A stretch of 64,000 nucleotides of DNA from a virus: the UHGV virus genome UHGV-0293664; one strand, 5' to 3'. Shown here one piece after another: positions 1 through 64,000 of the stretch (position 1 is the first letter of the stretch; every line of letters starts with the position of its first letter). The position numbers were made by a program, and so were the translations under genes. The notes beneath the pieces are model-generated. The model worked only from the letters and a program-made list of their open reading frames with translations. It ran no database searches and had not been told where the DNA came from.

Positions 1-458
1 TTGACAGTATGAATGCGGGAATCATCACCAAGTGGAACTCTGTTGTGTCACCTGCAGACACTGTGTTCCACTTGGGAGATATTGCGTGCACTAATGATAA
101 GAATATCAACAACTTACTTCCAGATATTCTAAATATGTTGAACGGACATATTATTCTTGTTCGTGGCAACCATGACACAAGGACGACTGTCAGAATTATG
201 AAAGAGTTCGGTCATGAGGTTGTAGATTATTACGAGCTTCGCCACAACAAGAATTTGATCTGTATGAGCCATTACCAGTTTGCAAAGTGGAACAGAAAGC
301 CTCACGGATCAGTCCAACTGTTCGGTCATGCTCACGGAACCACACAGCAGTTGTTTGGCAGGCAGTTTGATGTCGGTTGGGATGTGTGGGGGAGACTCTT
401 ACCATTAGAAGAGGCATACCGTATTGCAATGAGTCTTGCTATTGACAGCGGGGAGTAA
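1..458 (+). CDS. Ser/Thr protein phosphatase-like metallophosphoesterase, 5' end outside window
   Basis: ORF 9..458 stays open to the window edge; motifs GDIACTND, RGNHD and GHAHG match calcineurin-like phosphoesterase motifs II, III and the GHxH motif; the first DxH motif is absent, so the N-terminus is probably upstream. Confidence 0.55.
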   Translation, partial: DSMNAGIITKWNSVVSPADTVFHLGDIACTNDKNINNLLPDILNMLNGHIILVRGNHDTRTTVRIMKEFGHEVVDYYELRHNKNLICMSHYQFAKWNRKPHGSVQLFGHAHGTTQQLFGRQFDVGWDVWGRLLPLEEAYRIAMSLAIDSGE

Positions 459-505
459 TCCCTGCTATTTTAAAGAAAATTGCCACACAAGGAGAATCAG
501 GAGAT

Positions 506-856
506 ATGAAAGATGGGGATAAGCTGCTATATCTTAAAGTCCCCCTTGAAATACTATCTATGTCAAAAGTTTTGAATGACACAACTGGGGAGGTTGTTGT
601 TCTTGACTTATATGACAAGATCGTATACTGCTACCTGCACAACTGGTATAAGCTTGGAGGAAATTCACGCTTCACACCCAGCACAAGGAAAATTGCAGCA
701 GATGTAGGGATAAAGAAAACAAAAGCAGCAGCGTGCGTTAAAACTTTAGAATGTGCAGGAGTGGTTGAAATATCCACACAAGGGAGAGGTAAAAGATGCA
801 CATTTTCCAAAGTTTTGCCACCAGAAGAGGTTATTCGAATGTCAACAACTGATTAG
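506..856 (+). CDS. small DNA-binding protein, winged-HTH-like (possible origin-binding or regulatory protein)
   Basis: 116-aa ORF with RBS GGAGAA upstream; C-terminal segment STRKIAADVGIKKTKAAACVKTLECAGVV looks like a helix-turn-helix; sits immediately upstream of an iteron array. Confidence 0.35.
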   Translation: MKDGDKLLYLKVPLEILSMSKVLNDTTGEVVVLDLYDKIVYCYLHNWYKLGGNSRFTPSTRKIAADVGIKKTKAAACVKTLECAGVVEISTQGRGKRCTFSKVLPPEEVIRMSTTD

Positions 857-928
857 ACCAGTAAAAACTTAAATATCTGTACTATAAGGATTCGTATGTT
901 TTATGTTCGCCATGGAACAGACACTGTT

Positions 929-1015
929 AACTGTCCGTGATACGGACACTACTGTCCGTCACGCGGACACATCTGCCCGTAATACGGACACTAACTGTCC
1001 GTGATACGGACACAT
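929..1015. repeat. four tandem copies (about 21-bp period) of palindrome GTCCGT-N3-ACGGAC; iteron or operator array
   Basis: Core 15-mers at 934-948 (gtccgtgatacggac), 954-968 (gtccgtcacgcggac), 975-989 (gcccgtaatacggac), 997-1011 (gtccgtgatacggac). Confidence 0.7.
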
Positions 1016-1144
1016 AAAGAATATAACTAAAATAACTAAATAATAAAAATAAAAAGATCTAGTACTTATGGTACTAAAGTACATATACTTAACTTATGTA
1101 GAATATACTAGATCCTAAGTACCATGTTTTAAAATTATTACTTA
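1016..1144. other. AT-rich tract with shuffled inverted repeats (gatctagta / tactagatc; atggtact / agtaccat); possible DNA unwinding element
   Basis: Very high A+T, no ORF, lies between the iterons and a GC-rich island. Confidence 0.4.
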
Positions 1145-1400
1145 CTATAGGTAGTGTCGGCCCTTCATTGGCACTCGCCTACGAGGGGCGAGATGCCGGG
1201 CCTCCATGGTGCACACAATAACAGAAGTGCATACATGCAGGTCTGTTAACATGTGTGGGAGCGAAGCGATAGCGCAGGCCAAAGGCCGAGCACTGATGTG
1301 GACCACCGACGAAAGCTTGCCAGCGCCGTAAGGAGTCGGTTGAGAGTCTCCCGCGCGAGCTTGGATGAAGTTTATGTGTGGAAACGGACAAGAAGGCACC
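1145..1400. other. GC-rich non-coding island, candidate structured RNA or foreign insert
   Basis: Abrupt rise in G+C versus flanks; no plus-strand ORF; only overlapping minus-strand ORFs in two frames (1145..1399, 1179..1391) as expected for GC-rich non-coding DNA. Confidence 0.3.
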
Positions 1401-1517
1401 TAAATCGCTCCACAGCTATATAAACTGCACCAAGTAGGGCAATCACATCAGTTTGATAGAAAAGCTCGTTACAAAGCGATACAGTGAGTTTTTCTATAAC
1501 TTGAAGAGGAGGCTGCT

Positions 1518-2096
1518 ATGAGTTCACGCAAAGATTCCCGTGAAAAGATTGCAAAACGTTATCAGAATGAAGAACAGATGGAGAAAACTTTCAAGTGGAA
1601 GCCAGGTTTCCAGCGTAATCATTCTAACGCTCGTGATCGTAAGCATCCGGATAAGTGGTTAACACCGCCAAATGATGGCATGCAGGCTGGTGATGAGAAG
1701 GAGCTGTCACCTGGAAAAGATGGCAACTACATTCGCACTAAGGAAGCAGGTCCAAAGGATGACAGTTATCTTGTAGATAAGGTTCTTGACGGTATTGATG
1801 TAGATGTTGACACTGCACGAAACCTTTTTCTTGGTTGGTATCGCACAGGGTTTTTCGACATCAAGGCTATTCGTCGTGTTTGTGATATTAAAAAGTCTGC
1901 CTATGATGATGACTCCCTACATCGCACTCTGAGACAATACTCGGAGAGATACGGTCATCCAGTTATCACTCTTGACGATATTAACGAAGTGATGTATCAT
2001 GCAGAGGTTGTTGCAGGTAGATTCGGTGATGCATACCTGGACATCCTTTCTGCAAAGGATGAGGTAATGTTGAATAAGATTTACTATGAACGCTGA
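1518..2096 (+). CDS. hypothetical early protein
   Basis: 192-aa ORF preceded by RBS AGGAGG (1508-1513); no recognisable motif. Confidence 0.5.
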   Translation: MSSRKDSREKIAKRYQNEEQMEKTFKWKPGFQRNHSNARDRKHPDKWLTPPNDGMQAGDEKELSPGKDGNYIRTKEAGPKDDSYLVDKVLDGIDVDVDTARNLFLGWYRTGFFDIKAIRRVCDIKKSAYDDDSLHRTLRQYSERYGHPVITLDDINEVMYHAEVVAGRFGDAYLDILSAKDEVMLNKIYYER

Positions 2097-2295
2097 GGAG
2101 CGCTTAATGAACAATCTGGTAGCAAAGAACTGTAATAGGTTTAACAAGTCTGCGATTCACACTGACAGGAAAAAGAGCTGGTCTCCTGACATCGACGATG
2201 AGCTTGAGAGTTACTTTGAAGACCTGGTCACTAATGCAGATGAGATTGCGATTAAAGAATACGCAGACAGGCGAGATAAGGCCGGAATCTGTTGA
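2086..2295 (+). CDS. hypothetical small protein
   Basis: 69-aa ORF whose start overlaps the stop of the upstream gene (translational coupling). Confidence 0.35.
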   Translation: MNAEERLMNNLVAKNCNRFNKSAIHTDRKKSWSPDIDDELESYFEDLVTNADEIAIKEYADRRDKAGIC

Positions 2296-2371
2296 CAAAA
2301 ATAATCTTACCTGATAAGATCTGCAATATGATGTGATACAATTTTAACTTACGAGGTCTACAGGTAATGTT

Positions 2372-2614
2372 ATGTTTAAGGTTAAGCTCGTTTTTCGTTC
2401 CATGAATGAGGATTATTTAGAAGATGAAGGTGAATTTCGTGCACTAGATGATGCAATAGATTTTGCCAACGACTTAGCTTGTATGAATACTGGTTATGGG
2501 TTATGCTGTTGGGATGGTGGTGTTCAGATTGGCGATAGCAAGATCTTCTACTTCTACCCAGAGCCGGATAACAAACAAATTAAGTATGTTTTATTTATTT
2601 GTGCTTTACAATGA
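2372..2614 (+). CDS. hypothetical small protein
   Basis: 80-aa ORF; TTGACA at 2292-2297 upstream suggests a promoter. Confidence 0.35.
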   Translation: MFKVKLVFRSMNEDYLEDEGEFRALDDAIDFANDLACMNTGYGLCCWDGGVQIGDSKIFYFYPEPDNKQIKYVLFICALQ

Positions 2615-2639
2615 GGTTGTTTTCGTGTATCATGATGAA

Positions 2640-2900
2640 TATCCAATTTAAAGATGAATTTGATGGCTTTATCTCCGGATGCTTTGAAACAGGGTTCGGA
2701 GAAGACTGAGTTCCCCTTAGAGGGCTTGATAGTGCACCACACTCAAAATGGTAGGGGCAGCCAGCACATGACGATGTGACCCCAGCCAACCTGTAATAAG
2801 GTCGAGCCCAAGTGCGGTAATGGGTATAGCTGGTAACCCACTTGTTGGGTCTTGTTGGTCCAGGACGCTGGGCAAGTCGCAGGGAACACCACCCTGCGGC
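2640..2900. other. second GC-rich non-coding island, candidate structured RNA
   Basis: High G+C; four overlapping minus-strand ORFs of about 62-64 aa in different frames and no credible coding frame. Confidence 0.3.
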
Positions 2901-2904
2901 GAAC

Positions 2905-2933
2905 TTGACAATCAGTATTTGCTATGATAAAAT
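2905..2933 (+). promoter_or_regulatory. sigma70-type promoter TTGACA-N17-TAAAAT
   Basis: TTGACA 2905-2910, 17-nt spacer, TAAAAT 2928-2933. Confidence 0.65.
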
Positions 2934-2938
2934 CCACC

Positions 2939-2950
2939 TATCACGTGATA
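2939..2950. promoter_or_regulatory. perfect 12-bp palindrome TATCACGTGATA, putative operator
   Basis: Self-complementary sequence at the predicted transcription start, between the -10 element and the RBS of CDS 2962..3300. Confidence 0.5.
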
Positions 2951-2961
2951 ATGGAGGAAAC

Positions 2962-3300
2962 ATGGCGGATACAACTAAAAAGCGTCGCCGTAGAGGCAGA
3001 CCTCTGAAAGAGGAGTCCAACGCCATTCAGCTAGAGAAGAACATCCTTGATATGAAGGAATCTTTTATAGCGATGGTTCCAGAAGCTCACAAAGTTTTAA
3101 GAGAGCTGATGTTGGACCCGAAAACCAAACAAAATATTCGTCAAAGCATTGCAGAGTATGTTCTTGATAAGGCAGAACGAATGCAGGAAGAATATGATGA
3201 GATGTTTGGTGAAGAGGAAGAGGTGGTAGTGGAAGAGGCTGAAAAACCAGCACCCTTTATGCCATTTACCACAGAAATACAGCCTGTTGGCAATAGTTAA
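2962..3300 (+). CDS. basic/acidic small protein with KKRRRRGRP motif, putative nucleic-acid-binding regulator
   Basis: ATG at 2962 after RBS GGAGGA; Arg/Lys patch at N-terminus, acidic C-terminus; the track ORF 2842..3300 was trimmed because its upstream part covers the promoter. Confidence 0.5.
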   Translation: MADTTKKRRRRGRPLKEESNAIQLEKNILDMKESFIAMVPEAHKVLRELMLDPKTKQNIRQSIAEYVLDKAERMQEEYDEMFGEEEEVVVEEAEKPAPFMPFTTEIQPVGNS

Positions 3301-3309
3301 AATATTTTC

Positions 3310-3338
3310 TTGACAAACTTTGCTTAACAGTGTAATAT
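3310..3338 (+). promoter_or_regulatory. sigma70-type promoter for the tRNA cluster (TTGACA-N17-TAATAT)
   Basis: TTGACA 3310-3315, 17-nt spacer, TAATAT 3333-3338. Confidence 0.6.
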
Positions 3339-3396
3339 TGTAAACATGGTCTCCCACCTTTTCTGGCGGCTCAGGTGTAAAAGAAAGCCACCCAGT

Positions 3397-3471
3397 GCCC
3401 TGTTAGCTTAGTGGATAAAGCAGCGGCCTTCTAAGCCGTTGACACTGGTTCGAGTCCAGTACGGGGTGCCA
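3397..3471 (+). tRNA. tRNA-Arg (anticodon TCT)
   Basis: Hand-folded cloverleaf: 7-bp acceptor stem (two G-U pairs), D-loop with GG, anticodon loop cttctaa, T-arm actgg-ttcgagt-ccagt, encoded CCA. Confidence 0.7.
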
Positions 3472-3601
3472 AGTTCTTTTTAATGTAGCTTACTTTAGCA
3501 GAGTAAATCTTCGGCAAGTGGCGGTAACCACTTTACCGATACCTCATAGTTAGTGGTGAGAACACTAGCTATTTTAAAAAGAATTTAAATATTAGTATTT
3601 A

Positions 3602-3689
3602 GGTGAGTTAATTCCGTAGGGGTAGCGGGGCAGACTGTAAATCTGTTATCATTGCGATTCGGGTGGTTCGACTCCATCACTCACCACCA
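3602..3689 (+). tRNA. tRNA-Tyr (anticodon GTA), long variable arm
   Basis: Acceptor ggtgagt/actcacc, anticodon loop ctgtaaa, long variable arm, T-loop ttcgact, encoded CCA. Confidence 0.7.
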
Positions 3690-3803
3690 AATTTATATTT
3701 TTAAATGCATAAATCATACAGATAATGGCATTGATATTTATCGTCGTTTATACTAGTCACTAACTGCTCGAAAATCAGTGTCATTATCAGTATTGTTTAT
3801 AAA

Positions 3804-3894
3804 AGAGGGTAGGGAGCAATGGTGCTCAAGCGGTCTTGAAAACCGTCCCGTTGAGGATGACTCGATGATGGTTCGATTCCATTATCCTCTGCCA
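3804..3894 (+). tRNA. tRNA-Ser (anticodon TGA), long variable arm
   Basis: Acceptor agagggt/atcctct, anticodon stem gcggt/accgt with loop cttgaaa, long variable arm, T-loop ttcgatt, encoded CCA. Confidence 0.7.
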
Positions 3895-3992
3895 TATTGT
3901 TGACCTTGTAATTAAGCGAAAGCCGGAAGCAGAACCGGATTATCAAATGTTACAGTCGTCATCGCCGACTAGCAACATGGTCAACATACTGA

Positions 3993-4089
3993 GCTAGGTA
4001 AGCCCTTTGGCAAGGGCGAGGATTTTTAATCCTGAAAATAGACGAGGTAGTCGTTGAATACATAGGTGGTTCGATTCCATCACCTAGCA
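3993..4089 (+). tRNA. aberrant 97-nt tRNA-like gene (possible anticodon TTT; isotype unresolved; may be a pseudogene)
   Basis: Perfect 7-bp acceptor stem gctaggt/acctagc, canonical D-arm gccc-tttggcaa-gggc and T-arm ggtgg-ttcgatt-ccatc, but about 30 extra nt between anticodon and T arms and no encoded CCA. Confidence 0.4.
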
Positions 4090-4096
4090 CCTTTTT

Positions 4097-4172
4097 GCTG
4101 ATGTAGCACAATTGGTAGTGCAATTGATTTGTAATCAATAGGTTGCAGGTTCGAGTCCTGCTATCAGCACCA
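4097..4172 (+). tRNA. tRNA-Thr (anticodon TGT)
   Basis: Acceptor gctgatg/tatcagc, anticodon stem attga/tcaat with loop tttgtaa, T-arm gcagg-ttcgagt-cctgc, encoded CCA. Confidence 0.75.
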
Positions 4173-4173
4173 T

Positions 4174-4248
4174 GGCCCTGTAGCTGGAAGGTTCAAGCAA
4201 GCGACTCATAATCGCCAGACGGTGGTTCAATTCCACCCAGGGCCACCA
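4174..4248 (+). tRNA. tRNA with CAT anticodon (Met, or Ile if lysidine-modified)
   Basis: Perfect acceptor ggccctg/cagggcc, anticodon loop ctcataa, T-arm ggtgg-ttcaatt-ccacc, encoded CCA; D-stem and first anticodon-stem pair are imperfect. Confidence 0.6.
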
Positions 4249-4259
4249 AATAATAAATA

Positions 4260-4336
4260 CTCCGCGTAGCTCAGCTTGGTAGAGCGCCTGATTTGGGATC
4301 AGGAGGTCGAGTGTTCGAATCACTCCGTGGAGACCA
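4260..4336 (+). tRNA. tRNA-Pro (anticodon TGG)
   Basis: Acceptor ctccgcg/cgtggag, D-arm gctc-agcttggtag-agcg, anticodon stem cctga/tcagg with loop tttggga (G37), T-arm gagtg-ttcgaat-cactc, encoded CCA. Confidence 0.75.
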
Positions 4337-4383
4337 CTTTCAGTTATACTTTAAACATATACAAACAAAAGGAACCTTTAAAA

Positions 4384-4653
4384 ATGTATACACTTAAAAT
4401 TGTAGAGCGTGTAAATCCAACCCATACCGTAGATTTTCGTGACGATTTCAATCCTCTGGCTGTAAATCTTCGAGAGTCATATCATGAACTCAGCTGCGAT
4501 GCAGTGGTGGTCTTTTTTGAAGACAACTCTGAAGGGGCGGTAGCTTGTGTTGTTGATAGTGAGCAGAAGTTTTATATTTACAGAGATGTAGATGCATACT
4601 TGATGAATGAAAATGCAGTTACTGTTAGAATCATCCACCGAGTGCCTCGATAA
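4384..4653 (+). CDS. hypothetical small protein
   Basis: ATG at 4384 after RBS-like AAAGGAA; the longer track ORF 4276..4653 overlaps tRNA-Pro and was trimmed. Confidence 0.4.
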   Translation: MYTLKIVERVNPTHTVDFRDDFNPLAVNLRESYHELSCDAVVVFFEDNSEGAVACVVDSEQKFYIYRDVDAYLMNENAVTVRIIHRVPR

Positions 4654-4705
4654 GTATTAGTCTCCTTTTAGTTAGTTTCGATCTATTTAGGTTACTCAAT
4701 TTTAA

Positions 4706-4741
4706 CCCGCCCCGTTAGCTGTATAGCTGCGGGGTTTTTTC
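4706..4741 (+). terminator. intrinsic terminator
   Basis: Stem ccccg/cgggg with internal palindromic loop, followed by TTTTTTCGTTT. Confidence 0.5.
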
Positions 4742-4758
4742 GTTTCTGGAGCCTTAAA

Positions 4759-5157
4759 ATGATTTCAGTTTTAACATGGCTGAGCAGGTATAGAGGGGTC
4801 ATAAAAGGTTTAGTTTTTGCAGCTGCGATAGGTACAGCTTATCTTGGGGCCGTATATTGGTTTAACTCTAAGATTAATGAAGCCTACCAAGAGGGTGTAT
4901 CAGCAACAGAGTTAAAGTGGGAACGGATCCTTGATCAGCAACAAAAGCAGGCCGACAAAATTAAAATGGGCCACGCAGAGGAGGTTAAAAACCTTGAAAA
5001 ATCCCTTTCTGATCTGCAGGATAAATTAAATATGGCTGAGAAGGCAGGTAAAGAAAAGCAGATTATCTACCTCCAGTCACCTGAGGGCAAGAAGTCAACA
5101 CTTCCTGATCAGCTTATAGATATTTATAATGAGAGTATCAATCAGGAGGATCAATGA
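4759..5157 (+). CDS. i-spanin (Rz-like inner-membrane spanin)
   Basis: N-terminal hydrophobic segment GLVFAAAIGTAYLGAVYWF followed by a charged coiled-coil region; next gene overlaps its 3' end. Confidence 0.5.
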   Translation: MISVLTWLSRYRGVIKGLVFAAAIGTAYLGAVYWFNSKINEAYQEGVSATELKWERILDQQQKQADKIKMGHAEEVKNLEKSLSDLQDKLNMAEKAGKEKQIIYLQSPEGKKSTLPDQLIDIYNESINQEDQ

Positions 5158-5441
5158 GAGTTGCTACACTGTTTATTGTGTGCTTGTTATTATGTGGGTG
5201 TGCAACCAGCGTTGAGAGAGAATACAAGATTGACCCTCCTGATGTAGGAAGGTTGATTGTTAAACCCCCGGAAGGTGCCATGAAACCACCTGCTAAAGCT
5301 ATGCCTTTGAAGAAAGGTGCGCCAGATGCAGTGAATTCTGGCATTATGAGGGATAATAATCTGTCTTGTAGCAATGATAGAGTTAAATTGATCATTTTGC
5401 AAGACTATATTAGAACACTGTTTCCAAAGGAGAGAGGTTAA
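5154..5441 (+). CDS. o-spanin (Rz1-like outer-membrane lipoprotein)
   Basis: Signal peptide with lipobox-like LLLCGCAT, Pro-rich mature part (PPDVGRLIVKPPEGAMKPPAKAMP); start overlaps the i-spanin stop. Confidence 0.5.
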   Translation: MRVATLFIVCLLLCGCATSVEREYKIDPPDVGRLIVKPPEGAMKPPAKAMPLKKGAPDAVNSGIMRDNNLSCSNDRVKLIILQDYIRTLFPKERG

Positions 5442-5866
5442 TGTCTAAGATTTACGGACCGTGTTCTGAAAAGCAGAAGATGATCCTAGAAAACGATGCA
5501 GATATTTTGGTAATCGGCGGTGCCGCAGGGTCTGGCAAGTCGTTCCTCCTGCAGTTGATGCCGCTTAAAATTATTGATGACCCACACAGCTCTGTGGTTA
5601 TGTTCCGAAGAACAACTCCACAGTTGGAAGGTGAGGGTGGGCTATGGCCTAAAGCAGTAGCTATTTACAGTGATCTGCCTGAAAACATTAAACCAAAGTT
5701 CAGAGAAAAGGATCATAAGTTTATTTTTCCACGGTTTGATCCGAGCACTGGCAAGTGGGATAGGAGCAAAAAGGGGGCCGTTGTAAAATACTGCCACATG
5801 GAGTATGTCCAAGATAAGCTTAACCATCAAGGCCTTGAGTACACAATGGTTTGCTTCGATGAGGGT
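5441..5866 (+). CDS. terL: terminase large subunit, exon 1 (ATPase N-terminal part)
   Basis: Walker A GGAAGSGKS and Walker B MVCFDE; the ORF stops at TAA straight after the Walker B region, where terminases normally continue. Confidence 0.75.
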
Positions 5867-6749
5867 TAATTTGTAGCTCTCGTAAAACCTCCCTAATTGC
5901 GGGGAAATCTTTATTATTGACACCACCAACCTGTCATGGTAACATGATAGAGGCTTCGAAGAGAGATCGAAGGTATGGTAACAGTGTGTTAATTTAGATA
6001 ATCCGCAGCGAAGCATCCGAAAGGATGAACGTTCAACGACTAGTCGAAAGACGTAGAATCAAGCGATTCGAAACGGGAGGGTGAATGTGTAATACTAAAA
6101 AATGTATGGATTGCCAAAGAGTTCTACCTCTTGATGATTTCTTTTTATCATCTAAGAGCAAGGATGGATACTCCGGTACATGCAAGGAATGCTATATGTA
6201 CTACAGGAAGAATGGATCTCGTAGAAACAAAAATATGGTTAAGAGAGATGATGCAGCATCTTTTATTCAAGACTTACTGAAGAAAGGTGAGCTTTTTGAA
6301 TGTAAATCTTGTCATGAAAGTATGCTTGCTGATAGTTTTTACACAAAACGTGACTATGGTAAAGTGTATCTGGTTACGAACAGGTGTAAGATGTGTGAAA
6401 AGTTTTATCAGATTGAGAAGAAATTTCACATAACAAAAGATGAATACTATCGTTTACTCTCAGATCAAGATCATAAGTGTGCCATTTGTAGAATATCTCT
6501 TGATGAGTATAGGACGCAAGGGTACAGAGATTTCTTTTGTGTTGATCATGACCATAAAACTGGTGCTGTAAGAGGGTTGCTTTGTGATAAATGCAACAGA
6601 GCTTTAGGTTTCTTCCAAGAGGATGAGGAAACCATTCTTAGAGCAGCAGAGTATTTGCACATTCATAAGATATAGTCTGGTCTGCATGGAGACATGCAGC
6701 TGCCTGAAAATGGCGGGGCAAGACTAGCGACCTTGCCCGAACATAAACG
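5867..6749 (+). mobile_element. putative group I-type self-splicing intron carrying an HNH homing endonuclease gene
   Basis: Separates the two terminase halves, which are in different frames; exon 1 ends in T and the proposed intron ends in G; hairpins with GAAA tetraloops (catcc-gaaa-ggatg, tcgaaaga); boundaries approximate. Confidence 0.5.
6085..6675 (+). CDS. HNH homing endonuclease (endonuclease VII-like HNH family)
   Basis: Motif CVDHDHKTGAVRGLLCDKCNRALG plus several CxxC zinc-ligand pairs; lies inside the terminase-interrupting insertion. Confidence 0.8.
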   Translation: MCNTKKCMDCQRVLPLDDFFLSSKSKDGYSGTCKECYMYYRKNGSRRNKNMVKRDDAASFIQDLLKKGELFECKSCHESMLADSFYTKRDYGKVYLVTNRCKMCEKFYQIEKKFHITKDEYYRLLSDQDHKCAICRISLDEYRTQGYRDFFCVDHDHKTGAVRGLLCDKCNRALGFFQEDEETILRAAEYLHIHKI

Positions 6750-7871
6750 ACGCAGTTCGAATGGGAGCAGATAGACTATCTGATGTCTCGTCTGCGATCT
6801 CAGTCAAAGTATCCATCAAGAATGGTTATCAGCTGTAACCCCGATTCAGAACACATGCTTGCCAAACTGGTTAGGTGGTGGTTGGACGATGAAGGGTATC
6901 CAGATCCGGAGAAATGCGGTAAGAAAAGATATTTTATCCGACGCGACGGTGAATTTATCTGGGGAGACTCTAAAGAAGAGTTGATAGAGAAATACACCAC
7001 GGTTAACGGACTGGGTGTAGAGATCAAGCCGAGACCGTTGTCATTCTCGTTTATAGGCGCAACAATCTTCGATAATCCTGTCTGTTTGAGAGACAACCCA
7101 GAATACCTTGCTTTCCTTGAAGGTCTACCCGAGCTTGAAAAAGCTCAGCTTCTTCATGGCAACTGGTTTGCCAAACCTGAGGGTGCGAACTATTTCCAAA
7201 GATCTTTCCTTCGTGATGCCGATAGAGTACCACTTGGATCAGTATCTTGCAGGGCATGGGATAAAGCTGGAACTGAAAGAACTTCAGGTAATAAATTCCC
7301 TGACTTTACCGCCAGTGTTAAGGTAAGTAAAGATAGCGACGGCTTTTATTACCTGTCCGGTTATTATTGTCCTGAGAACGTGGATGACGGGAGGTATTCC
7401 ACAGGTCTGGAAGGTAAGTTCTGTAAAAAGGCTGGTGAACGAGATGTGATCATCAGGAAACAGGCACAGTTTGATGGTGATGATTGTATAATCGTATTCT
7501 CTGTGGACCCCGGTCAGGCAGGTAAGAGTGAGTTCTTAACTTCCTCCAGATCCTTACTCGCCGAAGGGTTTAGGGTTGAAGAAGACCCAATGCCTTCCAA
7601 CAAATCTAAACTAACAAGGTTCTCACCTTTTGCCAATCTTGCCCAACAAGGAATGGTGAGGATTGTAAAATCCAGTTTTCATCCTGATACTCTGGAAGCA
7701 TTTCTGACTGAACTTGAAAAATTCAACGGGGAAAGATCAACATTTAACAGAAAAGACGACTGGGCCGACTGTGTAGCTTCTGCGATTAATTTCCTGGAGA
7801 AAGAGGAGGTAGCACTTCCTTGTGTTATTCCATCAATCTCATCACCTTCTATGTTCAAGCGTTTTATCTAA
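6750..7871 (+). CDS. terL: terminase large subunit, exon 2 (coupling and nuclease C-terminal part)
   Basis: Frame open from 6747; proposed junction gives ...MVCFDEG|TQFEWEQIDYLMSRLR...; SRMVISCNPDSEH coupling-like motif, acidic nuclease-like motifs FSVDPGQAGK and DDWADCVASAINF. Confidence 0.7.
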   Translation, partial: TQFEWEQIDYLMSRLRSQSKYPSRMVISCNPDSEHMLAKLVRWWLDDEGYPDPEKCGKKRYFIRRDGEFIWGDSKEELIEKYTTVNGLGVEIKPRPLSFSFIGATIFDNPVCLRDNPEYLAFLEGLPELEKAQLLHGNWFAKPEGANYFQRSFLRDADRVPLGSVSCRAWDKAGTERTSGNKFPDFTASVKVSKDSDGFYYLSGYYCPENVDDGRYSTGLEGKFCKKAGERDVIIRKQAQFDGDDCIIVFSVDPGQAGKSEFLTSSRSLLAEGFRVEEDPMPSNKSKLTRFSPFANLAQQGMVRIVKSSFHPDTLEAFLTELEKFNGERSTFNRKDDWADCVASAINFLEKEEVALPCVIPSISSPSMFKRFI

Positions 7872-7874
7872 GTG

Positions 7875-7903
7875 TTGCCAATCTTGATCAGATGTGGTAC
7901 AAT
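7875..7903 (+). promoter_or_regulatory. sigma70-type promoter with extended -10 (TTGCCA-N17-TGgTACAAT)
   Basis: TTGCCA 7875-7880; TG at 7895-7896; TACAAT 7898-7903. Confidence 0.5.
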
Positions 7904-7919
7904 AGAGTAATTGGAGATA

Positions 7920-7946
7920 ATAGCCCTCTGATGAGGGCTATTTTGT
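7920..7946 (+). terminator. hairpin plus T-tract just downstream of the promoter (possible attenuator)
   Basis: atagccctc-tgatg-agggctat followed by tttgtt, about 20 nt downstream of the -10 and upstream of the portal RBS. Confidence 0.4.
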
Positions 7947-7971
7947 TATACTGTTTTGAGGGGTAAAGCTT

Positions 7972-9528
7972 GTGTCCAAAAAGAACCGCAGGAAACACAA
8001 CGCCACAGCCAAAACTGTGAATAAATCTGGGAACGCAGGCGCACCAACTCATAATGTTCGTATGAGTGAGATCGGTTCTGGCGCACTTTCCCAAATTATG
8101 GCAGAATCGCAATCTATGATGGTTGAGGAATTGCGTTGGCCTCAGCTGATTGCCACCGTGGAGACTATGAAATGTGATTCCACAGTTGCTACTGCCTTAG
8201 ATACAAAATATGTTTTCATCACGAAAGCATTCAATGATTTTAAGATCCTTTATAATGTTAAAAGTGAAGACTCTAAGAAAGCTGCAGAGCTTATAGAGTA
8301 TTCTTTGCGTAATTTGGCAAACCAACAAACTCTTCGAGATATCGCAAGAAGCGCAGCTACCTTTAACGAGTATGGTTTTTCACTGTTTGAGAAAGTATAC
8401 CGCAGAGAGAAAGAAGGTAAATATGCCGGGATGCTTCTTATTGATAAAATTGCATTCCGACCTCAGGCCAGCTTGTCCAGATCAGAGCCGTTTGTTTTTG
8501 ACAAGAATAGTAGAACACTGACAGGTATTTATCAGTCACCTAATGCATTTCTAAACACTCAGAATGCACGCTGGGCTGGACCTCTTGCTGCAATGCCTTC
8601 AAAAGGCTTTAATGAGCCTGAAATTTTCATCCCTGCTAAAAAGCTTATGCTCATGACCCTGTCAGGAACAGAATCTAACCCTGCAGGTGTATCACCAATG
8701 ATAGGTTGCTACAGATCTTTCCGTGAGAAAGTTCTGATTGAAAACCTTGAGGTTGTTGGCTGTTCCAAAGACCTTGGTGGTGTGCTTGAGCTGAAAATTC
8801 CTTCCAATATTTTGAACAAGGCCAGCATTGACCCGAATTCAATGGAAGGGAGAATGGTTGCAGACCTTATGCTTGACGCAGCAAACGCCCATAGTGGTGA
8901 GCAAAGTTTCTTTATACTTCCGTCTGATAGAGATAAGTCTGGTAAAGAGCTTTACTCCATGACCCTGAAGGGGGTTGACGGTATGGGTAAGCAGTATTCC
9001 ACTAAAGATTTGATTGATGCCCGTAAGAAGGCGATTCTTGACCGTTTCGGTGCTGGCTTTATTAACCTTGGTAACGATAACGTCGGATCTTTCTCTCTGT
9101 CTGAGTCAAAACAGTCTATCCATGGTCATTTTGTTCAGCGTGATATAGATATTATCACTGAGGCCTTCAATAAAGATCTTATCCCACAGCTTCTGGCATT
9201 GAATGGTATCATCCTTGAAGATGATGATATGCCTAAACTGAAACCTGGTCTGATTGAAGAGGTGGACATGGAGAGCTTCTCCAAGTTTGTCCAGAGGATC
9301 GGTGCTGTAGGTTACTTGCCAAAAACTCCTGCAGTAATTAATAAGATTCTTGAAGTAGGCGGGTTTGATGAAAGATTTGACGAGGACATGGATCAGGAAG
9401 AGCTGATGAAGCTCTTGGGCCAGGACATTAGTAGGGCTGGTGATGGAATGGCTGCAGGATCCACTGGCAACGGCACTTCTAAGATGTCATCAACCAGAGA
9501 TAATTCCATATCCAACATGGAAAATTAA
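7972..9528 (+). CDS. portal protein
   Basis: 518-aa ORF (GTG start after RBS GAGGGG) directly downstream of terminase; size and position typical of portal; no motif check possible. Confidence 0.55.
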   Translation: MSKKNRRKHNATAKTVNKSGNAGAPTHNVRMSEIGSGALSQIMAESQSMMVEELRWPQLIATVETMKCDSTVATALDTKYVFITKAFNDFKILYNVKSEDSKKAAELIEYSLRNLANQQTLRDIARSAATFNEYGFSLFEKVYRREKEGKYAGMLLIDKIAFRPQASLSRSEPFVFDKNSRTLTGIYQSPNAFLNTQNARWAGPLAAMPSKGFNEPEIFIPAKKLMLMTLSGTESNPAGVSPMIGCYRSFREKVLIENLEVVGCSKDLGGVLELKIPSNILNKASIDPNSMEGRMVADLMLDAANAHSGEQSFFILPSDRDKSGKELYSMTLKGVDGMGKQYSTKDLIDARKKAILDRFGAGFINLGNDNVGSFSLSESKQSIHGHFVQRDIDIITEAFNKDLIPQLLALNGIILEDDDMPKLKPGLIEEVDMESFSKFVQRIGAVGYLPKTPAVINKILEVGGFDERFDEDMDQEELMKLLGQDISRAGDGMAAGSTGNGTSKMSSTRDNSISNMEN

Positions 9529-9595
9529 AAATTATCAACACAGGGGGTTGCAAAACCTCCTTTGGCGTGATAAAATAATCCACATGGGGAATAAG

Positions 9596-10015
9596 ATGCC
9601 ACAGGAAGAAATGATTTCCTACGAAATCATCTACGAGCCTGACACTAAAGATGCTCACGGTGAGTGGATGAGTAAAGACACCATCAAAAAGGCTAAAGAT
9701 AACTGGGACGCAGCATACGCCGCAGGCCTAGTTTCTGAAAACCTTTTTCACTTGACCTCTACAGATGCTTTCACCATTGAAAAGACGTGGATTCAAGAAG
9801 AGTTTGATGTTGTAGTGATTGGCACTGAGCAGGTCATCAAGGCTGGCTCTTGGGTTGCTAAAGTTAAATACAATAATCCTGAATTATGGGAAGCTAAGAA
9901 GGCTGGCATTGTTGGTGGCCTAAGCATTCAGGCAACAGGTAATGTTGATGAAGAAACTGGTGAAATTACCAACGTAAACTTCGGGATCAGTGTTGTAGAA
10001 GAGGGCAATGAATAA
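9596..10015 (+). CDS. head morphogenesis protein (possible prohead protease)
   Basis: Between portal and scaffold-like gene; start trimmed to the ATG at 9596 after GGGGAA, because the track ORF 9440..10015 overlaps the portal 3' end. Confidence 0.3.
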   Translation: MPQEEMISYEIIYEPDTKDAHGEWMSKDTIKKAKDNWDAAYAAGLVSENLFHLTSTDAFTIEKTWIQEEFDVVVIGTEQVIKAGSWVAKVKYNNPELWEAKKAGIVGGLSIQATGNVDEETGEITNVNFGISVVEEGNE

Positions 10016-10992
10016 TGTCTGAAAAAACGATTACTATTAAAGAGAAGGGGATTGCCCTGTGCCATAAGGCGCAAGGCTATAGCGCTAACAACAGACCTGT
10101 ATCTCTTTTGATGAAGAGTGATCTTCAGCCTGAGCAGTTGACAGACGATATTGTTAAGGCACTTCGCCAAGTTACTGTGGAGCTTAGTTTTGAAGAATAC
10201 CTGCGTCGTTTCTTCGATATGTGGTATGACGATGCCAAGGCACTTGCACACATGCTTGGTTTTGAGATTGAAGAGGAAGCTTGGGCTAAAGAGCATCCTG
10301 ATTGGGAATGGGCGCAAGCTGACGCAGAGTCTTGCATTGCATGGCTGGAAGAGCGTTGTGATAACGTGACCATTCATAAAGCTGCAAAAGAAGGCAAGCA
10401 GCTTAGTGTGGTAGATCAGTACAGCCTGTTAAAAACACAACAGATTTTTGAACAAGTAACCGCTGATCTCTTCGATAAAGAAGGGAACCTGATCAAGGCG
10501 GTACAGGAACCTACTGAGGTGGATAAAACTACCGAGGTGGATGATGTTGCAAAATCCGCAAATACCGAGGAGAATCCGGTGGACGTAACCAAAACTAAAG
10601 AGTATCTGGATCTGCTGAAGCAAGTAGAAGAGCTGAAAGCAACCCAGAGTAAAGCTGAAGAAATCATCAAGGCCCAGGTTGAAGTTGAAAAAGCTAAAAT
10701 GCTGGCTAAAGCTCAAGCTTTAAGCTTTGTTGGTGAAGAAGATCATGCAACCCTTGTTGACTTCATGCTGGAAAAAGCTAACGAACCTATCGTAGCTATG
10801 CTGGAGAAAGCTCAAGCCAAAATTAAAGAGCTGGAAGCAGAGGTGCATAAAACCAAAGAAGAGTTTGCCACCACTGAACATGGTAATGATGGCGAACCTG
10901 TTGTGGATGATATTGCAAAATCCGCAGAAGAAATTCTTGCTGAAAACGTTGCAAAAGCGCTTGCTCGTGCACGTGCAGAATCTAACAAATAA
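10015..10992 (+). CDS. scaffolding protein
   Basis: 325 aa, highly acidic and Ala/Glu/Lys-rich with coiled-coil character, placed between portal/protease and capsid genes. Confidence 0.5.
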   Translation: MSEKTITIKEKGIALCHKAQGYSANNRPVSLLMKSDLQPEQLTDDIVKALRQVTVELSFEEYLRRFFDMWYDDAKALAHMLGFEIEEEAWAKEHPDWEWAQADAESCIAWLEERCDNVTIHKAAKEGKQLSVVDQYSLLKTQQIFEQVTADLFDKEGNLIKAVQEPTEVDKTTEVDDVAKSANTEENPVDVTKTKEYLDLLKQVEELKATQSKAEEIIKAQVEVEKAKMLAKAQALSFVGEEDHATLVDFMLEKANEPIVAMLEKAQAKIKELEAEVHKTKEEFATTEHGNDGEPVVDDIAKSAEEILAENVAKALARARAESNK

Positions 10993-11012
10993 GACATTAA
11001 CGGGGGAAATAA

Positions 11013-11402
11013 ATGATTACCGCTCAATATTCTGATATCGTGCTCGGCAAAGTTGATTCTAGCGATGCTGGCTACAATTTTAAAGAGATGGAAATTACAC
11101 TGACAGAGCACCATCATGCTGGCACTGTTGTAACAAAAATTGGCACTATCGCTAACGATGATGGCTCAGATGTTTATGGTGTTCTTGTAGACCGAGCTCT
11201 GGTAAAAGATGCAGGAAAAGTTCATCTGGCTGAGCCTCTGCAAACAGGTCAGAAATATAAACTGGTTGTTGCAGTTCACGGTGTTACCTTTGCAAAAGAT
11301 AAGCTGCTAGGGTCTAACGGTGAAGCAGCTAAGCAGGCTGTTCTTGAAAAGCTGGAAGCTCTGGGTAACAAAGTTCACGTCCAGACTCTTGGTGAAGAGT
11401 AA
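11013..11402 (+). CDS. head decoration-like protein
   Basis: 129-aa ORF immediately upstream of the capsid candidate with strong RBS and highly biased codon usage; call by position only. Confidence 0.35.
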   Translation: MITAQYSDIVLGKVDSSDAGYNFKEMEITLTEHHHAGTVVTKIGTIANDDGSDVYGVLVDRALVKDAGKVHLAEPLQTGQKYKLVVAVHGVTFAKDKLLGSNGEAAKQAVLEKLEALGNKVHVQTLGEE

Positions 11403-11449
11403 GCCCTAAATAGTTCGGGAAATATTTAAGTTTTACTTTGGAGAAATAA

Positions 11450-12460
11450 ATGATTACTCGTAAAGATGAATTTGGCATTGTTGATTTAGGTGCTACTCTG
11501 GACCTTGTTCCGCGCCAATTCCGACTGATTACCGGTATGGATCTGTTCGAAACCCGTCTCGGCACCTCAACAATTGCTCAGATCGAGCGTGTTGATGAAG
11601 TCGTAACCGACATTCCGGCACGCCGTCGTGGTGGTGAGCGTAACTACGTTGGTAGTGAACGTGCTCAGGTTAAAAACCTGAACATCCCGTTCTTCCCTCT
11701 GGACAAAGGCATCACCGCAGCAGATGTTCAGAACTTCCGTCGTTACTTCACTCCTGATGCTCCGAAAACTGTTCAGGACGTAGTAACCCGCGTTGTTCGC
11801 CGTATCCGTGTTTCTCATGAAGCACTGCGTGAGAAAGCGCTGTTCCAGGCTATTCTGGGTAAATCCTATGCACCTGGTGACACAACCTGTCAGTATGACT
11901 ACTACACTCTGTGGGGTGTGACTCAGAAGTCTGTTGAGATTGACCCTGCAAAAGCAGATCAGGATCCGATGGAGGTTCTGGAAGAAGCTCGTCTGCACAT
12001 CGCGCTGCAAGCTGGCGATAACGCAGCTGGTTATCGTATTGTAGCCCTGTGCTCACCAGAGTTCTTCAGTGCTATTACCCATCACCCACTGGTAGAACTG
12101 GCATACACCTATTACGGCTCTGCTCAGGAACCTCTGCGTCGCCGTCTGGGTGCAGGTGGTCAAGACAGCGTATACCGTGTGTTTGAGCATAAAGGTATCA
12201 CCTTTATCGAAGATATCTCTGGCAATATTCCTAAGAAAGAAGCTCGCATTCTGCCGATGGGTATTGATCAGATGTTCCAGCTGCACTTTGCTCCGGCAGA
12301 TGATGTTAACGAAGCAAACACTCCAGCACAGGAACTGTACATGTGGTATAAACACTCTGCATACCTGCGTGAAGAGAAGATTGAATCTGAAACTTCCATG
12401 CTGGCAGTTAACACCCGTCCAGAGCTGGTTGTTAAAGCAACTCTGAAAGCTGGTGGCTAA
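11450..12460 (+). CDS. major capsid protein (candidate)
   Basis: 336 aa, strongly biased high-expression codon usage, follows scaffold and decoration-like genes, followed by a strong terminator. Confidence 0.5.
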   Translation: MITRKDEFGIVDLGATLDLVPRQFRLITGMDLFETRLGTSTIAQIERVDEVVTDIPARRRGGERNYVGSERAQVKNLNIPFFPLDKGITAADVQNFRRYFTPDAPKTVQDVVTRVVRRIRVSHEALREKALFQAILGKSYAPGDTTCQYDYYTLWGVTQKSVEIDPAKADQDPMEVLEEARLHIALQAGDNAAGYRIVALCSPEFFSAITHHPLVELAYTYYGSAQEPLRRRLGAGGQDSVYRVFEHKGITFIEDISGNIPKKEARILPMGIDQMFQLHFAPADDVNEANTPAQELYMWYKHSAYLREEKIESETSMLAVNTRPELVVKATLKAGG

Positions 12461-12484
12461 TCACTGATGTGATTCATCCCATAT

Positions 12485-12513
12485 GGGGAGGGGGTTCTCC
12501 CCTCCCCTTTTTA
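12485..12513 (+). terminator. strong intrinsic terminator after the capsid gene
   Basis: GGGGAGGGGG-ttct-CCCCTCCCC then TTTTTATTT. Confidence 0.75.
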
Positions 12514-12540
12514 TTTATTAGGGTTTACCAGGAGTGTCCC

Positions 12541-13389
12541 GTGAAGAGAGCTGTATATCCAGTCGAGTATGATCCTCTATTAAGAGTTTTCAACAATCAG
12601 TTAAGTTTTTATCAATTTTTAGCACAATATAACCCAGAAATCAATGTTGGTTTATCAGCCCTGCTGCCACCAACAGAATTCGTTATCGGCAGTGTTCACT
12701 ATCCGTGCAGAACGATTGTAGACTTCTTCGAGAAGATTGCAAAACATACAGGACTGCCAATTGATCCTGGTATTTCAACTATCCGTATGGGTGTTATTCT
12801 TCTGTTCTTCACAGAGAACCTTGATGAAAGCACTTTAACACTGCAAAGCGGGGATGTCAATATCACACTCACCCCGTCAGTGTTTAAAGAGGTAGATGCT
12901 GCTTTCCAAGTTTCCGTGGCAGAGGGCCATCTATGGGACCCTGTAGGGATGCCTAAAAAAGTGACCATAAACGATGAGCAATGCAATATTGTTTATGAAG
13001 AAGATACCCAAACCTTCACCATTGAGTGGCCTAAGAAACGTTCTCAGGTTGTAAATCTTGGACTGGTCTCTACGATAGCTCCACCGCCTGAACCAGAGCC
13101 GGAGCCGCCTGTAGGTCCTACTGAACCTGGTGGTGGTGGTGAAGAATCTCAAGGTCCGACTGTACCTGAGGAAGGCACTGAGCAGGATCCTGAACAGGCA
13201 CAAGAATCAAGATCTTCTCGCAGTGATGTTGATGCCATACTACAGCAGGCCGCAGCTCTTAACAACGAAGATGACAAAAGTGGTTCAAAAGATGCACTTC
13301 AAGCCTTCGCTAAAGAGTACGGTGTTACCTTAAGTAAGGCAAAAACTTTCCAAAATATGATGAAAGATTTTGAGGCTGCACTGGCATAA
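12541..13389 (+). CDS. hypothetical head/neck protein with Pro/Glu-rich linker
   Basis: GTG start after RBS AGGAG (the track start 12469 lies in the terminator); contains PPEPEPEPPVGPTEPGGGGEE linker. Confidence 0.4.
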   Translation: MKRAVYPVEYDPLLRVFNNQLSFYQFLAQYNPEINVGLSALLPPTEFVIGSVHYPCRTIVDFFEKIAKHTGLPIDPGISTIRMGVILLFFTENLDESTLTLQSGDVNITLTPSVFKEVDAAFQVSVAEGHLWDPVGMPKKVTINDEQCNIVYEEDTQTFTIEWPKKRSQVVNLGLVSTIAPPPEPEPEPPVGPTEPGGGGEESQGPTVPEEGTEQDPEQAQESRSSRSDVDAILQQAAALNNEDDKSGSKDALQAFAKEYGVTLSKAKTFQNMMKDFEAALA

Positions 13390-13398
13390 TTTTGTTAA

Positions 13399-13433
13399 GG
13401 CCCCTTCCAAATCAGGAATGGGGCTTTATTTTT
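13399..13433 (+). terminator. intrinsic terminator
   Basis: ggccccttcc-aaatca-ggaatggggc followed by tttattttt. Confidence 0.6.
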
Positions 13434-13448
13434 ACGAGGTATTTTCAA

Positions 13449-14069
13449 ATGGCATGGTATGAAGATGAAGAGATTATCCCGTCCCCGCCTAACCATGATG
13501 GTGTAGTTGATACCCCAGAAGAACCACCAAAAGAAGATCCTGTACCTCCGGAACCTGATCCAGACCAACCTCTTATTAATATTATGAGGTTGTTGCTTGG
13601 CAATGTTGATGAGGAAACCCTCCCTGACGAGGTAATTAAAACATTCCTTGACATGGAGAAGCTGAAACTAAATTATCCGGCAGACCCTGATAAGCTACCT
13701 CTGCTTAAGTACAATGTGCTTGTGCAGCTTGTGCGGTGGCTGATGATGCAGGAAGTGTCCAGCGGTAATGCAAGTATAACTTCTCGTCTGGAAAAAATAG
13801 GTGATGAGACCATAGAGATTCGTGGTGGATCTGCCTACGCCCAGTGGAAAGATTTCCTTGATTGGCTGCTGGCACACCCAGACTATGTAGACTCTGAGCT
13901 GGATGCTTACAGCAGAATGATTATCATTGGTGGTGTTCGTGTAGACGAAGGAATTCGGGTTAAATTTAATGAAAACAGCAACGGCCCGTTCGATGTCCAA
14001 GGGATTACACCTATCAGTGGTCTAAATAATCAACCTCCTCGCCACCCAAGACGCAAACGCAGTTTTTAA
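13449..14069 (+). CDS. hypothetical neck/head-tail joining protein
   Basis: ATG at 13449 (MAWYEDEE...); the track start 13392 lies inside the terminator hairpin. Confidence 0.35.
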   Translation: MAWYEDEEIIPSPPNHDGVVDTPEEPPKEDPVPPEPDPDQPLINIMRLLLGNVDEETLPDEVIKTFLDMEKLKLNYPADPDKLPLLKYNVLVQLVRWLMMQEVSSGNASITSRLEKIGDETIEIRGGSAYAQWKDFLDWLLAHPDYVDSELDAYSRMIIIGGVRVDEGIRVKFNENSNGPFDVQGITPISGLNNQPPRHPRRKRSF

Positions 14070-14075
14070 AAATTG

Positions 14076-14104
14076 TTGCTTTTGATGTATCTTTGTGGTA
14101 AAAT
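14076..14104 (+). promoter_or_regulatory. sigma70-type promoter with extended -10 (TTGCTT-N17-TGgTAAAAT)
   Basis: TTGCTT 14076-14081; TG 14096-14097; TAAAAT 14099-14104. Confidence 0.5.
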
Positions 14105-14122
14105 ACATTAGTGAGGAATATA

Positions 14123-14587
14123 ATGCTAAAGGTTAAATGTCAAACAAGGTTCAACTTAAAGCGTTTAGATCGCTTTTATAAAGACCTTGTGAAACTTGAA
14201 AGCAAAACAATAACCTACGGCTTTTATGACGAACCTCACCCGTCAGGCTTAAATATGGCAACATTGGCAGCTATTCACAACTTCGGTTGGAACGGGCTGC
14301 CTGTTCGCAATTTCATGGAGACGGCCTTTGCATTTCACAGCACGCAACTGCAAACCTTGACAGAAAAATTGTTGAGGGCTATGGCTAGAGGATCAAGTGC
14401 AGAGGCCGTTCTTAGGCAGATGGGGGACACAGGGGCTAAAGCTATCCAGTTTGTTATTGAGGCTGGTCAGTTTAGTAACCCTACTGTTAGTGAGCAGTGG
14501 GCACAAGAGAAGGGCTTCAACGAGGCTATGCGGCATTACGATGTGCTGCTGGAATCTGCAACCTTTAAAATTGGACAGCAAAAATAA
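14123..14587 (+). CDS. hypothetical head-tail connector protein
   Basis: ATG at 14123 after RBS GTGAGGA; position between capsid and tail genes. Confidence 0.35.
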   Translation: MLKVKCQTRFNLKRLDRFYKDLVKLESKTITYGFYDEPHPSGLNMATLAAIHNFGWNGLPVRNFMETAFAFHSTQLQTLTEKLLRAMARGSSAEAVLRQMGDTGAKAIQFVIEAGQFSNPTVSEQWAQEKGFNEAMRHYDVLLESATFKIGQQK

Positions 14588-14596
14588 GGGGGTTGA

Positions 14597-15022
14597 GTGG
14601 CAGCAGGTTATAAGCTGATAGGAAAGAACAGGCTAATACCCCGTAAAACATTTAAAGGTCGCCACAGAGTGTATAACAAAACAGTTGGTGGTCCTTTTGC
14701 TAACGAGGGGTTAGAACTTGAGTATGAAGAGTTTGATGTCTTAGAGTGTGTTGTGCAGCCGTTGACAGGAAGGGCAGCTAAAGATTACTCCTCTCAAATA
14801 AATCCCGAAGGTGACAGACAGTACGAGGCTTTTACAGTTTACTCCTCAACCAAGTTGTATAGTCCAGATGAAGGAACATATGCAATGGCTGATCAAATTC
14901 AGCTGCCTGACATCCGTGGTGACTTGAAATGGTTTACCGTTTTAAAATGCGATGCATATGTCACGTCTGGTGGTGGAAGATATAGATTTTTTGTGGTAGA
15001 AGAGCCTGAAGGAGAAGACTGA
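14597..15022 (+). CDS. hypothetical head-tail connector protein
   Basis: GTG start after RBS AAGGGGG; 141 aa. Confidence 0.35.
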   Translation: MAAGYKLIGKNRLIPRKTFKGRHRVYNKTVGGPFANEGLELEYEEFDVLECVVQPLTGRAAKDYSSQINPEGDRQYEAFTVYSSTKLYSPDEGTYAMADQIQLPDIRGDLKWFTVLKCDAYVTSGGGRYRFFVVEEPEGED

Positions 15023-15573
15023 TGGAAGCTTTCGAAAAAGTTTTTTCTGATCTTGAAACAACCATTGCTAAGCTTGTCAAGGTTGCCACAGGAAGAACTG
15101 TAGTTCTGGCAGAAAGCTTCACCATACCGAAGCCGGAAGGTGAGTTTGTACTTTTACAAACCTTGGCGATCAATCCCACCACTTGGGAAGATAACGAGTT
15201 CCAAGATGCGGAAGGTAATGCTTACGTAACACACAGTTACACTGTTACCTATCTGTTAACAGCTTATCGTGGCAGGGCATATGCTGCACTTAGCAGAGTA
15301 TTGCAAGCAATAAACCTTCCAATGTTTTATGACAAGTATTTCCCTCTGGGATCGTGCTTTGCCTACTCTAACAATTCAACAATCTCACCTCAAAGAGTGC
15401 CGTTGAATAAGCAGACGTATGAAAATAGGGCCACGGTAATGCTGACATTTAACGTAAGGTTTGTTGAGACAGACATTGGGGCTTTTGAGGATCTTCAGGG
15501 AATTAAGGCTGAAATAACCATACACTTCCCTTCACCCAATTCTGATAAATCGGTTACAGACAGTGGTCAGTAA
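15022..15573 (+). CDS. hypothetical tail completion/neck protein
   Basis: 183-aa ORF with start overlapping the upstream stop. Confidence 0.35.
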   Translation: MEAFEKVFSDLETTIAKLVKVATGRTVVLAESFTIPKPEGEFVLLQTLAINPTTWEDNEFQDAEGNAYVTHSYTVTYLLTAYRGRAYAALSRVLQAINLPMFYDKYFPLGSCFAYSNNSTISPQRVPLNKQTYENRATVMLTFNVRFVETDIGAFEDLQGIKAEITIHFPSPNSDKSVTDSGQ

Positions 15574-15645
15574 TCGTTATAATTGTGTAGTGTAATGATT
15601 ACACTGCGTGTTTGATATCCGTGCACAGATATTAAGAGGAAACAA

Positions 15646-17022
15646 ATGCCATATTTAGATAAAGTGGTAGATGTTACAGTTAACCTCGGAACCCAGCCTA
15701 TTGACACTGTAGGTTTCGAAACCCCGCTGTTCATCGCTATCCACAACAACTTTACTGAGCGAGCTCGCGTGTATGCTGAGCTGGACCAGATGGTGGAAGA
15801 CGGTTTCGCACAAGGCTCTGCAGCGTATGAGTTTGCAGCAAAAGCTTTCGGCGGTGTATTCCCTCCACAATACGTTATAATCGGCAGACAGGCTAAAGAA
15901 AAAACCACTGTAGATTTTAAAGGTATTGCTGCCGCAGCCGATACCGATGTCGTAATGACCATTGCAAAAGGCAGCTACAATACTTCTTTGATAGTGCCTA
16001 TCTCTGGTGGAACAGCTGCAACTCAGATTGCAGAATCAATGAAGACTAAAATCGAAGCAGATGATAACTTGGACGATATCACTGTAGCGGCTGAAGACGG
16101 TGTTATCACCATCACTGGTGACTGTACTGTAGGTTATCATACTGGTAACTATACAATCAAAAATATCGCCAATGCTGAAAAACCTTCTACAGTAGTTGAT
16201 AAGATCAATGCTGAGCGTGACAATTGGTACTTCCTGTGCCATGAAGACCACACCGACATTGAAGCATGTGCTAAGTGGGCTCAGGCCAACTACAAGCTGC
16301 ATGTTTACTCTACTGCAGAAGATGTGACTGGTAAAGATAATAACATCGCCACCAAACTGATGGCTGCACAATATGACAGTGTTGGCATGTACGATCCTCG
16401 TGCTGATAAAGATTTTCCAGAGGGTGGTATCGTAGGCGCTATGGCATCCAACGATCCGTCTTACGGTGACAGCTTGCACTTAAAACAGATGCCGGGTGTG
16501 ATTGCACCATCTCTGACTTTAACTCAGCGTATGGCGATTTGGGAAAACCACGTTAACTTCTACAGAATGATTAACGGTGTTGGCGCTTTCTGGGAAGGTA
16601 AGTGTGCTTCAGGTCAGTATGCAGACGCTATTCGTTTTGCACACTGGATCAAGTTCAGATCTGAAGAATCCATGTTTGGGTACATGCATCGTCGCTCTAA
16701 TATGGGTTTAAGCATGAAGATGTCCGATGATGATCTCCCGGTTATCAAGTCTGTCCTGATGAACAACCCAATCAACACTGGCATTAAGAATGGTGCGATC
16801 CTGACAGGTTTCGACGAAGACAATAATGTATTCTACGACCCGATCATTACAGTTCCTAAACGTGCAGAAATCCCAACCAATCAGTTGGCTGCTCGTGTTC
16901 TGGAAGGTGTGAAAGTAGAGCTGGTGTATAACAACGCCCTGCACTTCGTTCGTATCCGGATCAACGTCCTTCTGGACAAAGTTGGTTCTAAATCCACCAA
17001 TGCTGTTGCAATGACTGAATAA
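15646..17022 (+). CDS. tail sheath-like protein (candidate)
   Basis: 458-aa ORF with high-expression codon bias, immediately upstream of a 157-aa tube-like gene, the chaperone pair and tape measure; order sheath-tube-chaperone-TMP is typical of contractile tails; not motif-verified. Confidence 0.4.
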   Translation: MPYLDKVVDVTVNLGTQPIDTVGFETPLFIAIHNNFTERARVYAELDQMVEDGFAQGSAAYEFAAKAFGGVFPPQYVIIGRQAKEKTTVDFKGIAAAADTDVVMTIAKGSYNTSLIVPISGGTAATQIAESMKTKIEADDNLDDITVAAEDGVITITGDCTVGYHTGNYTIKNIANAEKPSTVVDKINAERDNWYFLCHEDHTDIEACAKWAQANYKLHVYSTAEDVTGKDNNIATKLMAAQYDSVGMYDPRADKDFPEGGIVGAMASNDPSYGDSLHLKQMPGVIAPSLTLTQRMAIWENHVNFYRMINGVGAFWEGKCASGQYADAIRFAHWIKFRSEESMFGYMHRRSNMGLSMKMSDDDLPVIKSVLMNNPINTGIKNGAILTGFDEDNNVFYDPIITVPKRAEIPTNQLAARVLEGVKVELVYNNALHFVRIRINVLLDKVGSKSTNAVAMTE

Positions 17023-17032
17023 GGAAGCCTAG

Positions 17033-17506
17033 ATGGAAACTCAAATTTTAACTCCTTATGCGTATGACCCTAAAAAGGTCAAACTGTATCTGATGCAGCA
17101 GCGTGTCACTGGCTTCGCTGCTGACACCAAGATTGTTGTTTCAAGAAACGAAGACAACATTTATCCCCACGTCGGTGTGGATGGCGAAATGTCTGCAGCT
17201 CTGTCCCGTAACCAATCTGGTGTTATGACTGTATCTTTGCAGAACACTTCTGTATGGAACGCTTACCTTTCTGACTGGCAGAAACAGGCATCGATTACTG
17301 GCCTGGTATTCTTCCCGGTTCTGCTGGAAGGTAGCCAGGGCCCTGGTATTTCCACAATCGGTTGGATCCAGAAACAGCCTGACCTGACTTACGGAACCGA
17401 AGTAGGTCAACTGGACTGGGATATCGGTATTCTGGATGCATGGCTCAACCGTGATAACATCACTGGTGCTCTTACTGGCCTCGCAGGTCTTGCAGGTATT
17501 ATCTAA
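17033..17506 (+). CDS. tail tube / major tail protein (candidate)
   Basis: 157-aa ORF directly before the chaperone genes, followed by a terminator. Confidence 0.4.
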   Translation: METQILTPYAYDPKKVKLYLMQQRVTGFAADTKIVVSRNEDNIYPHVGVDGEMSAALSRNQSGVMTVSLQNTSVWNAYLSDWQKQASITGLVFFPVLLEGSQGPGISTIGWIQKQPDLTYGTEVGQLDWDIGILDAWLNRDNITGALTGLAGLAGII

Positions 17507-17523
17507 GGGCACACTTTAGCATA

Positions 17524-17555
17524 AGCCTCACCTTCGGGTGGGGCTTTTTGCTTTT
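17524..17555 (+). terminator. intrinsic terminator
   Basis: gcctcacc-ttcg-ggtggggc followed by tttttgctttt. Confidence 0.65.
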
Positions 17556-17596
17556 ATGGTTTTGACACACGTTCTTGAATTGCTTGAAAGGTTAAA

Positions 17597-17625
17597 TTGA
17601 CAATGCACAATAATCATGGTAAAAT
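17597..17625 (+). promoter_or_regulatory. sigma70-type promoter with extended -10 (TTGACA-N17-TGgTAAAAT)
   Basis: TTGACA 17597-17602; TG 17617-17618; TAAAAT 17620-17625. Confidence 0.6.
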
Positions 17626-17668
17626 ACACAAATATGGTGCACAACATGACTAATAAGGATGCTATAAA

Positions 17669-18142
17669 ATGGCTATAAACTTTAGACCTACAACAGAGAT
17701 TGATTTAGCAGGGCACAACTTTGTGATCACCCACTGGGGACCGATGAAAGCAATGAAAAACATGCCTAAAATCGGTAAGATTGTGGCTGTCCCGCTAGGT
17801 GCTATCGGCGGATCTATTATCTCAGGCGGTCAGAACATGGCAGAAGTCCTTCCTACTGCTCTGGCTTACCTGTTCCAAGAACTTGATGATAACTCTATTG
17901 AAGAGTTATTTAAAATTTTGTTCGAAGATATTACCGTAGATGGTGTGGATAAGCTTAACCCGGATGTTGTGTTTGCAGGGCATCTGCTGGAGATGATTAA
18001 GCTGGCAGGTAAGGTTCTGGAGGTTAACTACGGCTGTTTTTTCACACAAGACGGTTTAGGAAGCCTTCTGGAGATGTTACAGCAGATGGGTATGATTCAG
18101 CAGGTGAACAACCTGGATCAGACTCCGGAAGAGCAGGAATAA
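17669..18142 (+). CDS. tail assembly chaperone (gpG-like, zero-frame product)
   Basis: 157-aa ORF directly upstream of the tape measure gene; contains slippery heptamer T_TTT_TTC. Confidence 0.6.
   Translation: MAINFRPTTEIDLAGHNFVITHWGPMKAMKNMPKIGKIVAVPLGAIGGSIISGGQNMAEVLPTALAYLFQELDDNSIEELFKILFEDITVDGVDKLNPDVVFAGHLLEMIKLAGKVLEVNYGCFFTQDGLGSLLEMLQQMGMIQQVNNLDQTPEEQE
18037..18043 (+). other. -1 programmed ribosomal frameshift slippery site T_TTT_TTC
   Basis: Heptamer is in X_XXY_YYZ register with the chaperone frame (codons tgT TTT TTC = C F F); the -1 frame is open from here to 18402. Confidence 0.55.
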
Positions 18143-18402
18143 GCAAGGTTGTTGTGAGGGCCAGTGAGTGGGCAGCCAAGAACAGTTCACTCAACTGGTT
18201 CGACTTTCTTTGGTGCAGGGTGCTCAAGAATTTCAAAGGGGAAAATTTTGAATCGCTAAATCTTGCAGATATGGCGTATTTCCTGAAGCTCTGTGAGTAT
18301 CTTGATATCGAAGAATTCCTAGATACCGTCCAAAACAGGGAAATGGAGCGGGAGCAGAAGGCTGCCGCAGCTGCTGCGAAAGCTAAGCGCAGGAGAGGAT
18401 AA
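18043..18402 (+). CDS. tail assembly chaperone frameshift extension (gpGT-like; fusion product about 244 aa)
   Basis: The -1 frame has no stop between 18043 and 18400; the track ORF 18154..18402 is its tail; position matches the conserved G/GT arrangement before the tape measure. Confidence 0.5.
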   Translation, partial: HTRRFRKPSGDVTADGYDSAGEQPGSDSGRAGISKVVVRASEWAAKNSSLNWFDFLWCRVLKNFKGENFESLNLADMAYFLKLCEYLDIEEFLDTVQNREMEREQKAAAAAAKAKRRRG

Positions 18403-18456
18403 TCTAAGGGCCGGATTCCTTTTCTGGGATCTGGCCCTTTTTATTATGAGGAAACC

Positions 18457-20793
18457 ATGGCTACAAACAAAATAGTTGCCACAACAGTCAACAAGATTGG
18501 CTTTGAGATAGAGAACTCCTCCTACAAAAAAGCTGTAGAGAAAATTCGCAGTATTGGGAGGGAGTTCAGGAAACTGGGCGAAGATTTTAACTCAGCCAAC
18601 CCCATGAGCAGATGGCAGGCGGTAGCTGTTAAAACCCAGCAGACAATGCAGCGGGTTGCCAGACAGCAATCTCAGGCAAATGCTAAACTGCACAGAGAGA
18701 GCGTAGCACAGGCCAAGAAAGAGGCTGCAGTAAGGGCTGCAATAGAACGTAGGGAGAATGCGAGACGTAAACAAGCTGTAGGTAATCTTACCGCTAAAAA
18801 TCCAGAAATGGCTAGGATGCGTAAGTTCTACCAGCAGCAAGCTAAAGAGGCCAAAAAGGCTGCCAAATCTGCACCAGTGTCTTACGGTGGTTATAAGGCA
18901 CCTAAGGCAAGAGTTTTGGCTAATGCCAAATCTTTCAAATATATCCCCGGTAACCCTAATATGGGTGGTGTGGCTTCCGACCCTAACCTTGTGAAAGCTC
19001 AGACAGCCGCTATGAATCGTTATCATAGACAGCTAAGAAGAGACAGTAAAGCTGGTATGGATAATAAGCTTATGTCGGATCGTGAGGCAAGGAGAACCCA
19101 CCTCTACAACTCCGCGATAAGACTTTCTGCCAAGTATGGGGCCGGATTCCGTGGAAGCTTGCCAGGATACTCAGAGTTAGAGTCCAGGTTTGCTCGCGGG
19201 GAGATGAAGAAGTCAACCTTTAACGCCCACCTGTCAGCGCTGCAGTCTGGGTTTAAAAGCGCCACCAGCCAAACGCTTACACTAGGTGATGCCATGAGAG
19301 ACCTACGTAGATCTGTTATTAATGCAACAGCTGCGTATACGGCTTTTTCTGGATTTGCTGCGGTTAACAGATCCGGTCACATGATGGAGGGGGCAAGTGC
19401 TGCTCTTACTGCTGTTACTGGAGATCCAAACAAAGCCAACAGTGAGGTTGCGTTTGTCCAGCAAGAGGCTATGCGTCTTGGTTTTGATCTCAAATCTGGT
19501 CTTCAAGGTTACGCCCAGATGTCGGTAAACGCCAAAAACCAGATGACAAATCAGGAAGTGCATGAGCTGTTTTCTGCATACTCACAGTATGCTGCTGCTT
19601 ATGGTGCCGATGAGGTAAAATACCAGCGCGGTATTATGGCTATCCAACAGATGCTAGGCAAGGGACAAGTAATGTCCGAAGAACTGAAGCAACAACTTGC
19701 TGAAGCATTGCCCGGTGCATACGAACCTTTTATCAAGGCCACCAAAGAGGCTTTTGGTCTTTCTGAACTCTCCATGGATCAGTTCATGGACATGATGAAG
19801 AAAGGTGAGGTTAAAACAGCCAAGATCATGAAGTATGTGGCTAAGTACATGAACGAGGCATCTGCAGCTGGTTATGAAAGAATGCAGAAGTCTAACGTGC
19901 TGGCAGAAAACAGACTGAAAACCTTCATCGAACTGACTCGTCAGAAACTGTTCACCCGTTGGTCCGACGAACTAACAGAGTTCTATTATACACTAATCCG
20001 CACTGGTGAGACTCTGCAATTTGTGTGGGATGCCTCTGGTGATTTTGTTAGCGGGTTTGTGAGAGGCCTTAACTGGGTAGTTGGTGAACTAAACAACACC
20101 ATAGTCAAGATCCGCATGTTTTTCCTTGAATGGGGGATTAAATGGGGATTCATAACAGCTAAGACGAAGGAATATTCTGAAGAGCTTCATGACACCTTTA
20201 GTTATGCTAAATGGGCAGGGTTTGCTGCTGCCATTATGCTGGTAGTGAACGCCCTAACAAAAGGTTTTGTCATGGCATCCATGCTTGTAAAAACCTTTAA
20301 ATTCCTTAACTCTCTAAGGGGTGCAGCCGGAGCAGCGGGTGCCGCTACTACAGAAGGATCTGGTGGTGGTGCTCCGGCAGGAAAAGGGGGAGGTGGCCTC
20401 AAGACACCTGGTGGCAAAGTTGGTCTGCTCGGTAAGTTGGGCATTATCGGTACAATACTAAGCGCCGGGGAATTGTTTAATGACCGTTACAACCCACTAA
20501 GTGAAAGAAATCAGCAGCTGGATACCATCAGTGATATGATTCGTAAAGATATCATATCTGGAGGTAACGGGTTTGTTAATCCTTTGGACACCTTACCGGG
20601 AGGGACTCTTCCGTTACCAGGTGGTCCTGGTTTTGCTTCTCAATTAAGAACTATGGAAATGCTGCCTTTAGAGATCAGTGATGGGAAAATCACGATTTCA
20701 ATAGATGAGGGTGAGTTTAACAAAATATTTGATGCAAAACTGGAGTGGGAGAACAATAAAGATATCAACTTCATGTCTACCGACCTTTGGTAA
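18457..20793 (+). CDS. tail tape measure protein
   Basis: 778 aa; follows the chaperone pair; long helical Ala/Lys/Gln-rich stretches and Gly-rich hydrophobic segment GAAGAAGAATTEGSGGGAPAGKGGGG. Confidence 0.65.
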   Translation: MATNKIVATTVNKIGFEIENSSYKKAVEKIRSIGREFRKLGEDFNSANPMSRWQAVAVKTQQTMQRVARQQSQANAKLHRESVAQAKKEAAVRAAIERRENARRKQAVGNLTAKNPEMARMRKFYQQQAKEAKKAAKSAPVSYGGYKAPKARVLANAKSFKYIPGNPNMGGVASDPNLVKAQTAAMNRYHRQLRRDSKAGMDNKLMSDREARRTHLYNSAIRLSAKYGAGFRGSLPGYSELESRFARGEMKKSTFNAHLSALQSGFKSATSQTLTLGDAMRDLRRSVINATAAYTAFSGFAAVNRSGHMMEGASAALTAVTGDPNKANSEVAFVQQEAMRLGFDLKSGLQGYAQMSVNAKNQMTNQEVHELFSAYSQYAAAYGADEVKYQRGIMAIQQMLGKGQVMSEELKQQLAEALPGAYEPFIKATKEAFGLSELSMDQFMDMMKKGEVKTAKIMKYVAKYMNEASAAGYERMQKSNVLAENRLKTFIELTRQKLFTRWSDELTEFYYTLIRTGETLQFVWDASGDFVSGFVRGLNWVVGELNNTIVKIRMFFLEWGIKWGFITAKTKEYSEELHDTFSYAKWAGFAAAIMLVVNALTKGFVMASMLVKTFKFLNSLRGAAGAAGAATTEGSGGGAPAGKGGGGLKTPGGKVGLLGKLGIIGTILSAGELFNDRYNPLSERNQQLDTISDMIRKDIISGGNGFVNPLDTLPGGTLPLPGGPGFASQLRTMEMLPLEISDGKITISIDEGEFNKIFDAKLEWENNKDINFMSTDLW

Positions 20794-20802
20794 TAAACTG
20801 TG

Positions 20803-20828
20803 CAGGGGGCTCTGGCCCCCTTTATTCT
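20803..20828 (+). terminator. intrinsic terminator
   Basis: gggggc-tctg-gccccc followed by tttattct. Confidence 0.6.
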
Positions 20829-20835
20829 ATCAGTG

Positions 20836-20864
20836 TTGTAAAAACGGCTATTTTATGATACAAT
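20836..20864 (+). promoter_or_regulatory. sigma70-type promoter with extended -10 (TTGTAA-N17-TGaTACAAT)
   Basis: TTGTAA 20836-20841; TG 20856-20857; TACAAT 20859-20864. Confidence 0.5.
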
Positions 20865-20897
20865 ATTTAGATGGTATCGGAGTGTCCTGGAGAGGTT

Positions 20898-21782
20898 ATG
20901 CAAAGTAATATAGTTGATGAAAAAGACCTGTACAAGCCTCGAGAGGTTAAATCTCCAAAGGCTGAAAAGGCAGAGCAGCAAACCGAAAGCGATGTAAAGT
21001 ACACTATGTTTGTCAGCGGTCTTAACTATGGCGGTCGCAACATAGAGATGAAGGGTAAAAACTTTACTAACGATCTTGCCATTATCTTCGATCAGGTTGA
21101 GAACTACTCTTTCAAACATTCTGTTGATAAGACGGGGTTTGCGGTGGAAGATAAATCTACCCTGTCAGACCACGCTGTAATTAAAGATGGTGTATTTTCT
21201 TTTACTGGTAGGGTAAATACATCTCCACATATAATCTATGAGCAAAACTACATCGATAGGAATACTGACTCTAAAAACCCTGCAGCATCTATGCGACCAA
21301 GTGCTGCACTGGAGGCTTTGACTGAGATCATTAATAAGCGACAGTTGGTTTCTTTGGTTACCGAGGAGAGACTTCTTGAGAACTACATCATAACCAGTCT
21401 TTCTGCCAGCAAGTCTGTTGGTGAAGGTGCTGCAATGGTTTTTGATGTAGAACTTACGGAGTTCCGCACATTCTACTTGAACAAGGTTGTTAATGCAACT
21501 GTATACAGCAATCCCAAGAAAGTAGGCAAGACTCAACAAAAAGGTGCTGTCAACGATTGTAAGAATGGCAGTAACGTAGGTAACAAGAGAGACACAGGGG
21601 CATTTGCAGACACTGCATCCACAAATGCTGCAGAGGAGTGGCAGCCATATAAATCTATGATGTGGACAGATGAAAACGGTGTTACCCAATCGGCTGCGGA
21701 TTGGTATTATCAGGAATATGGAAGACCTTCTACCATAGTCCCATCTGAGCAGGGAAACTACGACAAAGTTAACGGGAAATAA
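20898..21782 (+). CDS. hypothetical tail/baseplate protein
   Basis: ATG at 20898 after RBS GGAGAGG; first gene after the tape measure. Confidence 0.35.
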   Translation: MQSNIVDEKDLYKPREVKSPKAEKAEQQTESDVKYTMFVSGLNYGGRNIEMKGKNFTNDLAIIFDQVENYSFKHSVDKTGFAVEDKSTLSDHAVIKDGVFSFTGRVNTSPHIIYEQNYIDRNTDSKNPAASMRPSAALEALTEIINKRQLVSLVTEERLLENYIITSLSASKSVGEGAAMVFDVELTEFRTFYLNKVVNATVYSNPKKVGKTQQKGAVNDCKNGSNVGNKRDTGAFADTASTNAAEEWQPYKSMMWTDENGVTQSAADWYYQEYGRPSTIVPSEQGNYDKVNGK

Positions 21783-21793
21783 GGGGGCGCATA

Positions 21794-22174
21794 ATGGAGC
21801 TTAAAGATTGGTGCATAATCACCTTTGTGTGGGACATTGACGGCTTTCCTGATCAAACCATGCGTGTTGTTTTAGACAATGAAACGTATGAAATGCGTAT
21901 GCAATGGAATGAGAGGGATGAGTCCTGGTGGTTATCTCTTGGTCCAGTAGGTGACAGCCCTTTAGTAACCAGAAAAGTAACAGCTTGTCAAGATATTTTA
22001 GACGGACTGCATTACAGGGATGATTTACCGAAAGGTAGACTAATGGCGCTGTCGTTTAAAGACGATCAATATTGGGGCAGGGTTGGAAGATATAACCTTG
22101 GGGCAAGATCTGAGCTACAACTTGTATACGGCACCCCGGTTGATCTTTACAAGGAACAGCAAGGGTTAGAATAA
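21794..22174 (+). CDS. hypothetical tail/baseplate protein
   Basis: 126-aa ORF with start/stop coupling to neighbours. Confidence 0.35.
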   Translation: MELKDWCIITFVWDIDGFPDQTMRVVLDNETYEMRMQWNERDESWWLSLGPVGDSPLVTRKVTACQDILDGLHYRDDLPKGRLMALSFKDDQYWGRVGRYNLGARSELQLVYGTPVDLYKEQQGLE

Positions 22175-23178
22175 TGGCAGAGTACAGACGTAGAACATGG
22201 CGATTATTGTTTGGTCGTCCGGTAGAGCATGGTGGTAAATCAAAAACCAATATCCCAAAATCTGTTGAAAAGAAAGGGGAGAGTGATTCCGGAGTTTATG
22301 AAGTTAGCTCAGACACTGGTGCTGCCAATATAGAGTTTGACATACAAAAGGACAATACCAAAGAGCCAAACAAAGGTTATGTGACAGTTTACAACCTGTC
22401 TGACGATACAGTTAACTATCTGGATATGCATCAGGCTGATGCCCTTGCAGTTATGTTTGAAGCTGGCTATGATGATGAGAACCAGTTGATATTCTCCGGA
22501 ACTGTGGAGTTTGTTGAAGACAGATGGGAAGGTCCGACCAGAAAAACTAAGTTCATCTTTGGGGATGGTACTGAGAACATCATTAAGTGCCAAAGCACAA
22601 GATCTTATCAGAAAGGCACACCTCTGAACTCTGTGCTTAATGACCTACTGAAGGATATGAACTTGCCAAAAGGTAGGGTTGTTGGTTTTGGAAACCAGAC
22701 TTTGCAATACTCTATGGCTTTCTCTGGAAACACTGCAGAGAACCTCCGCAGGTTTGCAAGGCTGACCAACTCCACATTTAGCGTTCAGGATGGAGCTTTG
22801 TATTGGACCAAGGTTGGAAAAAGGTTCAAAGACTCTGTGTTTGAAATAAGTGCAGAGTCTGGGATGCACGGATCGCCTACCCCTAAAAACCCAGAACCTG
22901 CTAAAAAACGAAAAGCTAAAGCTGCTGCCAAAGGTGGTTCGACATCTAAAAAGAAAAAGAAAAACCCGAGAGAGGATGTTGGCCTTACTGTAACCACATG
23001 CCTTAACGGAGCTATCCTCCCAGAGTCAACTATTTATCTTAAAAGCAAGCAATATACAGGATTCTATAAGGTAATCACGGTGCATCATAAGGGCACCATA
23101 GAAGGAGGTGATTACACTACAGAGCTTGGCCTTGGGGAAACAGTGGGTGGAGTTGTTGACAAAACTGAGGAGGTATAA
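22174..23178 (+). CDS. baseplate hub-like protein (candidate)
   Basis: 334-aa ORF directly upstream of the spike gene; Lys-rich patch KKRKAKAAAKGGSTSKKKKK. Confidence 0.3.
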   Translation: MAEYRRRTWRLLFGRPVEHGGKSKTNIPKSVEKKGESDSGVYEVSSDTGAANIEFDIQKDNTKEPNKGYVTVYNLSDDTVNYLDMHQADALAVMFEAGYDDENQLIFSGTVEFVEDRWEGPTRKTKFIFGDGTENIIKCQSTRSYQKGTPLNSVLNDLLKDMNLPKGRVVGFGNQTLQYSMAFSGNTAENLRRFARLTNSTFSVQDGALYWTKVGKRFKDSVFEISAESGMHGSPTPKNPEPAKKRKAKAAAKGGSTSKKKKKNPREDVGLTVTTCLNGAILPESTIYLKSKQYTGFYKVITVHHKGTIEGGDYTTELGLGETVGGVVDKTEEV

Positions 23179-23855
23179 TGGCAATAAATAGGAAAGATGC
23201 TGCTGTAAGATCCTTCATAGAAAAAATAATGAGGGACTACCACACAAGTATCAGGGCCAGAGTTGTCAGTGTAGACTACAGTATCCCTTCTGCAGCCGTG
23301 CAGCCAATAGCTGAAACCACGTTTGATGACGGAGATGTGGAGAGATACCCTCTTATCTATGACGTTCCAATTCAGGTGATGTCTGCAAACAGCGGAAAGG
23401 CAAGGCTAACACTTCCTATTAAGGCTGGGGATGTTGTAGGATTGCAGTTTTCAGAGAGAAATGAAAACAATAACGACGATCAACAAACTCACGGCCTGTT
23501 TCCAGGGTGGGCAATCACCTCTGTCCATTCAGACTCAAACGCTTTACAGATTGATCCTGACAACGTAGAGTTATGGAATGATAGGGTTTATTTTAAACTG
23601 ACACCTTCTGGCGATTTTGAGCTTCAAACACCCGGTGGGACATTACGGTGCGACAGCAGTGGGGAGTTTTCTTTCACTAACGGGGCTGCCAATTTGCGAG
23701 CTGCTGTGGATGGAAATATCAGAATGAATGGTGCCACAATAGACCCATCGGGTAGAATTATAACTGCTGCTGGTGTGGATTTGGATTCATTCTATGCAGA
23801 ATATAAAGGTCATACCCACTCTTGCCCTGATGGCGAGACAAGTGGACCGCACTAA
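23178..23855 (+). CDS. baseplate central spike protein (gpV-like)
   Basis: 225 aa; C-terminal GHTHSCPDGETSGP (HxH metal-binding apex motif of gpV-type spikes). Confidence 0.55.
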   Translation: MAINRKDAAVRSFIEKIMRDYHTSIRARVVSVDYSIPSAAVQPIAETTFDDGDVERYPLIYDVPIQVMSANSGKARLTLPIKAGDVVGLQFSERNENNNDDQQTHGLFPGWAITSVHSDSNALQIDPDNVELWNDRVYFKLTPSGDFELQTPGGTLRCDSSGEFSFTNGAANLRAAVDGNIRMNGATIDPSGRIITAAGVDLDSFYAEYKGHTHSCPDGETSGPH

Positions 23856-23867
23856 TAGAGGGCTTTC

Positions 23868-24584
23868 ATGGCTACGCTTTATAGTGATATATTGATGGAC
23901 CCACAGACAGGCGATTTGGCGATAGACAAAGGTCTTGAGTTGATAGATTCAAACCAGGTAAGTCTGCGCCAGCGCTTGTGGATGAGGTTTAATACGTGGA
24001 AGGGGAGCTGGTACTTTGACGAGTTGTTTGGCTTCCCTTATATGGACTTTCTCAGTAAGAAGGTCATGAAGACTGTTCTTGATAACAAGATTATGGAAGT
24101 GGCAAGACAAGAGCCGGATGTGCTAAACATCATAAACTTCCAGTCTACCATGGATCGAAGATCGAGAACATACCAAGCGTTCTTTGAGGTTGTTACCAAA
24201 GAGAACGAGATTGTAAGACTGGCTTTCGTAGGTCTTGATCAGTTCACCTACCCACAGCCTGATTCTGGGACAACCTCTCTCTGTGATGATGAGGGTTGGA
24301 TTAAGTGGGCCAATAAACTGTACTATCTGATCAACTTCAGATTGCCTAGAACCGGAGATGCCACATGGTGGAACCAGTATGCTGGTCCCGAGATGGAAAA
24401 CCCGATCCCTGTAGGCTCTCTGTTGACTCAGGATAAAGATCTGCTGATGACTGAGGCAGAACAAACTATTAACCGCAATACCTGGACGCTTGCTCCAGAT
24501 GAGCGCGAATACTCTGGTGTTATTGCTACCTCCAACGATGAGGCTATTGCCAACCAGTCTGGTCGTGCTATTGATGTTAACTAA
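23868..24584 (+). CDS. baseplate protein (candidate)
   Basis: 238 aa; N-terminal GDLAIDKGLELIDSNQVSLRQRLWMRFNTWKGSWYFDELFGFPY pattern as in small conserved baseplate proteins; by position. Confidence 0.35.
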   Translation: MATLYSDILMDPQTGDLAIDKGLELIDSNQVSLRQRLWMRFNTWKGSWYFDELFGFPYMDFLSKKVMKTVLDNKIMEVARQEPDVLNIINFQSTMDRRSRTYQAFFEVVTKENEIVRLAFVGLDQFTYPQPDSGTTSLCDDEGWIKWANKLYYLINFRLPRTGDATWWNQYAGPEMENPIPVGSLLTQDKDLLMTEAEQTINRNTWTLAPDEREYSGVIATSNDEAIANQSGRAIDVN

Positions 24585-24593
24585 GGAGAAATC

Positions 24594-25262
24594 ATGGCTG
24601 TAGCTTATCCTACAATACCAATTCCAGATCTTGAAGATGCAGAAACAGTCCTGAGTGATGACTTCTTGGTTGTCAACCAGACTGATGGGACAAGAAAGGC
24701 TAAGATTGACGATGTTGTCAACGATCTTAGTATTACTAAGATAGTCTATTTCACAGAGGGTGGTTATCTTAAGAGCAAGAAGGACTTTGCTTATGACCCA
24801 GAAACTAAACGCTACTATACGTGGAACGGGGATTATCCTAAAATAATCCTCCCAGACTCCACTGTAGATGGTGCTGGGGGTGTGTCTGCAAATGCCTGGT
24901 CTGTTTTTGGTGAGCTTGCTGCAACTTCTTCTGGCAGAATAGTTGATTACGGATCTATCGGTGGTCAGCTTGATATGGATCTTGAAGTTGCGGATACCTT
25001 TAAGGTTCGACTAACTTCAAATACCACAATCTCTTTTGAAAATCAAACAGAAGGTCTTGAAGGGGTGGCGAGAACTATAACCGTATGCATTACTCAGACC
25101 TCTGGCGGCAACAAAGTCTATTGGCCTGGTAATGTTAAATGGTCCTACGGAAGAGATCCTATCCTAACATTTACAGCTGGTGCAACAGATATTTTTAAGT
25201 TGGAAACCTACGACAACGGGTTAACTTGGTACGGGGCACTGATCATCGCAGGAGCTATCTAA
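24594..25262 (+). CDS. tail protein sharing an N-terminal domain with the 27897 fibre
   Basis: N-terminal region aligns by eye with the N-terminus of the 1269-aa fibre (TEGGYLKSKKDFAYDPETKRYYTWNGDYP vs KEGGKLNGPMDFAYFEEEDLYLRWKGEFP). Confidence 0.4.
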   Translation: MAVAYPTIPIPDLEDAETVLSDDFLVVNQTDGTRKAKIDDVVNDLSITKIVYFTEGGYLKSKKDFAYDPETKRYYTWNGDYPKIILPDSTVDGAGGVSANAWSVFGELAATSSGRIVDYGSIGGQLDMDLEVADTFKVRLTSNTTISFENQTEGLEGVARTITVCITQTSGGNKVYWPGNVKWSYGRDPILTFTAGATDIFKLETYDNGLTWYGALIIAGAI

Positions 25263-25263
25263 G

Positions 25264-27861
25264 ATGCGTATTCAACACAACATTGATAACGTATTTCAGA
25301 TGATTGAGGGGCACAGGAAGTGCCTCGATAACAACACAGGTATTACCAACACACCTACACAAAATAAGCTAGTAAACCCTGATGGTCTTATAGCTGCAGG
25401 GTGGGCAGGTAATAAGATAAATAATGATTGGGCAATGCATGAGTCCCAAGCTGTGTTGATTCTGGGATACATTGAAGCATACAGGGCATCGAAAAGCGAT
25501 TTCTATCTGGATAGGGCAAAAGATGCTTGGGAAGCTTACAATAGTCATCTTCTGGGTGCATATGCTGTAGAAAGTAAAATGCAAAGATTGTCCCACCACC
25601 CTCTGTCCACAGACGGGGTTCCATCACATGGTGGGTTTAAAGATGTGGTGGTGTCTTTTACTAATGGTAGAGGAAAAATCCCAGCTGGATCTCCGACATG
25701 GGGAGAATACCTGGACAAGGCATTCCAAGCATATAACGGTGTGTTAGGAAGAAACACTGTAGACTCTGATGTTTACGGCGGCACAGATGCTAACCCAGAT
25801 TGGACAACATCCGGATTAAGTTGGTGGGTTGAGTGGTATATAGCATGGGATGGTAACCGCTATTGGGCTAACGGTAGCATAGCCGACAGTGGTCATACGT
25901 CTGTAGAGTTCGGCACAATCCAATTACAAGATAAGGGTGTTACAGGCAGCCACAAGGTGACCTATTGTGTAAGATTACCTCAAGAGCAGGGTGGATCGGT
26001 GATACCTGCAGGATCCCCTGTAATTGTAAATCCTATAAACGTGGTTGCAGATAACCAGGCCCCAGAGTTGGACGGGGAAGAGATGTGGTGTGACGCTTGT
26101 TATCAACTCTACACCTTGACAGGTGAGGAAAAGTATTACACCGCGTTTAAACAGTCTTACAACAAGTTGCTTAATTTCAGTGATATAAACGCCTACGATA
26201 AGCTGTTTAGAAAGACCACGTTGATTAAGGCACCGTTCACAGATGGTACTTGCCTAGTTGCAGGGACAGTTCCTGTCATGAGCAGGGACAGTGACGGGTA
26301 TATCAATTTTAGAATGAACGCACGCCAGCCTTGTGAAATAATTCAAAAAGGGACTACATACAAAATAGGCAGAGATGCTGAAATTGTTATGAATTTCGGA
26401 GGAGAAGGGGTTCTGTTCCAGCCACATTTCATCCTTAATGATGGCAACAATAACAAAAAACAGTACAGGATAGGGGTTCCTTTTGGAGGGGCAGAGGTAA
26501 CAGAAATAGTTGCCAAGGTTACTGATTTCGTAGAGGTGGTTGGTAAAGACGGTAATCCGTATCTCTTACCTAAAGAGGAAAACATTGCCGTAAGCGGTGG
26601 TGCTAGTGTTAGTATGCAGTATGATACCGACATTTACAACCACTCTGACAACTTCACCCGCTGTAATATAGCAAGAGGCAAAGTAACTTTCAATTTTGGA
26701 AGAGAGATTTCTTTAAACTCAGTAACTTATCGATCAGATGATGAGATGGTAAGGGTCAAATTTCTTGACAAAGACAGGTGGTTATGGTATGCTGATCTAT
26801 ATGCCACTAATGGACAATGGATAACAGAAACTCTTACTCTAGGAGATTTCAAACTAGATCCGACACAACCTCATCACACCGAAGAAGAGATTAAACCTTT
26901 CTTTGCTAATCCTAAGGGGCTCACCTCTGTAGATTTCAGCCTAAGCGACAGGCAGATAGGTAATGGCTTGTTTGATCTATATTGCGTCAACACACTACCG
27001 CAATTTTATATTGCAGATAGGGATGCCTATCTAATCTGGTTTAGCGTATGGATGGCAAGCAAGACAGAATCAACCGCTAAGGTTGGCGATTGCTATGTCA
27101 GAAACTACAAGCAAGGTGCATACAGGCACACACCGGGTGTGTTCCCTGCCGGAAAGGTGATAGATAAGGAAAACTATCTCTTAGAGGAAAAGCCAAATTG
27201 GCCCTACCCTGGCATGCAATACCCAGCAGTCTACTGCATGGGTGCAGAAAACATAGATCGCCATAGATTGTCAAATACAACAGGCTTTCTGTATGACGCT
27301 CAAGTCTGGTATAATAATACATTTAAGACAGAGGGTCCAGTTGCCTCACGTTATGTATGGCAAAGAGGTAATGAAGGGTTGACTGGTTGGTGGGAGATGG
27401 TAGATAACTCTAAACTCCAGTCAAGATCTTTTGTTGCTGCGTGCCGCACAATATATGAGCTCAAGAAACATAAAGAACCTGTTGATGAAAGACTGTTCCT
27501 GTTCTGCCAGAAATGGGCATGGTTCCTCAACAGATTCCAGTCATCTCATTCAGGAAATCTGCCTACAGACTTTAACACCTCTGGGGGATATTCTTATCAA
27601 GACAGGGGAGACAGGATGTGGGTGGTAGGTGAATGGCTTGCAGGTTGCTGCTGGCTAGGTCTGTGCGGGTATTCAGAGACAATACCTCAAATAGATATTG
27701 TTGTAGAAGCCTGTGTGAAGCTACTGCAAAAGCACCACTTCATTAATGGGGATAATGTTTTAAACGGCTGCTGGGCAGTTTCTGATCCGGTAGGCTATCA
27801 CTCTGGCGAAATCCTTCGCGGTCTGGGCCTCTATGCTCAATACCGTGGATTGTACCTTTAA
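25264..27861 (+). CDS. large tail-associated protein, function unknown (possible tail spike/enzymatic domain)
   Basis: 865-aa ORF in the tail gene block, Trp/Tyr-rich; no recognisable motif. Confidence 0.35.
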   Translation: MRIQHNIDNVFQMIEGHRKCLDNNTGITNTPTQNKLVNPDGLIAAGWAGNKINNDWAMHESQAVLILGYIEAYRASKSDFYLDRAKDAWEAYNSHLLGAYAVESKMQRLSHHPLSTDGVPSHGGFKDVVVSFTNGRGKIPAGSPTWGEYLDKAFQAYNGVLGRNTVDSDVYGGTDANPDWTTSGLSWWVEWYIAWDGNRYWANGSIADSGHTSVEFGTIQLQDKGVTGSHKVTYCVRLPQEQGGSVIPAGSPVIVNPINVVADNQAPELDGEEMWCDACYQLYTLTGEEKYYTAFKQSYNKLLNFSDINAYDKLFRKTTLIKAPFTDGTCLVAGTVPVMSRDSDGYINFRMNARQPCEIIQKGTTYKIGRDAEIVMNFGGEGVLFQPHFILNDGNNNKKQYRIGVPFGGAEVTEIVAKVTDFVEVVGKDGNPYLLPKEENIAVSGGASVSMQYDTDIYNHSDNFTRCNIARGKVTFNFGREISLNSVTYRSDDEMVRVKFLDKDRWLWYADLYATNGQWITETLTLGDFKLDPTQPHHTEEEIKPFFANPKGLTSVDFSLSDRQIGNGLFDLYCVNTLPQFYIADRDAYLIWFSVWMASKTESTAKVGDCYVRNYKQGAYRHTPGVFPAGKVIDKENYLLEEKPNWPYPGMQYPAVYCMGAENIDRHRLSNTTGFLYDAQVWYNNTFKTEGPVASRYVWQRGNEGLTGWWEMVDNSKLQSRSFVAACRTIYELKKHKEPVDERLFLFCQKWAWFLNRFQSSHSGNLPTDFNTSGGYSYQDRGDRMWVVGEWLAGCCWLGLCGYSETIPQIDIVVEACVKLLQKHHFINGDNVLNGCWAVSDPVGYHSGEILRGLGLYAQYRGLYL

Positions 27862-27896
27862 CATAGGGGGCTGTTTGCCCCCTTTCAGGAGAAAGA

Positions 27897-30800
27897 ATGG
27901 CTGATATTAAAGTTGTCAGAATTGAATCTCTTCCTGCCACTACCGCAGTGACAGAGGATGATTACCTGGTTGTTCAGCAACCAGACCTGACCCGTCGTGT
28001 AAAAATTGGCGATGTTGTCCATGTGGATGGGACTGTTTCTCATGTAATCTCCTTTAAGGAAGGTGGTAAGTTAAACGGCCCAATGGATTTTGCCTACTTC
28101 GAAGAGGAAGACCTCTACCTGCGTTGGAAAGGCGAATTTCCGCACACTGTTCCTGCACTGTCTTCACCGTACGCTGATGGTGGGATTACTGACGCTGCAT
28201 GGATGGTATATACTGACCCGTCCTTAAGGGAGGAGCTGGAATCTACCATTGGCGCATCTATGATCATGACAGCCGAAGGGCAGTCTGTCCAGGATGTAAT
28301 GGATGTTACTGTTCAGACAGCTAACGATGCTAAAGCACTTGCACAGCGTGTAGATTTTGGTACAGTGCACACTGTAGGCGATGTTATTCACCTTGATAAC
28401 TTTGTTGGCCCTGCAGTTATTGAAGAGGGAAGAACTACCAACTACCCTTCTGTAGCAGCTGGTGAAAAATTTCTGAACGGTGTGGTATCTCGTCGTGATA
28501 CTACAACTGTTGATGGTATTTTCCGTGGTGCTACCTCAGGAGCCATGTATACCATTGCAGTAACCAACGGTGTAGCAACAACAAAAAGAATAGCACTTCG
28601 TGATGAATTTAAACGCCTAGAGGCAAACAACCCAACAAGAACAGTTATCCGTGCTGGAGATGATTTAAACACAGCAGGGTACTTGCAGCTTGATGCAACA
28701 GGCCGTTGGGGTATGTGGAACCAACAAACAGCTTCGTGGCAACCTCTTGCTATAGAGCAAGGCGGTACAGGGGCCAGAGATGTAGCAGGTGCACGCATTA
28801 ACTTAGGGGCTTTCTATAAGCAACGTGCAGCCCTTGAGCCAAATTTCAATATCAATAACTTGACTGGTAATCAGGATGGTGTATACTACCAGCCGATGAC
28901 TGCTTATGCAACTGAGGCAAATGGTTACCCTGCAGGTTCTGGTGCTGGTCACTTGATTGTTTGGCAGAACAATGCTAACGGCGGTACAGGTTGTCGTCAG
29001 GAATACTATCCATTCTCTAACGTAGATGTTTGGTATTTGAGAACCTATCAGGCCAACACAAATCAGTGGACTGCATGGCAGCCGATGGTCAGACCTCGTA
29101 ATGATGATACCTTTAGAACGCACATCGGTCTTGGGTCCAGAAATTCCCCTACCTTCGGGCACCTTTACCTGTCTCAAAGCTCTGCTGATGTTAAGTCGGC
29201 ATCAGGTATTGTTAACGGGGACAAATATAGTGCTGACGGTGTCCTTGAGCATGGGTATAGGATCTACTCTGAGGTAAGAAACGACAATAAAGCTTGGTTG
29301 ACAATCCACCTGCACAAAGGTGCAAAAGGATCTGAAACTCATAGATATTTAGGTTTCCGCGAAGACGGTGTATTAGTCTGCCCTAAATATATGCAAGTTG
29401 GGGATCTTACTGGTCAGCTGACAAACTGGGGGCTTGGAGAGTGGATTCGTAGTTCAGGGGCAGAAAGAGGTTTCTGGGGGTCCAAGAAAGCCGCCAAGAT
29501 GGTCATCTGGGATGGCGGGATGGACGAATCCGGTAACGGCAGTTTGGAATGGGGTGTTTATAACAACCGGAAGGCCAAGTGGGAACCTTTACCTCACGCC
29601 GCAGGTGGTACCGGGGCTACAACTTTAGCAGATGCTCAGAATCTGTTCAAAGTTCCTATAGCAGCAGGTGTAAAAGACTTATTAACACTGCCAAGAACCG
29701 CAGGGATGGAAGATGGGAAATACTACCCAATTATCGTTAGAACAGATCCGTACTATGCTCCAGCAACTGGCACTGATATTACTATAGTCACCAGGTCTTC
29801 ATCTGGAAATGACCCTATGAACTGTGCGACCTTACAGTGTCACTATAGAACTGGTGGTTGGACAGACAGAGGAGACTCTTTCTACGGGGTAGTAAATTTC
29901 TACCAGAATGAAAAAGCAATTCTTGGGATGGTTGCTCCAACAAGGGGTAAACAAGAATATGTTGCTTTCTATGCAGAGGCGCGTGCTTTCCCTGTCAGCA
30001 TATACGCAAGTAGAAATGTTGTCGAGGTGTTTACCAGAGAGCAAGATTACCAGGTTGGCTCTGTAACAAACAATCAGGACGGTGTTAAATTCGTTGCACC
30101 TCTCCAGTCAGCAGATTTGAATCTTGCTGTTCTTGGAGATAACAACACCAATACCAGACCTATTGTTGACTTCAAAGGTACCTCTGGGTTCTACACTGGC
30201 GGCGGCACACAGTGGCACTATATAGGCACTGCTGAACGCTATGCTGTGATGAGCAAAATGAATATGCCAAAAGTTGAGCTGTGGGCAGATGGTCTTGACT
30301 ATTTGTGCTACGGCAGCTCTAGAAAGGCGTTATTCTCTAATGCAGGATTCCAGTGTGCCTCCGATGGGACAGAGGATCTGACTAACGGTACGTTTACCTC
30401 TAAATGCGGTAATGGTGCTGGTCTCAAAGGTCGGGCAGAGTTCAGATCTACTCCGGAAGCGGGTCAAGTTATTGTTCGCGATGTTGTAGGCACAGCTCAT
30501 AGATTCTACAACTTCAACAAAGATGGTACTTTCTCAGCACCTGGTGGTTTTGTATGCCACACTGGTGGAGACTGGAACAACCAGTTTGGGAATAATAATC
30601 CGTCCAAAATAATGGCTGGCAACGTCAACGGACCTGAAGGTTCAATGGTTGTTGGCGGGGTGTCTGTAGCATTTTCTGGAAATTATGCTTTCCAGATAGC
30701 TGGTCGCCTTGATAGGTTGTATACCAGATCTATCGAGGGTGGTGCTCACAGACCGTGGAACAAGATCTTCTCACACAGAGGTGTAGGTCTTGGTTCTACA

Positions 30801-31706
30801 GACCTAAACACTTACGATGGTACTTGTGAGGGCATCTACGACCAACCGCTTGATGCCAACTCGACATCTGAAAGACATTACCCAGCACCGTACGCTGGTA
30901 CTCTGATTGTTTACCAGAACAATGCAAACAATCCGAAAGGATGCGTACAGGAGTACATCACACGTTTTGGTGACAGATACACGCGTGTTGGTAACATGGA
31001 TAGAACTGGTTCCACTTACATGTGGGAAGTTTGGCGGCATGATTCTGGTAAAGCTATCCAGTTACGCCCGAATCGCAATGTTGATGAAACAGATAAAGAG
31101 CTGTGCATTCATGTTGGTGGTTCTGAAAATCCCAGCAACAACGGTAACTTACCTAAGGATGATGCTGTACTCCATTATTGGGGTAACGGCAGCACAGGGG
31201 ATCGTCCAAACGTGTTAGAGTTTAAGGTTCTTGACGAGTCTCAAGCAAATTGGGTATGGCATTGCGGTACCTTGCCGGATAAATCAAGATATCTTTCTGT
31301 AAACGGTGCTGTGAATTGCGCATCTGTCAATCAGAGTTCTGACAGGGACCTGAAAGATAACATAGCTGTTATTCCTGATGCATTAGAAGCTATTCGGAAG
31401 ATGAAGGGCTATACTTACACTCTTAAAGAGAACGGTATGCCTTATGCAGGTGTTATAGCACAAGAGGTGCTTGAAGCGCTGCCGGAAGCAGTTAGCTCTT
31501 TCGTGCAAAGAAAGGAAATCCCAAACCCTGATCAAGATGGAACCCCTTTGATAACAGAGGAAAGATTCTACAGCGTGGATTACGCAGCCGTAACAGGCTT
31601 GCTTGTCCAGGTTTGCAGGGAACAGGACGATAAAATAACCGCCCTTGAGGAGCAGGTTAAAAAATTGACAGAGGTTGTTACTGGGTTGCAAGAGAAACTG
31701 AAGTAA
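27897..31706 (+). CDS. tail fibre with C-terminal intramolecular chaperone (peptidase S74-like) domain
   Basis: C-terminal SDRDLKDNIAVIPDALEAIRKMKGYTYTLKE...YSVDYAAVTGLLVQVCREQ with terminal coiled coil; fibre-repeat-like GGTGA motifs; internal duplicated LIVWQNNANG..C.QEY segment. Confidence 0.65.
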   Translation: MADIKVVRIESLPATTAVTEDDYLVVQQPDLTRRVKIGDVVHVDGTVSHVISFKEGGKLNGPMDFAYFEEEDLYLRWKGEFPHTVPALSSPYADGGITDAAWMVYTDPSLREELESTIGASMIMTAEGQSVQDVMDVTVQTANDAKALAQRVDFGTVHTVGDVIHLDNFVGPAVIEEGRTTNYPSVAAGEKFLNGVVSRRDTTTVDGIFRGATSGAMYTIAVTNGVATTKRIALRDEFKRLEANNPTRTVIRAGDDLNTAGYLQLDATGRWGMWNQQTASWQPLAIEQGGTGARDVAGARINLGAFYKQRAALEPNFNINNLTGNQDGVYYQPMTAYATEANGYPAGSGAGHLIVWQNNANGGTGCRQEYYPFSNVDVWYLRTYQANTNQWTAWQPMVRPRNDDTFRTHIGLGSRNSPTFGHLYLSQSSADVKSASGIVNGDKYSADGVLEHGYRIYSEVRNDNKAWLTIHLHKGAKGSETHRYLGFREDGVLVCPKYMQVGDLTGQLTNWGLGEWIRSSGAERGFWGSKKAAKMVIWDGGMDESGNGSLEWGVYNNRKAKWEPLPHAAGGTGATTLADAQNLFKVPIAAGVKDLLTLPRTAGMEDGKYYPIIVRTDPYYAPATGTDITIVTRSSSGNDPMNCATLQCHYRTGGWTDRGDSFYGVVNFYQNEKAILGMVAPTRGKQEYVAFYAEARAFPVSIYASRNVVEVFTREQDYQVGSVTNNQDGVKFVAPLQSADLNLAVLGDNNTNTRPIVDFKGTSGFYTGGGTQWHYIGTAERYAVMSKMNMPKVELWADGLDYLCYGSSRKALFSNAGFQCASDGTEDLTNGTFTSKCGNGAGLKGRAEFRSTPEAGQVIVRDVVGTAHRFYNFNKDGTFSAPGGFVCHTGGDWNNQFGNNNPSKIMAGNVNGPEGSMVVGGVSVAFSGNYAFQIAGRLDRLYTRSIEGGAHRPWNKIFSHRGVGLGSTDLNTYDGTCEGIYDQPLDANSTSERHYPAPYAGTLIVYQNNANNPKGCVQEYITRFGDRYTRVGNMDRTGSTYMWEVWRHDSGKAIQLRPNRNVDETDKELCIHVGGSENPSNNGNLPKDDAVLHYWGNGSTGDRPNVLEFKVLDESQANWVWHCGTLPDKSRYLSVNGAVNCASVNQSSDRDLKDNIAVIPDALEAIRKMKGYTYTLKENGMPYAGVIAQEVLEALPEAVSSFVQRKEIPNPDQDGTPLITEERFYSVDYAAVTGLLVQVCREQDDKITALEEQVKKLTEVVTGLQEKLK

Positions 31707-31713
31707 CTGTTTT

Positions 31714-31738
31714 GCCCTCGCTTCGGCGGGGGCTTTTT
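31714..31738 (+). terminator. intrinsic terminator with UUCG tetraloop
   Basis: gccctcgc-ttcg-gcgggggc followed by ttttt. Confidence 0.65.
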
Positions 31739-31745
31739 GTTTGTA

Positions 31746-31774
31746 TTGCGTATTAACTCAAAATCTGGTAAAAT
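31746..31774 (+). promoter_or_regulatory. sigma70-type promoter with extended -10 (TTGCGT-N17-TGgTAAAAT)
   Basis: TTGCGT 31746-31751; TG 31766-31767; TAAAAT 31769-31774. Confidence 0.5.
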
Positions 31775-31805
31775 AGCTATCATGATTGTTTAACCGGGAG
31801 GCACA

Positions 31806-32396
31806 ATGTTTTTATGGGAAAGGCCTAGATACCTTCCAGATATTAGATTGGAGCTGCTGGCAGATATTGTTACGTTTAAAAGTCCGTTTACAGGTAAAAC
31901 GCAAAAAGTAACCTATGCCACACCTAACTGGAAAGGCACTTTGACGGTTTCCAATATCAGTGAGTCACAGTTGCTAGAGCTTAAGAGCTTTGTCGATCAG
32001 GTGTATAAAGATGGGAACATATTTCTTATTAAAACTTACGGTCACTCAGTAACAGCTAATGAGCCAATCGCCCTCGGGCCTACTGGTAACGACGATTTTT
32101 TGAAGACGGTTGGGTGGGAGCCAAACAGAGACATAGCCAGAGCCGGGGATAAAATATCTGTCAATGATGAATTGAAAGTGGTAACAGCTCCAGTGCGTAG
32201 CGATGGTGTTGGGTCTGCTGTTATAGGTATATCTCCAAGACTTAGAAAACCTATTGCCGCAGGGGACACCATGAAGATAATAACTCAATCTCCGAAGGGT
32301 AGGTTTCATATCAGAGATATTTATAAAATTAAGCAAAAAGTCGATGCTATGCAAAAAGGTGATAATATAGTTATCAACTTCTTTGAGGATTTTTAA
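31806..32396 (+). CDS. hypothetical tail protein
   Basis: 196-aa ORF after RBS GGGAGG; first of three short genes preceding the gpJ-like gene. Confidence 0.35.
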   Translation: MFLWERPRYLPDIRLELLADIVTFKSPFTGKTQKVTYATPNWKGTLTVSNISESQLLELKSFVDQVYKDGNIFLIKTYGHSVTANEPIALGPTGNDDFLKTVGWEPNRDIARAGDKISVNDELKVVTAPVRSDGVGSAVIGISPRLRKPIAAGDTMKIITQSPKGRFHIRDIYKIKQKVDAMQKGDNIVINFFEDF

Positions 32397-32949
32397 GATG
32401 ATCAGAGCGCCATTAGATAATTTATTTCTTGAAAAGCTGGAGCTTGATGGTGTTGAGATCTTAATTGCTGCAAAGCTGGAGCTACCGACAGGAACTGTCA
32501 GGGTGTGCTCAGGCACTGGTGTTGTAGTAATTGAGGGGCAACATTTTATAGGGATAGGGGGATCAGCAACATTAACTGCTGTGTCTGAGAAAGATGCCAC
32601 CAACTTCGGATCTGTGGTAGCAACATTAAACGGGTTTGATCCTAAGTATGTGGGTGATCTGCTGAAGACAGAGTATTCTGGTTGTCGTGCCACGTTGTAC
32701 ATTACCGCTATGGAGAATGGTCTGCCTGTCACAACCAATGGCTTGTTTGACGGTCTTATAACAGATATGGCTATTCAGACAGGAGAGAATAGTGCTTTGT
32801 CCATATCCATCTCTTCCATCTTCAACAGCTGGTTAAGAGGTTTTCCTTATCGGTACACTGAGGAAAGCCACAGCTCAAGAAACGATAACGACAGATTTTT
32901 TAAATATGTGGATCAGGTGGCGAGCCGCCCGATCATTTGGGAGGTTTAA
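32383..32949 (+). CDS. hypothetical tail protein
   Basis: 188-aa ORF overlapping its neighbours at both ends. Confidence 0.35.
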   Translation: MRIFKMIRAPLDNLFLEKLELDGVEILIAAKLELPTGTVRVCSGTGVVVIEGQHFIGIGGSATLTAVSEKDATNFGSVVATLNGFDPKYVGDLLKTEYSGCRATLYITAMENGLPVTTNGLFDGLITDMAIQTGENSALSISISSIFNSWLRGFPYRYTEESHSSRNDNDRFFKYVDQVASRPIIWEV

Positions 32950-33374
32950 TGAGCACACATCCTCGTTTAGTGGACTGGCAAGAAAGATTGTGGAAAGTGT
33001 TTGACGAAGAGGCCACCATACCTTTTGAATGGGGATTCCACGATTGTTGCACCTTTGCGGCTAAGTGTGTTGATGCCCAATACGGAACAGATTTTCTTTC
33101 TAACTTCGAAGGAACGTATAAAACAGAGTTGGAAAGCAAGAGATGGTGCATGCTTCATTTCAAAACCACACACCTGCCCACTATTTTTGATTTCTTTATG
33201 ACTCGGCTGGACACTCCTAAACAGGTTCAGCGTGGCGATATTGTTATCTTCAAAGGTCTGAACGGCCTCACAGCTGGTGTGTTCTGGAACAACCAGATTT
33301 GGGCGAAAGGTGATAAAGGGGTCTTTATGTTCGACATGAAAGATTCTATCGTTGTTGATGTCTGGAGGTATTAA
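32937..33374 (+). CDS. hypothetical tail protein with HDCC Cys/His motif
   Basis: 145-aa ORF with FHDCCTF and GDIVIF segments; resemblance to papain-like or NlpC/P60 folds is speculative. Confidence 0.3.
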   Translation: MGGLMSTHPRLVDWQERLWKVFDEEATIPFEWGFHDCCTFAAKCVDAQYGTDFLSNFEGTYKTELESKRWCMLHFKTTHLPTIFDFFMTRLDTPKQVQRGDIVIFKGLNGLTAGVFWNNQIWAKGDKGVFMFDMKDSIVVDVWRY

Positions 33375-36300
33375 TGCCAATTGCAATGATTGATAACATC
33401 GTTGCTTCTGCAAGATCTTCAAGTTATGACTGGAACGCATCCAAGGCAGCTCTGGCTGACAGCCTGAACACTGTTACCACCAGAACTCTGGATAAGATTT
33501 TTGAGGGCAACAAATCTTACAGAAGTCAGCAAGATAGACAAAAGCTTCTCAGATCTTCTGCTGCACCCTGCTCTGTAGTGTATGGGAAGACACGCACATC
33601 CGGATTGCTTGCGTTTTTGGAGCAGGACAGAGACAGAACCCTCCATTGTGCTATTGTTCTTGCCAATCATCCTCTAGAAGGTATAGAAGACATACTCATC
33701 GACGGTAATCCTATTTCCTCGTATGGAGATCTGGTATCGTGGGAGCTACATAACGACAGAAAAACATCTGATCCTTTCATGGGTACACACTGCCCATCAT
33801 GGTCACCTGACATGATAGGTAGAGGGATCAGTTGGCTACGTGCCAGCTTCAGGTTTGACCCTAACAAGTTTCCTTTTGGGTTGCCAAACGTTACACTCGT
33901 TAAGGTTGGTAAAAAATGCTATGATCCTCGCATCAGTAAAGAGGTGTATACCAATAACGCGGCCTTGGTGATTCTAGACTATTTAAGAACGTACCTTAAA
34001 TGTCCTGACGAAACCATCAACTGGGAGTCCTTCAAGGAGGCTGCTAACATATGCGACGAGGCGGTAAAAAACGCAGACGGAACCAGTGAGCGCCGATACA
34101 CCATTAATGGCGAGTTTGACATGGACGAGGCTCCGGCAAGCATTATGGCAGAAATGCTGAAAGCTTGTGGCGCAGATCTCAGCTATGTAGCTGGTAAGTA
34201 TGGTTTGCTGGTTGGTGCATACTATGGCCCGGCAACAATGACGCTGAGTGAGGATTGTGTCTGTGGTGAGGTTAAGATCTATCCGGAAGCCTCGTTTGAC
34301 AAAAGATCCAACACAATAACTGGCAGATTCACCAGTCCGACCAAAGGGTATTCTGAAACAGATTTTCCATCAGTGTTTGTCCCAGAGTGGATAGAGAAGG
34401 ATGGAGAAAGAAAGATAATCGATATAGACTACCGCTTTGTTACCAGCCCTTATCAAGCTCAGCGTGTTTCTGCAATATTTTTAAGACGTGCTAGAGCTGG
34501 CAGGATTATTGAAGTCACCTGCAATATGCGAGGTTTTAAATTTAAACCTGGCCGTTACGTTACAATGAATCTCCCAAGTATTGGTATAGTGGGCCAAGAA
34601 ATGAGGGTTCTTGAGTGGGAGTTCACCAAAAAGGGCGGTGTCAAGGTAAAACTTCGTCAAGATGCTAAAGAGTGGAATGATGCCACAGGGCAACTTCCGG
34701 ATTCTGGCGATGTAGATATTCCGATATCCCCATCCGGTGTAGCTCAACCGCAAAACTTCAGATACTCCGTCCTCCAAGCTGGGGAAATAACTCACGGTGT
34801 TCTGGCTTGGGACAACGTTGGGACTTACGCTCAAAATATTGTGCAGGTAAGAAAGAACGGAGAGATTGTTTGGACAGCACAGACAGTTGAGCAGTTTGTC
34901 CGAGTAGAAGGCTTGACCAAAGGGTCATACACAGCAACCGTGGTTGCAACATCCTATAAAGGTGGTGTATCTCCAGAAGCGTACTGCGAGTTTAACATTC
35001 AGGCACCTGAAGCTCCGGTTTCTGTAGAGGTTAAGCAGGGATATTTCGCTATCACCTTGATTCCGCATAGTAGGGATTTAGCAAGCGTAAGCACCCAGTA
35101 TGACTTTTGGACATCTGGTATGACAAGGTTGCCAGACACCAGTGATGCTACCGTTACTTCAAAAGCCACCCGTATGGGTGTTGGTTCAACTTGGACGTCT
35201 GAAGGTCTCCAGAACGATAAGGTTTATTATTGGTATATTCGAACCACAAACGCTTTTGGTAGCTCTCAGTTTGTAGAATGCGCTGCACGCTGCTATACCT
35301 CTATTGAGGATTTGATGCCTCAGATAGATGCTGAATTCAAAAAGACAGAAACTTATAAAGAGTTGATGAGCACTTTGGATTCCTCTATTGAAGAGGTTGA
35401 AAATCGTGTCACAGAACTTAACAGGTACATGGATGGTAGGGTAGATGAAGCGTTCCAACAACTTGGGGACAGAATAGGTGCGGTAGTTACAGAAACAACT
35501 CAGAAGTTTGAAGATGTCAATGGTAACATTACAGCGCTGGATAGGAAACTTGTTGCTGCACAGAACAAATTCACCAACGATCTGAACACTGAAAGTGGCA
35601 GACTGGCATCTCTGATCGAGACAACCAATAAAGCAACTACTGATCTTCTGAACAAAAAGACAGAGGCTTTAGATGAGAAATTGGTTGCCGCCAAAGGTGA
35701 GCTGGTAGAGCAGATAGAGGGAGTTGAGAGCGGGTATTTAGCCGGAGATAAAACTCTGGATGGTAAGATCAATACTCAGAGAACAGAACTTGACGCAAGC
35801 ATCTTGAGCACTAACCAGGCAACTGTGGATCTTTTGAACAGGACATCTGAAACTCTGGATCAAAAGATCAGTCAGACAAACGCGACGGTATCTAAAAACT
35901 ATACCACCCTGGATGGCAAGATAACCACCGCAAAAACTGACCTCAACACCTTGATTGCCAATACCAACAAGGCCACCACTGACTTGTTGAATCAGAAAAC
36001 ATCTGCACTGTCAGAGCAGATAACTTCTGCACGTGGGGAGATTTCTACCAACAAGCAGGCGATTGATGCTTTGGATGGAAAACTGACTTCCACAAAAACA
36101 GCGCTGGATGCTACAATTTCCGATACCAACAAAGCCACTGTGGACCTTATCAACGGCACAGCGTCAGCTATTCGTCAAGAACTTGCTGTTGCTAAGCAGG
36201 AGATCATTGATGATGTTGGGGATGTGTCCGAGATCAGGGCTGCAGTAGCTACAACATCTAAGGCTGTAACCGACTTGGAGGGTAAAGTAAATGCTCAGTG

Positions 36301-37213
36301 GGGTACAAAAATACAGGTGGACTCCGCAGGGAATAAATATGTTGCAGGTATCCAGTTGGGGATGGAAGGGTCTGGGGGCCAAGTTCAATCCTACTTCATG
36401 GTTAGCGCAAACAATTTTGCGGTATACAACCCCGGCAATGGAACAGCAACCCTTGCTTTCGCAATCAAGAACAACCAAGCGTTCTTGAAAGACGCTTTTA
36501 TAGAGAATGGCACGATCTCTTCTGCCAAGATCGCACAAGAAATTTCGTCAAACAACTACGATGGCAACGGGTACCATAAATACGGTTGGTATATTAACAA
36601 GAACGGGCACGCCCAATTTATGGATGTGTGGGTGAAAGGCAACATCAACGCCAGTTCTGGTAACTTCACAGGGGCAGTTAACGCCACTAGTGGTACCTTC
36701 CGTGGGGATGTTTATGCCAACAATGGTAGCTTTAGGGGCACCATAGATGCAACCGGAGGTACCTTCCGTGGGCGTGTAGAAGCTTCTGTTATCCGCGCTA
36801 ACCAGTTCGAAGGTGCAATTGTTGCACACAGGACTTACGGAGATTGTGCTCCAGTATATAACTCCCGGCAAAGGGTTTGCCGTTGGAGGTGGAGATATGT
36901 GGACAACGTGCAAGGCCAAGGTAAAAACGTAACATTCTTCTTTAAACTGAACGGTACTCGTGCCAACTCTCAACTAAATGCGTGGATAGCTGGTCACCAA
37001 CTACTTGCTGGCAAGAAGTACGGAAACGATAACGATGGCATGTGTGCAGTTGGGATAACAGGTCTAGGTGAACAAACTATAGACATTATTATCGAGATTT
37101 ACACACCATGGTCAACAGGGAACGTGACAGGCATTACAATATCTTGTCCTACAGTCGTTGTAAGTCGTTCTAACTCAAGTTTCCAAGGTCCTTGGAATGA
37201 GTCTCACGACTAA
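33374..37213 (+). CDS. lambda gpJ-like host specificity / central tail fibre protein
   Basis: Segments match lambda J as recalled: GYFAITLIPH vs GYFQITATPH, YYWYIRTTNAFGSSQFVE vs YYFYIRSVNTVGKSAFVE, YVAGIQLGMEG vs YVAGIGLSMED; four tandem coiled-coil repeats. Confidence 0.6.
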   Translation: MPIAMIDNIVASARSSSYDWNASKAALADSLNTVTTRTLDKIFEGNKSYRSQQDRQKLLRSSAAPCSVVYGKTRTSGLLAFLEQDRDRTLHCAIVLANHPLEGIEDILIDGNPISSYGDLVSWELHNDRKTSDPFMGTHCPSWSPDMIGRGISWLRASFRFDPNKFPFGLPNVTLVKVGKKCYDPRISKEVYTNNAALVILDYLRTYLKCPDETINWESFKEAANICDEAVKNADGTSERRYTINGEFDMDEAPASIMAEMLKACGADLSYVAGKYGLLVGAYYGPATMTLSEDCVCGEVKIYPEASFDKRSNTITGRFTSPTKGYSETDFPSVFVPEWIEKDGERKIIDIDYRFVTSPYQAQRVSAIFLRRARAGRIIEVTCNMRGFKFKPGRYVTMNLPSIGIVGQEMRVLEWEFTKKGGVKVKLRQDAKEWNDATGQLPDSGDVDIPISPSGVAQPQNFRYSVLQAGEITHGVLAWDNVGTYAQNIVQVRKNGEIVWTAQTVEQFVRVEGLTKGSYTATVVATSYKGGVSPEAYCEFNIQAPEAPVSVEVKQGYFAITLIPHSRDLASVSTQYDFWTSGMTRLPDTSDATVTSKATRMGVGSTWTSEGLQNDKVYYWYIRTTNAFGSSQFVECAARCYTSIEDLMPQIDAEFKKTETYKELMSTLDSSIEEVENRVTELNRYMDGRVDEAFQQLGDRIGAVVTETTQKFEDVNGNITALDRKLVAAQNKFTNDLNTESGRLASLIETTNKATTDLLNKKTEALDEKLVAAKGELVEQIEGVESGYLAGDKTLDGKINTQRTELDASILSTNQATVDLLNRTSETLDQKISQTNATVSKNYTTLDGKITTAKTDLNTLIANTNKATTDLLNQKTSALSEQITSARGEISTNKQAIDALDGKLTSTKTALDATISDTNKATVDLINGTASAIRQELAVAKQEIIDDVGDVSEIRAAVATTSKAVTDLEGKVNAQWGTKIQVDSAGNKYVAGIQLGMEGSGGQVQSYFMVSANNFAVYNPGNGTATLAFAIKNNQAFLKDAFIENGTISSAKIAQEISSNNYDGNGYHKYGWYINKNGHAQFMDVWVKGNINASSGNFTGAVNATSGTFRGDVYANNGSFRGTIDATGGTFRGRVEASVIRANQFEGAIVAHRTYGDCAPVYNSRQRVCRWRWRYVDNVQGQGKNVTFFFKLNGTRANSQLNAWIAGHQLLAGKKYGNDNDGMCAVGITGLGEQTIDIIIEIYTPWSTGNVTGITISCPTVVVSRSNSSFQGPWNESHD

Positions 37214-37220
37214 CAGTAAA

Positions 37221-37248
37221 GCCCCGCTTCGGCGGGGTTTATTTTTAT
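37221..37248 (+). terminator. intrinsic terminator with UUCG tetraloop
   Basis: gccccgc-ttcg-gcggggt followed by ttatttttat. Confidence 0.7.
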
Positions 37249-37255
37249 GCTCAGA

Positions 37256-37284
37256 TTGACTATTGTTACAAAATTTGGTAAAAT
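37256..37284 (+). promoter_or_regulatory. sigma70-type promoter with extended -10 (TTGACT-N17-TGgTAAAAT)
   Basis: TTGACT 37256-37261; TG 37276-37277; TAAAAT 37279-37284. Confidence 0.6.
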
Positions 37285-37317
37285 ACCTTGTAGAGATTTT
37301 CATACCGGAGGAGTGAC

Positions 37318-38808
37318 GTGGCTAAGTATGGATTGACAGAGGCTGGTTTCGTTATACCAACCCTAAATGACCTAATCGTTGAAACTAAGCAAAGCCTGAT
37401 CCGTGCTTTTGGCGAAAACTTCAACGTACAGAGTAACTCCGTTGCAGATAAGCTGACCACTATCTTCAACGAGCGAGAGTATCAACTTATTCTTATGGCA
37501 GCATCTGTATACGCATCACAGACGCTGTATGGGGCAGAAGGTATTTACCTGGATGAGCTTCTTGGAAGACAAGGTATTTACCGAAGAGGCCGTTCTAAAT
37601 CATCAGGTACCTGCCAGTTGACAATCAACACAACTGTGCCGTACAATATGATTTACGATTCCAAAACTTACACACTGGACAGTGGGAACTTTGTTCTTAG
37701 CAATGACGTGCAGGTAGCGGGAAATCTTATTGCTCATAGGATAAACGCTCCAGATCTAAGAATTGGGAAATACAACTTTCAAATTACCAACCAGACAGAT
37801 GGAAGTATCAAAACAAAAAGTCTGGTTTTAACAGATAAGGCTCTGGACTCTTCTGATCTGCCAAGCTTTTACGGAGAGATTAAGCAGTTCATTGTCGATA
37901 ATACAACCCTGTTGAACGACGATTTGATTCAGATCGATATGTTGACAGGAACGTTGTGGATAGGGTACAATTCGAATCTTGATCAAGTTGGACTTAATAG
38001 TAGAGTAGATTTCAGGGTATCCCCGATTGTAGGGGAAAGAACTATTACCCTGGATGTTATCGCTAACGAGGCTGGTGAGCTGTCAAGAGAGGCAGAAACC
38101 GTGACAACAATGTCGCCTACTCCCAGCGGATTTATCAAACTCACCAACCGAGAAAGATTCAATGAGGGTAGGGATGTTGAGAAAGACTCAGAGTATCGCT
38201 TAAGAGCTTCCAGCACAAAACAGTTAACATCTAAGGCTACCCGTCCTGCAATCCTTAGCGCTGTAAGCGAGGTGAAAGGTGTTGAGAAAGTGAGAGTGTT
38301 CTCCAACAACACCGATAAAACTGATGCTAAAGGTATACCTCCTTACAAGTTCCAAGTGGTTGTGTTTGGTGGTGCAACGGAAGACATTTGCCAAGCACTT
38401 TACCAAACTATAGCCTGCACGAACAGGACTTATGGTAATATTTTCTACGATGTCACTACATCTGACGGTCAAACTGAAAGAATTTATTACTCCAAGGCAA
38501 ATACCTACCGCCTAGATGTAAGAATTACCTACTCCGGTGCTGCGCTTTCCACAACCGAAAAAGATGCCATTACAGAGGCCCTTTTGCATGTTGTTAACGG
38601 ACTAGATGTTGCAGATACGTTGTACAATATCCAATTGGTCGGTGCTGCATCTGCTGCTGTGTCGATAGGCAGATTTAATAGACTGGTAATTCAAGTTAAA
38701 CCAGTAGGAGCTTCTGATGAAGCTTACACTACAAACGATATTGTTGCGAACATGACCGAGGTGTTTGACCTCGACGAAAGTAATATAACTTTCCAACAAA
38801 CTATTTAA
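37318..38808 (+). CDS. baseplate/tail structural protein (possibly baseplate J-like)
   Basis: 496-aa ORF with GTG start after RBS GGAGGAG; by size and context only. Confidence 0.3.
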   Translation: MAKYGLTEAGFVIPTLNDLIVETKQSLIRAFGENFNVQSNSVADKLTTIFNEREYQLILMAASVYASQTLYGAEGIYLDELLGRQGIYRRGRSKSSGTCQLTINTTVPYNMIYDSKTYTLDSGNFVLSNDVQVAGNLIAHRINAPDLRIGKYNFQITNQTDGSIKTKSLVLTDKALDSSDLPSFYGEIKQFIVDNTTLLNDDLIQIDMLTGTLWIGYNSNLDQVGLNSRVDFRVSPIVGERTITLDVIANEAGELSREAETVTTMSPTPSGFIKLTNRERFNEGRDVEKDSEYRLRASSTKQLTSKATRPAILSAVSEVKGVEKVRVFSNNTDKTDAKGIPPYKFQVVVFGGATEDICQALYQTIACTNRTYGNIFYDVTTSDGQTERIYYSKANTYRLDVRITYSGAALSTTEKDAITEALLHVVNGLDVADTLYNIQLVGAASAAVSIGRFNRLVIQVKPVGASDEAYTTNDIVANMTEVFDLDESNITFQQTI

Positions 38809-38819
38809 GGCGGCGAGAT

Positions 38820-39506
38820 ATGGCAGAGATTAAGTCGGATGTTAACCACATCCACACTCTGCCAGATTTTGTTCAGGGAGGTCTTGACTACCTGCCTGGA
38901 GATTTTCTGGCTGAGAAGGTTAATTTAGTCACATTCTTAACCGTGTACCTTAAAAGGTTGGAGGATGTTGATAAGATGCTGGTAGGTTTGGCTGAAGGAA
39001 GATTGCTTAACAATGCCAGCGGAAGATACCTTGACGAGGTTGGTAATCAACTTGGTATTCTTAGGAATGGACTTTCAGATGCTGATTTTCGTGCCACACT
39101 AATTATTCAGCAGGCCGCAGCATCAAGGGGCGGGACTCGCGAAGATGTCATCTCCACCTTGCGACAATTGTTCGGAAGAGACAATTTCGATACGTGGAAA
39201 GGAGACAACTTCCGGTTTGACATAAATATTAGAAAAACTTGCTTTGACATATTGCAGTCTATCGATCAGATCTTAGATATGCTACCATTGCCTTGTCATT
39301 TGCGTCTTACAGAATCGCAAGGGCAAGCTTTTGGTTTTGAAGGGGACTCTACAGCTCTTGGCTTCGGATCAGTGTGGGAAGAAAACCAATTCGGAGTTGG
39401 TGGGCTGGCTACTTTGCTGTATGTTCCTGACGTAAGACCTGATTGGGACACCACAACCATTTATTGTGAAAGTATTACAGTAAACGCAACTAGACAGGAG
39501 GGTTAA
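38820..39506 (+). CDS. hypothetical baseplate/tail protein
   Basis: 228-aa ORF coupled to the flanking genes. Confidence 0.3.
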   Translation: MAEIKSDVNHIHTLPDFVQGGLDYLPGDFLAEKVNLVTFLTVYLKRLEDVDKMLVGLAEGRLLNNASGRYLDEVGNQLGILRNGLSDADFRATLIIQQAAASRGGTREDVISTLRQLFGRDNFDTWKGDNFRFDINIRKTCFDILQSIDQILDMLPLPCHLRLTESQGQAFGFEGDSTALGFGSVWEENQFGVGGLATLLYVPDVRPDWDTTTIYCESITVNATRQEG

Positions 39507-41578
39507 TGGCAACAGCTGTTTTTAAACCTTACCGTGATTACTCTACAATGGCTGCACAGTTTCATTACCGCACAGTTCAGGATACTGCCGTTCCTGGTAG
39601 GGATTATGATCATGTTGAGGGCGATGTAACTATCCCAGTCGGGGCAACCAGTATTGAGATTCCGGTGGAAATTGTTGACAAATTGCCCAACAGATTGCCA
39701 AGAAGCTTCTTTATGGAGTTTTCATCAAAATCTCAAGGGGTGATGATTGGGACACAAAGGGCGAAATGTACAATAGTTTCAGATGAGAATCTTGACAGGA
39801 TATCTTGGGATACTGTCGAGGAGAGAATGTTCCACCCAAGATATTGGGTTACAAATACTCAGCAGACTGAAAGTACCTGTATTGTTGCAGATAACAACTG
39901 TTGTATTAACCGTTTAGTGTCAAGAACATATGGAGGTGTGGCTGGGTGCATTTGGGAAACAGTTGACAAGTATGACCATTTCGGTATTGGGTTTGATGAT
40001 CACTATGAGATGAGAAACACCAAGCTTTGGTTCAGAATGTCAATAACCAACGCCAGCAACTTCTCCACTCCTGAAAAGATGATTATGACTGTAGACCTTG
40101 TTGATGGCACAATCATCTATGTTCCTTTAGCTCAATATGCTGTCAGCATCTCAGAGGATAAGAATGTTGCAGAAATTCATATTGATTTTGAGGACTGCGT
40201 CGGGATGGACCAGAACAACAACATGATGGGTGTTGATCCTCGGCAGGTGAGAAGGATTTTAATACCGCTCATGCCTAAAGACTGGGTAAGTAATAGCACA
40301 GACCCGAGAACGGAAAATGTAGAGTGTGAGTTGCGCCTAGATTTGCTTCAGCCAGACACAGGCTGGAAAATGATGCAACTTAACAATATTCAGGTGAGAG
40401 AGCACGACGTTGGGATCTGCACCGCATATGACGATATGTGGAACGTATCTCCTTTAAGGGTGTTGAACAATATCAAGCGTCTGGGCTATACCGGAACCAT
40501 AAACCATTATGTTGGTATGAGTCATTATTATGACTACACATGGTCAGGAACCCAATGGTCTATAAACAGAACAGGAGCGCTAAACGCTGCAGCTTATAAA
40601 TGGCATGATGATTTTATGTACAATGCCAAACGACATAACTTCGACGTTATGCAATCTGTAAGTTTTGAGCTTTTCAGCGATGCCTGCCCGTTGGAATGGA
40701 CCCAAAGAGACTGGAACGATAACTATGCTAAAACAGGCTATACGCCTTGTAGTTACCTCCTATCTCCAACCATTGAAGAGGGTATGAATTTCCTTACTGC
40801 AGTATTTAAGAATTTTGCATCAGCCGCTATGAGAAACAATCTGCCAGTGATTATGCAGATTGGTGAACCGTGGTGGTGGTTCAATACCGATACTCGTAAG
40901 CCTTGTATTTATGACTACCCTACAAAACAGGCGTTTTATGATGAGACTGGTGAATATGCACTAGACATTGGGACTATTGACGATCCTAAAACTGGCGGTG
41001 TTTATGACAAGTATGTAGCATTTTGTCGTGGTAAGCTTGGCGCTCGTATTGCGGCTATTTCAAAGGCAATAAAGGCACACGCTGCATCAGCTCAGATGAC
41101 AGCTCTGCTGTTTTTCCCAACCATTATGGAAACCGAGCTTACGCAAAAGCTGAACCTTGCTGACCAATATAAAAAAGAAGCAGGTGCTCTTGATTTCTTC
41201 TGCACTGAGTGCTACGATTGGGTGATGCAGGGAGGTATTGAAAAGGCAAAAGAGTCTGTAAACATACCTATCGTTAAGTTAGGTTGGCAACCGTCTGAAA
41301 TACAATACCTTGCAGGGTTCGTTCCTAGCAAAGAGCTTGCTCCGGTATATGGCTACGACCCAACCAGGAATTACCAAGAATTTTTATGGAGATGTATCTG
41401 CGGAAACATGGCAACCATAGAGTATAGATACCCTGAGGTAAAACAGTATGTGTGGGCATACCCGCAAGTAATGTCTGACAGCATCACTGTTACCGCTAGG
41501 GATTCTACCGTGCTTCATATAGGGCAGGTTGCTCTGAAAGGGTATGTAGAAGATGTTGTCCCGCCAGACTTCTCATAA
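39506..41578 (+). CDS. tail protein with N-terminal Calx-beta-like domain
   Basis: N-terminal RDYDHVEGDVTIPVGATSIEIPVEIVDK resembles the Calx-beta motif; 690 aa, Trp-rich C-terminal part of unknown function. Confidence 0.35.
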   Translation: MATAVFKPYRDYSTMAAQFHYRTVQDTAVPGRDYDHVEGDVTIPVGATSIEIPVEIVDKLPNRLPRSFFMEFSSKSQGVMIGTQRAKCTIVSDENLDRISWDTVEERMFHPRYWVTNTQQTESTCIVADNNCCINRLVSRTYGGVAGCIWETVDKYDHFGIGFDDHYEMRNTKLWFRMSITNASNFSTPEKMIMTVDLVDGTIIYVPLAQYAVSISEDKNVAEIHIDFEDCVGMDQNNNMMGVDPRQVRRILIPLMPKDWVSNSTDPRTENVECELRLDLLQPDTGWKMMQLNNIQVREHDVGICTAYDDMWNVSPLRVLNNIKRLGYTGTINHYVGMSHYYDYTWSGTQWSINRTGALNAAAYKWHDDFMYNAKRHNFDVMQSVSFELFSDACPLEWTQRDWNDNYAKTGYTPCSYLLSPTIEEGMNFLTAVFKNFASAAMRNNLPVIMQIGEPWWWFNTDTRKPCIYDYPTKQAFYDETGEYALDIGTIDDPKTGGVYDKYVAFCRGKLGARIAAISKAIKAHAASAQMTALLFFPTIMETELTQKLNLADQYKKEAGALDFFCTECYDWVMQGGIEKAKESVNIPIVKLGWQPSEIQYLAGFVPSKELAPVYGYDPTRNYQEFLWRCICGNMATIEYRYPEVKQYVWAYPQVMSDSITVTARDSTVLHIGQVALKGYVEDVVPPDFS

Positions 41579-41590
41579 TCAGGAGATAAA

Positions 41591-42631
41591 ATGTCAAAAC
41601 CTAGTTTTCCATTAGAGATTTGGGCAGAGGAGGATCAGGTTCTGCCTAACACCCACAGACAGAACAGGCTACGCCCGATTGATGATTTGTGGAGAAAAGG
41701 TTGGGATCTTGGTCAAAAGCCATCCTGTGAAGAACTTAACTATATTTTCAATATGCTCGGGACTTGGGCAAAATACATTGCTGACGAGCAGATCCCCGCT
41801 CAAGAAGGCCGCTATCTGGTACGTGATAATAACTTGAGTGATCTTTTAAACATCCCTGTTGCCCGTAGAAACCTTGGAATTATTACTAAGGAAGAGGCAG
41901 ACGCCAGGTATGTAAAAGTTACAGGTGATACAATGACAGGCCCATTGGGTTTGCAACGTATCAACTTTAAAGCTGCCGAGACAGATAAGGCTTGGATAGA
42001 GACAACTATTGGCCCAGATAAGACAACTCTTGACTTTGGGTTAAGTGATAATATTGGGGCGTTCGATGATGGTGGCACATCTACAGTGGATGCGTTCCGT
42101 TGGAGATTCCAGCCAACTCAGCCGGACATTAATCCAGAGTTCACTTTAATGTACCTGAACGCAATCACGGCTAATCGTGCGTTGTTGAAAGTGGTGGGCA
42201 ATGTTGAAGTTGTTGATAACATGCGGTGTAATAACCTCACCATTAGTAGCACAGCAACATTCACTAACTGCAATGTAGCCAGTCAGTTGACAGCTGGGTC
42301 AGTATATGTCAATGGCGGTGCAAGTTGTGATAGTATGGTTGTAAGAAGCCAGCATTGTGTTGTCGGTAACAGAAATGTGGTGCGCTCTGTGAATGGAGTG
42401 ACGGCTAACGGCAACGGCGATGTAACGATCACCATCCCACAGACAGGTGTACAGGATATCAGAATCGGTGCAAGACTTGTTGATGGCGTTTCTGAATCTC
42501 CAATCCGCAACGGATACGTTGTCACAGGTTGGCATTTTGGTGACAAAAAAGAGATGCGTGGTTCAACTTACTGGGCAGGACCTTTACAAAAACTTGTAAA
42601 TGGTCAATGGATCACTGTTAATTATGCATAG
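41591..42631 (+). CDS. tail fibre protein, paralog 1
   Basis: 346 aa; paralogous along its whole length to 43646..44689; followed by a Tfa-like gene. Confidence 0.5.
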   Translation: MSKPSFPLEIWAEEDQVLPNTHRQNRLRPIDDLWRKGWDLGQKPSCEELNYIFNMLGTWAKYIADEQIPAQEGRYLVRDNNLSDLLNIPVARRNLGIITKEEADARYVKVTGDTMTGPLGLQRINFKAAETDKAWIETTIGPDKTTLDFGLSDNIGAFDDGGTSTVDAFRWRFQPTQPDINPEFTLMYLNAITANRALLKVVGNVEVVDNMRCNNLTISSTATFTNCNVASQLTAGSVYVNGGASCDSMVVRSQHCVVGNRNVVRSVNGVTANGNGDVTITIPQTGVQDIRIGARLVDGVSESPIRNGYVVTGWHFGDKKEMRGSTYWAGPLQKLVNGQWITVNYA

Positions 42632-42645
42632 ATCGGAGGACTAGC

Positions 42646-43230
42646 ATGAAAATACTTCAAGAGTTTAAACTTTACCAACCGGGATCTGGCGAATACCACG
42701 CCAACAAGGAAACCAAGGAGCTGACCCCTCAAGAGGTTGAGGACTACACCGCATACACTGGGTATTTTTTACGTAATGATGATGGCGATTGGTATGTGCA
42801 GTCACGAACATTACGACAAGAAAATCCGGGTTGTATCTTCCTACTTGTTGACGAGAAAGGAATTCTTAAGACATCTACAGAAGAACCTGATGCCTTATGG
42901 CCTGCTCCAGGTCTTCGTGTGGTTATCGCCAAAAAAGAAGAGGTACCAGAAAACATTATGCTTCACCACGACGCTTTGCGTTTAGTTGGTGATGAATTTG
43001 TCACAGATAATGAATTCTTTGTTCAACAGGCAGAGGGTGTCATAGAGACAGAACTTGCTTGGGCTACTGCTAGACTTGGTGCCTATCAAGACATGATTGA
43101 CCTTGAATATGATCTTACTGATGACCAGAAACGTAACATCAGAGATTTGAAAATGTACAGGGTAAAACTTCTTGAAATAGATACATCTAAAGCCCCTGAC
43201 ATTTTCTTCCCGGAGCGACCTACCCTCTAA
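42646..43230 (+). CDS. tail fibre assembly protein (Tfa-like chaperone)
   Basis: C-terminal LLEIDTSKAPDIFFPERP resembles the conserved Tfa C-terminal motif; sits directly downstream of a fibre gene. Confidence 0.55.
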   Translation: MKILQEFKLYQPGSGEYHANKETKELTPQEVEDYTAYTGYFLRNDDGDWYVQSRTLRQENPGCIFLLVDEKGILKTSTEEPDALWPAPGLRVVIAKKEEVPENIMLHHDALRLVGDEFVTDNEFFVQQAEGVIETELAWATARLGAYQDMIDLEYDLTDDQKRNIRDLKMYRVKLLEIDTSKAPDIFFPERPTL

Positions 43231-43241
43231 GAGGAGGTGTT

Positions 43242-43556
43242 GTGGAGTTGGATTTGGCGGCATTGTACGGTATCTGTATGGGTACCGTTGTCCCGATCTG
43301 TGTATGGGCTTTCAACCAGTGGCACACCAAATGGAAAGGCATTTCCCAGAGGTTGGATGAACTGGAGAAAGACCTCATCTTAGTGAAAAATAGTATGGTT
43401 ACAAAAGATAGACTTGATTCCGTTATCGAGACCCGGTTAAGCAAGCTAGAGGCCGATATTAACGACCTTAAGCAGGATGTCAGGACAGATGTCTCCGGCA
43501 TCCGAGCTGATGTACAAAAGATTTTGCACATGCTCGTAGAGCATAGTAAAAGGTAA
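43242..43556 (+). CDS. small membrane-anchored coiled-coil protein
   Basis: GTG start; N-terminal hydrophobic segment then heptad-like LDELEKDL...LSKLEADINDLKQDV. Confidence 0.3.
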   Translation: MELDLAALYGICMGTVVPICVWAFNQWHTKWKGISQRLDELEKDLILVKNSMVTKDRLDSVIETRLSKLEADINDLKQDVRTDVSGIRADVQKILHMLVEHSKR

Positions 43557-43565
43557 ACAAAGGTC

Positions 43566-43597
43566 AGAACGGAAAGGACTCCGTTCTTGCATTTTGT
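43566..43597 (+). terminator. intrinsic terminator
   Basis: agaacgg-aaaggact-ccgttct followed by tgcattttgtt. Confidence 0.55.
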
Positions 43598-43615
43598 TCT
43601 CTAAAGTGTTAAAAT
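43587..43615 (+). promoter_or_regulatory. sigma70-type promoter with extended -10 (TTGCAT-N17-TGtTAAAAT)
   Basis: TTGCAT 43587-43592; TG 43607-43608; TAAAAT 43610-43615. Confidence 0.5.
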
Positions 43616-43645
43616 AGTCCTAAGGAATTTTCTCAGGAGAACGCG

Positions 43646-44689
43646 ATGACTAAACCAGTTATCCCTCTTGATATTTGGGCCAATCAGGATGTTGTGCTTG
43701 AAAATACGGGAGAGTTGAATAAATCTCAACCAAAAAAAGAAGAGAGATTGAAAGGTTGGGATATGACACAAAGAATGGCATGTGAAGTTGTTAACTTTGA
43801 ACTTCACATGCTTTCTGCGTGGTTGAAGCATTTAACAGAAGATGTTGTCCCAGGATGGGATAATAGATTCTTAAGGGTCACTAATAACCTAGCAGACGTT
43901 CCAGACAAAGCTGCTGCACGTCAAGTTCTCAATGTATACTCACCTGAAGAAATGGACGATCTATATGTTGACAAGTCTGGAGACATAATGACTCAGACTC
44001 AAACTTTAGGTCTTCAAAGAATCGAGTTTGCATCTGCGTCAACAGACAGTGCGGCAATATACACCACCATAACTCCAGACAAGACGACGATGGATTTCTG
44101 GATTATGGACAACATCGGTGGTGCTGACGGCACAGACCTTGATGATCCTTCTCACCAAATAGACGGGTTCCGTTGGAGATTTCAACCTTCTGGTGGGCAG
44201 CCTGTGTTTTCGGCTATGAAGCTCAATGCTATAACTGCCAACCGTGCAAGACTGGCTATCCAAGGAAATCTTGAATGTAACGATGCAAAAAGTTCCTCTG
44301 CAAATGCCAATGCGGTCACGATACCAAGAGCCACTGTTAACGGACAACAATCCTGCGGAAGCGCTCAAATAGGTGGAAGAGTTGATTGTAACGATGAAAC
44401 CGTTAGGGGCCAATATGCAACCGTTGGTGGAAGAAACGTGGTCCGCAGGGTAAATGGTAACAGCGCAGACGGTAGTGGTAACCTTACTATCCCTATGCCT
44501 AGCAGAGGGGTTGATGATGTAAGGATAGCGAACCGTTTCAAAACCACCTACAGAGAGTCAAGAGTCTACCCTGGACATGTGATGTGCTCTGGTAACTACG
44601 CCTATAAACACCCTTATCAAGGTGATTACTGGACAGGTGCTATCCAAAAACTTGTAAATGGTCAATGGATCACTATATCTTATGCTTAA
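43646..44689 (+). CDS. tail fibre protein, paralog 2
   Basis: 347 aa; shares the N-terminal P(L/I)(E/D)IWA..D.VL.NT pattern and C-terminal QKLVNGQWIT(V/I).YA with 41591..42631. Confidence 0.5.
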   Translation: MTKPVIPLDIWANQDVVLENTGELNKSQPKKEERLKGWDMTQRMACEVVNFELHMLSAWLKHLTEDVVPGWDNRFLRVTNNLADVPDKAAARQVLNVYSPEEMDDLYVDKSGDIMTQTQTLGLQRIEFASASTDSAAIYTTITPDKTTMDFWIMDNIGGADGTDLDDPSHQIDGFRWRFQPSGGQPVFSAMKLNAITANRARLAIQGNLECNDAKSSSANANAVTIPRATVNGQQSCGSAQIGGRVDCNDETVRGQYATVGGRNVVRRVNGNSADGSGNLTIPMPSRGVDDVRIANRFKTTYRESRVYPGHVMCSGNYAYKHPYQGDYWTGAIQKLVNGQWITISYA

Positions 44690-44700
44690 AAAGAGGGTAA

Positions 44701-44967
44701 ATGAAACTAACTCAGTTTTTATGGGGACTGGTTGCGGCATCTGATGACCCTACGAAAGTGTCCCAATCTAAGCTATGGTCGAACATAGGTATGGCGGTGA
44801 TGACTGGGGTGTTTATTCATATGGGGTATAATGATACGCTTCCTGAATGGTATGCGTGGATATACGCGCCTTCAGTAGCTTGCCCCCAGCTTATTAGCAA
44901 ATTCATCTCGCTCCGGTGGGGTTGCCAGCACCCTGACCACGTTAAAAACGAAGAGCAAAAAGCTTAA
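44701..44967 (+). CDS. small hydrophobic protein downstream of fibre paralog 2
   Basis: 88-aa ORF with two hydrophobic segments. Confidence 0.3.
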   Translation: MKLTQFLWGLVAASDDPTKVSQSKLWSNIGMAVMTGVFIHMGYNDTLPEWYAWIYAPSVACPQLISKFISLRWGCQHPDHVKNEEQKA

Positions 44968-44976
44968 GGAGAAATC

Positions 44977-46722
44977 ATGGCGCAAGACATGACAAGCTTT
45001 GAGCAGGCGGTAGATCAAGTAATTGTTGATTCTGAACGTTTGCACCTGATTGTCAACGGTAACGCTGTGGATGAAGTTGTCGTAGAGGATGGGACCACCA
45101 TCCCTACGGTACGAAAAGCCATGCTTGACACCCTTTATTTTAAAACGCCACCGATCCCTTGGGCGTATGGTGCATCCACAACAGTTTTTAACCAGCTGTA
45201 CGAGTTTAAGGGGGACACAGGCCCTCAGTGGTGGTACGCTCCCGCAGCATCAAAATCTAACCCGGTTAGAATGCCAGCAGATCCTTCACAATCTCCAAAC
45301 TGGAGATTATATACAGATTCTGCAGTAATGGCAAAATACTACGCAAAACTTAACAGTCCGAGGTTCGAAGGTGACCCGCGAGTACCGACACCTCCAATGG
45401 ACGACAAATCCGAGTCTATAGCAAACACAGAGTTTGTTGTTGACTACGTGGATAGCATATTTGAAGCCATGGAGGGGATGAAAGTTACTGTAGGGTCTTT
45501 GGTGGTAAAAGGTCTTACAGAACTTGCTAACACCATAGTTGGTGGCACACTCACCCTACATGGGCCTGTTAATGGAGCAGATTCTACTGCACGCTTCAGG
45601 AACCTAATCCTCACGGCAAACACTTCTACACTTACTTTTGCGTGGAGCGATCCTAAGCATGCAGACTGGAGAAGTACAGAGCTGCAGCCTCATGAAGTGT
45701 CCACCCACAGGATTATAGCTGACACTATAACTTCTGGGAAACCAGTGGCTAATAATAACGATGTGCATTTTGATGGTCTAGGTAATAACTTTTTTGACTA
45801 CGTGTACATTCGTGGTAATGCCATGAAGGCAGCAACCGAACCGACATTGCAGGTAGATGGAACCACCAGGGTTAAGAACCTTGAGGTGACAGGTACTGTT
45901 ACAGGAATAACCTACTCTGTCGATGGCACCATGATCTACCCTAGCTATATTGAAAGCACGGGGGACGCATTAATAAATGGTGATTTAGAAGTTGGCGGAT
46001 CTGTAGTTATTCGAGGTACAGCCTCTATCCAAAACATAGCTCTGAATACCTTAAGAGTCAATGAGCGTGCAACTTTTGAAGGAGAAGGGCTTGCAGCCAA
46101 TAAAGGTACAATTACCGAGCTGACCACCACCACTCTAACTGCAACAACTGCAAACTCTGAAAACTGCAACGTTACCAGAAACTTGCAGGTAAATGGGGAT
46201 GTTAGTTTAAACGCAGCAGGTACTGGCACCACCTACCTGCACAACCTTGAAATATCCGGCACAGTGACTGGGTGGCTGCCAGACTTCTCTAATGTCAACT
46301 TTGTTTGTAATGGCATTAACTCTAGCGGTAAGATAACCACCTCTCAAGGAATTGAAGCTGGTAAAACCATTACTGCCCCTACTTTCCACGCAGGGAAGGT
46401 AGATTTTGATTTAGAGGAGGTTGACGCGTCCAGTGGGACATGGACACCTAACGGGCAGGCCAGTATGTATGTTGTCCACGCGAAAGGGGATTTTACAATA
46501 GGACAGTGGCCTGGGACATCAGCGGAAGATAAACCTTATCCATTCACTGCAGTTATCTATGTAATTCAGGATGCTGTAGGTCACAACGTGACTTTGCACG
46601 ATAAGTATGCCATCCTGTCGGCAACACCTGTTATTAACAACAAGGCTAACAGTGTTACCTTGCTGCAATTAACGTATTGTGGTGTTGGTGATATTGTAGA
46701 CGTAGTAATTGCACAACGTTAA
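44977..46722 (+). CDS. tail fibre/spike-like protein
   Basis: 581 aa, Thr/Gly/Asn-rich repetitive composition typical of fibre shafts; RBS AAGGAGA. Confidence 0.4.
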   Translation: MAQDMTSFEQAVDQVIVDSERLHLIVNGNAVDEVVVEDGTTIPTVRKAMLDTLYFKTPPIPWAYGASTTVFNQLYEFKGDTGPQWWYAPAASKSNPVRMPADPSQSPNWRLYTDSAVMAKYYAKLNSPRFEGDPRVPTPPMDDKSESIANTEFVVDYVDSIFEAMEGMKVTVGSLVVKGLTELANTIVGGTLTLHGPVNGADSTARFRNLILTANTSTLTFAWSDPKHADWRSTELQPHEVSTHRIIADTITSGKPVANNNDVHFDGLGNNFFDYVYIRGNAMKAATEPTLQVDGTTRVKNLEVTGTVTGITYSVDGTMIYPSYIESTGDALINGDLEVGGSVVIRGTASIQNIALNTLRVNERATFEGEGLAANKGTITELTTTTLTATTANSENCNVTRNLQVNGDVSLNAAGTGTTYLHNLEISGTVTGWLPDFSNVNFVCNGINSSGKITTSQGIEAGKTITAPTFHAGKVDFDLEEVDASSGTWTPNGQASMYVVHAKGDFTIGQWPGTSAEDKPYPFTAVIYVIQDAVGHNVTLHDKYAILSATPVINNKANSVTLLQLTYCGVGDIVDVVIAQR

Positions 46723-46730
46723 TATATCTA

Positions 46731-46757
46731 ACCGCTCCTGACGGGGCGGTTTTCTTA
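46731..46757 (+). terminator. intrinsic terminator
   Basis: accgctcc-tgac-ggggcggt followed by tttctt. Confidence 0.55.
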
Positions 46758-46770
46758 TCTGGAGAACACA

Positions 46771-49700
46771 ATGCTTCCAATCCCTTTGCTAAAACTTGGT
46801 CGTCATTTCCTCGATAAGAGGGGTGGAATTAAGGAACTTGCTGTTCTGTCATACCCAATAGACAACAGTGATGGCACAAGCACTACAGTATCCTATGTAA
46901 ATAGTTTAGCTATACTTTTTGATGATGGTCAACTCAATATCACGGGCTATAACAGGTTCGGAGAGTGCCGCACTGGGGGTCTTGACACGATAAACTACCC
47001 CAACGAGGCTGCCTGGAACGTTGATCATGTGTGGAGAGCAGACCGTGCGTTTGTGATCCGAACTTTTGATAACCAGTTTTTCTACATCGGCTGCACTGCA
47101 GGGCTTATTGGGTCTGATGCTGCAGGCGGTAATGATGTTTGTGTAAGAGAGTGGACACCTCTTCCTGAACAGATCGTTAAAGGGTTGCACCTTGACACCC
47201 ACCCAGAGCGCCTTATTGAAGTAATGGGCGGTATTAACAACACTATCTGGGTTATTGCAGAGGCAGAAGGCACTGGCATACTTAACCTGTATGGATCTGG
47301 TAACAACACCTACGGATCTTTGCATGTAGATAAAAATCAGCATGCAACCCCTGTAAAGATCGGTGAGACATCGGAAAATCCTGAAACAGGCCCTTGGAAA
47401 AACCCAAGCATCAACTGCGAGGTGCATGACAACTCTGTTATTTTCGGTGGTCCTAGAGGTTTCTGGATTGCTGGATACGACTTTCTGAGAAATAACAGTA
47501 GAAACGATCTTGTTTGGCCTCCTGTGCAGATTACTCGTAACGATTTGAGGGGCATTCCTGCAGATGAGGAGTGGAAAGGGTTTATGTGTGGTCCTAACGG
47601 GGCAATAATTGCCACACAGAGGATGCATAGACCCGATGACCAGCAGCTTGTTAACGTATTCTACGGGCAAGACGTTTGGGGAGATGACACATGGCGTTCC
47701 TTAAATATCACCTACACCCATGAGGTAATAATGGCTCGTGGGTACGGCACAAGTGGCATTTTCTTCAATAATGGCACTAAGCAGTATCGTGGATTCTCTC
47801 GCAACTTGTGTAATGATATTGGCGCACAATCTGCAAACAATAGCCCTAGGGCCAATTTTATCCACTATCAAGCTCTTGCTACAGCTAAATATGTTGAGCA
47901 ACGCCTGCCAGTTAGCTGGACAGAGAGTGTTTATTTCCAAGGCATCCACAGGGAAGGTTTCTTAGGAACCTTTACTGTTGTTAATGGTAAACTTTGGTGG
48001 TCAGGCATCCCAAGGGGGAGTTTTGCAGGCTCTAACAACCTGTTTGGCGGCAGACTTAATAGTCAGGGGTTCACAGAGGTTCCTGAGAATTGGTATAAAA
48101 ATGTCCCAGTAGACAGTTGGGATGTTGATGATATTTTCGACGTTAACGGTGTTAGCAGCGTTAGCAATATTTACATTGGTGACACGGTCAAGATGAAATT
48201 GAAGCCTCAGCCAGAAGGGGCTACGTTCATTATTGACAAGATTGAACTGGTAAATGCTGCAGGCACGGTTGTTACAGATGCAAATTACCAATTCTCCACC
48301 AACTGGAACCACGGCGGGGCCAATGAAGTTGTTGTTACCCAGTATAACAGAAATGTTAACAGACGTGGCCTGTACTCTGTAAAAATAACTTATCATGACA
48401 AGCATGGCACAGGCAGAACCCATACGACAAGGACTTTGAACTGGAACACCATAGTTCCTGCGTATCCGTCTAACGGCAAGTGGCATACCGTTGGTAGAAA
48501 CAAGCAGTTCCATGTTAACGATACTGTATACTTTGGGCTGAATGGTACTCAGCCTGCAGTAGAAGGTGATACATCATATATGGTCCGACTCCACAGAATG
48601 GATGCTGGATCAGTCACTTACGATGTTACCCAAGAGATTTATGATCAGAGAAGAAATACCTACAACAACTTGGTGCAGACACAGGCCGTATGGGAGTTCA
48701 ACCCTAACGGCAGAGGTGGTAAAATGTTGCAGGTTAACGAGCAAAACGGAACGTCGTTAACTGTCCACAAACACCCAGACCCTTGGCCTGATCCTGGAAA
48801 ACCTCACCCAGGCGCTCGTACGCTGAAAATTGTCAGCCATGATGTAGGATATTTCGGAATACGCTGGGAAGCTACAGTAAGGTATGCCGACGGGACAACA
48901 AACAACATAGGGATTACACTTGGTGGCACCAGTGAAGATAACTCGCTGAAAATTGCCTACACTCCTAGAGGTATATCTATTGACAATATGGATGTTGTTC
49001 GCAATGGTTACGGCGATGTGAATGTCAAAGTTACTCTTGGCGAACATCTTGGTGGGGAAAGGATCATCATGTATGCTTTTGATCATGACCCGCGTACCAA
49101 CGGAACTTATGCAAATCAGGCATGGAGTTACCTGATAAATGCACCTGGGCCGAATACTAAAGAGTTCTACTACGGCATGAAGCGAGATGTGTGCAAGAAA
49201 ACAGGAACACATGACTGGATTGCTATCTGCGTTAAAGATGAGCGCACAGCTTGGGATGAGCCTGTTAACAGATGGTTCATAGGTATTCCTACCAGAAGTG
49301 ATAAGTATGTCGCAGAATATATTGTATGCATGGGCGGTACCAACCTGAACATGTGTTGGAACGAGGATGCAAACAAATACTCTGATTATGACTATATGAG
49401 GGACTACTCTTGTAATCAGTGGTTTAACCAATCAACAGGATACCCTCCACGTCAGGCGAGAGTAAACCCTGCAATCTTCACAGATACGCAGGTTTTCTTG
49501 ACAAAACAGGCCAACAAGGTTCAGACCTTCAAGAATAAATACGATCCTAACAAGTGGTTCTACAACTGTTACGGCGCATTTTTCTGGGGACCTGGTGAGT
49601 TACCTGGTGGAGGATCTTGCTTGAATGAGGCAACTTACGCCAGTGACTACATCATGGGGCAGGTCAAGAAGTATAAGATAATCCCCGGTCCTGAGACTCT

Positions 49701-52398
49701 GGGCAATGCCGTTGACCCTTATATCATCATGACTGCACTGAGATCAAACATGGACGGGACATCCATGTCTATGCAAATTCCGGTAACAAACGGGTACAAA
49801 CGTGTTGTGATGATCATTAAGTGCGACTTAATAGGTAAACAAGTTCTTGCAGAAAACGGGACATCCACACATCCTTTTGAGATTGCTCTGCACTATCAGT
49901 TTGCTGACTCGCCTTTTGCAGGTGATAAGAGAATATCTGATACAGATGCACAGCGTTGTAAGAAAGTATTGTTGGGTGCAGGTTGGTGGTGGTATGAGTT
50001 TGATTTAACAGACAAATTCACCGACACGTCTAAAGTTGTAACAGGACTTCGTCTAGACCTTGGCGAGAACATGCACAAAGCTGTTTGTGATGGCACCTAT
50101 GGTGACCCTACAATATACCTAAAATATATTTCTTTTGAGCATCCGGAAGATGTTGTCTACGGTCCAAAACTGAGATTGTTTGGCAGTTGGATTGCAAAAG
50201 ATAGGGTAGGCATGGGTAAGAAGGTGAGAGGGTTCTTGGTTGATGCAGGAACAGAAGACATGCTGGTTAATGCAGTATGGCCTGAATTACCTGGGACTCA
50301 GTGGAACAACTCAGCCAAATCTATAAACTGGTTTAACATCCACAGGGCTATGTGGACCACTAACTGCTACTTGTGGAGAGAGCTTAACGATCAGGCTTTT
50401 GGCTTCAGTGATGGCAGGAGGATGGCGATCATTTGCTGGACAACGCTGCAAAGATGCTATGACCATGACTACGAGATTGGTGGTAGGGCATGGAAAAATA
50501 TCAGGGACAGAATCATAACCAATTTTGCAGACGACAACGGTGGTGGAGCACATAACTTTGGCACAAGCCGACTTATCCATTTGAATGGATCCTCGGCCTA
50601 CAAGAAAGAAGGTTACTCAGGGTCCATGATCGAGTGGGGTCTGGTGAAAGATGCTCGCGTATTGATGGGCCAGCAACTTGCTGCCGCAATAGGCCCAAGC
50701 GCAGTGCAGTCGGTTAAACCAGCGTGGTTCGATATCCCATTGTGGTCACCAGGAACACCGGGAACTGCTGCAATCAACCCTACCACTGGGGATCTAGAAA
50801 TATCCTGGGAGGACTTGAAGCAGGTCGGTGGTTGGGATAAAACGGGGTATCAGGTCCAGTGGTGGAGGGCTGATGGATCTTTAGCCTCTGATGAGTTTGT
50901 TAAGGACAATTTCTACACCATGTCCTCTGCAAAAGCACAGCAATTATTTGGTCAGGCCACTCCGTCAACGATCACCATGTCTATGTGCTGTAAAGACAAC
51001 AGGACTGGAGCTTTGGGGCCAAGGGTTGCTAAGGTTTTCTCAGGTATTAAATGGAATCTCCCTGTTCAAAGTGTTTCATGGAAGCAAATAGGTGATAACA
51101 AGCTGCTGGTTACCCCTGCCTGTCAGTTCAACGCAACTCTTAACGTTGATCCTGCTGTTGCGGCAAACTCAGCTAAAGCTTCTGACTTCTCTGTGTCTAA
51201 CACTGCTATGGCAGATGTGAGGAAGATTGACACACTGAACGCCAGAATTACCTGTAAAAACACTTATGGCACATTCCAAATCATCAACAACTTCACAGAT
51301 GCTGATTCTAAGGTAGTAAGGACAGCAAGCCAGACTCTGAGTTTAGGGACTCTGGCCTATGCGGCCCTGATCACCGAACAGTCGGCAACACTCCAAGGAG
51401 GCGGTGTAGGCAAGTCCATTGCAACACCTGTGTGGAAGCCGAATGAGTGGGTTGTGTTTGATTTGACTGTGGACTTCTCCAGTGATAATAACTGGACATG
51501 GGTAAGGAATTGTTTGTCACAGTTGATGGGCGGTCCAAGCTCCATTAGCGATAGTCACGACTCTACTGACCCGAGCGTGTTCCAGGTGGGTAAAACTCAC
51601 CCAGAGACTGGAGAAACGTTGCCTGACAGGAAGTATGCTTTGGTTTGCATCTCTTACGGGAAGGCAGATGTCACCTTCTCAGGGACACACACTTATAACG
51701 GAACCTACAACTTCTCAAGGAAGTATAGTCTCAAAGCAGGGAACATTGTAGACGAGGTTGGTGTGCTGTATAATCCAGGTAACGGCATAGGGATTGTGGG
51801 TGGTCAACTGCAGATGCAGGAACCTTCTATTACACCTTCCAACGTATCCGGGATTAGAAAGACTTGGGAAAGTAGTAATACCAACATTGCAACAGTGGAT
51901 GCCACCACAGGACTGGTAACATTTAAAGCCACTGGGAATGTCACCATAAAGTTTGTAGTTACAGATGATGCAGGCCGCAAAACGTCTTCAACATCATTCA
52001 CTGTCAAACAGATGGCACCTCAGTGGTTTATTTGGGAAGGAAATCCTCTTGACGGGGCTTACCCTAGACCTGCAGGAACGTCTAATATGAGGGTCTTTAC
52101 CGGTCCGGTCATGAACAATCCGACCACAACCACCAACCCTACATTTTTTGGTGCTTACATACCTGAAATCATTGGCCTACCAAGGAACCAGATACAACTG
52201 CTTTTCGGAGCAGGTGTTGATGGTCTAGCCACCTTTGGGTACAGTGACAACATTGATGCAGCCAGAAGCTCGGGTTGGATTGGATTTAAGTTCCAGTGGA
52301 ACCCTGGTGGTAGAACATTAGGTCTTGCAAGCATAGGTGTTATGCTACCTGGTAACCAGCAATACCATCTCGAAGCTTATACAAACTTCCCTAGTTAA
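46771..52398 (+). CDS. giant virion-associated protein (1875 aa) with C-terminal Big_2-like Ig domain
   Basis: Uninterrupted 5.6-kb ORF after RBS GGAGAA; C-terminal SNVSGIRKTWESSNTNIATVDATTGLVTFKATGNVTIKFVVTDDAGRKTSSTSFTV resembles a bacterial Ig-like group 2 domain. Confidence 0.45.
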   Translation: MLPIPLLKLGRHFLDKRGGIKELAVLSYPIDNSDGTSTTVSYVNSLAILFDDGQLNITGYNRFGECRTGGLDTINYPNEAAWNVDHVWRADRAFVIRTFDNQFFYIGCTAGLIGSDAAGGNDVCVREWTPLPEQIVKGLHLDTHPERLIEVMGGINNTIWVIAEAEGTGILNLYGSGNNTYGSLHVDKNQHATPVKIGETSENPETGPWKNPSINCEVHDNSVIFGGPRGFWIAGYDFLRNNSRNDLVWPPVQITRNDLRGIPADEEWKGFMCGPNGAIIATQRMHRPDDQQLVNVFYGQDVWGDDTWRSLNITYTHEVIMARGYGTSGIFFNNGTKQYRGFSRNLCNDIGAQSANNSPRANFIHYQALATAKYVEQRLPVSWTESVYFQGIHREGFLGTFTVVNGKLWWSGIPRGSFAGSNNLFGGRLNSQGFTEVPENWYKNVPVDSWDVDDIFDVNGVSSVSNIYIGDTVKMKLKPQPEGATFIIDKIELVNAAGTVVTDANYQFSTNWNHGGANEVVVTQYNRNVNRRGLYSVKITYHDKHGTGRTHTTRTLNWNTIVPAYPSNGKWHTVGRNKQFHVNDTVYFGLNGTQPAVEGDTSYMVRLHRMDAGSVTYDVTQEIYDQRRNTYNNLVQTQAVWEFNPNGRGGKMLQVNEQNGTSLTVHKHPDPWPDPGKPHPGARTLKIVSHDVGYFGIRWEATVRYADGTTNNIGITLGGTSEDNSLKIAYTPRGISIDNMDVVRNGYGDVNVKVTLGEHLGGERIIMYAFDHDPRTNGTYANQAWSYLINAPGPNTKEFYYGMKRDVCKKTGTHDWIAICVKDERTAWDEPVNRWFIGIPTRSDKYVAEYIVCMGGTNLNMCWNEDANKYSDYDYMRDYSCNQWFNQSTGYPPRQARVNPAIFTDTQVFLTKQANKVQTFKNKYDPNKWFYNCYGAFFWGPGELPGGGSCLNEATYASDYIMGQVKKYKIIPGPETLGNAVDPYIIMTALRSNMDGTSMSMQIPVTNGYKRVVMIIKCDLIGKQVLAENGTSTHPFEIALHYQFADSPFAGDKRISDTDAQRCKKVLLGAGWWWYEFDLTDKFTDTSKVVTGLRLDLGENMHKAVCDGTYGDPTIYLKYISFEHPEDVVYGPKLRLFGSWIAKDRVGMGKKVRGFLVDAGTEDMLVNAVWPELPGTQWNNSAKSINWFNIHRAMWTTNCYLWRELNDQAFGFSDGRRMAIICWTTLQRCYDHDYEIGGRAWKNIRDRIITNFADDNGGGAHNFGTSRLIHLNGSSAYKKEGYSGSMIEWGLVKDARVLMGQQLAAAIGPSAVQSVKPAWFDIPLWSPGTPGTAAINPTTGDLEISWEDLKQVGGWDKTGYQVQWWRADGSLASDEFVKDNFYTMSSAKAQQLFGQATPSTITMSMCCKDNRTGALGPRVAKVFSGIKWNLPVQSVSWKQIGDNKLLVTPACQFNATLNVDPAVAANSAKASDFSVSNTAMADVRKIDTLNARITCKNTYGTFQIINNFTDADSKVVRTASQTLSLGTLAYAALITEQSATLQGGGVGKSIATPVWKPNEWVVFDLTVDFSSDNNWTWVRNCLSQLMGGPSSISDSHDSTDPSVFQVGKTHPETGETLPDRKYALVCISYGKADVTFSGTHTYNGTYNFSRKYSLKAGNIVDEVGVLYNPGNGIGIVGGQLQMQEPSITPSNVSGIRKTWESSNTNIATVDATTGLVTFKATGNVTIKFVVTDDAGRKTSSTSFTVKQMAPQWFIWEGNPLDGAYPRPAGTSNMRVFTGPVMNNPTTTTNPTFFGAYIPEIIGLPRNQIQLLFGAGVDGLATFGYSDNIDAARSSGWIGFKFQWNPGGRTLGLASIGVMLPGNQQYHLEAYTNFPS

Positions 52399-52404
52399 CA
52401 AGAG

Positions 52405-52442
52405 GAAAATAAAAAGGGGCCGTTTGGCCCCTTTCTTTTTAT
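52405..52442. terminator. bidirectional intrinsic terminator between convergent transcription units
   Basis: A-tract, stem ggggcc-gttt-ggcccc, T-tract; lies between the plus-strand stop (52398) and the minus-strand stop (52445). Confidence 0.7.
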
Positions 52443-52444
52443 AA

Positions 52445-52645
52445 TTAGTAATATTCCCAACACGACCCATCTTCAGACGGCTGGACACGCTTACCTTCAT
52501 GATCGACATAGGTGTAACCACAGCCTTCACAGATAACAGGTGCCGCATAACCTTCCTTCCACTGCTTCTCCGTGATCAATCCTTTCAGATCTCCGCAGTC
52601 ACGACCAAACAACTCTTCAGAACAGTCTTTACAAAAATCAGCCAT
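52445..52645 (-). CDS. small zinc-ribbon-like protein
   Basis: 66 aa with CKDC...CEGC cysteine pairs. Confidence 0.4.
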   Translation of the reverse strand: MADFCKDCSEELFGRDCGDLKGLITEKQWKEGYAAPVICEGCGYTYVDHEGKRVQPSEDGSCWEYY

Positions 52646-52714
52646 CTCTATCAGTCTCCATATTTAACCAATCTGTATTACATATTGCCGAAGAAACAGT
52701 ATTTCATTTCATCA

Positions 52715-52933
52715 TTACAGATCTCCAACAACTTCCCAAATACCCCAGTGAGCATCCATATCCTTGATAAAGTATCTTTCTCCACGGTTTGTCCACACAC
52801 CTATCCCAACTTTACCATCTATCCCATTGTATACATCTGCCTCATACTCTTTGCCCGGTGTAAAGTGTACACCCATCATAAGGGCTGTTATTCCGTTAGG
52901 ATTTTTAAATTTAACAAATTTTACTTTGCTCAT
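52715..52933 (-). CDS. hypothetical small protein
   Basis: 72-aa ORF in a tightly packed minus-strand gene block. Confidence 0.35.
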   Translation of the reverse strand: MSKVKFVKFKNPNGITALMMGVHFTPGKEYEADVYNGIDGKVGIGVWTNRGERYFIKDMDAHWGIWEVVGDL

Positions 52934-52934
52934 A

Positions 52935-53264
52935 TTACTTAATCCTTGCAGTTACAGTAGCGCTATACCCCATGTAGTTATGAGACATAAAGAATGTAAG
53001 CCCTTTAAGTTCAGGATTCTTTCTAAGAAATCGTTTCAATTTTCGAATGCAATTAACACCATGATCATAGTTTGAGAAATTAAATTTAATACCCTGCTCT
53101 ATCATAGTGCACACTTCTTCATGGGTATGCCATTGTCTATCGTGGTCACAAAACCAGTAACCAATACTTTCTTTTTCTTGGATATGCAACCCCCAAAATA
53201 CTTTATGCATTGGATATTTTGGTTTTCTACCATGATAATGTAGTTTAATATTCACATGTGCCAT
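52935..53264 (-). CDS. hypothetical His/Trp-rich protein
   Basis: 109-aa ORF; stop adjacent to the downstream gene start. Confidence 0.35.
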   Translation of the reverse strand: MAHVNIKLHYHGRKPKYPMHKVFWGLHIQEKESIGYWFCDHDRQWHTHEEVCTMIEQGIKFNFSNYDHGVNCIRKLKRFLRKNPELKGLTFFMSHNYMGYSATVTARIK

Positions 53265-53434
53265 TTTTTTGTTACTCCGTTCTGTATCTGTGATAATGAG
53301 AATAGCAAACTGGAGTGTGTGCTGTCAACAACATTTTTTAAGCGTTTTGGGGAAGTTTTTTGAAAGGTGGGTGTAATCACAAGAGGGGGTAGAGTTATTG
53401 AAGGCACAGGCCTCGTTTGAGGCCTTAAAACAGA

Positions 53435-53815
53435 TTATGATGCTTTGACGTAGCGCTCTGACAAAGCTGGGAAGCCAAAAGCAGCACCTACACTGCCGTA
53501 CGCTATCCACCATTGAAGTTCATCGTGACACCATTTTCCGATCAGAAAGGTGCTGGGGTAGCGGGTCAATATTTTGGCATAAGCTTTAGGGTCTGCATCC
53601 TCTGGGATAATGATGCTTGGAACATCTTTGTTATGACCACAGCAGCAGTTTAGAGTTTTCAATCCTGCCGCCCATAGACTCATGATAGGCTTAGCCATGC
53701 ACTTATCAAGGCACACACGTTTTTTGCCGTCTCGAAGTTTTTTAGGCACATCAACGATAACATTTGGATGCTTGGCACCTTTCACTTTCCAATTATAGGA
53801 TTTACACTTGCACAT
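53435..53815 (-). CDS. hypothetical Cys-rich protein
   Basis: 126-aa ORF with CKCK and NCCCGHN cysteine clusters. Confidence 0.35.
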   Translation of the reverse strand: MCKCKSYNWKVKGAKHPNVIVDVPKKLRDGKKRVCLDKCMAKPIMSLWAAGLKTLNCCCGHNKDVPSIIIPEDADPKAYAKILTRYPSTFLIGKWCHDELQWWIAYGSVGAAFGFPALSERYVKAS

Positions 53816-54117
53816 TTAATCAGTCTCCGTCTAGAAAGCTCTGTAACTAAAATGATGCACAAAACTACCTAGCAATGCAATCTTATGCCTGCGGTGAGTT
53901 AAGTGCGCTACAGGGACTCCTGTTGCGTTTTAAGGCATATTTTACTTAAAGTCTTTATCACCTGCCACGATTGCATGAATCCACTCATTGTGATGCTTAA
54001 TAGCGGTGAGATGTAACATGATGTAGTGATCGTCATTGCCAAACATGGTATGATAGGCTTTGGCAGCATTTTGATATAACTTCCACATCAGGTAATAATA
54101 TCTTCGCCTCATGGCTC

Positions 54118-54588
54118 TTACTCCGGTTCAGGATCTGGGTAATCTTCAATAATAAAGGGCCATCCGTTCCGCTTAGCCTCAGACTTATACTCGATCTCCT
54201 TCATTGCAAACTCTAACTGATTCTTAGCCGGAATACATGCCGGAGAATCATCAATCCAGATATCTGGGTAGATATCAAACTGCGCCAGATAGGCTGCCTT
54301 CTGAACACCCCCAGTATAAAACACACCAACATCAAGCTCCTTGCGCCAATACTCAATGTCTACATTGTCTTGAGTAATGAATCGGGAAGTCACAAGGTAG
54401 ACTGTCCACCCCTCCTTCTTCAGATCCCTGATCAGGCGGGAGAAGATGAAAGGGCTCGCATTAAACGTTCCATCAAAGTCAATGGCAATGATGTGCGTGC
54501 CGTGGCGAGTCTCATATGGATTGCTCGTGGTAAGATTGCTGTAGTTAAAAGGAACTTCTTCCCCGCAGTAGCTGTAGTCCATATTCAC
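54118..54588 (-). CDS. HAD-superfamily phosphatase (possible nucleotidase)
   Basis: Motif I IIAIDFDGT, motif II LVTSR, motif IV IWIDDSP. Confidence 0.55.
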   Translation of the reverse strand: MNMDYSYCGEEVPFNYSNLTTSNPYETRHGTHIIAIDFDGTFNASPFIFSRLIRDLKKEGWTVYLVTSRFITQDNVDIEYWRKELDVGVFYTGGVQKAAYLAQFDIYPDIWIDDSPACIPAKNQLEFAMKEIEYKSEAKRNGWPFIIEDYPDPEPE

Positions 54589-54860
54589 ACCTTCTCGTTG
54601 ATAAATTTACGGGCGGTTTGGTGAGTTGTTTCTGCTGTCTTCAGAATGATGTTAATTTTATTGTCAAGATCATTCATCTCTGCAGTTAATTCAGGAATCT
54701 CTCCGGCGTGCATAGTGAAATCATACATAGACATGCCCAGAATCTCATTGATGCGGCGGTTGCATTCTGCAGCACGCTGGTTCATTTTCCAAGCTAACAC
54801 CAAAGCCTCCTGCGTAGCCTCTAGTGCAAAATCTAATACGTCGGCCTCTTCTTTCGTCAT
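54585..54860 (-). CDS. hypothetical small protein
   Basis: 91-aa ORF overlapping the downstream gene start by 4 nt. Confidence 0.35.
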   Translation of the reverse strand: MTKEEADVLDFALEATQEALVLAWKMNQRAAECNRRINEILGMSMYDFTMHAGEIPELTAEMNDLDNKINIILKTAETTHQTARKFINEKV

Positions 54861-54917
54861 GTCAGTCTCTCCTGTTGTATTGTTGGTAGGTGTATGAATA
54901 CCTTATAACTCACCTTT

Positions 54918-55484
54918 TTATTCAAACTGCAATAGTAAATCCACCACCGCGCTAGGTCTGTCAACAAATTCCCCTGGTCCACATGCCCATAAAGGGTATC
55001 CGTCTACATACCGCCAAATCCAACCTGCAGTGTGGAGTTCGAGCAGGGCAGTACCGTCCTTACTGTCAACCACTCTTTCCCACAGTGTCGGGCAGCGAAG
55101 CTTGAGGATCGGATCCCCTCCCTTATACCCGTCCATGTAGATACCCATTGCAAAGTTCAGCATCATCTTTTTGTGCACCGATCTCTTACTGAGAGTGCTC
55201 ATCACTTCCTCTTTGTGAATGTTTGTAAGCTTCTCCTTGGCTATCCGCAGATCGTTGCAACCATTGTTCAGCAAATCTTCTAGACACCTGATCCGAAGGT
55301 CGTGAATGTCTTTGTCGTGTACCGTTGGCACAGGGTCGTAGCGGTATAGCACTGTTGATACAAGGTTGCTCGGGTGTGGGTCTGACAGCAACCCATAACC
55401 CCAATACTCTTCTGTATCTGAAAGGACAAGACACCCAATGTCTCTGTCAAGCTTTCCTGTGTTGTAAGCCACATTGACCGCCAT
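54918..55484 (-). CDS. hypothetical protein
   Basis: 188-aa ORF. Confidence 0.35.
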   Translation of the reverse strand: MAVNVAYNTGKLDRDIGCLVLSDTEEYWGYGLLSDPHPSNLVSTVLYRYDPVPTVHDKDIHDLRIRCLEDLLNNGCNDLRIAKEKLTNIHKEEVMSTLSKRSVHKKMMLNFAMGIYMDGYKGGDPILKLRCPTLWERVVDSKDGTALLELHTAGWIWRYVDGYPLWACGPGEFVDRPSAVVDLLLQFE

Positions 55485-55486
55485 GA

Positions 55487-55732
55487 CTATAGCTCCACTA
55501 GCAAAGTGCTTTCAAAGTGCCGTTCATGCAGACCGTTGTAAGGGACCACCTCCACAACGCCATCACGAACATATGGGGTCATCATAGTGGTATAATCTCC
55601 AAACGGGTTGGTATTGTCACTAACCACAACCACCTTCTGCCCTTCCTTGGCAGAGTGCCAAATAGATCTGCACTTCATCAGGTGTTCGAGAGCTCCAGGT
55701 AAAATTTTGTTACGTTCTTTACGGGTCTTCAT
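55487..55732 (-). CDS. hypothetical small protein
   Basis: 81-aa ORF. Confidence 0.35.
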   Translation of the reverse strand: MKTRKERNKILPGALEHLMKCRSIWHSAKEGQKVVVVSDNTNPFGDYTTMMTPYVRDGVVEVVPYNGLHERHFESTLLVEL

Positions 55733-56178
55733 AACAGGTATAGCTCCTTATGAAAGTGATCTTTTAATTTCTCACTGAGAAACTTCTTGATACCTTCCTC
55801 TAAAGTGTTTTCGATGTAGTCCAGCTTAACTGCTTCGATAGACATATCATAGATCGCCAGCTCTAAGCTGTCAAGTCCCATCATAGCATGAACCATAAGA
55901 TTTTCATCTTCAGATACATTCAGGGGACTTCCTATAACATCTGGAGGCAGAATAGTTTCCCAATTATTCTGGGTGGTAGTTCTCCCCCCCTCTGCTTTAC
56001 GGCGCAGTTCGAATGTGTTCTTAGTATAGAACACTTCATAAGAAACGATACGACTGTCGCTCTCATAATAAACGAAGTTCAGGTAGGAGCCTAGCCGCAG
56101 TCGGCAAACTTCCACCCCAAACCATTGTTTCTTATAAGAATTCAGGCTAATGCTGTCGCATTCACGTTTGCTCAACAC
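55729..56178 (-). CDS. hypothetical protein
   Basis: 149-aa ORF overlapping the downstream start. Confidence 0.35.
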   Translation of the reverse strand: MLSKRECDSISLNSYKKQWFGVEVCRLRLGSYLNFVYYESDSRIVSYEVFYTKNTFELRRKAEGGRTTTQNNWETILPPDVIGSPLNVSEDENLMVHAMMGLDSLELAIYDMSIEAVKLDYIENTLEEGIKKFLSEKLKDHFHKELYLL

Positions 56179-56194
56179 GGCTCTCTCCTTTTTG

Positions 56195-56428
56195 TTAATC
56201 TTCGTAAATCAGGATTTCTGCTTTAGGTTTTCGTGCTTTCAGATCCAGCTCTATCCAATGCACCATGGCTGTTTCAAGAAAAACAGCCTGGATGCATCCG
56301 TCCTCAGCGTGCCCTACCAACATAACAAGATCTTCACCTTCGTCATCTGCATCACGAACATACAGAATCTCTCCAGATTCAAAGTCTTTCACAACCTGAT
56401 TGCTGGATAATTTACGAATTTTTGCCAT
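56195..56428 (-). CDS. small protein, possible distant member of the 87-aa paralog family
   Basis: 77-aa ORF immediately downstream of the three paralogs, similar size and acidic character. Confidence 0.35.
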   Translation of the reverse strand: MAKIRKLSSNQVVKDFESGEILYVRDADDEGEDLVMLVGHAEDGCIQAVFLETAMVHWIELDLKARKPKAEILIYED

Positions 56429-56429
56429 A

Positions 56430-56693
56430 TCAGAAACCCTCTAAAAAGCTCTTGTAGAAAACAATCTCAGTGTCCACACCAGTCACAATCTTGTCGTTCC
56501 TGATTTCATCGGTAAGATAGGTGTCAAAACGCAGAACCTGTGTGGTGTTGTCACACATCCACTCAGCTGTGACCATTGCGAAAATCTTAGCATCTTCATT
56601 ATCCGGTGTAAATGTTACCACCTCACCGCATTTAAACTTTTCGATAGGTTGAGTGTTAGCTTTCGGCTCTGCGATAGTGATTTTTGTGGTCAT
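56430..56693 (-). CDS. 87-aa paralog family member 3
   Basis: Identical length (87 aa) and shared pattern with the two upstream copies (cGeVV...VTgvDteI). Confidence 0.45.
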   Translation of the reverse strand: MTTKITIAEPKANTQPIEKFKCGEVVTFTPDNEDAKIFAMVTAEWMCDNTTQVLRFDTYLTDEIRNDKIVTGVDTEIVFYKSFLEGF

Positions 56694-56956
56694 TATTCTC
56701 CTCCTTGTTTTGAATAGCTTGTCTCTCCAAGGATGGTAATTTTGGTATCAAGCTCTGTAACTTTCATGTTTGGTGGCAGATCGTACAACTCCTTATTTTC
56801 TAAATCGAACCCCCACACACAATGTTCTCCTGTTTTGACAATCATAACTATGTTTTGAATGCCGTCTCCGTCGCAACTTACCACGGTCCCACACGGAAAA
56901 CTATCTGCACGCTTTTTGTTCTTCACCTTAGAATTGAATACAATGCTAGTAGCCAT
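56693..56956 (-). CDS. 87-aa paralog family member 2
   Basis: MATSIVFNSKVKNKK..GTVV..GFDL..VTELDTKITILGE aligns with member 1; start overlaps the upstream stop. Confidence 0.5.
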   Translation of the reverse strand: MATSIVFNSKVKNKKRADSFPCGTVVSCDGDGIQNIVMIVKTGEHCVWGFDLENKELYDLPPNMKVTELDTKITILGETSYSKQGGE

Positions 56957-57219
56957 TATTGTTCCTCCACCATAACTTCGCCAAGAATTTCTATGCAGGC
57001 ATCCATTTCTGTAACAACCAAGGTGTGAGGTAGTTCTGCAAACACCTTTCTGAACAGGTCAAATACCCCAACATATATGTTTGCAGGATGTGATTTTACA
57101 ACAAGTGCTGTATTCACATCCCCAAGTTCATCAACAAACATCACCACAGTGCCTGGAGCTACTGAAGACAGATACTTCTTAGTTTTACGGTTTGATGCAA
57201 ATTTTAACTCTGTTGCCAT
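56956..57219 (-). CDS. 87-aa paralog family member 1
   Basis: MATELKFASNRKTKK..GTVV..GVFDL..VTEMDACIEILGE aligns with member 2. Confidence 0.5.
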   Translation of the reverse strand: MATELKFASNRKTKKYLSSVAPGTVVMFVDELGDVNTALVVKSHPANIYVGVFDLFRKVFAELPHTLVVTEMDACIEILGEVMVEEQ

Positions 57220-57234
57220 AAATAATCTCCTCCT

Positions 57235-58716
57235 TTATTTAGCGTACTCGATTAATTCCACAGTTTTCCCAAAGCTCGGGATATAATTTTTATTATACCC
57301 CTCGGTGAGAACCCATAAAGTATCGTACTTTTTCCACTTGTTGTCAACAGCCTTTTGTTCAAAGTTATGCTCAAAGTATAGGTCGGTCAGGACGATGACA
57401 TCTTTTGCATTCGGTATATTGGCATCCAGATACTCGAACACGCAAGCAGCTGTTGTGCCCCATGTTGAGTGGACCTCATAGTTGATCATCTCATCTATGT
57501 TACCGCGAGTGTATACTTTAACCTCTCCAACCTCAGTTGACCAACAGAACATTGTAACCTTAAACTCTTTATACAGATTGCACAATCCGGTGATTTCATT
57601 GAACATTTTCTTTAAAGTTCTTTGAGAGATCGAGCCAGAAACGTCTAAAGCCACCACAATATCTATGGTGTTTTCCGGATTACGACCAGGAACAATAACG
57701 TGCTGGTTCTTGTTTATAGCCCCAACTTTTCGCATTGTGCTGGTCAAAGACCCAGATCGGCGACCAGGTTTTCTGTAGGTCAGTTCAGCCTTTCGTTTAG
57801 ACAACATGCGTTGCTTAATGATATCTATATAGTTGATTACAGGCTTGCCTCTGTTCTTGACAAACTCACGCACCGCCTCAGGGCAACGACCTCCGGAAGC
57901 TTGCATTGCTGCCTCCAGCATGTCACCAGAATCCTGCATGGCCTGATCTTTATCAGATTGGCTGATTACAGGTTGTGGCCGATCATACCCCATAGCCTTC
58001 CCAAGATCATCGCTGGTGCCACCGTTCCCGCTCATGTGATCATCGGTTTGTCGCTTATCTCCTTGGGAGTTATCACCTTTACCGCTCTTACTTTTACCGT
58101 TATTTTGATCTCTTTGCCTATCAAGAACTGCATAGACGTTCTCAGCAATCCATCCATGAAACTTCATGTCGCAGTAGCAGCTGGCTAAGAAACCAAAAGG
58201 CTTACCTTTTACGAACGTAGTGCTTTTCCCCTTCGGGAAGAAAACACAAGGGGGCTTGCTAAAGTCAACCACAAGACCTGTGTTGATAACGTGATCACAA
58301 GCAATATTGAACAGTTCCGGCTCAAAGCTTTTGCCACGGACCAGGTGATCACAGATAATATGCCCCACCTCATGTGACAGAAGGAAAGCCACCTCTTTCA
58401 CAGATTTGGGGGAATAGAAAACTTCAGCCATCTCAAACTGCTCTCCAGTTAGAGAGGCCTTGAGAATAGCCTTGCGTTCATCAGCCAACCCCATAATGAA
58501 CTCAGGACTGTAATAGATGCGTTTATGGTCGGTTGCCATGGTGGAGCACCATGTGTGGTTTTCTACGAACTGTAACCCTGACAGCAGTGTGCCATAAAAC
58601 GGCAGCTTTTCAAGGAGATACATACGTGCAGCCTGTAACATTCTCAGGGCATCATCTTTCTGTGAGGCAATGATTTCTGAACTTCTGCTATCCATTAAAA
58701 CTCCAGAAGGGGCCAT
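57235..58716 (-). CDS. VWA-domain protein with N-terminal HExxH metallopeptidase-like domain
   Basis: HEVGH zinc-binding motif at N-terminus; MIDAS motif VVALDVSGSIS in the C-terminal half. Confidence 0.6.
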   Translation of the reverse strand: MAPSGVLMDSRSSEIIASQKDDALRMLQAARMYLLEKLPFYGTLLSGLQFVENHTWCSTMATDHKRIYYSPEFIMGLADERKAILKASLTGEQFEMAEVFYSPKSVKEVAFLLSHEVGHIICDHLVRGKSFEPELFNIACDHVINTGLVVDFSKPPCVFFPKGKSTTFVKGKPFGFLASCYCDMKFHGWIAENVYAVLDRQRDQNNGKSKSGKGDNSQGDKRQTDDHMSGNGGTSDDLGKAMGYDRPQPVISQSDKDQAMQDSGDMLEAAMQASGGRCPEAVREFVKNRGKPVINYIDIIKQRMLSKRKAELTYRKPGRRSGSLTSTMRKVGAINKNQHVIVPGRNPENTIDIVVALDVSGSISQRTLKKMFNEITGLCNLYKEFKVTMFCWSTEVGEVKVYTRGNIDEMINYEVHSTWGTTAACVFEYLDANIPNAKDVIVLTDLYFEHNFEQKAVDNKWKKYDTLWVLTEGYNKNYIPSFGKTVELIEYAK

Positions 58717-58728
58717 TGGCCCCTGTTA

Positions 58729-59718
58729 TTATTTAACGTGTTTGAAAATACCTGCCAACTCGGTCATTGTCATGCGGGTGGTCTTCATAAGATCTGTCAT
58801 AGCTTTCTCCATAATTGGGGATACTACCATAAAGTTTCCTTTAGTGAAACCTTTATTCCAGTCGGTCACCAACAGTGGTTTAAGTCCAGCTCCGAGACGT
58901 TCACCAGTTAAAGCACAACATTTTCGAATGTATGTGCTCTTAAACTGGCTGAATGACAGATCCACTTTCATACCTGCATCGTAGAACGTCTGGCAATAGA
59001 AAGTGTAAGCTTTGGCAATCTCAACATCGTCAGGCAGTGCAGGAACCTCTTCTGTAAGCTCTTCTTCGACCCCTTGAGGCTCTTTTTCCTCTTCGTAAGC
59101 CTGTTGCGTCATCTCTTCAATCTCCTCTACTACAGGCTCGTTTACAATGTCAGAAATGTGCTTGTTGGCTCCACGATTAGCCATGAAGTTTTTAAAATCC
59201 TGCATTGGTGACATATCTTCCTCCCATTCTTCGTCAAAGAGTGCCAGTTTATCCTCTTCCGTTCCATATTGCAAGATGAAATCTTCAAAAGTGTAATCAC
59301 CTTTCAATTTCTCCATACGCTCTTCGCTCAGGTGGAGCATCATCTGCTGGACAATTTTTCGATCAGTTTTGTCTTTAATCAAGACTGCGGTCTTTTTATC
59401 TACCAGACAGTCCTTTAGAGAGTTGCATCTCAACCCTACCACACAACAGTTATCAACCGCATAAGGGCCTTCATCATCTATCCGCTCTAGAGATGGGTAG
59501 AAAGGATTTCCCAGTCCGTTTTCATCCGTGTGCATGTCGAAAGGTATAAGGGTATAGTCGCATACTCCATCTCCTAAAAGTTTTTTACCAAATAGGAGAT
59601 ATTCTTCCCATGACAGGTTGAACTCTATATCTCGTTTCCGTGCATTATTCTGTTTGCGTCTGTATTTTTTGAGCAAGCGCTCTAACTCTTCTGGTGTATA
59701 ATATTTTTCAAGATTCAT
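58729..59718 (-). CDS. hypothetical protein with HNH-like cysteine motifs
   Basis: Start trimmed to the ATG at 59718 because the track start 59784 lies upstream of the predicted minus-strand promoter; motifs ERIDDEGPYAVDNCCVVGLRCNSLK and a second Cys-containing segment near the C-terminus. Confidence 0.35.
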   Translation of the reverse strand: MNLEKYYTPEELERLLKKYRRKQNNARKRDIEFNLSWEEYLLFGKKLLGDGVCDYTLIPFDMHTDENGLGNPFYPSLERIDDEGPYAVDNCCVVGLRCNSLKDCLVDKKTAVLIKDKTDRKIVQQMMLHLSEERMEKLKGDYTFEDFILQYGTEEDKLALFDEEWEEDMSPMQDFKNFMANRGANKHISDIVNEPVVEEIEEMTQQAYEEEKEPQGVEEELTEEVPALPDDVEIAKAYTFYCQTFYDAGMKVDLSFSQFKSTYIRKCCALTGERLGAGLKPLLVTDWNKGFTKGNFMVVSPIMEKAMTDLMKTTRMTMTELAGIFKHVK

Positions 59719-59749
59719 GAGTTGTCTCTTGTGCTCTGTGGGTGGAGAA

Positions 59750-59779
59750 ATCTTACCAAGGGCCTGGGAAGATGTCAAC
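59750..59779 (-). promoter_or_regulatory. minus-strand sigma70-type promoter (TTGACA-N18-TAAGAT on the complement)
   Basis: Plus-strand tgtcaa 59774-59779 and atctta 59750-59755. Confidence 0.45.
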
Positions 59780-59791
59780 CTCAAAAACGTG

Positions 59792-59820
59792 TTGACTTTA
59801 CTCTAAATCCTCGATATAGT
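59792..59820 (+). promoter_or_regulatory. plus-strand sigma70-type promoter (TTGACT-N17-TATAGT)
   Basis: TTGACT 59792-59797; TATAGT 59815-59820; back to back with the minus-strand promoter. Confidence 0.5.
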
Positions 59821-59860
59821 GCACCCATTCGAAAGAAAACTAGCATAGGAGTACTTATTC

Positions 59861-60760
59861 ATGGCAAATCTTAACAGTTTTAGCACCAGGTGGCAACAGG
59901 ATATAACAACCAATCTTTCAGCTGGAGATATCCTTTCTGCAATTTACGAGGCTTTGGATGATAAAGCTACTTCAAGATCGGTTTGTACTAATCCGCTAAT
60001 TCCTATAGTGATGAAGGTAATTGAGCGGAGGTTGGTATCCGGGTCTGATAAGTGGACATACCTTGATAATGGAGGGCATACTTACTCCAACGGATATGTT
60101 GATATAAAAGTGGAATACGCAGTATCATACCGCCGGAGCGGTTCTGTAACTTTCAACTTCTCTGGAGGTTTTCGATCTCTGGCTACTTCACCTTTTGTTT
60201 CCTCAGAGGAGAAGTATGAGCTGCCATTTCTTTGGATGATGGCTAACGCGACAGGAAAAACCCCCGTTAGCATCCGAGTAAAATACAACTACAACGGATC
60301 TAGTAAGATCTATGCCGAAAGTGCCTCAGCAAGTTTTTATTTTGTGATGGGGGATGGAATCCTCAAACATATAAAGATGTGCGATATGCATGATGTTATA
60401 AATGAAGTGACTGATAAGAATGTTCTAGTGAAAGACCTCAATAATTTTTATACACCTGGAGACTATTACGTCAACCGCCCACTGTGCATCTTTAATGCCG
60501 CACACCCTTTAGGTGAGTATTTGATCGCCAATAGCGATATTGCCAATAACCGCTTCGAGGTAGCAAGAGTACAGAATGAGGTATTGACATCTTGCAAGAG
60601 CGGTGATAAGTTTACCGAAGAAGAGATGGGTGTTTTAGAAATGATGGGATATAAGTGTAGCCTTTGGGTAGATGAGGTGTTTAATGACTGCATCTATGGA
60701 CAGGATATTTACCCGTTAAAGAAGTATACTGATTCCAGTTTAATTTACGCGGAGATTTGA
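59861..60760 (+). CDS. hypothetical protein
   Basis: 299-aa ORF after RBS AGGAG; first gene of a coupled plus-strand block. Confidence 0.45.
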   Translation: MANLNSFSTRWQQDITTNLSAGDILSAIYEALDDKATSRSVCTNPLIPIVMKVIERRLVSGSDKWTYLDNGGHTYSNGYVDIKVEYAVSYRRSGSVTFNFSGGFRSLATSPFVSSEEKYELPFLWMMANATGKTPVSIRVKYNYNGSSKIYAESASASFYFVMGDGILKHIKMCDMHDVINEVTDKNVLVKDLNNFYTPGDYYVNRPLCIFNAAHPLGEYLIANSDIANNRFEVARVQNEVLTSCKSGDKFTEEEMGVLEMMGYKCSLWVDEVFNDCIYGQDIYPLKKYTDSSLIYAEI

Positions 60761-61035
60761 CTATGATGAAGTCATGTGGTAGTGTATATTATGTTGGTGA
60801 GAATGTTCAGGCAGACAGCGTGTGGAAATCCATTAAGTCTACCACCGACGATGCCTTCTTGAGCGGGTTATGTTTTCCCAGCCCTGGGGACACTCTCCCT
60901 TACCCTGGAGATTTTGTTGTCAACAAGATGGACGGTTATACCGTGTGCCTGATGGTTGAAAAAATCTTTTTAGACACTAGACACAATCACCGTCTTGTGT
61001 TAAAATTTCAAGAATGTAAAATGACAATTGCCTAA
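60757..61035 (+). CDS. hypothetical small protein
   Basis: 92-aa ORF overlapping its neighbours. Confidence 0.35.
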   Translation: MTMMKSCGSVYYVGENVQADSVWKSIKSTTDDAFLSGLCFPSPGDTLPYPGDFVVNKMDGYTVCLMVEKIFLDTRHNHRLVLKFQECKMTIA

Positions 61036-61405
61036 GGAGGCCTTGCCTATGTCTAAAGTTACGTATCGTGCAGCTATTTACTGCAATGAACACCCAATCA
61101 ATAATGATGGTCACTGCCTTTTTAAAGAAAATCAGTTGGGCTGTATTGTCCTCCCTGATGAAGGGAAAGGTTATCTGATTGCATTGACAGGGTTTGAGCC
61201 TGAAGCTTTGGAAGCCAATCTGGACTACCTGGTAGAAGAGGGTGCTGCAGACCTGGTTGCCAATGGCCTCTCCATAAACCTTGACGAAGTGGAGCGCTTC
61301 ATGGGCAATTACCGTGTAGTGCGTGAGTTTACTATCGAGGTGGAAACTCCAGAGTGGGGTAGCCCTGAAACTAATACCGAAGAAAAAGAAGAGGAGGTAG
61401 AATAA
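61028..61405 (+). CDS. hypothetical acidic protein
   Basis: 125-aa ORF after RBS AAGGAGG. Confidence 0.4.
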   Translation: MPKEALPMSKVTYRAAIYCNEHPINNDGHCLFKENQLGCIVLPDEGKGYLIALTGFEPEALEANLDYLVEEGAADLVANGLSINLDEVERFMGNYRVVREFTIEVETPEWGSPETNTEEKEEEVE

Positions 61406-61662
61406 TGAAAGTGCAGATTTTGACTAATGCCGAGAAGATGTTTATTGAAGATACACCTTTTGAAGCTGGTGAGCTACAGTTCGTTTATTTTGTTGACTTA
61501 GATAAGGTGTTCCCTGCACTGAATCTGGGTCTGGATGAAGTTCCTCATAAGGTTTTGTGCCAAGTTGTTCGTGCTTTAGCGGCAGATGGGGAGTTCCACA
61601 CTCTTGAAGATATCCAGACCTACGGGTATCTTGAACTACAACGAGAAGAAGAGGTGGATTGA
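61405..61662 (+). CDS. hypothetical small acidic protein
   Basis: 85-aa ORF after RBS GAGGAGG, coupled to the upstream gene. Confidence 0.4.
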   Translation: MKVQILTNAEKMFIEDTPFEAGELQFVYFVDLDKVFPALNLGLDEVPHKVLCQVVRALAADGEFHTLEDIQTYGYLELQREEEVD

Positions 61663-62045
61663 TAATGGCCCGATGGAAGACAACGGTTGACCTGCATGAT
61701 CAGTGGTTAGGACGCATCACTGAAGACGGGAAACTAGTAGAGTGGGACAATAAACATGTCAGCGAGTTGGCAAGTATTGTGGCTGGCAAGTTACGCTCCA
61801 AGTTCCCTGAACAACTGGATCCTGATAATTCAAAGTTCGATCCTGAGTTGGAGGATGTTGTATACTACTTCGATACCGTGGATGACTACGATGCGTGGTT
61901 TGCAGCACGGGAGCTTTACCCACAAGGCTCCGCTATGCGTCAGATGGAAGAAGATTATCCTCCGTGCGAGCAATTCAATAGCGCAATGACTTGCCTCTAT
62001 GATTGGGCAGATAAGAACCTTGTCTGGATCCGGACTGCATTCTAG
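61659..62045 (+). CDS. hypothetical protein
   Basis: 128-aa ORF overlapping the upstream stop. Confidence 0.4.
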   Translation: MIMARWKTTVDLHDQWLGRITEDGKLVEWDNKHVSELASIVAGKLRSKFPEQLDPDNSKFDPELEDVVYYFDTVDDYDAWFAARELYPQGSAMRQMEEDYPPCEQFNSAMTCLYDWADKNLVWIRTAF

Positions 62046-62051
62046 CAGGCT

Positions 62052-62354
62052 GTGGCAAGGATGCCACTTAAAAGAGTAATAAGCATGTTATACCAGAAAC
62101 ACAAACTTTGTGCAGAAAAAGAGTTAAATTTTGACAAAGTTATCCACAGATATTGTTATGGGAAAACCGGAAGACAACTAAGAAGGTGTACCCCAACATT
62201 CTTTCACCCCAGTAGACGGCTAAGTCCTGAAGAAGCAACAGCAGAAAGGGTTGCATACAACTGGGAAGTTGTGTACGATATTGACAGATCCGATGTGGCA
62301 TCTGTTTTGGAAAACTTTGAAAACACTTACACACAAGTAGAGGACTTTTACTAA
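62052..62354 (+). CDS. hypothetical protein
   Basis: 100-aa ORF. Confidence 0.35.
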   Translation: MARMPLKRVISMLYQKHKLCAEKELNFDKVIHRYCYGKTGRQLRRCTPTFFHPSRRLSPEEATAERVAYNWEVVYDIDRSDVASVLENFENTYTQVEDFY

Positions 62355-63538
62355 TGTCAAGAAACGTATTTGAAAGTGGTCAAATCACTGTCCGTGAGTT
62401 GCCAGCTATCATTCAGTTTGCCCAGCGTCATAACCGATCTGTCCTGATTTTAGGACCAATGGGCGTGGGGAAGAGCCAGGTGATGAAGCAGATTGCCGAT
62501 AATATGTTCGGTGAGCGAGATGACAACCTGGTTGACGTGCGACTGTCAGATAAAGATCCTGCCGACTTATCTGGGCTACCTATCCCTGTAGAAGCGGATG
62601 GAACTACACGTACAGTGTTTGCAATTCCAGAATTCTGGCCTGCAGATCCAGACTGGAGCGGGATTATCTTTCTGGATGAGCTTACTCATGCAGATAACTA
62701 TCTACAAAAGGTTGCAATGCAGATTATGCTCGACCACAAGTGCGGCACCTATGCATTCCCTAAAGGCTCTGTTTTTGTGGCTGCGGGTAACCGTTCTACA
62801 GATGGTGCGGTTCTTTCGGCGCTCGAAGCCCCTCTGGCTAACCGTTTTATCATTGTAGAAGTTACAAGCAATGCAGAGGTGTTTATTGAGGACTACGCAT
62901 TCCTTAATGGGGTGCATTCCTCTGTAATTGGGTATCTGAAAAGAGTTCCATCAGCTATCGATAATTATGAGGCTATGGCTGAGATTAATTGTCCATCTTT
63001 TGCCACACCGCGATCTTGGGTTGCTGCATCTGACATCTTGCACGATTTTGACAGCGGTATTATTTCTGACGCTATGGCCCGTGTTCTTCTGCAAGGTGCT
63101 ATTGGTCACACTGCAGCGGTAGAGATCTGGACCTACCACACCAAGAAACGCAACTTACCGGAAATCGGTCGGATTATGGCAGGGGGTTGCAAAGAATACG
63201 TAGGTCCTAAACAGCCAGACATTTTGTGGATTCTTGGATCTGAAGGTTGTATCGCTATTCGTAATATGATGGAAAATGCAAGTATCTCCGACGAAGATCT
63301 TGTCAGCTGCGTGGCAAACTTCCTCGATTTCCTTTGGGAAAACTTCAAAGACGAGAACCGAGATTTTGTATTCTCAGTCTTTATGGCGATGATGAAACCT
63401 AATGCCTTAGGAAATGCCTTGCTTATCGGTAAAGGGCGTGACAAGATTGTTGCTCAGCTGATCAAAGCATACCCAAACCTGATGAAGATTGTAAAAGAGT
63501 TTGGTGAAGAGTTTAGCGCCATTTTGGCTAAAGCTTAA
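62354..63538 (+). CDS. MoxR-like AAA+ ATPase (CobS-like)
   Basis: Walker A GPMGVGKS, Walker B IIFLDELTHA, sensor-like AAGNRS. Confidence 0.65.
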   Translation: MSRNVFESGQITVRELPAIIQFAQRHNRSVLILGPMGVGKSQVMKQIADNMFGERDDNLVDVRLSDKDPADLSGLPIPVEADGTTRTVFAIPEFWPADPDWSGIIFLDELTHADNYLQKVAMQIMLDHKCGTYAFPKGSVFVAAGNRSTDGAVLSALEAPLANRFIIVEVTSNAEVFIEDYAFLNGVHSSVIGYLKRVPSAIDNYEAMAEINCPSFATPRSWVAASDILHDFDSGIISDAMARVLLQGAIGHTAAVEIWTYHTKKRNLPEIGRIMAGGCKEYVGPKQPDILWILGSEGCIAIRNMMENASISDEDLVSCVANFLDFLWENFKDENRDFVFSVFMAMMKPNALGNALLIGKGRDKIVAQLIKAYPNLMKIVKEFGEEFSAILAKA

Positions 63539-63547
63539 GGGGGTTGT

Positions 63548-63928
63548 ATGGCTAAAGTAGGTAAGCGGGGAAACTACCTGGTGGTATTGACCGAGGAGCC
63601 AGAGAAGGAGTACGAATGCAGCTCCACTTGCGTGATCGATATCCGAGAAAAAGATGTAGATGAAATCTGGTTTGAAATATTAGACGCTTGCGACAGCAGT
63701 GATTATTTCTTCATCTATGTCAACGATAAGGCTGGGTTCTTCCATGACGACGGAGAGTTGCCGTATGAAATCTATGAACTTGTAGAGGCTTGCCATCGCG
63801 GAGATGCGGAGTTGTTTGGCCTACGGCTGAAAAGCGGTAAATTCTTCTATCAAGATGAGTGCATGAATCTTCATAACTTTGTAGAGGGAACTTGCAACGA
63901 TGGAGAGATTTTGGCACACTACGATTAA
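63548..63928 (+). CDS. hypothetical acidic protein
   Basis: 126-aa ORF after RBS AAGGGGG, followed by a terminator. Confidence 0.4.
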   Translation: MAKVGKRGNYLVVLTEEPEKEYECSSTCVIDIREKDVDEIWFEILDACDSSDYFFIYVNDKAGFFHDDGELPYEIYELVEACHRGDAELFGLRLKSGKFFYQDECMNLHNFVEGTCNDGEILAHYD

Positions 63929-63939
63929 TTTCTAAGACA

Positions 63940-63966
63940 CCCCGCTTCGGCGGGGATTTTCTATTT
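63940..63966 (+). terminator. intrinsic terminator with UUCG tetraloop
   Basis: ccccgc-ttcg-gcgggg followed by attttctattt. Confidence 0.7.
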
Positions 63967-64000
63967 GGAGTTATTGTGAAAATTAAGATCTTTGCTATTA

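Follow-up and report, generated by a model that had tools for sequence, protein, structure and literature searches.

The 64,000-nucleotide stretch of viral DNA analyzed here (virus genome UHGV-0293664; hereafter the window) belongs to an rV5-like coliphage of the genus Vequintavirus with a genome of roughly 138 kb, and its first 8 kb are 96–97% identical to many Escherichia phages of this genus. The locus of interest comprises, on the plus strand, a −35 hexamer TTGACA (2905–2910), a 17-nt promoter spacer (2911–2927), an extended −10 element TGATAAAAT (2925–2933, consisting of the TGn motif, with TG at 2925–2926, and the hexamer TAAAAT at 2928–2933), a perfect palindrome TATCACGTGATA (2939–2950), a Shine–Dalgarno (SD) sequence GGAGG (2953–2957), and an open reading frame with its ATG at 2962 that encodes a protein of 112 amino acids (2962–3300). 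From sigma-70 promoter geometry, transcription is predicted to start at A2940, 7 nt past the −10 hexamer; a search of the literature returned no transcript data. The first-pass annotation of this DNA had described the same succession of TTGACA-N17-TAAAAT, perfect palindrome, ribosome-binding site, and gene 2962–3300 for a small protein with a KKRRRRGRP patch, and direct reading of the sequence bears out every one of these elements, with the patch corresponding to residues 6–14 of the 112.

In the closest annotated relatives, the product of this open reading frame is listed as a hypothetical protein, and its gene has a block of small genes on one side and a tRNA cluster on the other, beyond which come the spanins, an intron-split large terminase gene, and the portal gene. 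From the large terminase and portal onward, the whole plus strand is taken up by capsid and tail genes. The 112-residue protein is encoded at the head of a block for tRNAs, lysis, and morphogenesis. Its orthologs (phrog_3330; in PVP-SE1, the annotation notes a similarity to rv5_gp070) occur throughout the Vequintavirinae, always in or beside the tRNA cluster.

Several further features of this neighborhood deserve mention in their own right. The large terminase gene is present in two parts (5441–5869 and 6783–7871), with an HNH/endonuclease VII-like open reading frame (6085–6675) in the insert, and introns in terL have been reported for rV5 (PMC3606486). Between the portal-gene promoter (P064 in rV5; 7875–7972 in the window) and the start codon lies a terminator-like hairpin of 10 bp that is GC-rich and has a T-run (7919–7942; t064ABC in rV5), an arrangement of promoter, terminator, and gene that looks like an attenuator. 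Positions 3993–4091 hold an over-long (99 nt) tRNA-like gene, for which ARAGORN reads a four-base anticodon and which is labeled "tRNA-OTHER" in relatives, and positions 3602–3686 give a 39-bit Rfam tRNA match that ARAGORN does not call. In Pectobacterium phage phiTE, a pseudo-ToxI antitoxin RNA is annotated ~550 nt 3′ of the ortholog, within the same tRNA region (L008, 2402–2460). In this subfamily, the surroundings of the gene are therefore a hot spot of small functional RNAs. Upstream, a winged-HTH gene (506–856), which carries the PHROGs label of replication initiation protein, directly precedes four tandem 21–22-nt repeats (TAACTGTCCGTGATACGGACAC; 928–1013), each with the dyad GTCCG-N4-CGGAC, and a very AT-rich stretch (1020–1145), which together look like an iteron-type origin. 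Between this stretch and the gene at 1518 lies a second GC-rich block of ~300 nt without an open reading frame (1145–1440, up to 55% GC), which is probably the "non-coding" box on the rV5 map (PMC3606486). We also note that ~18 GenBank records labeled "Campylobacter phage" (MG0656xx) are ~97% identical to this E. coli Vequintavirus, and these labels probably reflect host mislabeling or contaminating phages.

The promoter matches the consensus at 11 of 12 hexamer positions in addition to the TG of the extended −10, making it the top-scoring site of the first 10 kb, and it is a predicted strong, host-type sigma-70 extended −10 promoter to a degree that is beyond chance. Its sequence, TTGACAATCAGTATTTGCTATGATAAAAT, has already been published as the predicted promoter P074 of rV5 (Kropinski et al. 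2013, Table S4; PMC3606486), where it is identical to that of the window and precedes the same gene; the same table lists the flanking promoters P075 (window 2292) and PtRNA (window 3310). The rV5 paper (PMC3606486) gives the promoter only, with no mention of the palindrome, of a hairpin, or of a function for the gene. As the next promoter, PtRNA (3310–3338, plus strand), which is also recovered by our promoter scan, drives the tRNA cluster, P074 would mainly serve the gene of the 112-residue protein. Across 20 close relatives, the −35 and −10 hexamers have 0/12 variable sites compared to 6/17 in the spacer, and these six are the only variable noncoding sites within 2905–2961, with the TG of the extended −10 and the SD being likewise invariant. 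Furthermore, TTGACA-N17-TGnTAAnAT is found 5′ of every ortholog in all Vequintavirinae genera examined (7 further lineages), from which we conclude that the promoter is ancient.

The suggestion that this promoter forms part of an early switch fits poorly with either the type of promoter or the position of the gene, which opens the block of tRNA, lysis, and morphogenesis genes. The −10 region of P074, TGATAAAATC, is close to the TggTAaAAtA motif of the rV5 late genes, and the rV5 late promoters P036 and P051 also possess a TTGACA −35 hexamer (PMC3606486, Table S4).

Directly upstream of P074, the window contains a conserved noncoding element (2690–2900) with a GC content of about 56% versus about 42%, for which RNAalifold over three lineages predicts 35 pairs, 11 of them with compensatory double changes. 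The 3′ end of this element, just upstream of the −35 hexamer, is formed by a GC-rich stem-loop predicted by RNAfold (GTCGCAGGG and CCCTGCGGC, with loop AACACCA; 2876–2900, plus strand), which is conserved in all Vequintavirus-clade loci and which, being without a U-tract, is not a classical intrinsic terminator. A 45-nt core of the element (CCAACCTGTAATAAGGTCGAGCCCAAGTGCGGTAATGGGTA; 2782–2826) has a counterpart of 91–100% identity in several hundred T4-like phages, comprising Tequatrovirus and relatives from Klebsiella, Enterobacter, and Yersinia, where it forms an unannotated intergenic stretch; in phage ACG-C40, this stretch lies between an internal-virion-protein gene and vs.8. Rfam searches of the whole window at gathering thresholds, and of positions 900–4400 at E ≤ 1, returned tRNAs only and nothing in 2690–2960, and a literature search on the shared 45-nt element gave no match. 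The element may be a structured RNA or a mobile cassette common to unrelated phage families.

Downstream of the −10 hexamer, none of the 28 leader sites (2934–2961) varies among the 20 Vequintavirus sequences, compared to 57/112 third codon positions of the downstream gene and 58/223 sites of the upstream GC-rich element in the same sequences. The whole leader is therefore under strong constraint, with the palindrome being included in it but not singled out. One possible, if doubtful, explanation is that the palindrome has no dedicated function, and is an incidental dyad in a leader that is constrained for ordinary reasons, that is, by the discriminator, the initial transcribed sequence needed for promoter escape, the SD, spacing, and the stability of the mRNA 5′ end, and any complementarity between the spacer and the AUG would be of little consequence. 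It is in keeping with this explanation that conservation spans the leader as a whole rather than the 12-mer specifically; however, a complete lack of variable sites, where about 35–50% of neutral-like sites vary, exceeds what the SD and spacing would need by themselves.

The protein encoded downstream of P074 belongs to a small family, with 22 matches among 1.84 billion cluster representatives, in which G12-R13-P14 (following the K/R run) and E17-E18-S19 are invariant, together with a helical middle portion, an acidic segment, and a conserved PFTT(D/E)I motif at the C-terminus. AlphaFold predicts a disordered N-terminal arm, two helices spanning residues 16–51 and 53–82, and a disordered tail (mean pLDDT 69), and thus a basic arm followed by a helical hairpin, with no HTH. 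Fold searches were uninformative, and Pfam and NCBIfam searches gave nothing meaningful for this protein, including no Pfam DNA-binding domain. Its best matches in the PDB, over the helical core, are the small terminases (TerS) 7JOQ and 6W7T, which are weak (E 0.2–0.5), and distant members of the family match TerS PHROGs with E 0.0025–0.007. The protein P0047 bridges the two groups, with E-values of 3.8e-4 to the profile of the 112-residue protein (library of 1.84 billion proteins) and of 5e-9 to phrog_2538 (TerS). Its family (A3) aligns to that of the 112-residue protein (A4) with an hhalign probability of 89.7%, and to 7JOQ and 6W7T with values of 1.6e-10 and 5.7e-8, respectively; adjacency to the large terminase (TerL) was not seen in the genomic context of this HTH-containing family. 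Overall, the profile evidence is weak but consistent, and points weakly to a small terminase. We note in addition that no small terminase is annotated anywhere in a 138-kb relative.

The likeness to the PaP3/NV1-type TerS (6W7T, 7JOQ, phrog_2538) extends to several features. The central helical hairpin motif (..P.A..vL.dlm.d....ir..aA..il..a) aligns with their oligomerization core, the C-terminal tail of this small protein is acidic, and its gene lies upstream of that of TerL, on the same strand, in the late block. In contrast to these proteins, it lacks the N-terminal HTH and has a disordered K/R-RGRP arm instead, and its gene is separated from that of TerL by 2.1 kb of tRNA and spanin genes. 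Its layout of basic RGRP arm, central helices, and acidic tail includes a putative DNA-binding module that differs from the usual HTH. Taking these points into account, we consider that the 112-residue protein is, on balance, probably a small terminase in which the customary HTH is replaced by an RGRP arm, and less probably a transcription factor.

Were the protein a small terminase, its RGRP arms might bind the leader and/or the GC-rich element as a pac or autoregulatory site. There is precedent for pac lying in or beside terS in other headful phages, and the probable identity of the product, the invariance of the leader, and the conserved GC-rich element immediately upstream would all be compatible with such a site. 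However, the Certrevirus phages CB7 and phiTE are reported, like T4, to be circularly permuted and to lack preferred ends. Moreover, genera whose proteins have the same DNA-binding arm do not share the sequence, and we regard this possibility as very unlikely. A more far-reaching version, in which the protein represents a new HTH-less class of TerS with an AT-hook-like RGRP arm, and the leader, palindrome, and GC-rich element constitute its own site for both autoregulation of P074 and initiation of packaging, is likewise very improbable.

Considered alone, the palindrome is no more than would be expected by chance. The window contains 12 perfect 12-nt palindromes, compared to 15.9 ± 3.9 expected from first-order Markov simulations, and by our own rough arithmetic there is a ~13% chance of finding one perfect 12-mer within 30 nt of one of ~12 strong promoters. 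Allowing up to 2 mismatches, TATCACGTGATA is found three times in the window versus 2.1 expected. The first-pass annotation had proposed a genome-wide search for other copies, and this search, in which the 97%-identical phage 241Ecol014PP served as a stand-in for the genome beyond the window, leaves the palindrome as the one exact copy in ~138 kb, with a single further 2-mismatch match in 241Ecol014PP that falls within a coding region. This expected frequency and single occurrence are again what the explanation without dedicated function would predict.

Among known sites, the parS core TCACGTGA, the SlmA site, the lambda half-site, tetO, the DnaA box, and the CG-centered sites of the LacI family were rejected on spacing or outer bases, and, to our knowledge, chromosomal ParB is also absent from E. 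coli. A regulon of TATCA-N(0–4)-TGATA sites was also rejected, as the matches lie here and there within coding DNA and show no association with promoters.

The palindrome had been taken for the operator of an autoregulated or repressor-controlled gene, according to which a dimeric protein (of the phage, of the host, or the product of the gene itself) would bind TATCACGTGATA at −1 to +11 and repress P074. The overlap of a perfect 12-nt dyad with the predicted start, and its invariance in 20 genomes, are what would be expected of such a site. Furthermore, a 10/12 match, TATGATGTGATA, is present 6 nt past the −10 of the neighboring promoter P075 (2327–2338), at nearly the same offset as at P074. 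However, close relatives differ at 3/12 positions of this copy, and the L019 and L025 groups have another sequence in its place, and since it varies within the genus, we rejected it as a conserved second operator. The dyad at P074 fares little better outside its immediate clade. It is perfect in all Vequintavirus sequences with a protein identity of at least 87–89%, whereas the nearest outgroup, a lineage at 82% identity (L025–L028), has CATCACGTGGTA instead, in which two substitutions break 2/6 dyad pairs without compensation, and a lineage at 70% identity (L012–L015) has TTATCATATATT, which keeps the left half only. Nothing comparable is found at this position in Mydovirus, Seunavirus, Henunavirus, Certrevirus, or W70. 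Going by these comparisons, the palindrome, unlike the promoter, is not ancient.

Palindromes of the type TTATCA-N-TGATAA that overlap an extended −10 element are also found elsewhere in the subfamily, and could be taken in support of an operator. In Erwinia phage Hena1, the palindrome GGTTATCAGTGATAACC is built on the extended −10 TGATAA at the orthologous promoter (L005, ~1420–1436), with a core, TATCAGTGATA, equal to that of tetO2, and TTATCACTGATAA is built in the same way on the TGATAA at P075 of the L019 and L025 groups (L019–L028, ~535–550). These may be due to chance, or may represent a recurrent hairpin or operator theme.

As to a cognate regulator, the product of the gene has no HTH, and its conserved RGRP arm resembles an AT-hook, a type of motif that prefers AT-rich minor grooves and not a CACGTG core. 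No regulator gene is evident next to the locus, with the nearest HTH gene (506–856) lying beside its own iteron-like repeats. Classical dyad operators such as tetO and the lambda operators share with the P074 site their dyad symmetry, their TATCA/TGATA half-sites (the TetR site tetO being TATCA-N-TGATA, and the lambda half-site TATCAC), and a position at +1. They differ from it in spacing, with the P074 dyad having a 2-nt center where tetO has 1 nt and lambda 5 nt, and in that the P074 dyad is single-copy, has no cognate regulator, and is lost in relatives. Thus, while the annotation was right to place a promoter, albeit one already published as P074, ahead of the gene for the basic-patch protein, the palindromic operator and the repression attached to it are left without support from enrichment, multiplicity, conservation of the dyad in relatives, or a regulator nearby, and we consider an operator unlikely.

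The palindrome is instead best read as the tip of an RNA hairpin that would mask the translation initiation region and that has P074 inside it, a reading to which we assign a probability of about 40%. In RNA that reads through the region from upstream, part of the promoter spacer (GUAUUUGCUAUG, 2915–2926) is predicted to pair, as the 5′ arm of an outer helix, with CAUGGCGGAUAC (2961–2972), which has the AUG inside it. Within this, UCCA (2933–2936) would pair with UGGA (2952–2955), the first part of the SD, to give an inner helix stacked under the palindrome stem, and the palindrome would close the hairpin as an apical stem-loop, UAUC(ACGU)GAUA, with a stem of 4 bp only. None of the 8 pairs of the inner helix and palindrome stem is variable. 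The 80-nt segment folds with a ΔG of −20.9 kcal mol–1, compared to −11.5 ± 2.7 kcal mol–1 for dinucleotide shuffles (z = −3.4), and only 2/1000 shuffles are as stable. In contrast, RNA that begins at the predicted P074 start is without the 5′ arms and is essentially unstructured (−3.5 kcal mol–1).

We had at first judged by eye, from minimum free energy structures, that the SD is sequestered in every lineage; this was dropped, as the pairing of the SD with any of the 100 upstream nucleotides does not differ from that in shuffled controls (Fisher p 0.13). It was replaced by local z-scores and by a duplex test, in which the initiation region (−16 to +12) is paired with the promoter DNA that P074-initiated RNA does not contain, and the best duplex is compared to those formed by shuffled versions of the promoter part. 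This test gives p = 0.004 for the window, 0.04 for the L025 group, and 0.002 for the L012 group, and 0.18–0.74 for the other genera, with a Fisher's combined p of 4.5e-4 over 7 lineages. The complementarity is not significant in Mydovirus, Seunavirus, Henunavirus, or W70; in Certrevirus, the local fold is stable (z about −3) but the duplex is not significant. Within the window, P074 is the clear top outlier in both tests among 12 promoter–gene junctions.

The two sister lineages, which with that of the window make three lineages of E. coli phages, share the topology of the window but arrive at it with different sequences. In the L025 group, the spacer UACCUCCAU pairs with AUGGAGGUA, which is the SD itself, and in the L012–L015 group, the SD is joined in a 21-bp stem (z about −7) with the spacer and −10. 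Within the genus, the 80-nt alignment has 7 variable columns, 5 of which fall at helix positions, and of these 5, three keep pairing, through one-sided, pairing-neutral changes (U·G to C–G twice and A–U to G·U once), and two break it; no double compensatory change in the hairpin is found within the genus. The stems also hold G·U pairs, which are allowed in RNA but are mismatches in DNA, and an A to G change at 2948, in the palindrome of the outgroup (the L025 lineage), likewise retains a U·G pair in RNA while losing the dyad in DNA. Given these observations, an RNA hairpin is the better fit to the locus than a protein-binding operator.

The same data bear on the explanation without dedicated function. 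The absence of compensatory covariation, the lack of significance of the broad SD-pairing measure, and the four genera without significant complementarity all speak for it, but the recurrence of complementarity in three lineages with three different sequences, and the standing of P074 as an outlier among the 12 junctions, speak against an incidental dyad. The duplex could also be of a different use. Comprising ~20 stacked base pairs in the window, and 21 uninterrupted ones in the L012 group, at the edge of the tRNA cluster and beside a conserved, structured noncoding element, it might be a loop-interrupted, RNase III-type processing or boundary site that splits an upstream transcript, carrying the GC-rich element, from the downstream mRNA and tRNA precursor. 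However, a cut within the stem would sever the initiation region, and the other genera have no long duplex, and we see only a slight chance that this is its role.

According to the hairpin model, P074 would transcribe the conserved gene of the 112-residue protein, which is probably a small terminase, while transcripts initiated further upstream, for instance at P075 (2292), would read through the P074 region; the interval between P075 and P074 is without a strong terminator, having a weak terminator-like site only (2836–2850). In the read-through RNA, pairing of the spacer with the AUG region and of UCCA with the SD, with the palindrome shutting the tip, would create a hairpin of ~58 nt in which the translation initiation region is buried. 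In contrast, RNA started at P074 (at ~2940, inside the hairpin) would lack the 5′ arm, such that its ribosome-binding site is open, and we propose that the protein would therefore be made from the P074-initiated message only. The start site, the read-through, the translational effect, and the function of the protein are each inferred in this model. Furthermore, as P074 looks to be constitutively strong for the host RNA polymerase, the benefit of masking read-through RNA is not obvious unless P074 is temporally controlled.

Compared to the published description of rV5, what is new here is the palindrome and hairpin reading and the probable small terminase, the promoter itself having been predicted before, and the finding is a modest one. 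The operator idea as first stated would leave current understanding unchanged. Should the hairpin work as proposed, the T4-style device of a promoter set within a structure that masks translation initiation would be in use in an unrelated group of large lytic phages also. As these phages depend on host-type promoters, with no late sigma factor known for them, the hairpin would provide a handle on the timing of their late proteins. Putting a name to the missing small terminase of the Vequintavirinae would, in turn, help in annotating phages that are widely used in therapy and biocontrol, and bears also on judging the transduction risk of these phages.

Two known arrangements in T4-type phages invite comparison with this locus. 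The first is the stem-loop and strong sigma-70 early promoter of PeSL cassettes (PMC2839356), which the GC-rich stem-loop at 2876–2900, intergenic and directly upstream of a strong sigma-70 promoter, resembles. Unlike PeSLs, the P074 locus has no AT-rich UP-like tract or U-run and is not repeated through the genome; moreover, the significant pairing at P074 is that of the promoter with the initiation region, and PeSLs are not described with such pairing. The second is provided by the T4 genes e, soc, 49, and I-TevI, in which the ribosome-binding site is sequestered in early read-through transcripts, and a late promoter located in the 5′ strand of the helix gives rise to the transcripts that are translated (PMC3014915). 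As in this masking of T4 genes, the 5′ arm at P074 is part of the promoter DNA that precedes the predicted start, and the SD and AUG fall in the 3′ arm; the gene is in the late, morphogenetic part of the genome, and sister lineages arrive at the same architecture through other sequences. The differences are that P074 is a full sigma-70 −35/extended −10 promoter rather than a gp55-dependent TATAAATA late promoter, that rV5 has no homologues of gp33/45/55 (PMC3606486), and that the P074 hairpin is a prediction from sequence.

Follow-up and report, generated by a model that had tools for sequence, protein, structure and literature searches.

The tRNA locus at positions 3310-4336 of this phage genome raises two questions: what is encoded in the long gaps between its genes, and what purpose the tRNAs themselves serve. 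The 64,000-nt window analyzed here is a Vequintavirus (rV5-like) genome, and its cluster region was 97 to 99% identical to Vequintavirus genomes. tRNA genes were taken as the union of ARAGORN predictions and matches to Rfam RF00005 (gathering score, 29 bits). ARAGORN reported 6 genes, all on the + strand (Arg, Ser, an unassignable 99-nt gene given as "???", Thr, Met(cat), and Pro), and 6 of the 7 genes scored above the Rfam gathering score (Arg, Tyr, 3993-4089, Thr, CAT, and Pro), for a union of seven. An earlier note on this DNA had proposed a seven-gene cluster from cloverleaves folded by hand; ARAGORN and Rfam accepted these rather than rejecting them, the seventh gene being tRNA-like and no standard decoder, and all six of the listed anticodons (TCT, GTA, TGA, TGT, CAT, and TGG) proved correct. 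The accompanying statement that the array mostly reads A/U-ending codons fits the genes found, as 5 of the 6 canonical tRNAs decode A-ending codons. The locus is an rV5-like phage tRNA operon in which six canonical tRNA genes and a non-canonical, tRNA-like one are interspersed with three spacers that are structured. The explanation we consider best, which combines this operon with codon supply and with a spacer RNA (element A) directed against a plasmid abortive infection gene, appears on the whole rather probable.

A promoter-like site of the sigma-70 type (TTGACA-17-TAATAT) was identified at 3310-3338 on the + strand. The single promoter that had been called consensus is in that position but is near-consensus, with 10 of 12 matches in the promoter scan and 4 of 6 consensus positions in the −10 hexamer; in phage ECML-10, the same site carries the annotation of a sigma-70 promoter. 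It heads the tRNA operon and lies just 5' of morphogenesis genes. No terminator-like site was found 3' of tRNA-Pro, and the transcript therefore probably continues into the genes downstream. By standard tRNA processing, such a polycistronic transcript would be cut by RNase P and by 3' trimming at the flanking tRNAs, which would free the spacers as discrete RNAs, each closed by a long terminal stem.

The tRNA cluster itself is ordinary and already published: a six-tRNA cluster and an argument for codon supply were described for rV5 (Kropinski et al. 2013, PMC3606486). The rV5 cluster resembles that of the window in its six tRNAs (Arg-AGA, Tyr, Ser-UGA, Thr-ACA, "Met," and Pro-CCA), their order, and their genomic position, with 97 to 99% identity outside the first spacer. 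Unlike rV5, the lineage of the window (JEP1, ECML-10 type) has a 130-nt insertion, which is element A, and a replaced tRNA-Tyr. All genes lie on the + strand. The tRNA-Arg(UCU) (3397-3471; ARAGORN; Rfam, 67.8 bits) encodes its CCA and reads AGA and, by wobble, AGG. The tRNA-Tyr(GUA) (3602-3689; Rfam, 39 bits for 3602-3686) is a class II tRNA with a long variable arm and an encoded CCA that was missed by ARAGORN; in an alignment with T4-type, T5, and rV5-type Tyr genes, it was identical to the Phapecoctavirus copy. The tRNA-Ser(UGA) (3804-3894; ARAGORN), likewise class II with an encoded CCA, reads UCA; it was not above the RF00005 gathering score, and its best Rfam match was the tRNA-Sec model at 39.4 bits, under that model's cutoff. 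This gene is about 86% identical to the tRNA-Ser of T5-like phages, and a P1-like plasmid carries a homologue labeled tRNA-OTHER. The tRNA-Thr(UGU) (4097-4172; ARAGORN; Rfam, 76.2 bits) reads ACA, and the tRNA-Pro(UGG) (4260-4336; ARAGORN; Rfam, 66.4 bits) reads CCA. The operon is clearly a mosaic.

The remaining canonical tRNA, with a CAU anticodon (4174-4248; Met(cat) by ARAGORN; Rfam, 60 bits), had been left as Met or Ile. Judged by its sequence features, it is a T4-type tRNA-Ile2 (lysidine type), predicted to decode AUA, and the Met alternative falls away. A single nucleotide separates it from the RB3/T4-type gene, and it shares with E. coli ileX both G1G2C3C4C5 and GCGACUCAUAAUCGC, whereas metT has GGCUACG and CAUCACUCAUAAUGAUG instead. 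It also fits what we take, from the TilS literature, to be the determinants of tRNA-Ile2 (an ileX-type acceptor with C4-G69 and C5-G68, and the anticodon stem). In the rV5 description, this tRNA was named Met, and the seventh, tRNA-like gene and the spacer RNAs were not mentioned (PMC3606486).

That seventh gene (3993-4091, + strand; 99 nt; "???" by ARAGORN; Rfam, 35.5 bits for 3993-4089) has intact acceptor, D, and T arms, a variable region of about 30 nt, and a 3' end that encodes CC only. Its anticodon hairpin may be drawn as AGGA(U)-UUUUUAA/UUUUA-(A)UCCU. Among relatives in Vequintavirus, Avunavirus, and Seunavirus, its stems covary, while the loop varies in sequence and length: this genome has UUUUUAA or UUUUA, Av-05 has UUUAUAA, and two Seunavirus-type relatives have loops of 6 nt, CCUCAA and CAUCCA. 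A conserved 7-nt anticodon loop with U33 was not found across the relatives compared. A fixed decoding role, be it as a Lys decoder, a suppressor, or a frameshift tRNA, was rejected, as loop length and sequence differ among relatives. On this comparative evidence, 3993-4091 is a conserved tRNA-like RNA that appears to have no stable anticodon, and it is not classed as a decoder. Three current annotations need correcting: "tRNA-Met" to an AUA-reading tRNA-Ile2, the existing "tRNA-Lys/OTHER/Pseudo" labels to a tRNA-like RNA, and "spacers" to genes.

The suggestion that the spacers at 3472-3601 and 3895-3992 may hold small RNAs was borne out: comparative data and folds support structured RNAs at both, and the spacers of the tRNA array are, by these criteria, genes rather than junk. 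Searched against Rfam, the three spacers, the lambda copy of element C, and the ColIb region discussed below matched no family. The spacer at 3895-3992 (fold versus shuffled sequence, z = −2.6) contains element C (3898-3986, + strand), a predicted structured RNA with a core of about 65 nt plus an outer stem. The core follows the pattern AATTAAGCG...CCGGAAGCAGAACCGG...GTCGTCATCGCCGAC...AGC and recurs at 83 to 90% identity in phage ST1UNAM, P1-like plasmids, lambdoid prophages, and lambda (44866-44952); the outer stems share no sequence, yet in 5 of 5 their two sides are complementary. Element C is, from its homologues and fold, a second conserved structured RNA of the operon. A role as antisense to a gene was discarded for it, as all its occurrences were in phages, prophages, or P1-like settings, where no feature is annotated. 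Spacer B (3690-3803, + strand; fold z = −4.68) folds at about 3708-3800 into a long, imperfect hairpin whose central stem has 15 bp. This spacer was present in 114 phage records, all Vequintavirus and all at 94.8% identity or above, with no match in E. coli genomes and none outside Vequintavirus; the lack of a match beyond Vequintavirus also led us to reject it as an antisense RNA to a gene.

The spacer at 3472-3601 gave a fold with z = −3.4 against shuffled sequence, and it is largely taken up by element A, a predicted 116-nt RNA of four helices (P1, the outer stem, and P2 to P4; 3471-3586, + strand) that fills the gap after tRNA-Arg and stops 15 nt short of tRNA-Tyr. Covariation across 18 distinct phage homologues supported the fold: 99.7% of cells were paired, 7 pairs were changed on both sides, and the score was reached by 0 of 500 shuffles; slid controls gave 0. 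Pair 6-132 is seen as CG, AU, GC, and UG, and the phage-only helices P1 and P4 show compensatory changes. A covariance model (R1) scored 132.5 bits on element A. Homologues at 70 to 99% identity were found in 178 phage records from at least 5 phage lineages, in the tRNA arrays of Vequintavirinae, Phapecoctavirus, Justusliebigvirus, and a subset of T5-like phages, always on the tRNA strand and mostly abutting tRNAs. Most Vequintavirus genomes, rV5 included, are without it (matches of 89% coverage), so it is dispensable. The segment of the window spanning element A and tRNA-Tyr (3468-3693) was 99% identical to phage 3A1_SA_NWU, and this lineage has gained both from a Phapecoctavirus-type array. 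In being non-coding, structured, co-oriented with, and flanked by tRNA genes, element A resembles the stable RNAs of T5 (RNAI, RNAIII, RNAIV, RNA2H, and others) and of T4 and RB3 (rnaC and rnaD), which are non-coding genes of about 100 to 170 nt beside or between tRNAs on the same strand, with a long terminal stem closing internal hairpins. The T5 genes are annotated as "stable RNA with unknown functions." Element A resembles these RNAs neither in sequence nor by the model, and a defense gene fragment occurs in element A alone; R1 found no match at E ≤ 1 in T5 at 20 to 70 kb or in the RB3 cluster.

A metagenome scan brought the plasmid context to light. The core of element A (P2 plus P3; 55 nt at 3489-3543, + strand) is 100% identical to positions 13400-13454 of plasmid ColIb-P9 (NC_002122), where it corresponds in reverse complement to the end of ibfA/abi, from 17 codons before the stop through the stop codon itself, a stretch of 55 contiguous complementary nucleotides; ibfA/abi occupies NC_002122 13,401-13,745 (PMC8004404). 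The gene to which element A is complementary is the one by which ColIb-P9 aborts T5 and BF23. The predicted duplex between element A and abi has an energy of −131.6 kcal/mol, versus −46.8 ± 5.1 for shuffles. An intact 114-aa abi open reading frame was found in plasmid contexts only, never in phage contexts. Every phage allele is matched by a nearly identical one on a plasmid (50 to 60 of 60 positions, with at least 55 in 15 of 21 phage sequences), versus medians of 45 to 53 of 60 against other alleles; in hybrid phage forms, the plasmid sequence continues beyond these limits to one side or the other, and the host genera of phages with element A overlap those of plasmids with abi. A scan of IMG/VR with exact patterns returned few loci, BF23 was not among the megablast matches, and R1 had no match in the whole tRNA region of T5, the phage aborted by ColIb. 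The abi product (114 aa; hydrophobic at about residues 44 to 86; net charge, +9) belongs to the Swiss-Prot ABI_ECOLX family and was not recognized by NCBIfam or PADLOC; a DUF4238 protein encoded next to it gave a weak PADLOC hit only. A TTGACA-17-TAGCKT sequence is conserved upstream on the plasmid + strand, and no site there passed the promoter scan, so that support is lacking for an antitoxin RNA resident on the plasmid and, with it, for reading the locus as a type I toxin-antitoxin system.

On these complementarities we tentatively propose element A as a candidate antisense anti-Abi RNA, an assignment we rate as a serious possibility. Its fuller form, that it is a trans-acting antisense RNA silencing IbfA/Abi through the last 17 codons and stop codon, with alleles tracking each other in an arms race, is possible but falls short of probable. 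P1 and P4 are a phage-specific scaffold, and P2 and P3 an antisense copy of the ibfA/abi 3' end from ColIb-P9. Once excised, element A would use the loops of P2 and P3 to pair with the hairpins, their mirror images, that end the abi mRNA, and pairing would spread to a duplex of at least 55 bp over the stop codon. The duplex could lead to cleavage of the mRNA or otherwise block expression of the small membrane toxin, whereby the phage would evade abortive infection of the ColIb type. Such infection stops T5; its reported trigger is a T5 pre-early protein (A2/A3) rather than RNA loss, and the membrane is depolarized (PMC10644984). In the literature searched, whose coverage was incomplete, no prior description of an antisense link to abi and no report of a phage RNA countermeasure to ColIb abortive infection were found.

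Parallels to parts of this scheme are known. RatA/TxpA and SR4/BsrG of Bacillus subtilis are type I systems whose antitoxin RNAs overlap the 3' end of the toxin mRNA. As with element A and abi, the mRNA of a small hydrophobic membrane toxin is complementary at its 3' end to a partner RNA, and structured loops could start the pairing; RatA and SR4, in contrast, are encoded in cis at the toxin locus, whereas element A comes in trans from a virus. In phage PhiTE, a phage non-coding RNA taken from the sequence of an abortive infection locus (pseudo-ToxI) is reported to enable escape; that RNA is a sense mimic of the protein-binding ToxI antitoxin, whereas element A is antisense to a toxin mRNA (PMC3594212). 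Through the match, a naturally occurring phage RNA is tied to an abortive infection phenomenon that ranks among the oldest, ColIb against T5 and BF23, which was first described in 1968. If element A is a countermeasure, it offers a direct experimental handle on the ColIb system and a case of a virus silencing a defense gene by antisense RNA. Phage tRNA arrays would then carry RNA-based counter-defense cargo besides tRNAs, giving grounds to screen their structured RNAs, and, of use to phage therapy, element A would help account for host range differences among near-identical rV5-like and T5-like phages on strains with IncI or IncF plasmids.

Several observations count against the anti-Abi role. 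ColIb Abi is documented for T5 and BF23 but not for rV5-like phages, element A is missing from most Vequintavirus genomes, rV5 among them, antisense RNAs act less commonly on the 3' than on the 5' end of their mRNAs, the reported trigger of ColIb Abi is a protein of T5 and not the loss of an RNA, and the sharing of alleles between phages and plasmids could reflect recombination without selection. Element A might instead travel in phage tRNA arrays as a stable and processed passenger whose function (that of a spacer for processing or stability, or of an RNA that binds a protein) is unrelated to abi; the two would share sequence only through past recombination. Such an RNA would be in familiar company, as T5 has several annotated stable-RNA genes (103 to 172 nt) between its tRNAs with a similar closed-stem architecture, RB3 and T4 carry rnaC and rnaD, and element C of the same operon is conserved across phages and antisense to no gene; the promoter scan, too, gave no support for a plasmid RNA partner. 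We nonetheless consider this unlikely: the shared stretch is exactly the coding end of a defense gene, the phage copies never keep the open reading frame, and their orientation relative to tRNA transcription is always antisense. The identity of 55 of 55 nt, with several alleles pairwise common to phages and plasmids, also argues for repeated exchange or tracking rather than one old accident. The same phage-plasmid exchange could in principle have left a neutral scar, a fragment of an IncI/IncF plasmid acquired in the course of infection and hitchhiking with the adjacent tRNA-Tyr module, as might be expected of so mosaic an operon and of a sequence that rV5 and most relatives do without to no obvious consequence. 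This we regard as highly improbable, given the compensatory changes in P1 and P4 around the captured core (pair 6-132 again) and the maintenance of element A at 70 to 99% identity across at least 5 lineages and 178 records. As to extending the anti-Abi reading to other arrays, the T5 stable RNAs, for all their similar architecture, speak against generalizing: RNAI, RNAIII, RNA2H, RNAIV, and the gap before tRNA-Tyr matched nothing when searched by BLAST in 5,426 E. coli genomes, and an antisense role against host or plasmid genes was dropped for them.

The tRNAs themselves pose a related choice between codon supply and defense. Codon usage in the phage (GC content, 44%) was compared between its ATG-started open reading frames of at least 100 aa and 40 E. 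coli K-12 genes only. On that basis, the phage/K-12 ratios were 19x for AGA, 16x for AGG, 4.2x for ACA, 3.8x for CCT, 3.7x for ATA, 1.7x for TCA, 1.5x for CCA, and 1.0x for TAC. AGA, AGG, ACA, and ATA, 4 of the 5 most enriched codons, are those read by the Arg, Thr, and Ile2 tRNAs. Arg-UCU, Thr-UGU, and Ile2-CAU would therefore provide decoders for codons much more used by the phage than by E. coli, as would, less markedly, Pro-UGG and Ser-UGA. The proposed codon supplementation is thus backed by codon usage for AGA/AGG, ACA, and AUA, weakly for CCA and UCA (1.5 to 1.7x), and not for Tyr. Its assignment to late genes was too broad: tail fiber genes are rich in AGA and ATA, whereas the major head, sheath, and tube genes avoid both, and the most abundant virion genes avoid the codons of the supplementation tRNAs. 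Because Tyr codons are unbiased, codon supply offers no explanation for tRNA-Tyr, which more likely stands in for host tRNA-Tyr cleaved by defense nucleases, if published cases are a guide. Retron-Eco7 and Septu reportedly cut tRNA-Tyr, phage tRNA-Tyr reportedly counters both, and phage tRNAs are proposed to offset tRNA-cleaving defense nucleases (PMC10644984). One might extend this to the whole set and see in it mainly a kit that replaces tRNAs destroyed by anticodon nucleases or other tRNases. Beyond the ratio of 1.0 for Tyr and the published tie of phage tRNA-Tyr to escape from Retron-Eco7 and Septu, this would suit the tRNA-like gene, with its Lys-like UUUUUAA loop that varies between relatives, and the major head, sheath, and tube genes, which have no need of rare-codon tRNAs. 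As the main purpose of the set it seems somewhat unlikely, since 4 of the 5 most over-represented codons exactly match the encoded Arg, Thr, and Ile2 tRNAs and the large tail fiber genes use those codons heavily; the two roles are not exclusive.

The tRNA cluster at 3310-4336 (plus strand), as first described, is real and already known, and its earlier interpretation was partly right. Run on the whole 64-kb window, ARAGORN identified six plus-strand genes, all within 3397-4336: Arg(tct), Ser(tga), an unassignable 99-nt gene, Thr(tgt), Met(cat), and Pro(tgg). The Rfam tRNA model also placed six genes above its gathering score, gaining Tyr(GUA) at 3602-3686 and omitting Ser, for which the nearest Rfam model was tRNA-Sec at a score under that model's cut-off. 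The union is seven genes, as the earlier note had counted, and all six anticodons it had listed were correct. The promoter it had put ahead of the genes corresponds to TTGACA-17-TAATAT at 3310-3338, here described as promoter-like. No terminator-like site was seen 3' of tRNA-Pro, and with an 89-aa ORF beginning at 4384, transcription probably extends past the cluster. Over this region, identity to rV5-like coliphages (Vequintavirus; top matches, JEP1 and ECML-10) is 97-99%, and the rV5 genome paper reported six tRNAs (Arg-AGA, Tyr, Thr-ACA, Met, and Pro-CCA, plus Ser via ARAGORN) and made the codon-supply argument for them (PMC3606486).

The operon is a mosaic. Its Thr-Ile2-Pro block is ~87% identical to T4-like arrays, the stretch at 3468-3693 (spacer A and tRNA-Tyr) shares 99% identity with Phapecoctavirus arrays, and tRNA-Ser together with spacer C is similar to a module of P1-like plasmids. 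In rV5-type genomes the Arg-Tyr gap is just 5 nt and is followed by another Tyr allele, whereas here spacer A lies between the two genes. A relative, phage 241Ecol014PP (OR062943.1), has an HNH endonuclease gene inserted within its tRNA cluster, much like the homing endonucleases of the T4 and T5 tRNA regions; in the window, a 493-aa ORF at 57235-58716 (minus strand) has a PHROG match annotated as HNH endonuclease, with the structural module on the opposite strand. Host or replicon labels of several records look wrong: "Campylobacter phage" entries differ little from coliphages of the rV5-like and phi92-like kinds, sequence of Phapecoctavirus type is present in "Pseudomonas phage PsgM04F" and "Acinetobacter phage ABPW7", and the 137-kb "plasmid" CP057073.1 is 97.9% identical to the phage region of the window over element C.

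As far as literature searches reach, the recognition of the spacers as conserved RNA genes is new, as is the finding that one of them, judged by its sequence, copies the end of the ColIb abortive-infection gene in antisense orientation. The earlier note had suspected small RNAs in the spacers at 3472-3601 and 3895-3992, and comparative evidence bears this out as conserved structured elements A and C. Spacer A (3471-3586) folds as a closed structure of four helices (z = -3.4) and has homologues at 70-99% identity in 178 phage records, including some Vequintavirus, other Vequintavirinae (A5-4 and PBES 02), Phapecoctavirus, Justusliebigvirus (phi92 and VEcB), and a subset of T5-like phages. In all loci examined it lies on the tRNA strand, usually running from the 3' end of one tRNA to the 5' end of the next, or else sitting directly after a promoter. 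Across 18 distinct aligned sequences, 99.7% of cells were paired and seven pairs had changed on both sides, one pair in the outer stem P1 occurring as CG, AU, GC, and UG; the covariation score was reached by 0 of 500 shuffles, and slid controls gave zero double changes. Element A is very probably a structured RNA gene under selection. HildyBeyeler-type phages carry it at a position that in T5 is a 96-nt gap separating promoter P14a from tRNA-Tyr (15428-15523, record L070); this gap, too, folds as a closed stem structure, and eight "stable RNA" genes are annotated in the tRNA region of T5.

A metagenome scan with the conserved P2-P3 core (3489-3543) revealed a second, tRNA-free context, namely IncF and IncI conjugative plasmids from E. 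coli and Salmonella (443 PLSDB records). On these plasmids the core runs antisense over the final codons of the gene for a 114-aa "abortive infection protein"; the family of this protein includes Swiss-Prot ABI_ECOLX, and its gene is convergent with a DUF4238 gene. By tblastn, every plasmid locus encoded the full abi ORF (67-100% identity), and phage loci kept just the last 17-27 codons. All 55 nt of the core match ColIb-P9 (NC_002122) 13400-13454 exactly, an allele found in 341 plasmids, and ibfA, the inhibitor of T5 and BF23, has been placed at 13,401-13,745 (PMC8004404). The ORF at this locus lies on the complementary strand, and its C-terminal end, GIGKVVTATCRRFTLLK, is the exact reverse-complement translation of the phage core; an RNA made along with the tRNAs would accordingly be complementary to the ibfA/abi stop and last 17 codons. 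The Abi protein is small, basic, and hydrophobic at about residues 44-86, which fits the membrane depolarization described for ColIb abortive infection. In ColIb-P9 (1825-3367 of record L069) and IncF colicin plasmids (4909-6428 of record L048), the convergent DUF4238 gene is ~175 nt away and colicin immunity genes adjoin. Older genetics reportedly recognized two genes, ibfA and ibfB.

Several sequence patterns may be read as signs of interaction, not accident, between element A and abi. For every phage allele there is a nearly matching allele among the plasmids (50-60 of 60 positions; at least 55 in 15 of 21 phage sequences), against a typical match of 45-53 of 60 to other alleles, and variants of the hypervariable P3 loop are common to both contexts. 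In some phage copies the sequence of plasmid type extends further at the 5' or 3' flank, implying repeated exchange. Of 88 clusters of the plasmid gene, 87 had M/I, V/A, or V/T at the two residues coupled by P3 pair 59-73, with the base pair kept; shared ancestry may contribute to this coupling. No part of the tRNA region of T5, which ColIb aborts, matched the element A covariance model, and neither T5 nor BF23 was among the megablast matches. In the mechanism we infer from this complementarity, element A RNA would be excised from the tRNA precursor and shielded by its 13- to 16-bp P1 stem, its P2 and P3 loops would contact mirror hairpins at the abi mRNA end, and the duplex (predicted energy, -131.6 kcal/mol, versus -46.8 for shuffles) would then spread across the abi stop codon, so that cleavage or an expression block would keep the toxin from being made.

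Several points stand against such an anti-Abi function, however. Most rV5-like phages lack element A, ColIb Abi is documented for T5-type phages only, and its known trigger is a phage protein. No promoter for a resident RNA on the plasmid passed the scan, and T5 stable RNAs, which have the same architecture as element A, had no match in E. coli. Overall, we regard an anti-Abi function as possible, at somewhat below an even chance.

Spacer C (3898-3986) is a second conserved phage RNA. Its core of ~65 nt recurs at 83-90% identity in lambda (J02459 44866-44952, or 601-687 of extract L007, between tR'/orf-64 and S, with no annotated feature), in lambdoid prophages of 426 of 5,426 E. coli genomes, in P1-like plasmids directly 3' of a tRNA-Ser(UGA)-like gene, and in siphovirus ST1UNAM. 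The flanks are unrelated between groups, yet a 9- to 15-bp closing stem was present in all five, and one internal hairpin showed a U-A to G-C exchange. No gene was found beneath any match, and no Rfam family matched. Directly downstream of the copy in one P1-like plasmid (L050 2087-2207) is a partial, subthreshold match to the sRNA family STnc100 (39.6 bits; gathering score, 47). Spacer B (3690-3803), between tRNA-Tyr and tRNA-Ser, is a long near-perfect hairpin restricted to Vequintavirus; in the single variant examined, from one metagenome contig, two paired positions had changed with both pairs kept, and the hairpin might be a processing site. It is annotated "repeat_region" in phages nomo and nimi, and a weak promoter-like site lies within it at 3725-3754.

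The CAU tRNA (4174-4248), which the earlier note had left as Met or Ile, is a single base away from the CAU tRNA of RB3/T4 type. It matches E. coli ileX in the acceptor (G1G2C3C4C5) and in a 15-nt anticodon stem-loop, GCGACUCAUAAUCGC; E. coli metT differs in both. T4 tRNA-Ile and ileX read AUA once lysidine-modified, and on this likeness the gene is assigned as a putative tRNA-Ile2. Within-family codon enrichment in 52 non-overlapping window ORFs (17,654 codons) relative to 40 K-12 genes was 19x for AGA, 16x for AGG, 4.2x for ACA, 3.8x for CCT, 3.7x for ATA, 1.7x for TCA, 1.5x for CCA, and 1.0x for TAC. These ratios support the proposed codon supplementation well for Arg, Thr, and Ile2 and modestly for Pro and Ser; they do not support it for Tyr. 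The codon argument fits some late genes and not others: by per-gene counts, AGA, AGG, and ATA reach 9-24 per thousand codons in the large tail-fibre genes but are almost absent from the PHROG-assigned major head (11450-12460), tail sheath (15646-17022), and tube-like (17033-17506) genes, so the main beneficiaries of the phage tRNAs would be less abundant large proteins. The stretches compared were 10015-17506, with the avoiding head, sheath, and tube-like genes, and 18457-52398, where tail-fibre and other large structural genes use these codons heavily. For tRNA-Tyr, a counterdefense role is plausible from published work, which describes tRNA-Tyr cleavage by Retron-Eco7 and Septu, countered by phage tRNA-Tyr (PMC10644984).

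The seventh gene (3993-4091) is a selected tRNA-like RNA and not a fixed decoder. It is conserved in three genera of Vequintavirinae, and the stems of its acceptor, D, T, and variable arms covary in Vequintavirus, Avunavirus, and Seunavirus-type relatives (compared records L062 701-796, L063 701-797, and L068), each stem showing compensatory changes. Two linkers, GAAAAUAG and UGAAUACAU, hardly vary, though one relative has AGAAUACAU for the second. By contrast, neither the sequence nor the length of the "anticodon" loop is constant (UUUUUAA, UUUAUAA, CCUCAA, or CAUCCA), and CCA is encoded inconsistently. A role as decoy or substrate is speculation. Deposited genomes label the gene variously as tRNA-OTHER, Pseudo, Lys, or TERM, or leave it out.

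What the first reader, a model, noticed from the sequence alone, without database searches (positions are those of the whole stretch)
3993..4089. Aberrant 97-nt tRNA-like gene with a roughly 30-nt insertion between anticodon and T arms
It has a perfect 7-bp acceptor stem and canonical D- and T-arms, but the anticodon stem is imperfect (loop tttttaa, implying anticodon UUU) and is followed by about 30 extra nt. That is longer than any normal variable arm. It also lacks an encoded CCA, unlike its six neighbours. It could be a pseudogene, an insertion-containing tRNA or a tRNA-derived regulatory RNA.
Basis: seen in the sequence. Interest (0 to 1): 0.5.

Follow-up and report, generated by a model that had tools for sequence, protein, structure and literature searches.

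The report
Conserved five-arm tRNA-like phage RNA
The odd 97-nt "tRNA" in this rV5-like coliphage is not a decayed gene. It belongs to a strongly conserved, previously undescribed family of L-shaped tRNA look-alikes carried in phage tRNA clusters, with an anticodon end that is not built or conserved like that of a decoding tRNA.

Summary
There is a 7-bp acceptor stem, a T arm, a D arm, a short hairpin where the anticodon arm should be, 30 extra nt before the T arm, and no encoded CCA.

The window is an rV5-like coliphage (Vequintavirus). Homologues occur once per genome in the tRNA clusters of five Vequintavirinae genera and one N4-like Salmonella phage. None was found in bacterial genomes. 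GenBank labels disagree (Lys, OTHER, TERM, ???, or nothing), and no paper found describes it.

Across 25 distinct sequences, all five helices keep pairing through compensatory changes. The D-loop/T-loop elbow pair also covaries (G19:C56 to U19:A56). The D arm is tRNA-Sec-like (6 bp with a tetraloop). The linkers around the extra hairpin (GAAAA, AAUACAUA) are near-invariant.

The "anticodon" loop changes in length (5, 6 or 7 nt) and sequence between close relatives. The neighbouring tRNA-Thr keeps YUUGUAA throughout.

Within Vequintavirus the element is 96-98% conserved against 80-85% for spacers, so it is not a pseudogene.

Most likely it is a processed, non-decoding tRNA mimic that engages a tRNA-binding factor, possibly as a defence-nuclease decoy. 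That role is inferred, not shown. A non-canonical tRNA-Lys(UUU) remains possible for the rV5 form.

The parts
3310..3339 (+). Sigma-70-like promoter (TTGACA-17/18-TAATAT) upstream of the tRNA operon that contains the element
   Evidence: Consensus scan, 10 of 12 matches. This is a consensus match only. That it drives the element's transcription is inferred.
3993..3999 (+). Acceptor stem, 5' strand (GCUAGGU)
   Evidence: Pairs perfectly with 4082-4088. Across the family it is 100% paired, and 4 of 7 pairs show changes on both sides.
4000..4001 (+). Junction nucleotides 8-9 (AA; A8 instead of the usual U8)
   Evidence: AA or AG in all 25 family members.
4002..4017 (+). D arm: 6-bp stem GCCCUU/AAGGGC with 4-nt loop UGGC (tRNA-Sec/allo-tRNA-like)
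   Evidence: MFE fold. Across the family it is 100% paired, with 3 of 6 pairs changed on both sides. Loop base G19 covaries with T-loop base C56.
4018..4034 (+). Anticodon-like arm: G26, AGGAU-UUUUA-AUCCU, G44. Alternative reading: G.G plus 4 bp plus 7-nt loop UUUUUAA.
   Evidence: The stem is kept by compensatory changes (AGGAU/AUCCU, AGGUC/GACCU, GGGC/GCCC). The loop is 5, 6 or 7 nt long and its sequence varies.
4035..4041 (+). Linker 1 (AAAAUAG), single-stranded
   Evidence: GAAAA is present in 23 of 25 members and GUAAA in the other 2. It was not part of any search pattern.
4041..4055 (+). Extra arm hairpin (G)ACGA-GGUAG-UCGU(U)
   Evidence: MFE fold. There are 19 distinct extra-arm sequences in the family. 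Folded on their own, all but one (L009) give a hairpin at the conserved position. Av-05 carries an A-U to G-C change on both sides.
4055..4064 (+). Linker 2 (UGAAUACAUA), single-stranded
   Evidence: AAUACAUA is present in 24 of 25 members and CAUACAUA in 1. Caveat: part of the set was collected with a pattern that contains this motif. It is nevertheless present in all nine of the phage-record homologues found by BLAST that I retrieved.
4065..4081 (+). T arm GGUGG-UUCGAUU-CCAUC
   Evidence: 100% paired across the family. The T loop is UUCGAUU when the D loop is UGGC or UGGU, and UUAGAUU when it is UGUC.
4082..4092 (+). Acceptor 3' strand ACCUAGC, discriminator A4089, then CCU (no encoded CCA)
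   Evidence: 18 of 25 members end in U73-CCA. The rV5 and Av-05 lineages end in ACCU, ACAU, UACA or CACA.

Best explanation
The locus encodes a functional, structured, non-canonical tRNA-like RNA. It is one member of a family carried as a single cassette in phage tRNA arrays.

It is transcribed with the tRNA operon. Like its neighbours, it is probably released by the host tRNA-processing enzymes: RNase P at the 5' end, then trimming and CCA repair at the 3' end.

It folds into an L-shape with a genuine D-loop/T-loop elbow, a tRNA-Sec-like 6-bp D stem, and an additional domain of two near-invariant A-rich linkers around a hairpin of free sequence.

Its 'anticodon' hairpin is not constrained as in a decoding tRNA. 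I therefore propose that it does not read codons and works as a tRNA mimic. The conserved elbow, core and linkers would dock it on a tRNA-binding protein, and the fast-changing anticodon-like loop would tune specificity.

The rV5 loop and the two pairs below it copy E. coli tRNA-Lys(UUU), which is the substrate of PrrC and PARIS. A decoy or competitive substrate for host tRNA-cleaving defence nucleases is the concrete version I favour.

Shown here: the family, its structure, purifying selection, and the non-canonical, variable loop. Inferred: processing, lack of decoding, and the decoy role.
For: Family and distinctness:
- BLAST found homologues in 126-189 phage records.
- The covariance model scores members at 98-119 bits, and the best ordinary tRNA at no more than 29.5.
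- Two members not used to build the model score 99.9 and 106.8 bits.
- There is one copy per phage.
- There were no hits in 185,579 bacterial and archaeal species genomes, and none in 5,426 complete E. coli genomes.

Structure:
- 91% of cells pair, against 78% in shuffles (0 of 500 shuffles reach the observed value).
- 14 pairs show changes on both sides. Sliding the 3' partners drops pairing to 32-51%.
- The elbow pair G19:C56 becomes U19:A56 with perfect association (14+3 versus 8 sequences).

Selection in the rV5 lineage: the element is 96-98% identical, spacers are 80-85%, and the Thr, Met and Pro tRNAs are 95-100%.

Loop not decoder-like:
- Loop classes are UUUUA and UUAUA (5 nt), CNNCCA (6 nt) and NAUCAAN (7 nt with A33).
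- Two near-identical sequence pairs differ only in the loop.
- As a control, 16 distinct tRNA-Thr sequences from the same phages all keep YUUGUAA.
- Phages with UCC-type loops also carry a normal tRNA-Gly(UCC).

Family-specific features retained in rV5: the same linker sequences occur in rV5 and in the Salmonella phage KE22, which is 75% identical overall. This argues for a shared function rather than one specific to the rV5 lineage.

Mobility: the element is present in N4-like UTK0002 but absent, between the same two tRNAs, from FSL SP-076, whose flanking DNA is 99.5% identical.

Context from papers:
- Host systems cleave tRNA anticodon or variable loops, and phage tRNAs counter them (PMC11555353, PMC13096335).
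- Over-expressed phage tRNA-Tyr partly protects host tRNA-Tyr from Septu (PMC13096335).
- The E. coli tRNA-Lys anticodon stem-loop GUUGA-CUUUUAA-UCAAU compares with rV5 GAGGA-UUUUUAA-UCCUG (sequence taken from the PMC11555353 supplement).
Against: - There are no expression, processing or binding data for this RNA in any phage.
- A simple decoy would not obviously need near-invariant linkers or an extra arm.
- The loop classes other than Lys (UCC/GCC-like, UCA-like, UAU) do not correspond to known nuclease targets.
- U73-CCA with G1:C72 and C2:G71 is conserved in most members, and C35 is retained. This hints that aminoacylation matters, which fits a charged tRNA as well as a mimic.
- The rV5 form carries the full E. 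coli LysRS identity set (U34, U35, U36, A73; from my own knowledge of the identity literature). rV5 also has no other tRNA-Lys.
- The sequence sample is modest (25 distinct sequences). Several covariations may each reflect a single evolutionary event.
Confidence: 0.42

Rival explanations
1. It is a translation-active, non-canonical tRNA. In rV5 it would be a tRNA-Lys(UUU) isoacceptor with a tRNA-Sec-like core and an oversized variable region. It could supply or replace host tRNA-Lys, for example when that tRNA is cleaved by PrrC or PARIS.
For: - The 7-nt reading UUUUUAA has U33, UUU and A37, and the discriminator is A73.
- Rfam tRNA scores it above the gathering threshold.
- BASEL records, annotated with tRNAscan-SE, call it tRNA-Lys.
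- rV5-type clusters have no other tRNA-Lys, whereas larger clusters in relatives do.
- tRNAs with Sec-like D arms and long V arms work with the E. coli translation machinery (PMC5389517).
- Phage tRNA-Lys rescues infection from PrrC (PMC11555353).
Against: - This reading needs a G.G at 27:43 and no nucleotide 26. Alternatively, the loop closes to 5 or 3 nt.
- The sister genus Av-05 has UAU with U73 or C73. All other genera have 6-nt loops or A33.
- The family-specific linkers remain invariant in rV5, which is unexpected if it had become an ordinary decoder.
- CCA is not encoded and the 3' tail varies.
Confidence: 0.25
2. It is a charged recoding tRNA. The UCA class would be an opal suppressor. 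The 6-nt or 8-nt UCC/GCC class would be a frameshift-promoting Gly-tRNA-like molecule used for phage gene expression.
For: - Henunavirus records annotate it as tRNA-sup(tca).
- The UCA-class loop equals the E. coli tRNA-Sec loop CUUCAAA apart from U33A. The E. coli loop sequence is from my own knowledge.
- These members score 37.6-39.1 bits on Rfam tRNA-Sec.
- The CCA class has U73, G1:C72, C2:G71, C35 and C36, which is 5 of the 6 E. coli GlyRS identity elements (sequences; the identity set is from my own knowledge).
Against: - A33 replaces the near-universal U33.
- The Rfam tRNA-Sec scores are below the gathering score of 47.
- The acceptor/T configuration is 7/5 rather than 8/5, and the discriminator is U73 rather than G73.
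- The position equivalent to 33 takes A, U or C in the CCA class.
- No recoding site is known in these phages.
- The window's own copy has neither UCA nor UCC.
Confidence: 0.08
3. It has no trans-acting role. It is a structural spacer or processing punctuation for the polycistronic tRNA precursor, or a selfish cassette that spreads within tRNA arrays by recombination between T-arm and acceptor sequences.
For: - It is always embedded in tRNA arrays, usually 2 nt after the preceding CCA.
- It shows presence/absence polymorphism between flanks that are 99.5% identical.
- Other spacers of the operon are also highly structured.
Against: - A spacer would not need an elbow tertiary pair, near-invariant linkers and a U73-CCA end conserved across genera.
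- It is conserved better than the flanking tRNA-Thr across genera.
Confidence: 0.12
4. It is a decaying tRNA pseudogene.
For: - No encoded CCA.
- Non-canonical anticodon arm.
- Inconsistent or absent annotation.
- The rV5 paper lists only six tRNAs (PMC3606486).
Against: - 96-98% identity where spacers are 80-85%.
- Substitutions are compensatory, or switch between wobble and Watson-Crick pairs, or lie in loops.
- It is conserved over five genera and has been transferred to another phage family.
Confidence: 0.03

Closest known systems
allo-tRNAs and other irregular tRNA-Sec-like tRNAs (Mukai et al. 2017, PMC5389517)
   Same: - Long extra arm.
- tRNA-Sec-like D arm with a long stem and a tetraloop.
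- U73 or G73 discriminator (most family members have U73).
- Highly diverse anticodons, including UAU.
- Some members appear not to be used in translation, and 'five-stem-junction' variants exist.
- Found in polycistrons of irregular tRNAs. The (8/4) tRNA-Ser of phages is actually the neighbouring gene here (3804-3894).
   Different: - The acceptor/T configuration is 7/5, not 8/4 or 9/3.
- The anticodon loop is 5-7 nt and lacks U33 in most members.
- The extra arm is flanked by 7-8 and 10-nt near-invariant single-stranded linkers.
- It was found only in phages.
- The window copy has A73.
Selenocysteine tRNA (Rfam RF01852)
   Same: - 6-bp D stem with a 4-nt D loop.
- Long extra arm.
- The UCA-class relatives have loop NAUCAAN, close to CUUCAAA, and have tRNA-Sec as their best Rfam match at 37.6-39.1 bits.
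   Different: - The acceptor plus T helix is 12 bp (7/5), not 13 bp (8/5).
- The discriminator is U73 or A73, not G73.
- It has A33.
- Scores are below the gathering score of 47.
- The window copy has UUU, not UCA.
Phage T4 small stable RNAs rnaC and rnaD (species 1 and 2)
   Same: - Non-tRNA stable RNAs encoded inside a phage tRNA cluster.
- rnaC ends in a T-arm-like hairpin preceded by an A-rich linker and a hairpin.
- Function still unknown (PMC9697503).
   Different: - No detectable homology. The family model does not hit T4 rnaC or rnaD.
- The T4 RNAs lack the full cloverleaf.
Phage anti-defence tRNAs (T5/SP15 tRNA-Lys against PrrC and PARIS; T5/T6 tRNA-Tyr against retron-Eco7 and Septu)
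   Same: - Phage tRNA-cluster genes whose value lies in countering host tRNA-cleaving immunity.
- The rV5 loop and the base pairs next to it resemble tRNA-Lys(UUU).
   Different: - Those are canonical, decoding tRNAs that replace or out-number the cleaved host tRNA.
- This RNA has a non-canonical anticodon arm and an extra domain.
- No defence phenotype has been tested for it.
Non-translating tRNA mimics (B. cereus tRNA-Other, bacterial Y-RNA YrlA tRNA-like domain, tmRNA tRNA-like domain)
   Same: An intact acceptor/T-arm/elbow module is combined with an anticodon region that has been altered or replaced.
   Different: - No sequence or Rfam similarity. YrlA scores 14.8 bits at E = 9.6.
- Here all five helices of a class-II-like cloverleaf are retained.

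Membership tests
Canonical elongator tRNA (Rfam RF00005) | Score at or above the Rfam gathering threshold (29 bits) | tested here: met
   35.5 bits for the window copy. However, the Seunavirus, Mydovirus and Av-05 homologues give no Rfam hit at E <= 0.01.
Canonical elongator tRNA (Rfam RF00005) | 7-bp acceptor stem, 5-bp T stem with a T-loop, and the G19:C56 elbow pair | tested here: met
   100% paired with compensatory changes. G19:C56 covaries to U19:A56.
Canonical elongator tRNA (Rfam RF00005) | 5-bp anticodon stem with a 7-nt loop carrying U33 and a purine at 37, conserved among orthologues | tested here: not met
   The window copy needs G.G at 27:43 and no nucleotide 26 to fit. Family loops are 5, 6 or 7 nt, with A, C or U at position 33. 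The tRNA-Thr control keeps YUUGUAA.
Canonical elongator tRNA (Rfam RF00005) | U8 and A14, 3-4 bp D stem, variable region of 4-5 nt (class I) or roughly 10-24 nt (class II) | tested here: not met
   A8, a 6-bp D stem with a tetraloop, and a 30-nt region (38-39 nt in relatives) with long single-stranded linkers.
tRNA-Lys(UUU) | Anticodon UUU and discriminator A73 (E. coli LysRS identity set) | tested here: inconclusive
   Both are present if the 7-nt loop reading is used. The closest sister lineage has UAU with U73 or C73.
tRNA-Lys(UUU) | Charged by LysRS and decodes AAA/AAG | not testable with these tools
   Needs aminoacylation and reporter assays.
tRNA-Sec (RF01852) | 13-bp acceptor plus T helix (8/5), G73, UCA anticodon, score of at least 47 bits | tested here: not met
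   7/5 configuration, A73 or U73, and UUU in the window copy. The best relatives score 37.6-39.1 bits.
tRNA-Sec (RF01852) | 6-bp D stem with a 4-nt loop, and a long extra arm | tested here: met
allo-tRNA (Mukai et al. 2017) | 8/4 or 9/3 acceptor/T configuration | tested here: not met
   The G49-C65 equivalent pair is invariant and A8 cannot pair, giving 7/5. The neighbouring tRNA-Ser at 3804-3894 is 8/4.
allo-tRNA (Mukai et al. 2017) | Sec-like D arm, long V arm, G73 or U73, diverse anticodons | tested here: inconclusive
   The D arm, the V arm and the loop diversity are met. U73 is met in 18 of 25 relatives but not in the window copy, which has A73.
tRNA pseudogene | Relaxed constraint: divergence like the flanking spacers, and disrupted helices | tested here: not met
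   96-98% identity against 80-85% for spacers. All helices are maintained.
T4 rnaC/rnaD-type stable RNAs | Sequence or structure homology to T4 species 1 or 2 RNA | tested here: not met
   Model R1 gives no hit on L023:1409-1672.

The most novel reading that the evidence does not exclude
A previously unrecognised class of phage RNA-level counter-defence. It would be a mobile tRNA-mimic cassette with a fixed elbow, core and linker platform and a rapidly diversifying anticodon-like 'bait' loop. The loop is Lys-like in rV5 and has other forms elsewhere. The cassette would trap or compete for host tRNA-targeting immune nucleases, or other tRNA-binding effectors, without taking part in translation.
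Probability: 0.22. Interest if true: 0.8.

Novelty: new variant of a known kind. Interest (0 to 1): 0.58.

Why it matters
rV5-like and related Vequintavirinae phages are among the most commonly isolated and therapeutically used coliphages and Salmonella, Klebsiella and Cronobacter phages. This gene is labelled four different ways or ignored in their records.

Recognising it as a conserved family fixes that annotation problem. It also adds a defined, testable RNA to the current question of why phages carry tRNA genes, at a time when tRNA-cleaving defence systems and phage tRNA counter-measures are being uncovered.

For tRNA biology it offers a natural scaffold that keeps the tRNA elbow and acceptor end. 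The same scaffold tolerates a 30-39-nt inserted domain and a 5-7-nt anticodon loop.

Tried and rejected
- **Intron or recent insertion.** Rejected. The extra domain is present, with near-invariant flanks, in every homologue. No insertion-free version scored between 30 and 98 bits with the family model.
- **Host origin or prophage copy.** No match in GTDB species genomes or in complete E. coli genomes.
- **Antisense target for the conserved linker.** The complement TATGTATTCA is not enriched in the window: 2 matches against 6 expected.
- **Homology to T4 rnaC/rnaD.** None.
- **tmRNA-like tag ORF in the insert.** A short frame exists in rV5, but by eye on the sequences it is not conserved in KE22.
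- **H-type pseudoknot between the UUUU loop and the AAAA linker.** Judged sterically implausible with a 1-nt connector, and no complementarity exists in other genera. This rests on reasoning only.
- **Loop-loop kissing, UGGA in the extra-arm loop with UCCA in the anticodon loop.** There is one compensatory case (L021, UGGC:GCCA). The pairing is unavailable in type-B or rV5 arms, so this is left as an unexplained lead.
- **Functional link to the neighbouring 202-aa coiled-coil protein (phrog_9325).**
  - The protein is unannotated.
  - It is present in N4-like phages that lack the element.
  - It is absent near the rV5 cluster.
  - It is probably linked to the tail-fibre module only.
- **Literature.** Searches found no description of this RNA.

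Full report
**Observation.** The window is an rV5-like coliphage: 99.5% identical to Escherichia phages ECML-10 and JEP1 over 3300-4400. It carries a tRNA operon on the + strand behind a sigma-70-like promoter at 3310-3339. The operon order is:
- Arg(UCU) 3397-3471
- Tyr(GUA) 3602-3689 (missed by ARAGORN, 39 bits in Rfam)
- Ser(UGA) 3804-3894
- the odd element 3993-4089
- Thr 4097-4172
- Met/Ile2(CAU) 4174-4248
- Pro 4260-4336

It has a perfect 7-bp acceptor stem, a T arm with UUCGAUU, a D arm with GG, a short hairpin where the anticodon arm should be, 30 nt before the T stem, and A-CC-U instead of CCA. All six neighbours encode CCA. Rfam's tRNA model scores it 35.5 bits against a gathering score of 29, but only by treating 26 nt as an insertion and accepting a G.G at 27:43. 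ARAGORN returns 'tRNA-??? (atcc)'. The minimum-energy fold is a five-helix cloverleaf, with z = -4.1 and 0 of 200 shuffles as stable.

**What others have called it.** Identical or near-identical copies occur in about 120 rV5-like records. They are annotated as tRNA-Lys, tRNA-OTHER, tRNA-TERM or tRNA-???(atcc), annotated as part of a hypothetical protein, or not annotated at all. The rV5 genome paper lists six tRNAs and omits it (PMC3606486). BASEL phages label it tRNA-Lys from tRNAscan-SE. Full-text searches found no paper discussing it.

**A family, not a one-off.**
- BLAST with the element and with a diverged homologue found it in Vequintavirus, Avunavirus (Av-05), Seunavirus (PVP-SE1, KE22, EspYZU14), Mydovirus (KB57, AV124) and Henunavirus (Hena1, pEp_SNUABM_01).
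- Pattern scans added IMG/VR and metagenome contigs.
- A covariance model built from 23 distinct sequences scores members at 98-119 bits. Every ordinary tRNA in the same loci scores no more than 29.5.
- Two sequences not used for the model score 99.9 bits (N4-like Salmonella phage UTK0002, Schitoviridae) and 106.8 bits (a 58-kb viral contig).
- There is one copy per phage, usually 2 nt after the CCA of the preceding tRNA.
- Nothing matched in 185,579 bacterial and archaeal species genomes or in 5,426 complete E. coli genomes.
- In UTK0002 the element sits between an 8/4 tRNA-Ser and tRNA-Asn. In FSL SP-076, whose flanks are 99.5% identical, those two tRNAs are adjacent and the element is absent. 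It therefore behaves as a cassette that is gained or lost within tRNA arrays and has crossed phage families.

**Structure.**
- On the model-guided alignment, acceptor, D and T helices are 100% paired. They have 4, 3 and 1 pairs changed on both sides.
- Overall, 91% of cells pair against 78% in shuffles (0 of 500 reach the observed value). Sliding the partners drops pairing to 32-51%.
- The D stem is 6 bp with a 4-nt loop, as in tRNA-Sec and allo-tRNAs, and position 8 is A.
- The D loop is UGGC or UGGU whenever the T loop is UUCGAUU (17 sequences), and UGUC whenever it is UUAGAUU (8 sequences). So the tertiary elbow pair G19:C56 has been replaced by U19:A56. This is strong evidence for a true L-shaped fold, although it may be a single evolutionary event.
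- The anticodon-position stem is maintained with different sequences (AGGAU/AUCCU, AGGUC/GACCU, GGGC/GCCC) and is always flanked by G...G.
- The extra arm has 19 distinct sequences. Folded on their own, all but one give a hairpin at the conserved position.
- By contrast, the single-stranded linkers are near-invariant. GAAAA occurs in 23 of 25 and GUAAA in 2. AAUACAUA occurs in 24 of 25. Part of the sample was collected with a pattern containing the second motif, but all nine of the BLAST-found phage-record homologues I retrieved have it too.

**The anticodon end is not that of a decoder.**
- Read as a 5-bp stem, the loop is 5 nt in rV5 (UUUUA) and Av-05 (UUAUA). It is 6 nt in Seunavirus and Mydovirus (CAUCCA, CAGCCA, CUUCCA, CCUCCA).
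- It is 7 nt only over a 4-bp stem in the 'UCA class' (CAUCAAA, UAUCAAA, AAUCAAG), where position 33 is A.
- Two pairs of otherwise identical sequences differ only in this loop.
- As a control, 16 distinct tRNA-Thr sequences from these same loci, far more diverged overall, all keep YUUGUAA.
- Phages with UCC-like loops also carry a normal tRNA-Gly(UCC).
- Rfam gives tRNA-Sec as the best match for the UCA class, at 37.6-39.1 bits against a gathering score of 47. It gives nothing at E <= 0.01 for the Seunavirus, Mydovirus and Av-05 copies.

**Not a pseudogene.** Against two diverged Vequintavirus contigs the element is 96-98% identical. Spacers are 80-85%, the 8/4 tRNA-Ser is 89-90%, and Thr, Met and Pro are 95-100%. 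The substitutions seen are of three kinds: wobble to Watson-Crick switches, double compensatory changes, and changes in loops or the 3' tail.

**Interpretation.** The conserved parts are the elbow, the Sec-like D arm, G26/G44 and the linkers, which all lie around the tRNA core. The acceptor sequence, the anticodon hairpin and the extra arm drift while keeping their helices. The family-specific linkers are identical in rV5 and in a Salmonella phage copy that is only 75% identical overall, so the function is most likely shared across the family rather than specific to rV5. I therefore favour a processed, L-shaped tRNA mimic that binds a tRNA-recognising protein and does not decode.

The rV5 loop plus its two closing pairs match E. 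coli tRNA-Lys(UUU): GUUGA-CUUUUAA-UCAAU against GAGGA-UUUUUAA-UCCUG (sequence from the supplement of PMC11555353). tRNA-Lys is the substrate of PrrC and PARIS. Phage tRNAs are now known to counter such systems, and over-expressed phage tRNA-Tyr can partly shield host tRNA-Tyr from Septu (PMC11555353; PMC13096335). A decoy or competitor role is thus the most concrete mechanism, but it is inference only.

**The main rival.** The rV5 form may be a working, non-canonical tRNA-Lys. It has U33, UUU, A37 and A73, and rV5 has no other tRNA-Lys. Sec-like, long-armed tRNAs can function in E. coli translation (PMC5389517).

In most other members, U73-CCA, G1:C72, C2:G71 and C35(C36) are retained. From my own knowledge of identity sets, this resembles the GlyRS or CysRS set, so charging may matter.

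**Comparison with known families.** The closest described relatives in kind are the allo-tRNAs and 'irregular' tRNA-Sec-like tRNAs of Mukai et al. (PMC5389517). They share the Sec-like D arm, the long extra arm, U73/G73, diverse anticodons including UAU, and members that appear inactive in translation. The defining 8/4 or 9/3 configuration is not met here, because this element is 7/5. The neighbouring tRNA-Ser at 3804-3894 is itself an 8/4 tRNA. T4's rnaC and rnaD are positional analogues of unknown function (PMC9697503), but the model does not detect them. I class the element as a new variant of a known kind: a non-canonical tRNA or tRNA mimic.

**Limits.** There are no expression or biochemical data. 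The sample is 25 distinct sequences. Part of it was collected by motif. Several covariations may each be a single event. The function remains unproven.

Noticed in passing
window 3804-3894 (+); also L041:2397-2482: The 'tRNA-Ser(UGA)' has an 8-bp acceptor stem (AGAGGGUA/UAUCCUCU), a 4-bp T stem, a 5-bp D stem with a 4-nt loop, G73 and CCA. This is the (8/4) tRNA-Ser configuration reported for some phages by Mukai et al. 2017. Rfam scores it higher on tRNA-Sec (39.4 bits) than on tRNA. In the N4-like phage UTK0002 a similar 8/4 tRNA-Ser lies 5 nt upstream of the odd element's homologue.
   Followed up: partly
window 3472-3601 (+): A ~130-nt segment between tRNA-Arg and tRNA-Tyr is absent from most rV5 relatives, where Arg and Tyr are 4 nt apart (L001, L002). 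It is bounded by the inverted repeat UUCUUUUUAA/UUAAAAAGAA. It folds into a multi-branch structure closed by an 11-bp stem (z = -3.4). It may be an inserted small RNA or the relic of a mobile element.
   Followed up: partly
window 3690-3803 and 3895-3992 (+): The two other long spacers of the tRNA operon also fold much better than shuffles (z = -4.7 and -2.6). The second is closed by a 9-bp stem, GUUGACC.../...GGUCAAC. They are 80-85% conserved in diverged Vequintavirus contigs. They could be further small stable RNAs, as with T4 rnaC and rnaD, or processing spacers.
   Followed up: partly
L004:1299-1383 (Av-05); L003 about 1610-1790 (KE22): These related tRNA clusters contain additional degenerate tRNA-like sequences. 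One example in Av-05 has a 7-bp acceptor stem, the loop CUUCUAA, a T arm and CCA, but no proper D arm. Neither ARAGORN nor the record annotates it.
   Followed up: no
L029 and L038 (metagenome contigs carrying UCA-class homologues): ARAGORN calls a tRNA with anticodon CUA ('tRNA-Pyl', an amber-suppressor type) in the same tRNA clusters.
   Followed up: no
window 4174-4248 (+): The CAU-anticodon tRNA is annotated tRNA-Met in some records and tRNA-Ile (AUA, which implies lysidine) in BASEL records. Its identity is unresolved.
   Followed up: no
phage records MG0656xx: Eighteen records named 'Campylobacter phage' carry rV5-type tRNA clusters. In the ones listed the element is 99-100% identical to this coliphage. 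They look like rV5-like coliphage genomes deposited under a Campylobacter host label.
   Followed up: no
L041:3685-4293; L047:5601-6206; upstream of the tRNA cluster in L003, L009, L012: A 202-aa coiled-coil protein of unknown function (phrog_9325) neighbours the tRNA cluster both in N4-like phages and in Seunavirus, Mydovirus and Henunavirus phages (36-50% identity). It was not found in this window or in the Av-05 loci searched by tblastn. It also occurs in N4-like phages that lack the odd element, so the linkage is probably modular rather than functional.
   Followed up: partly
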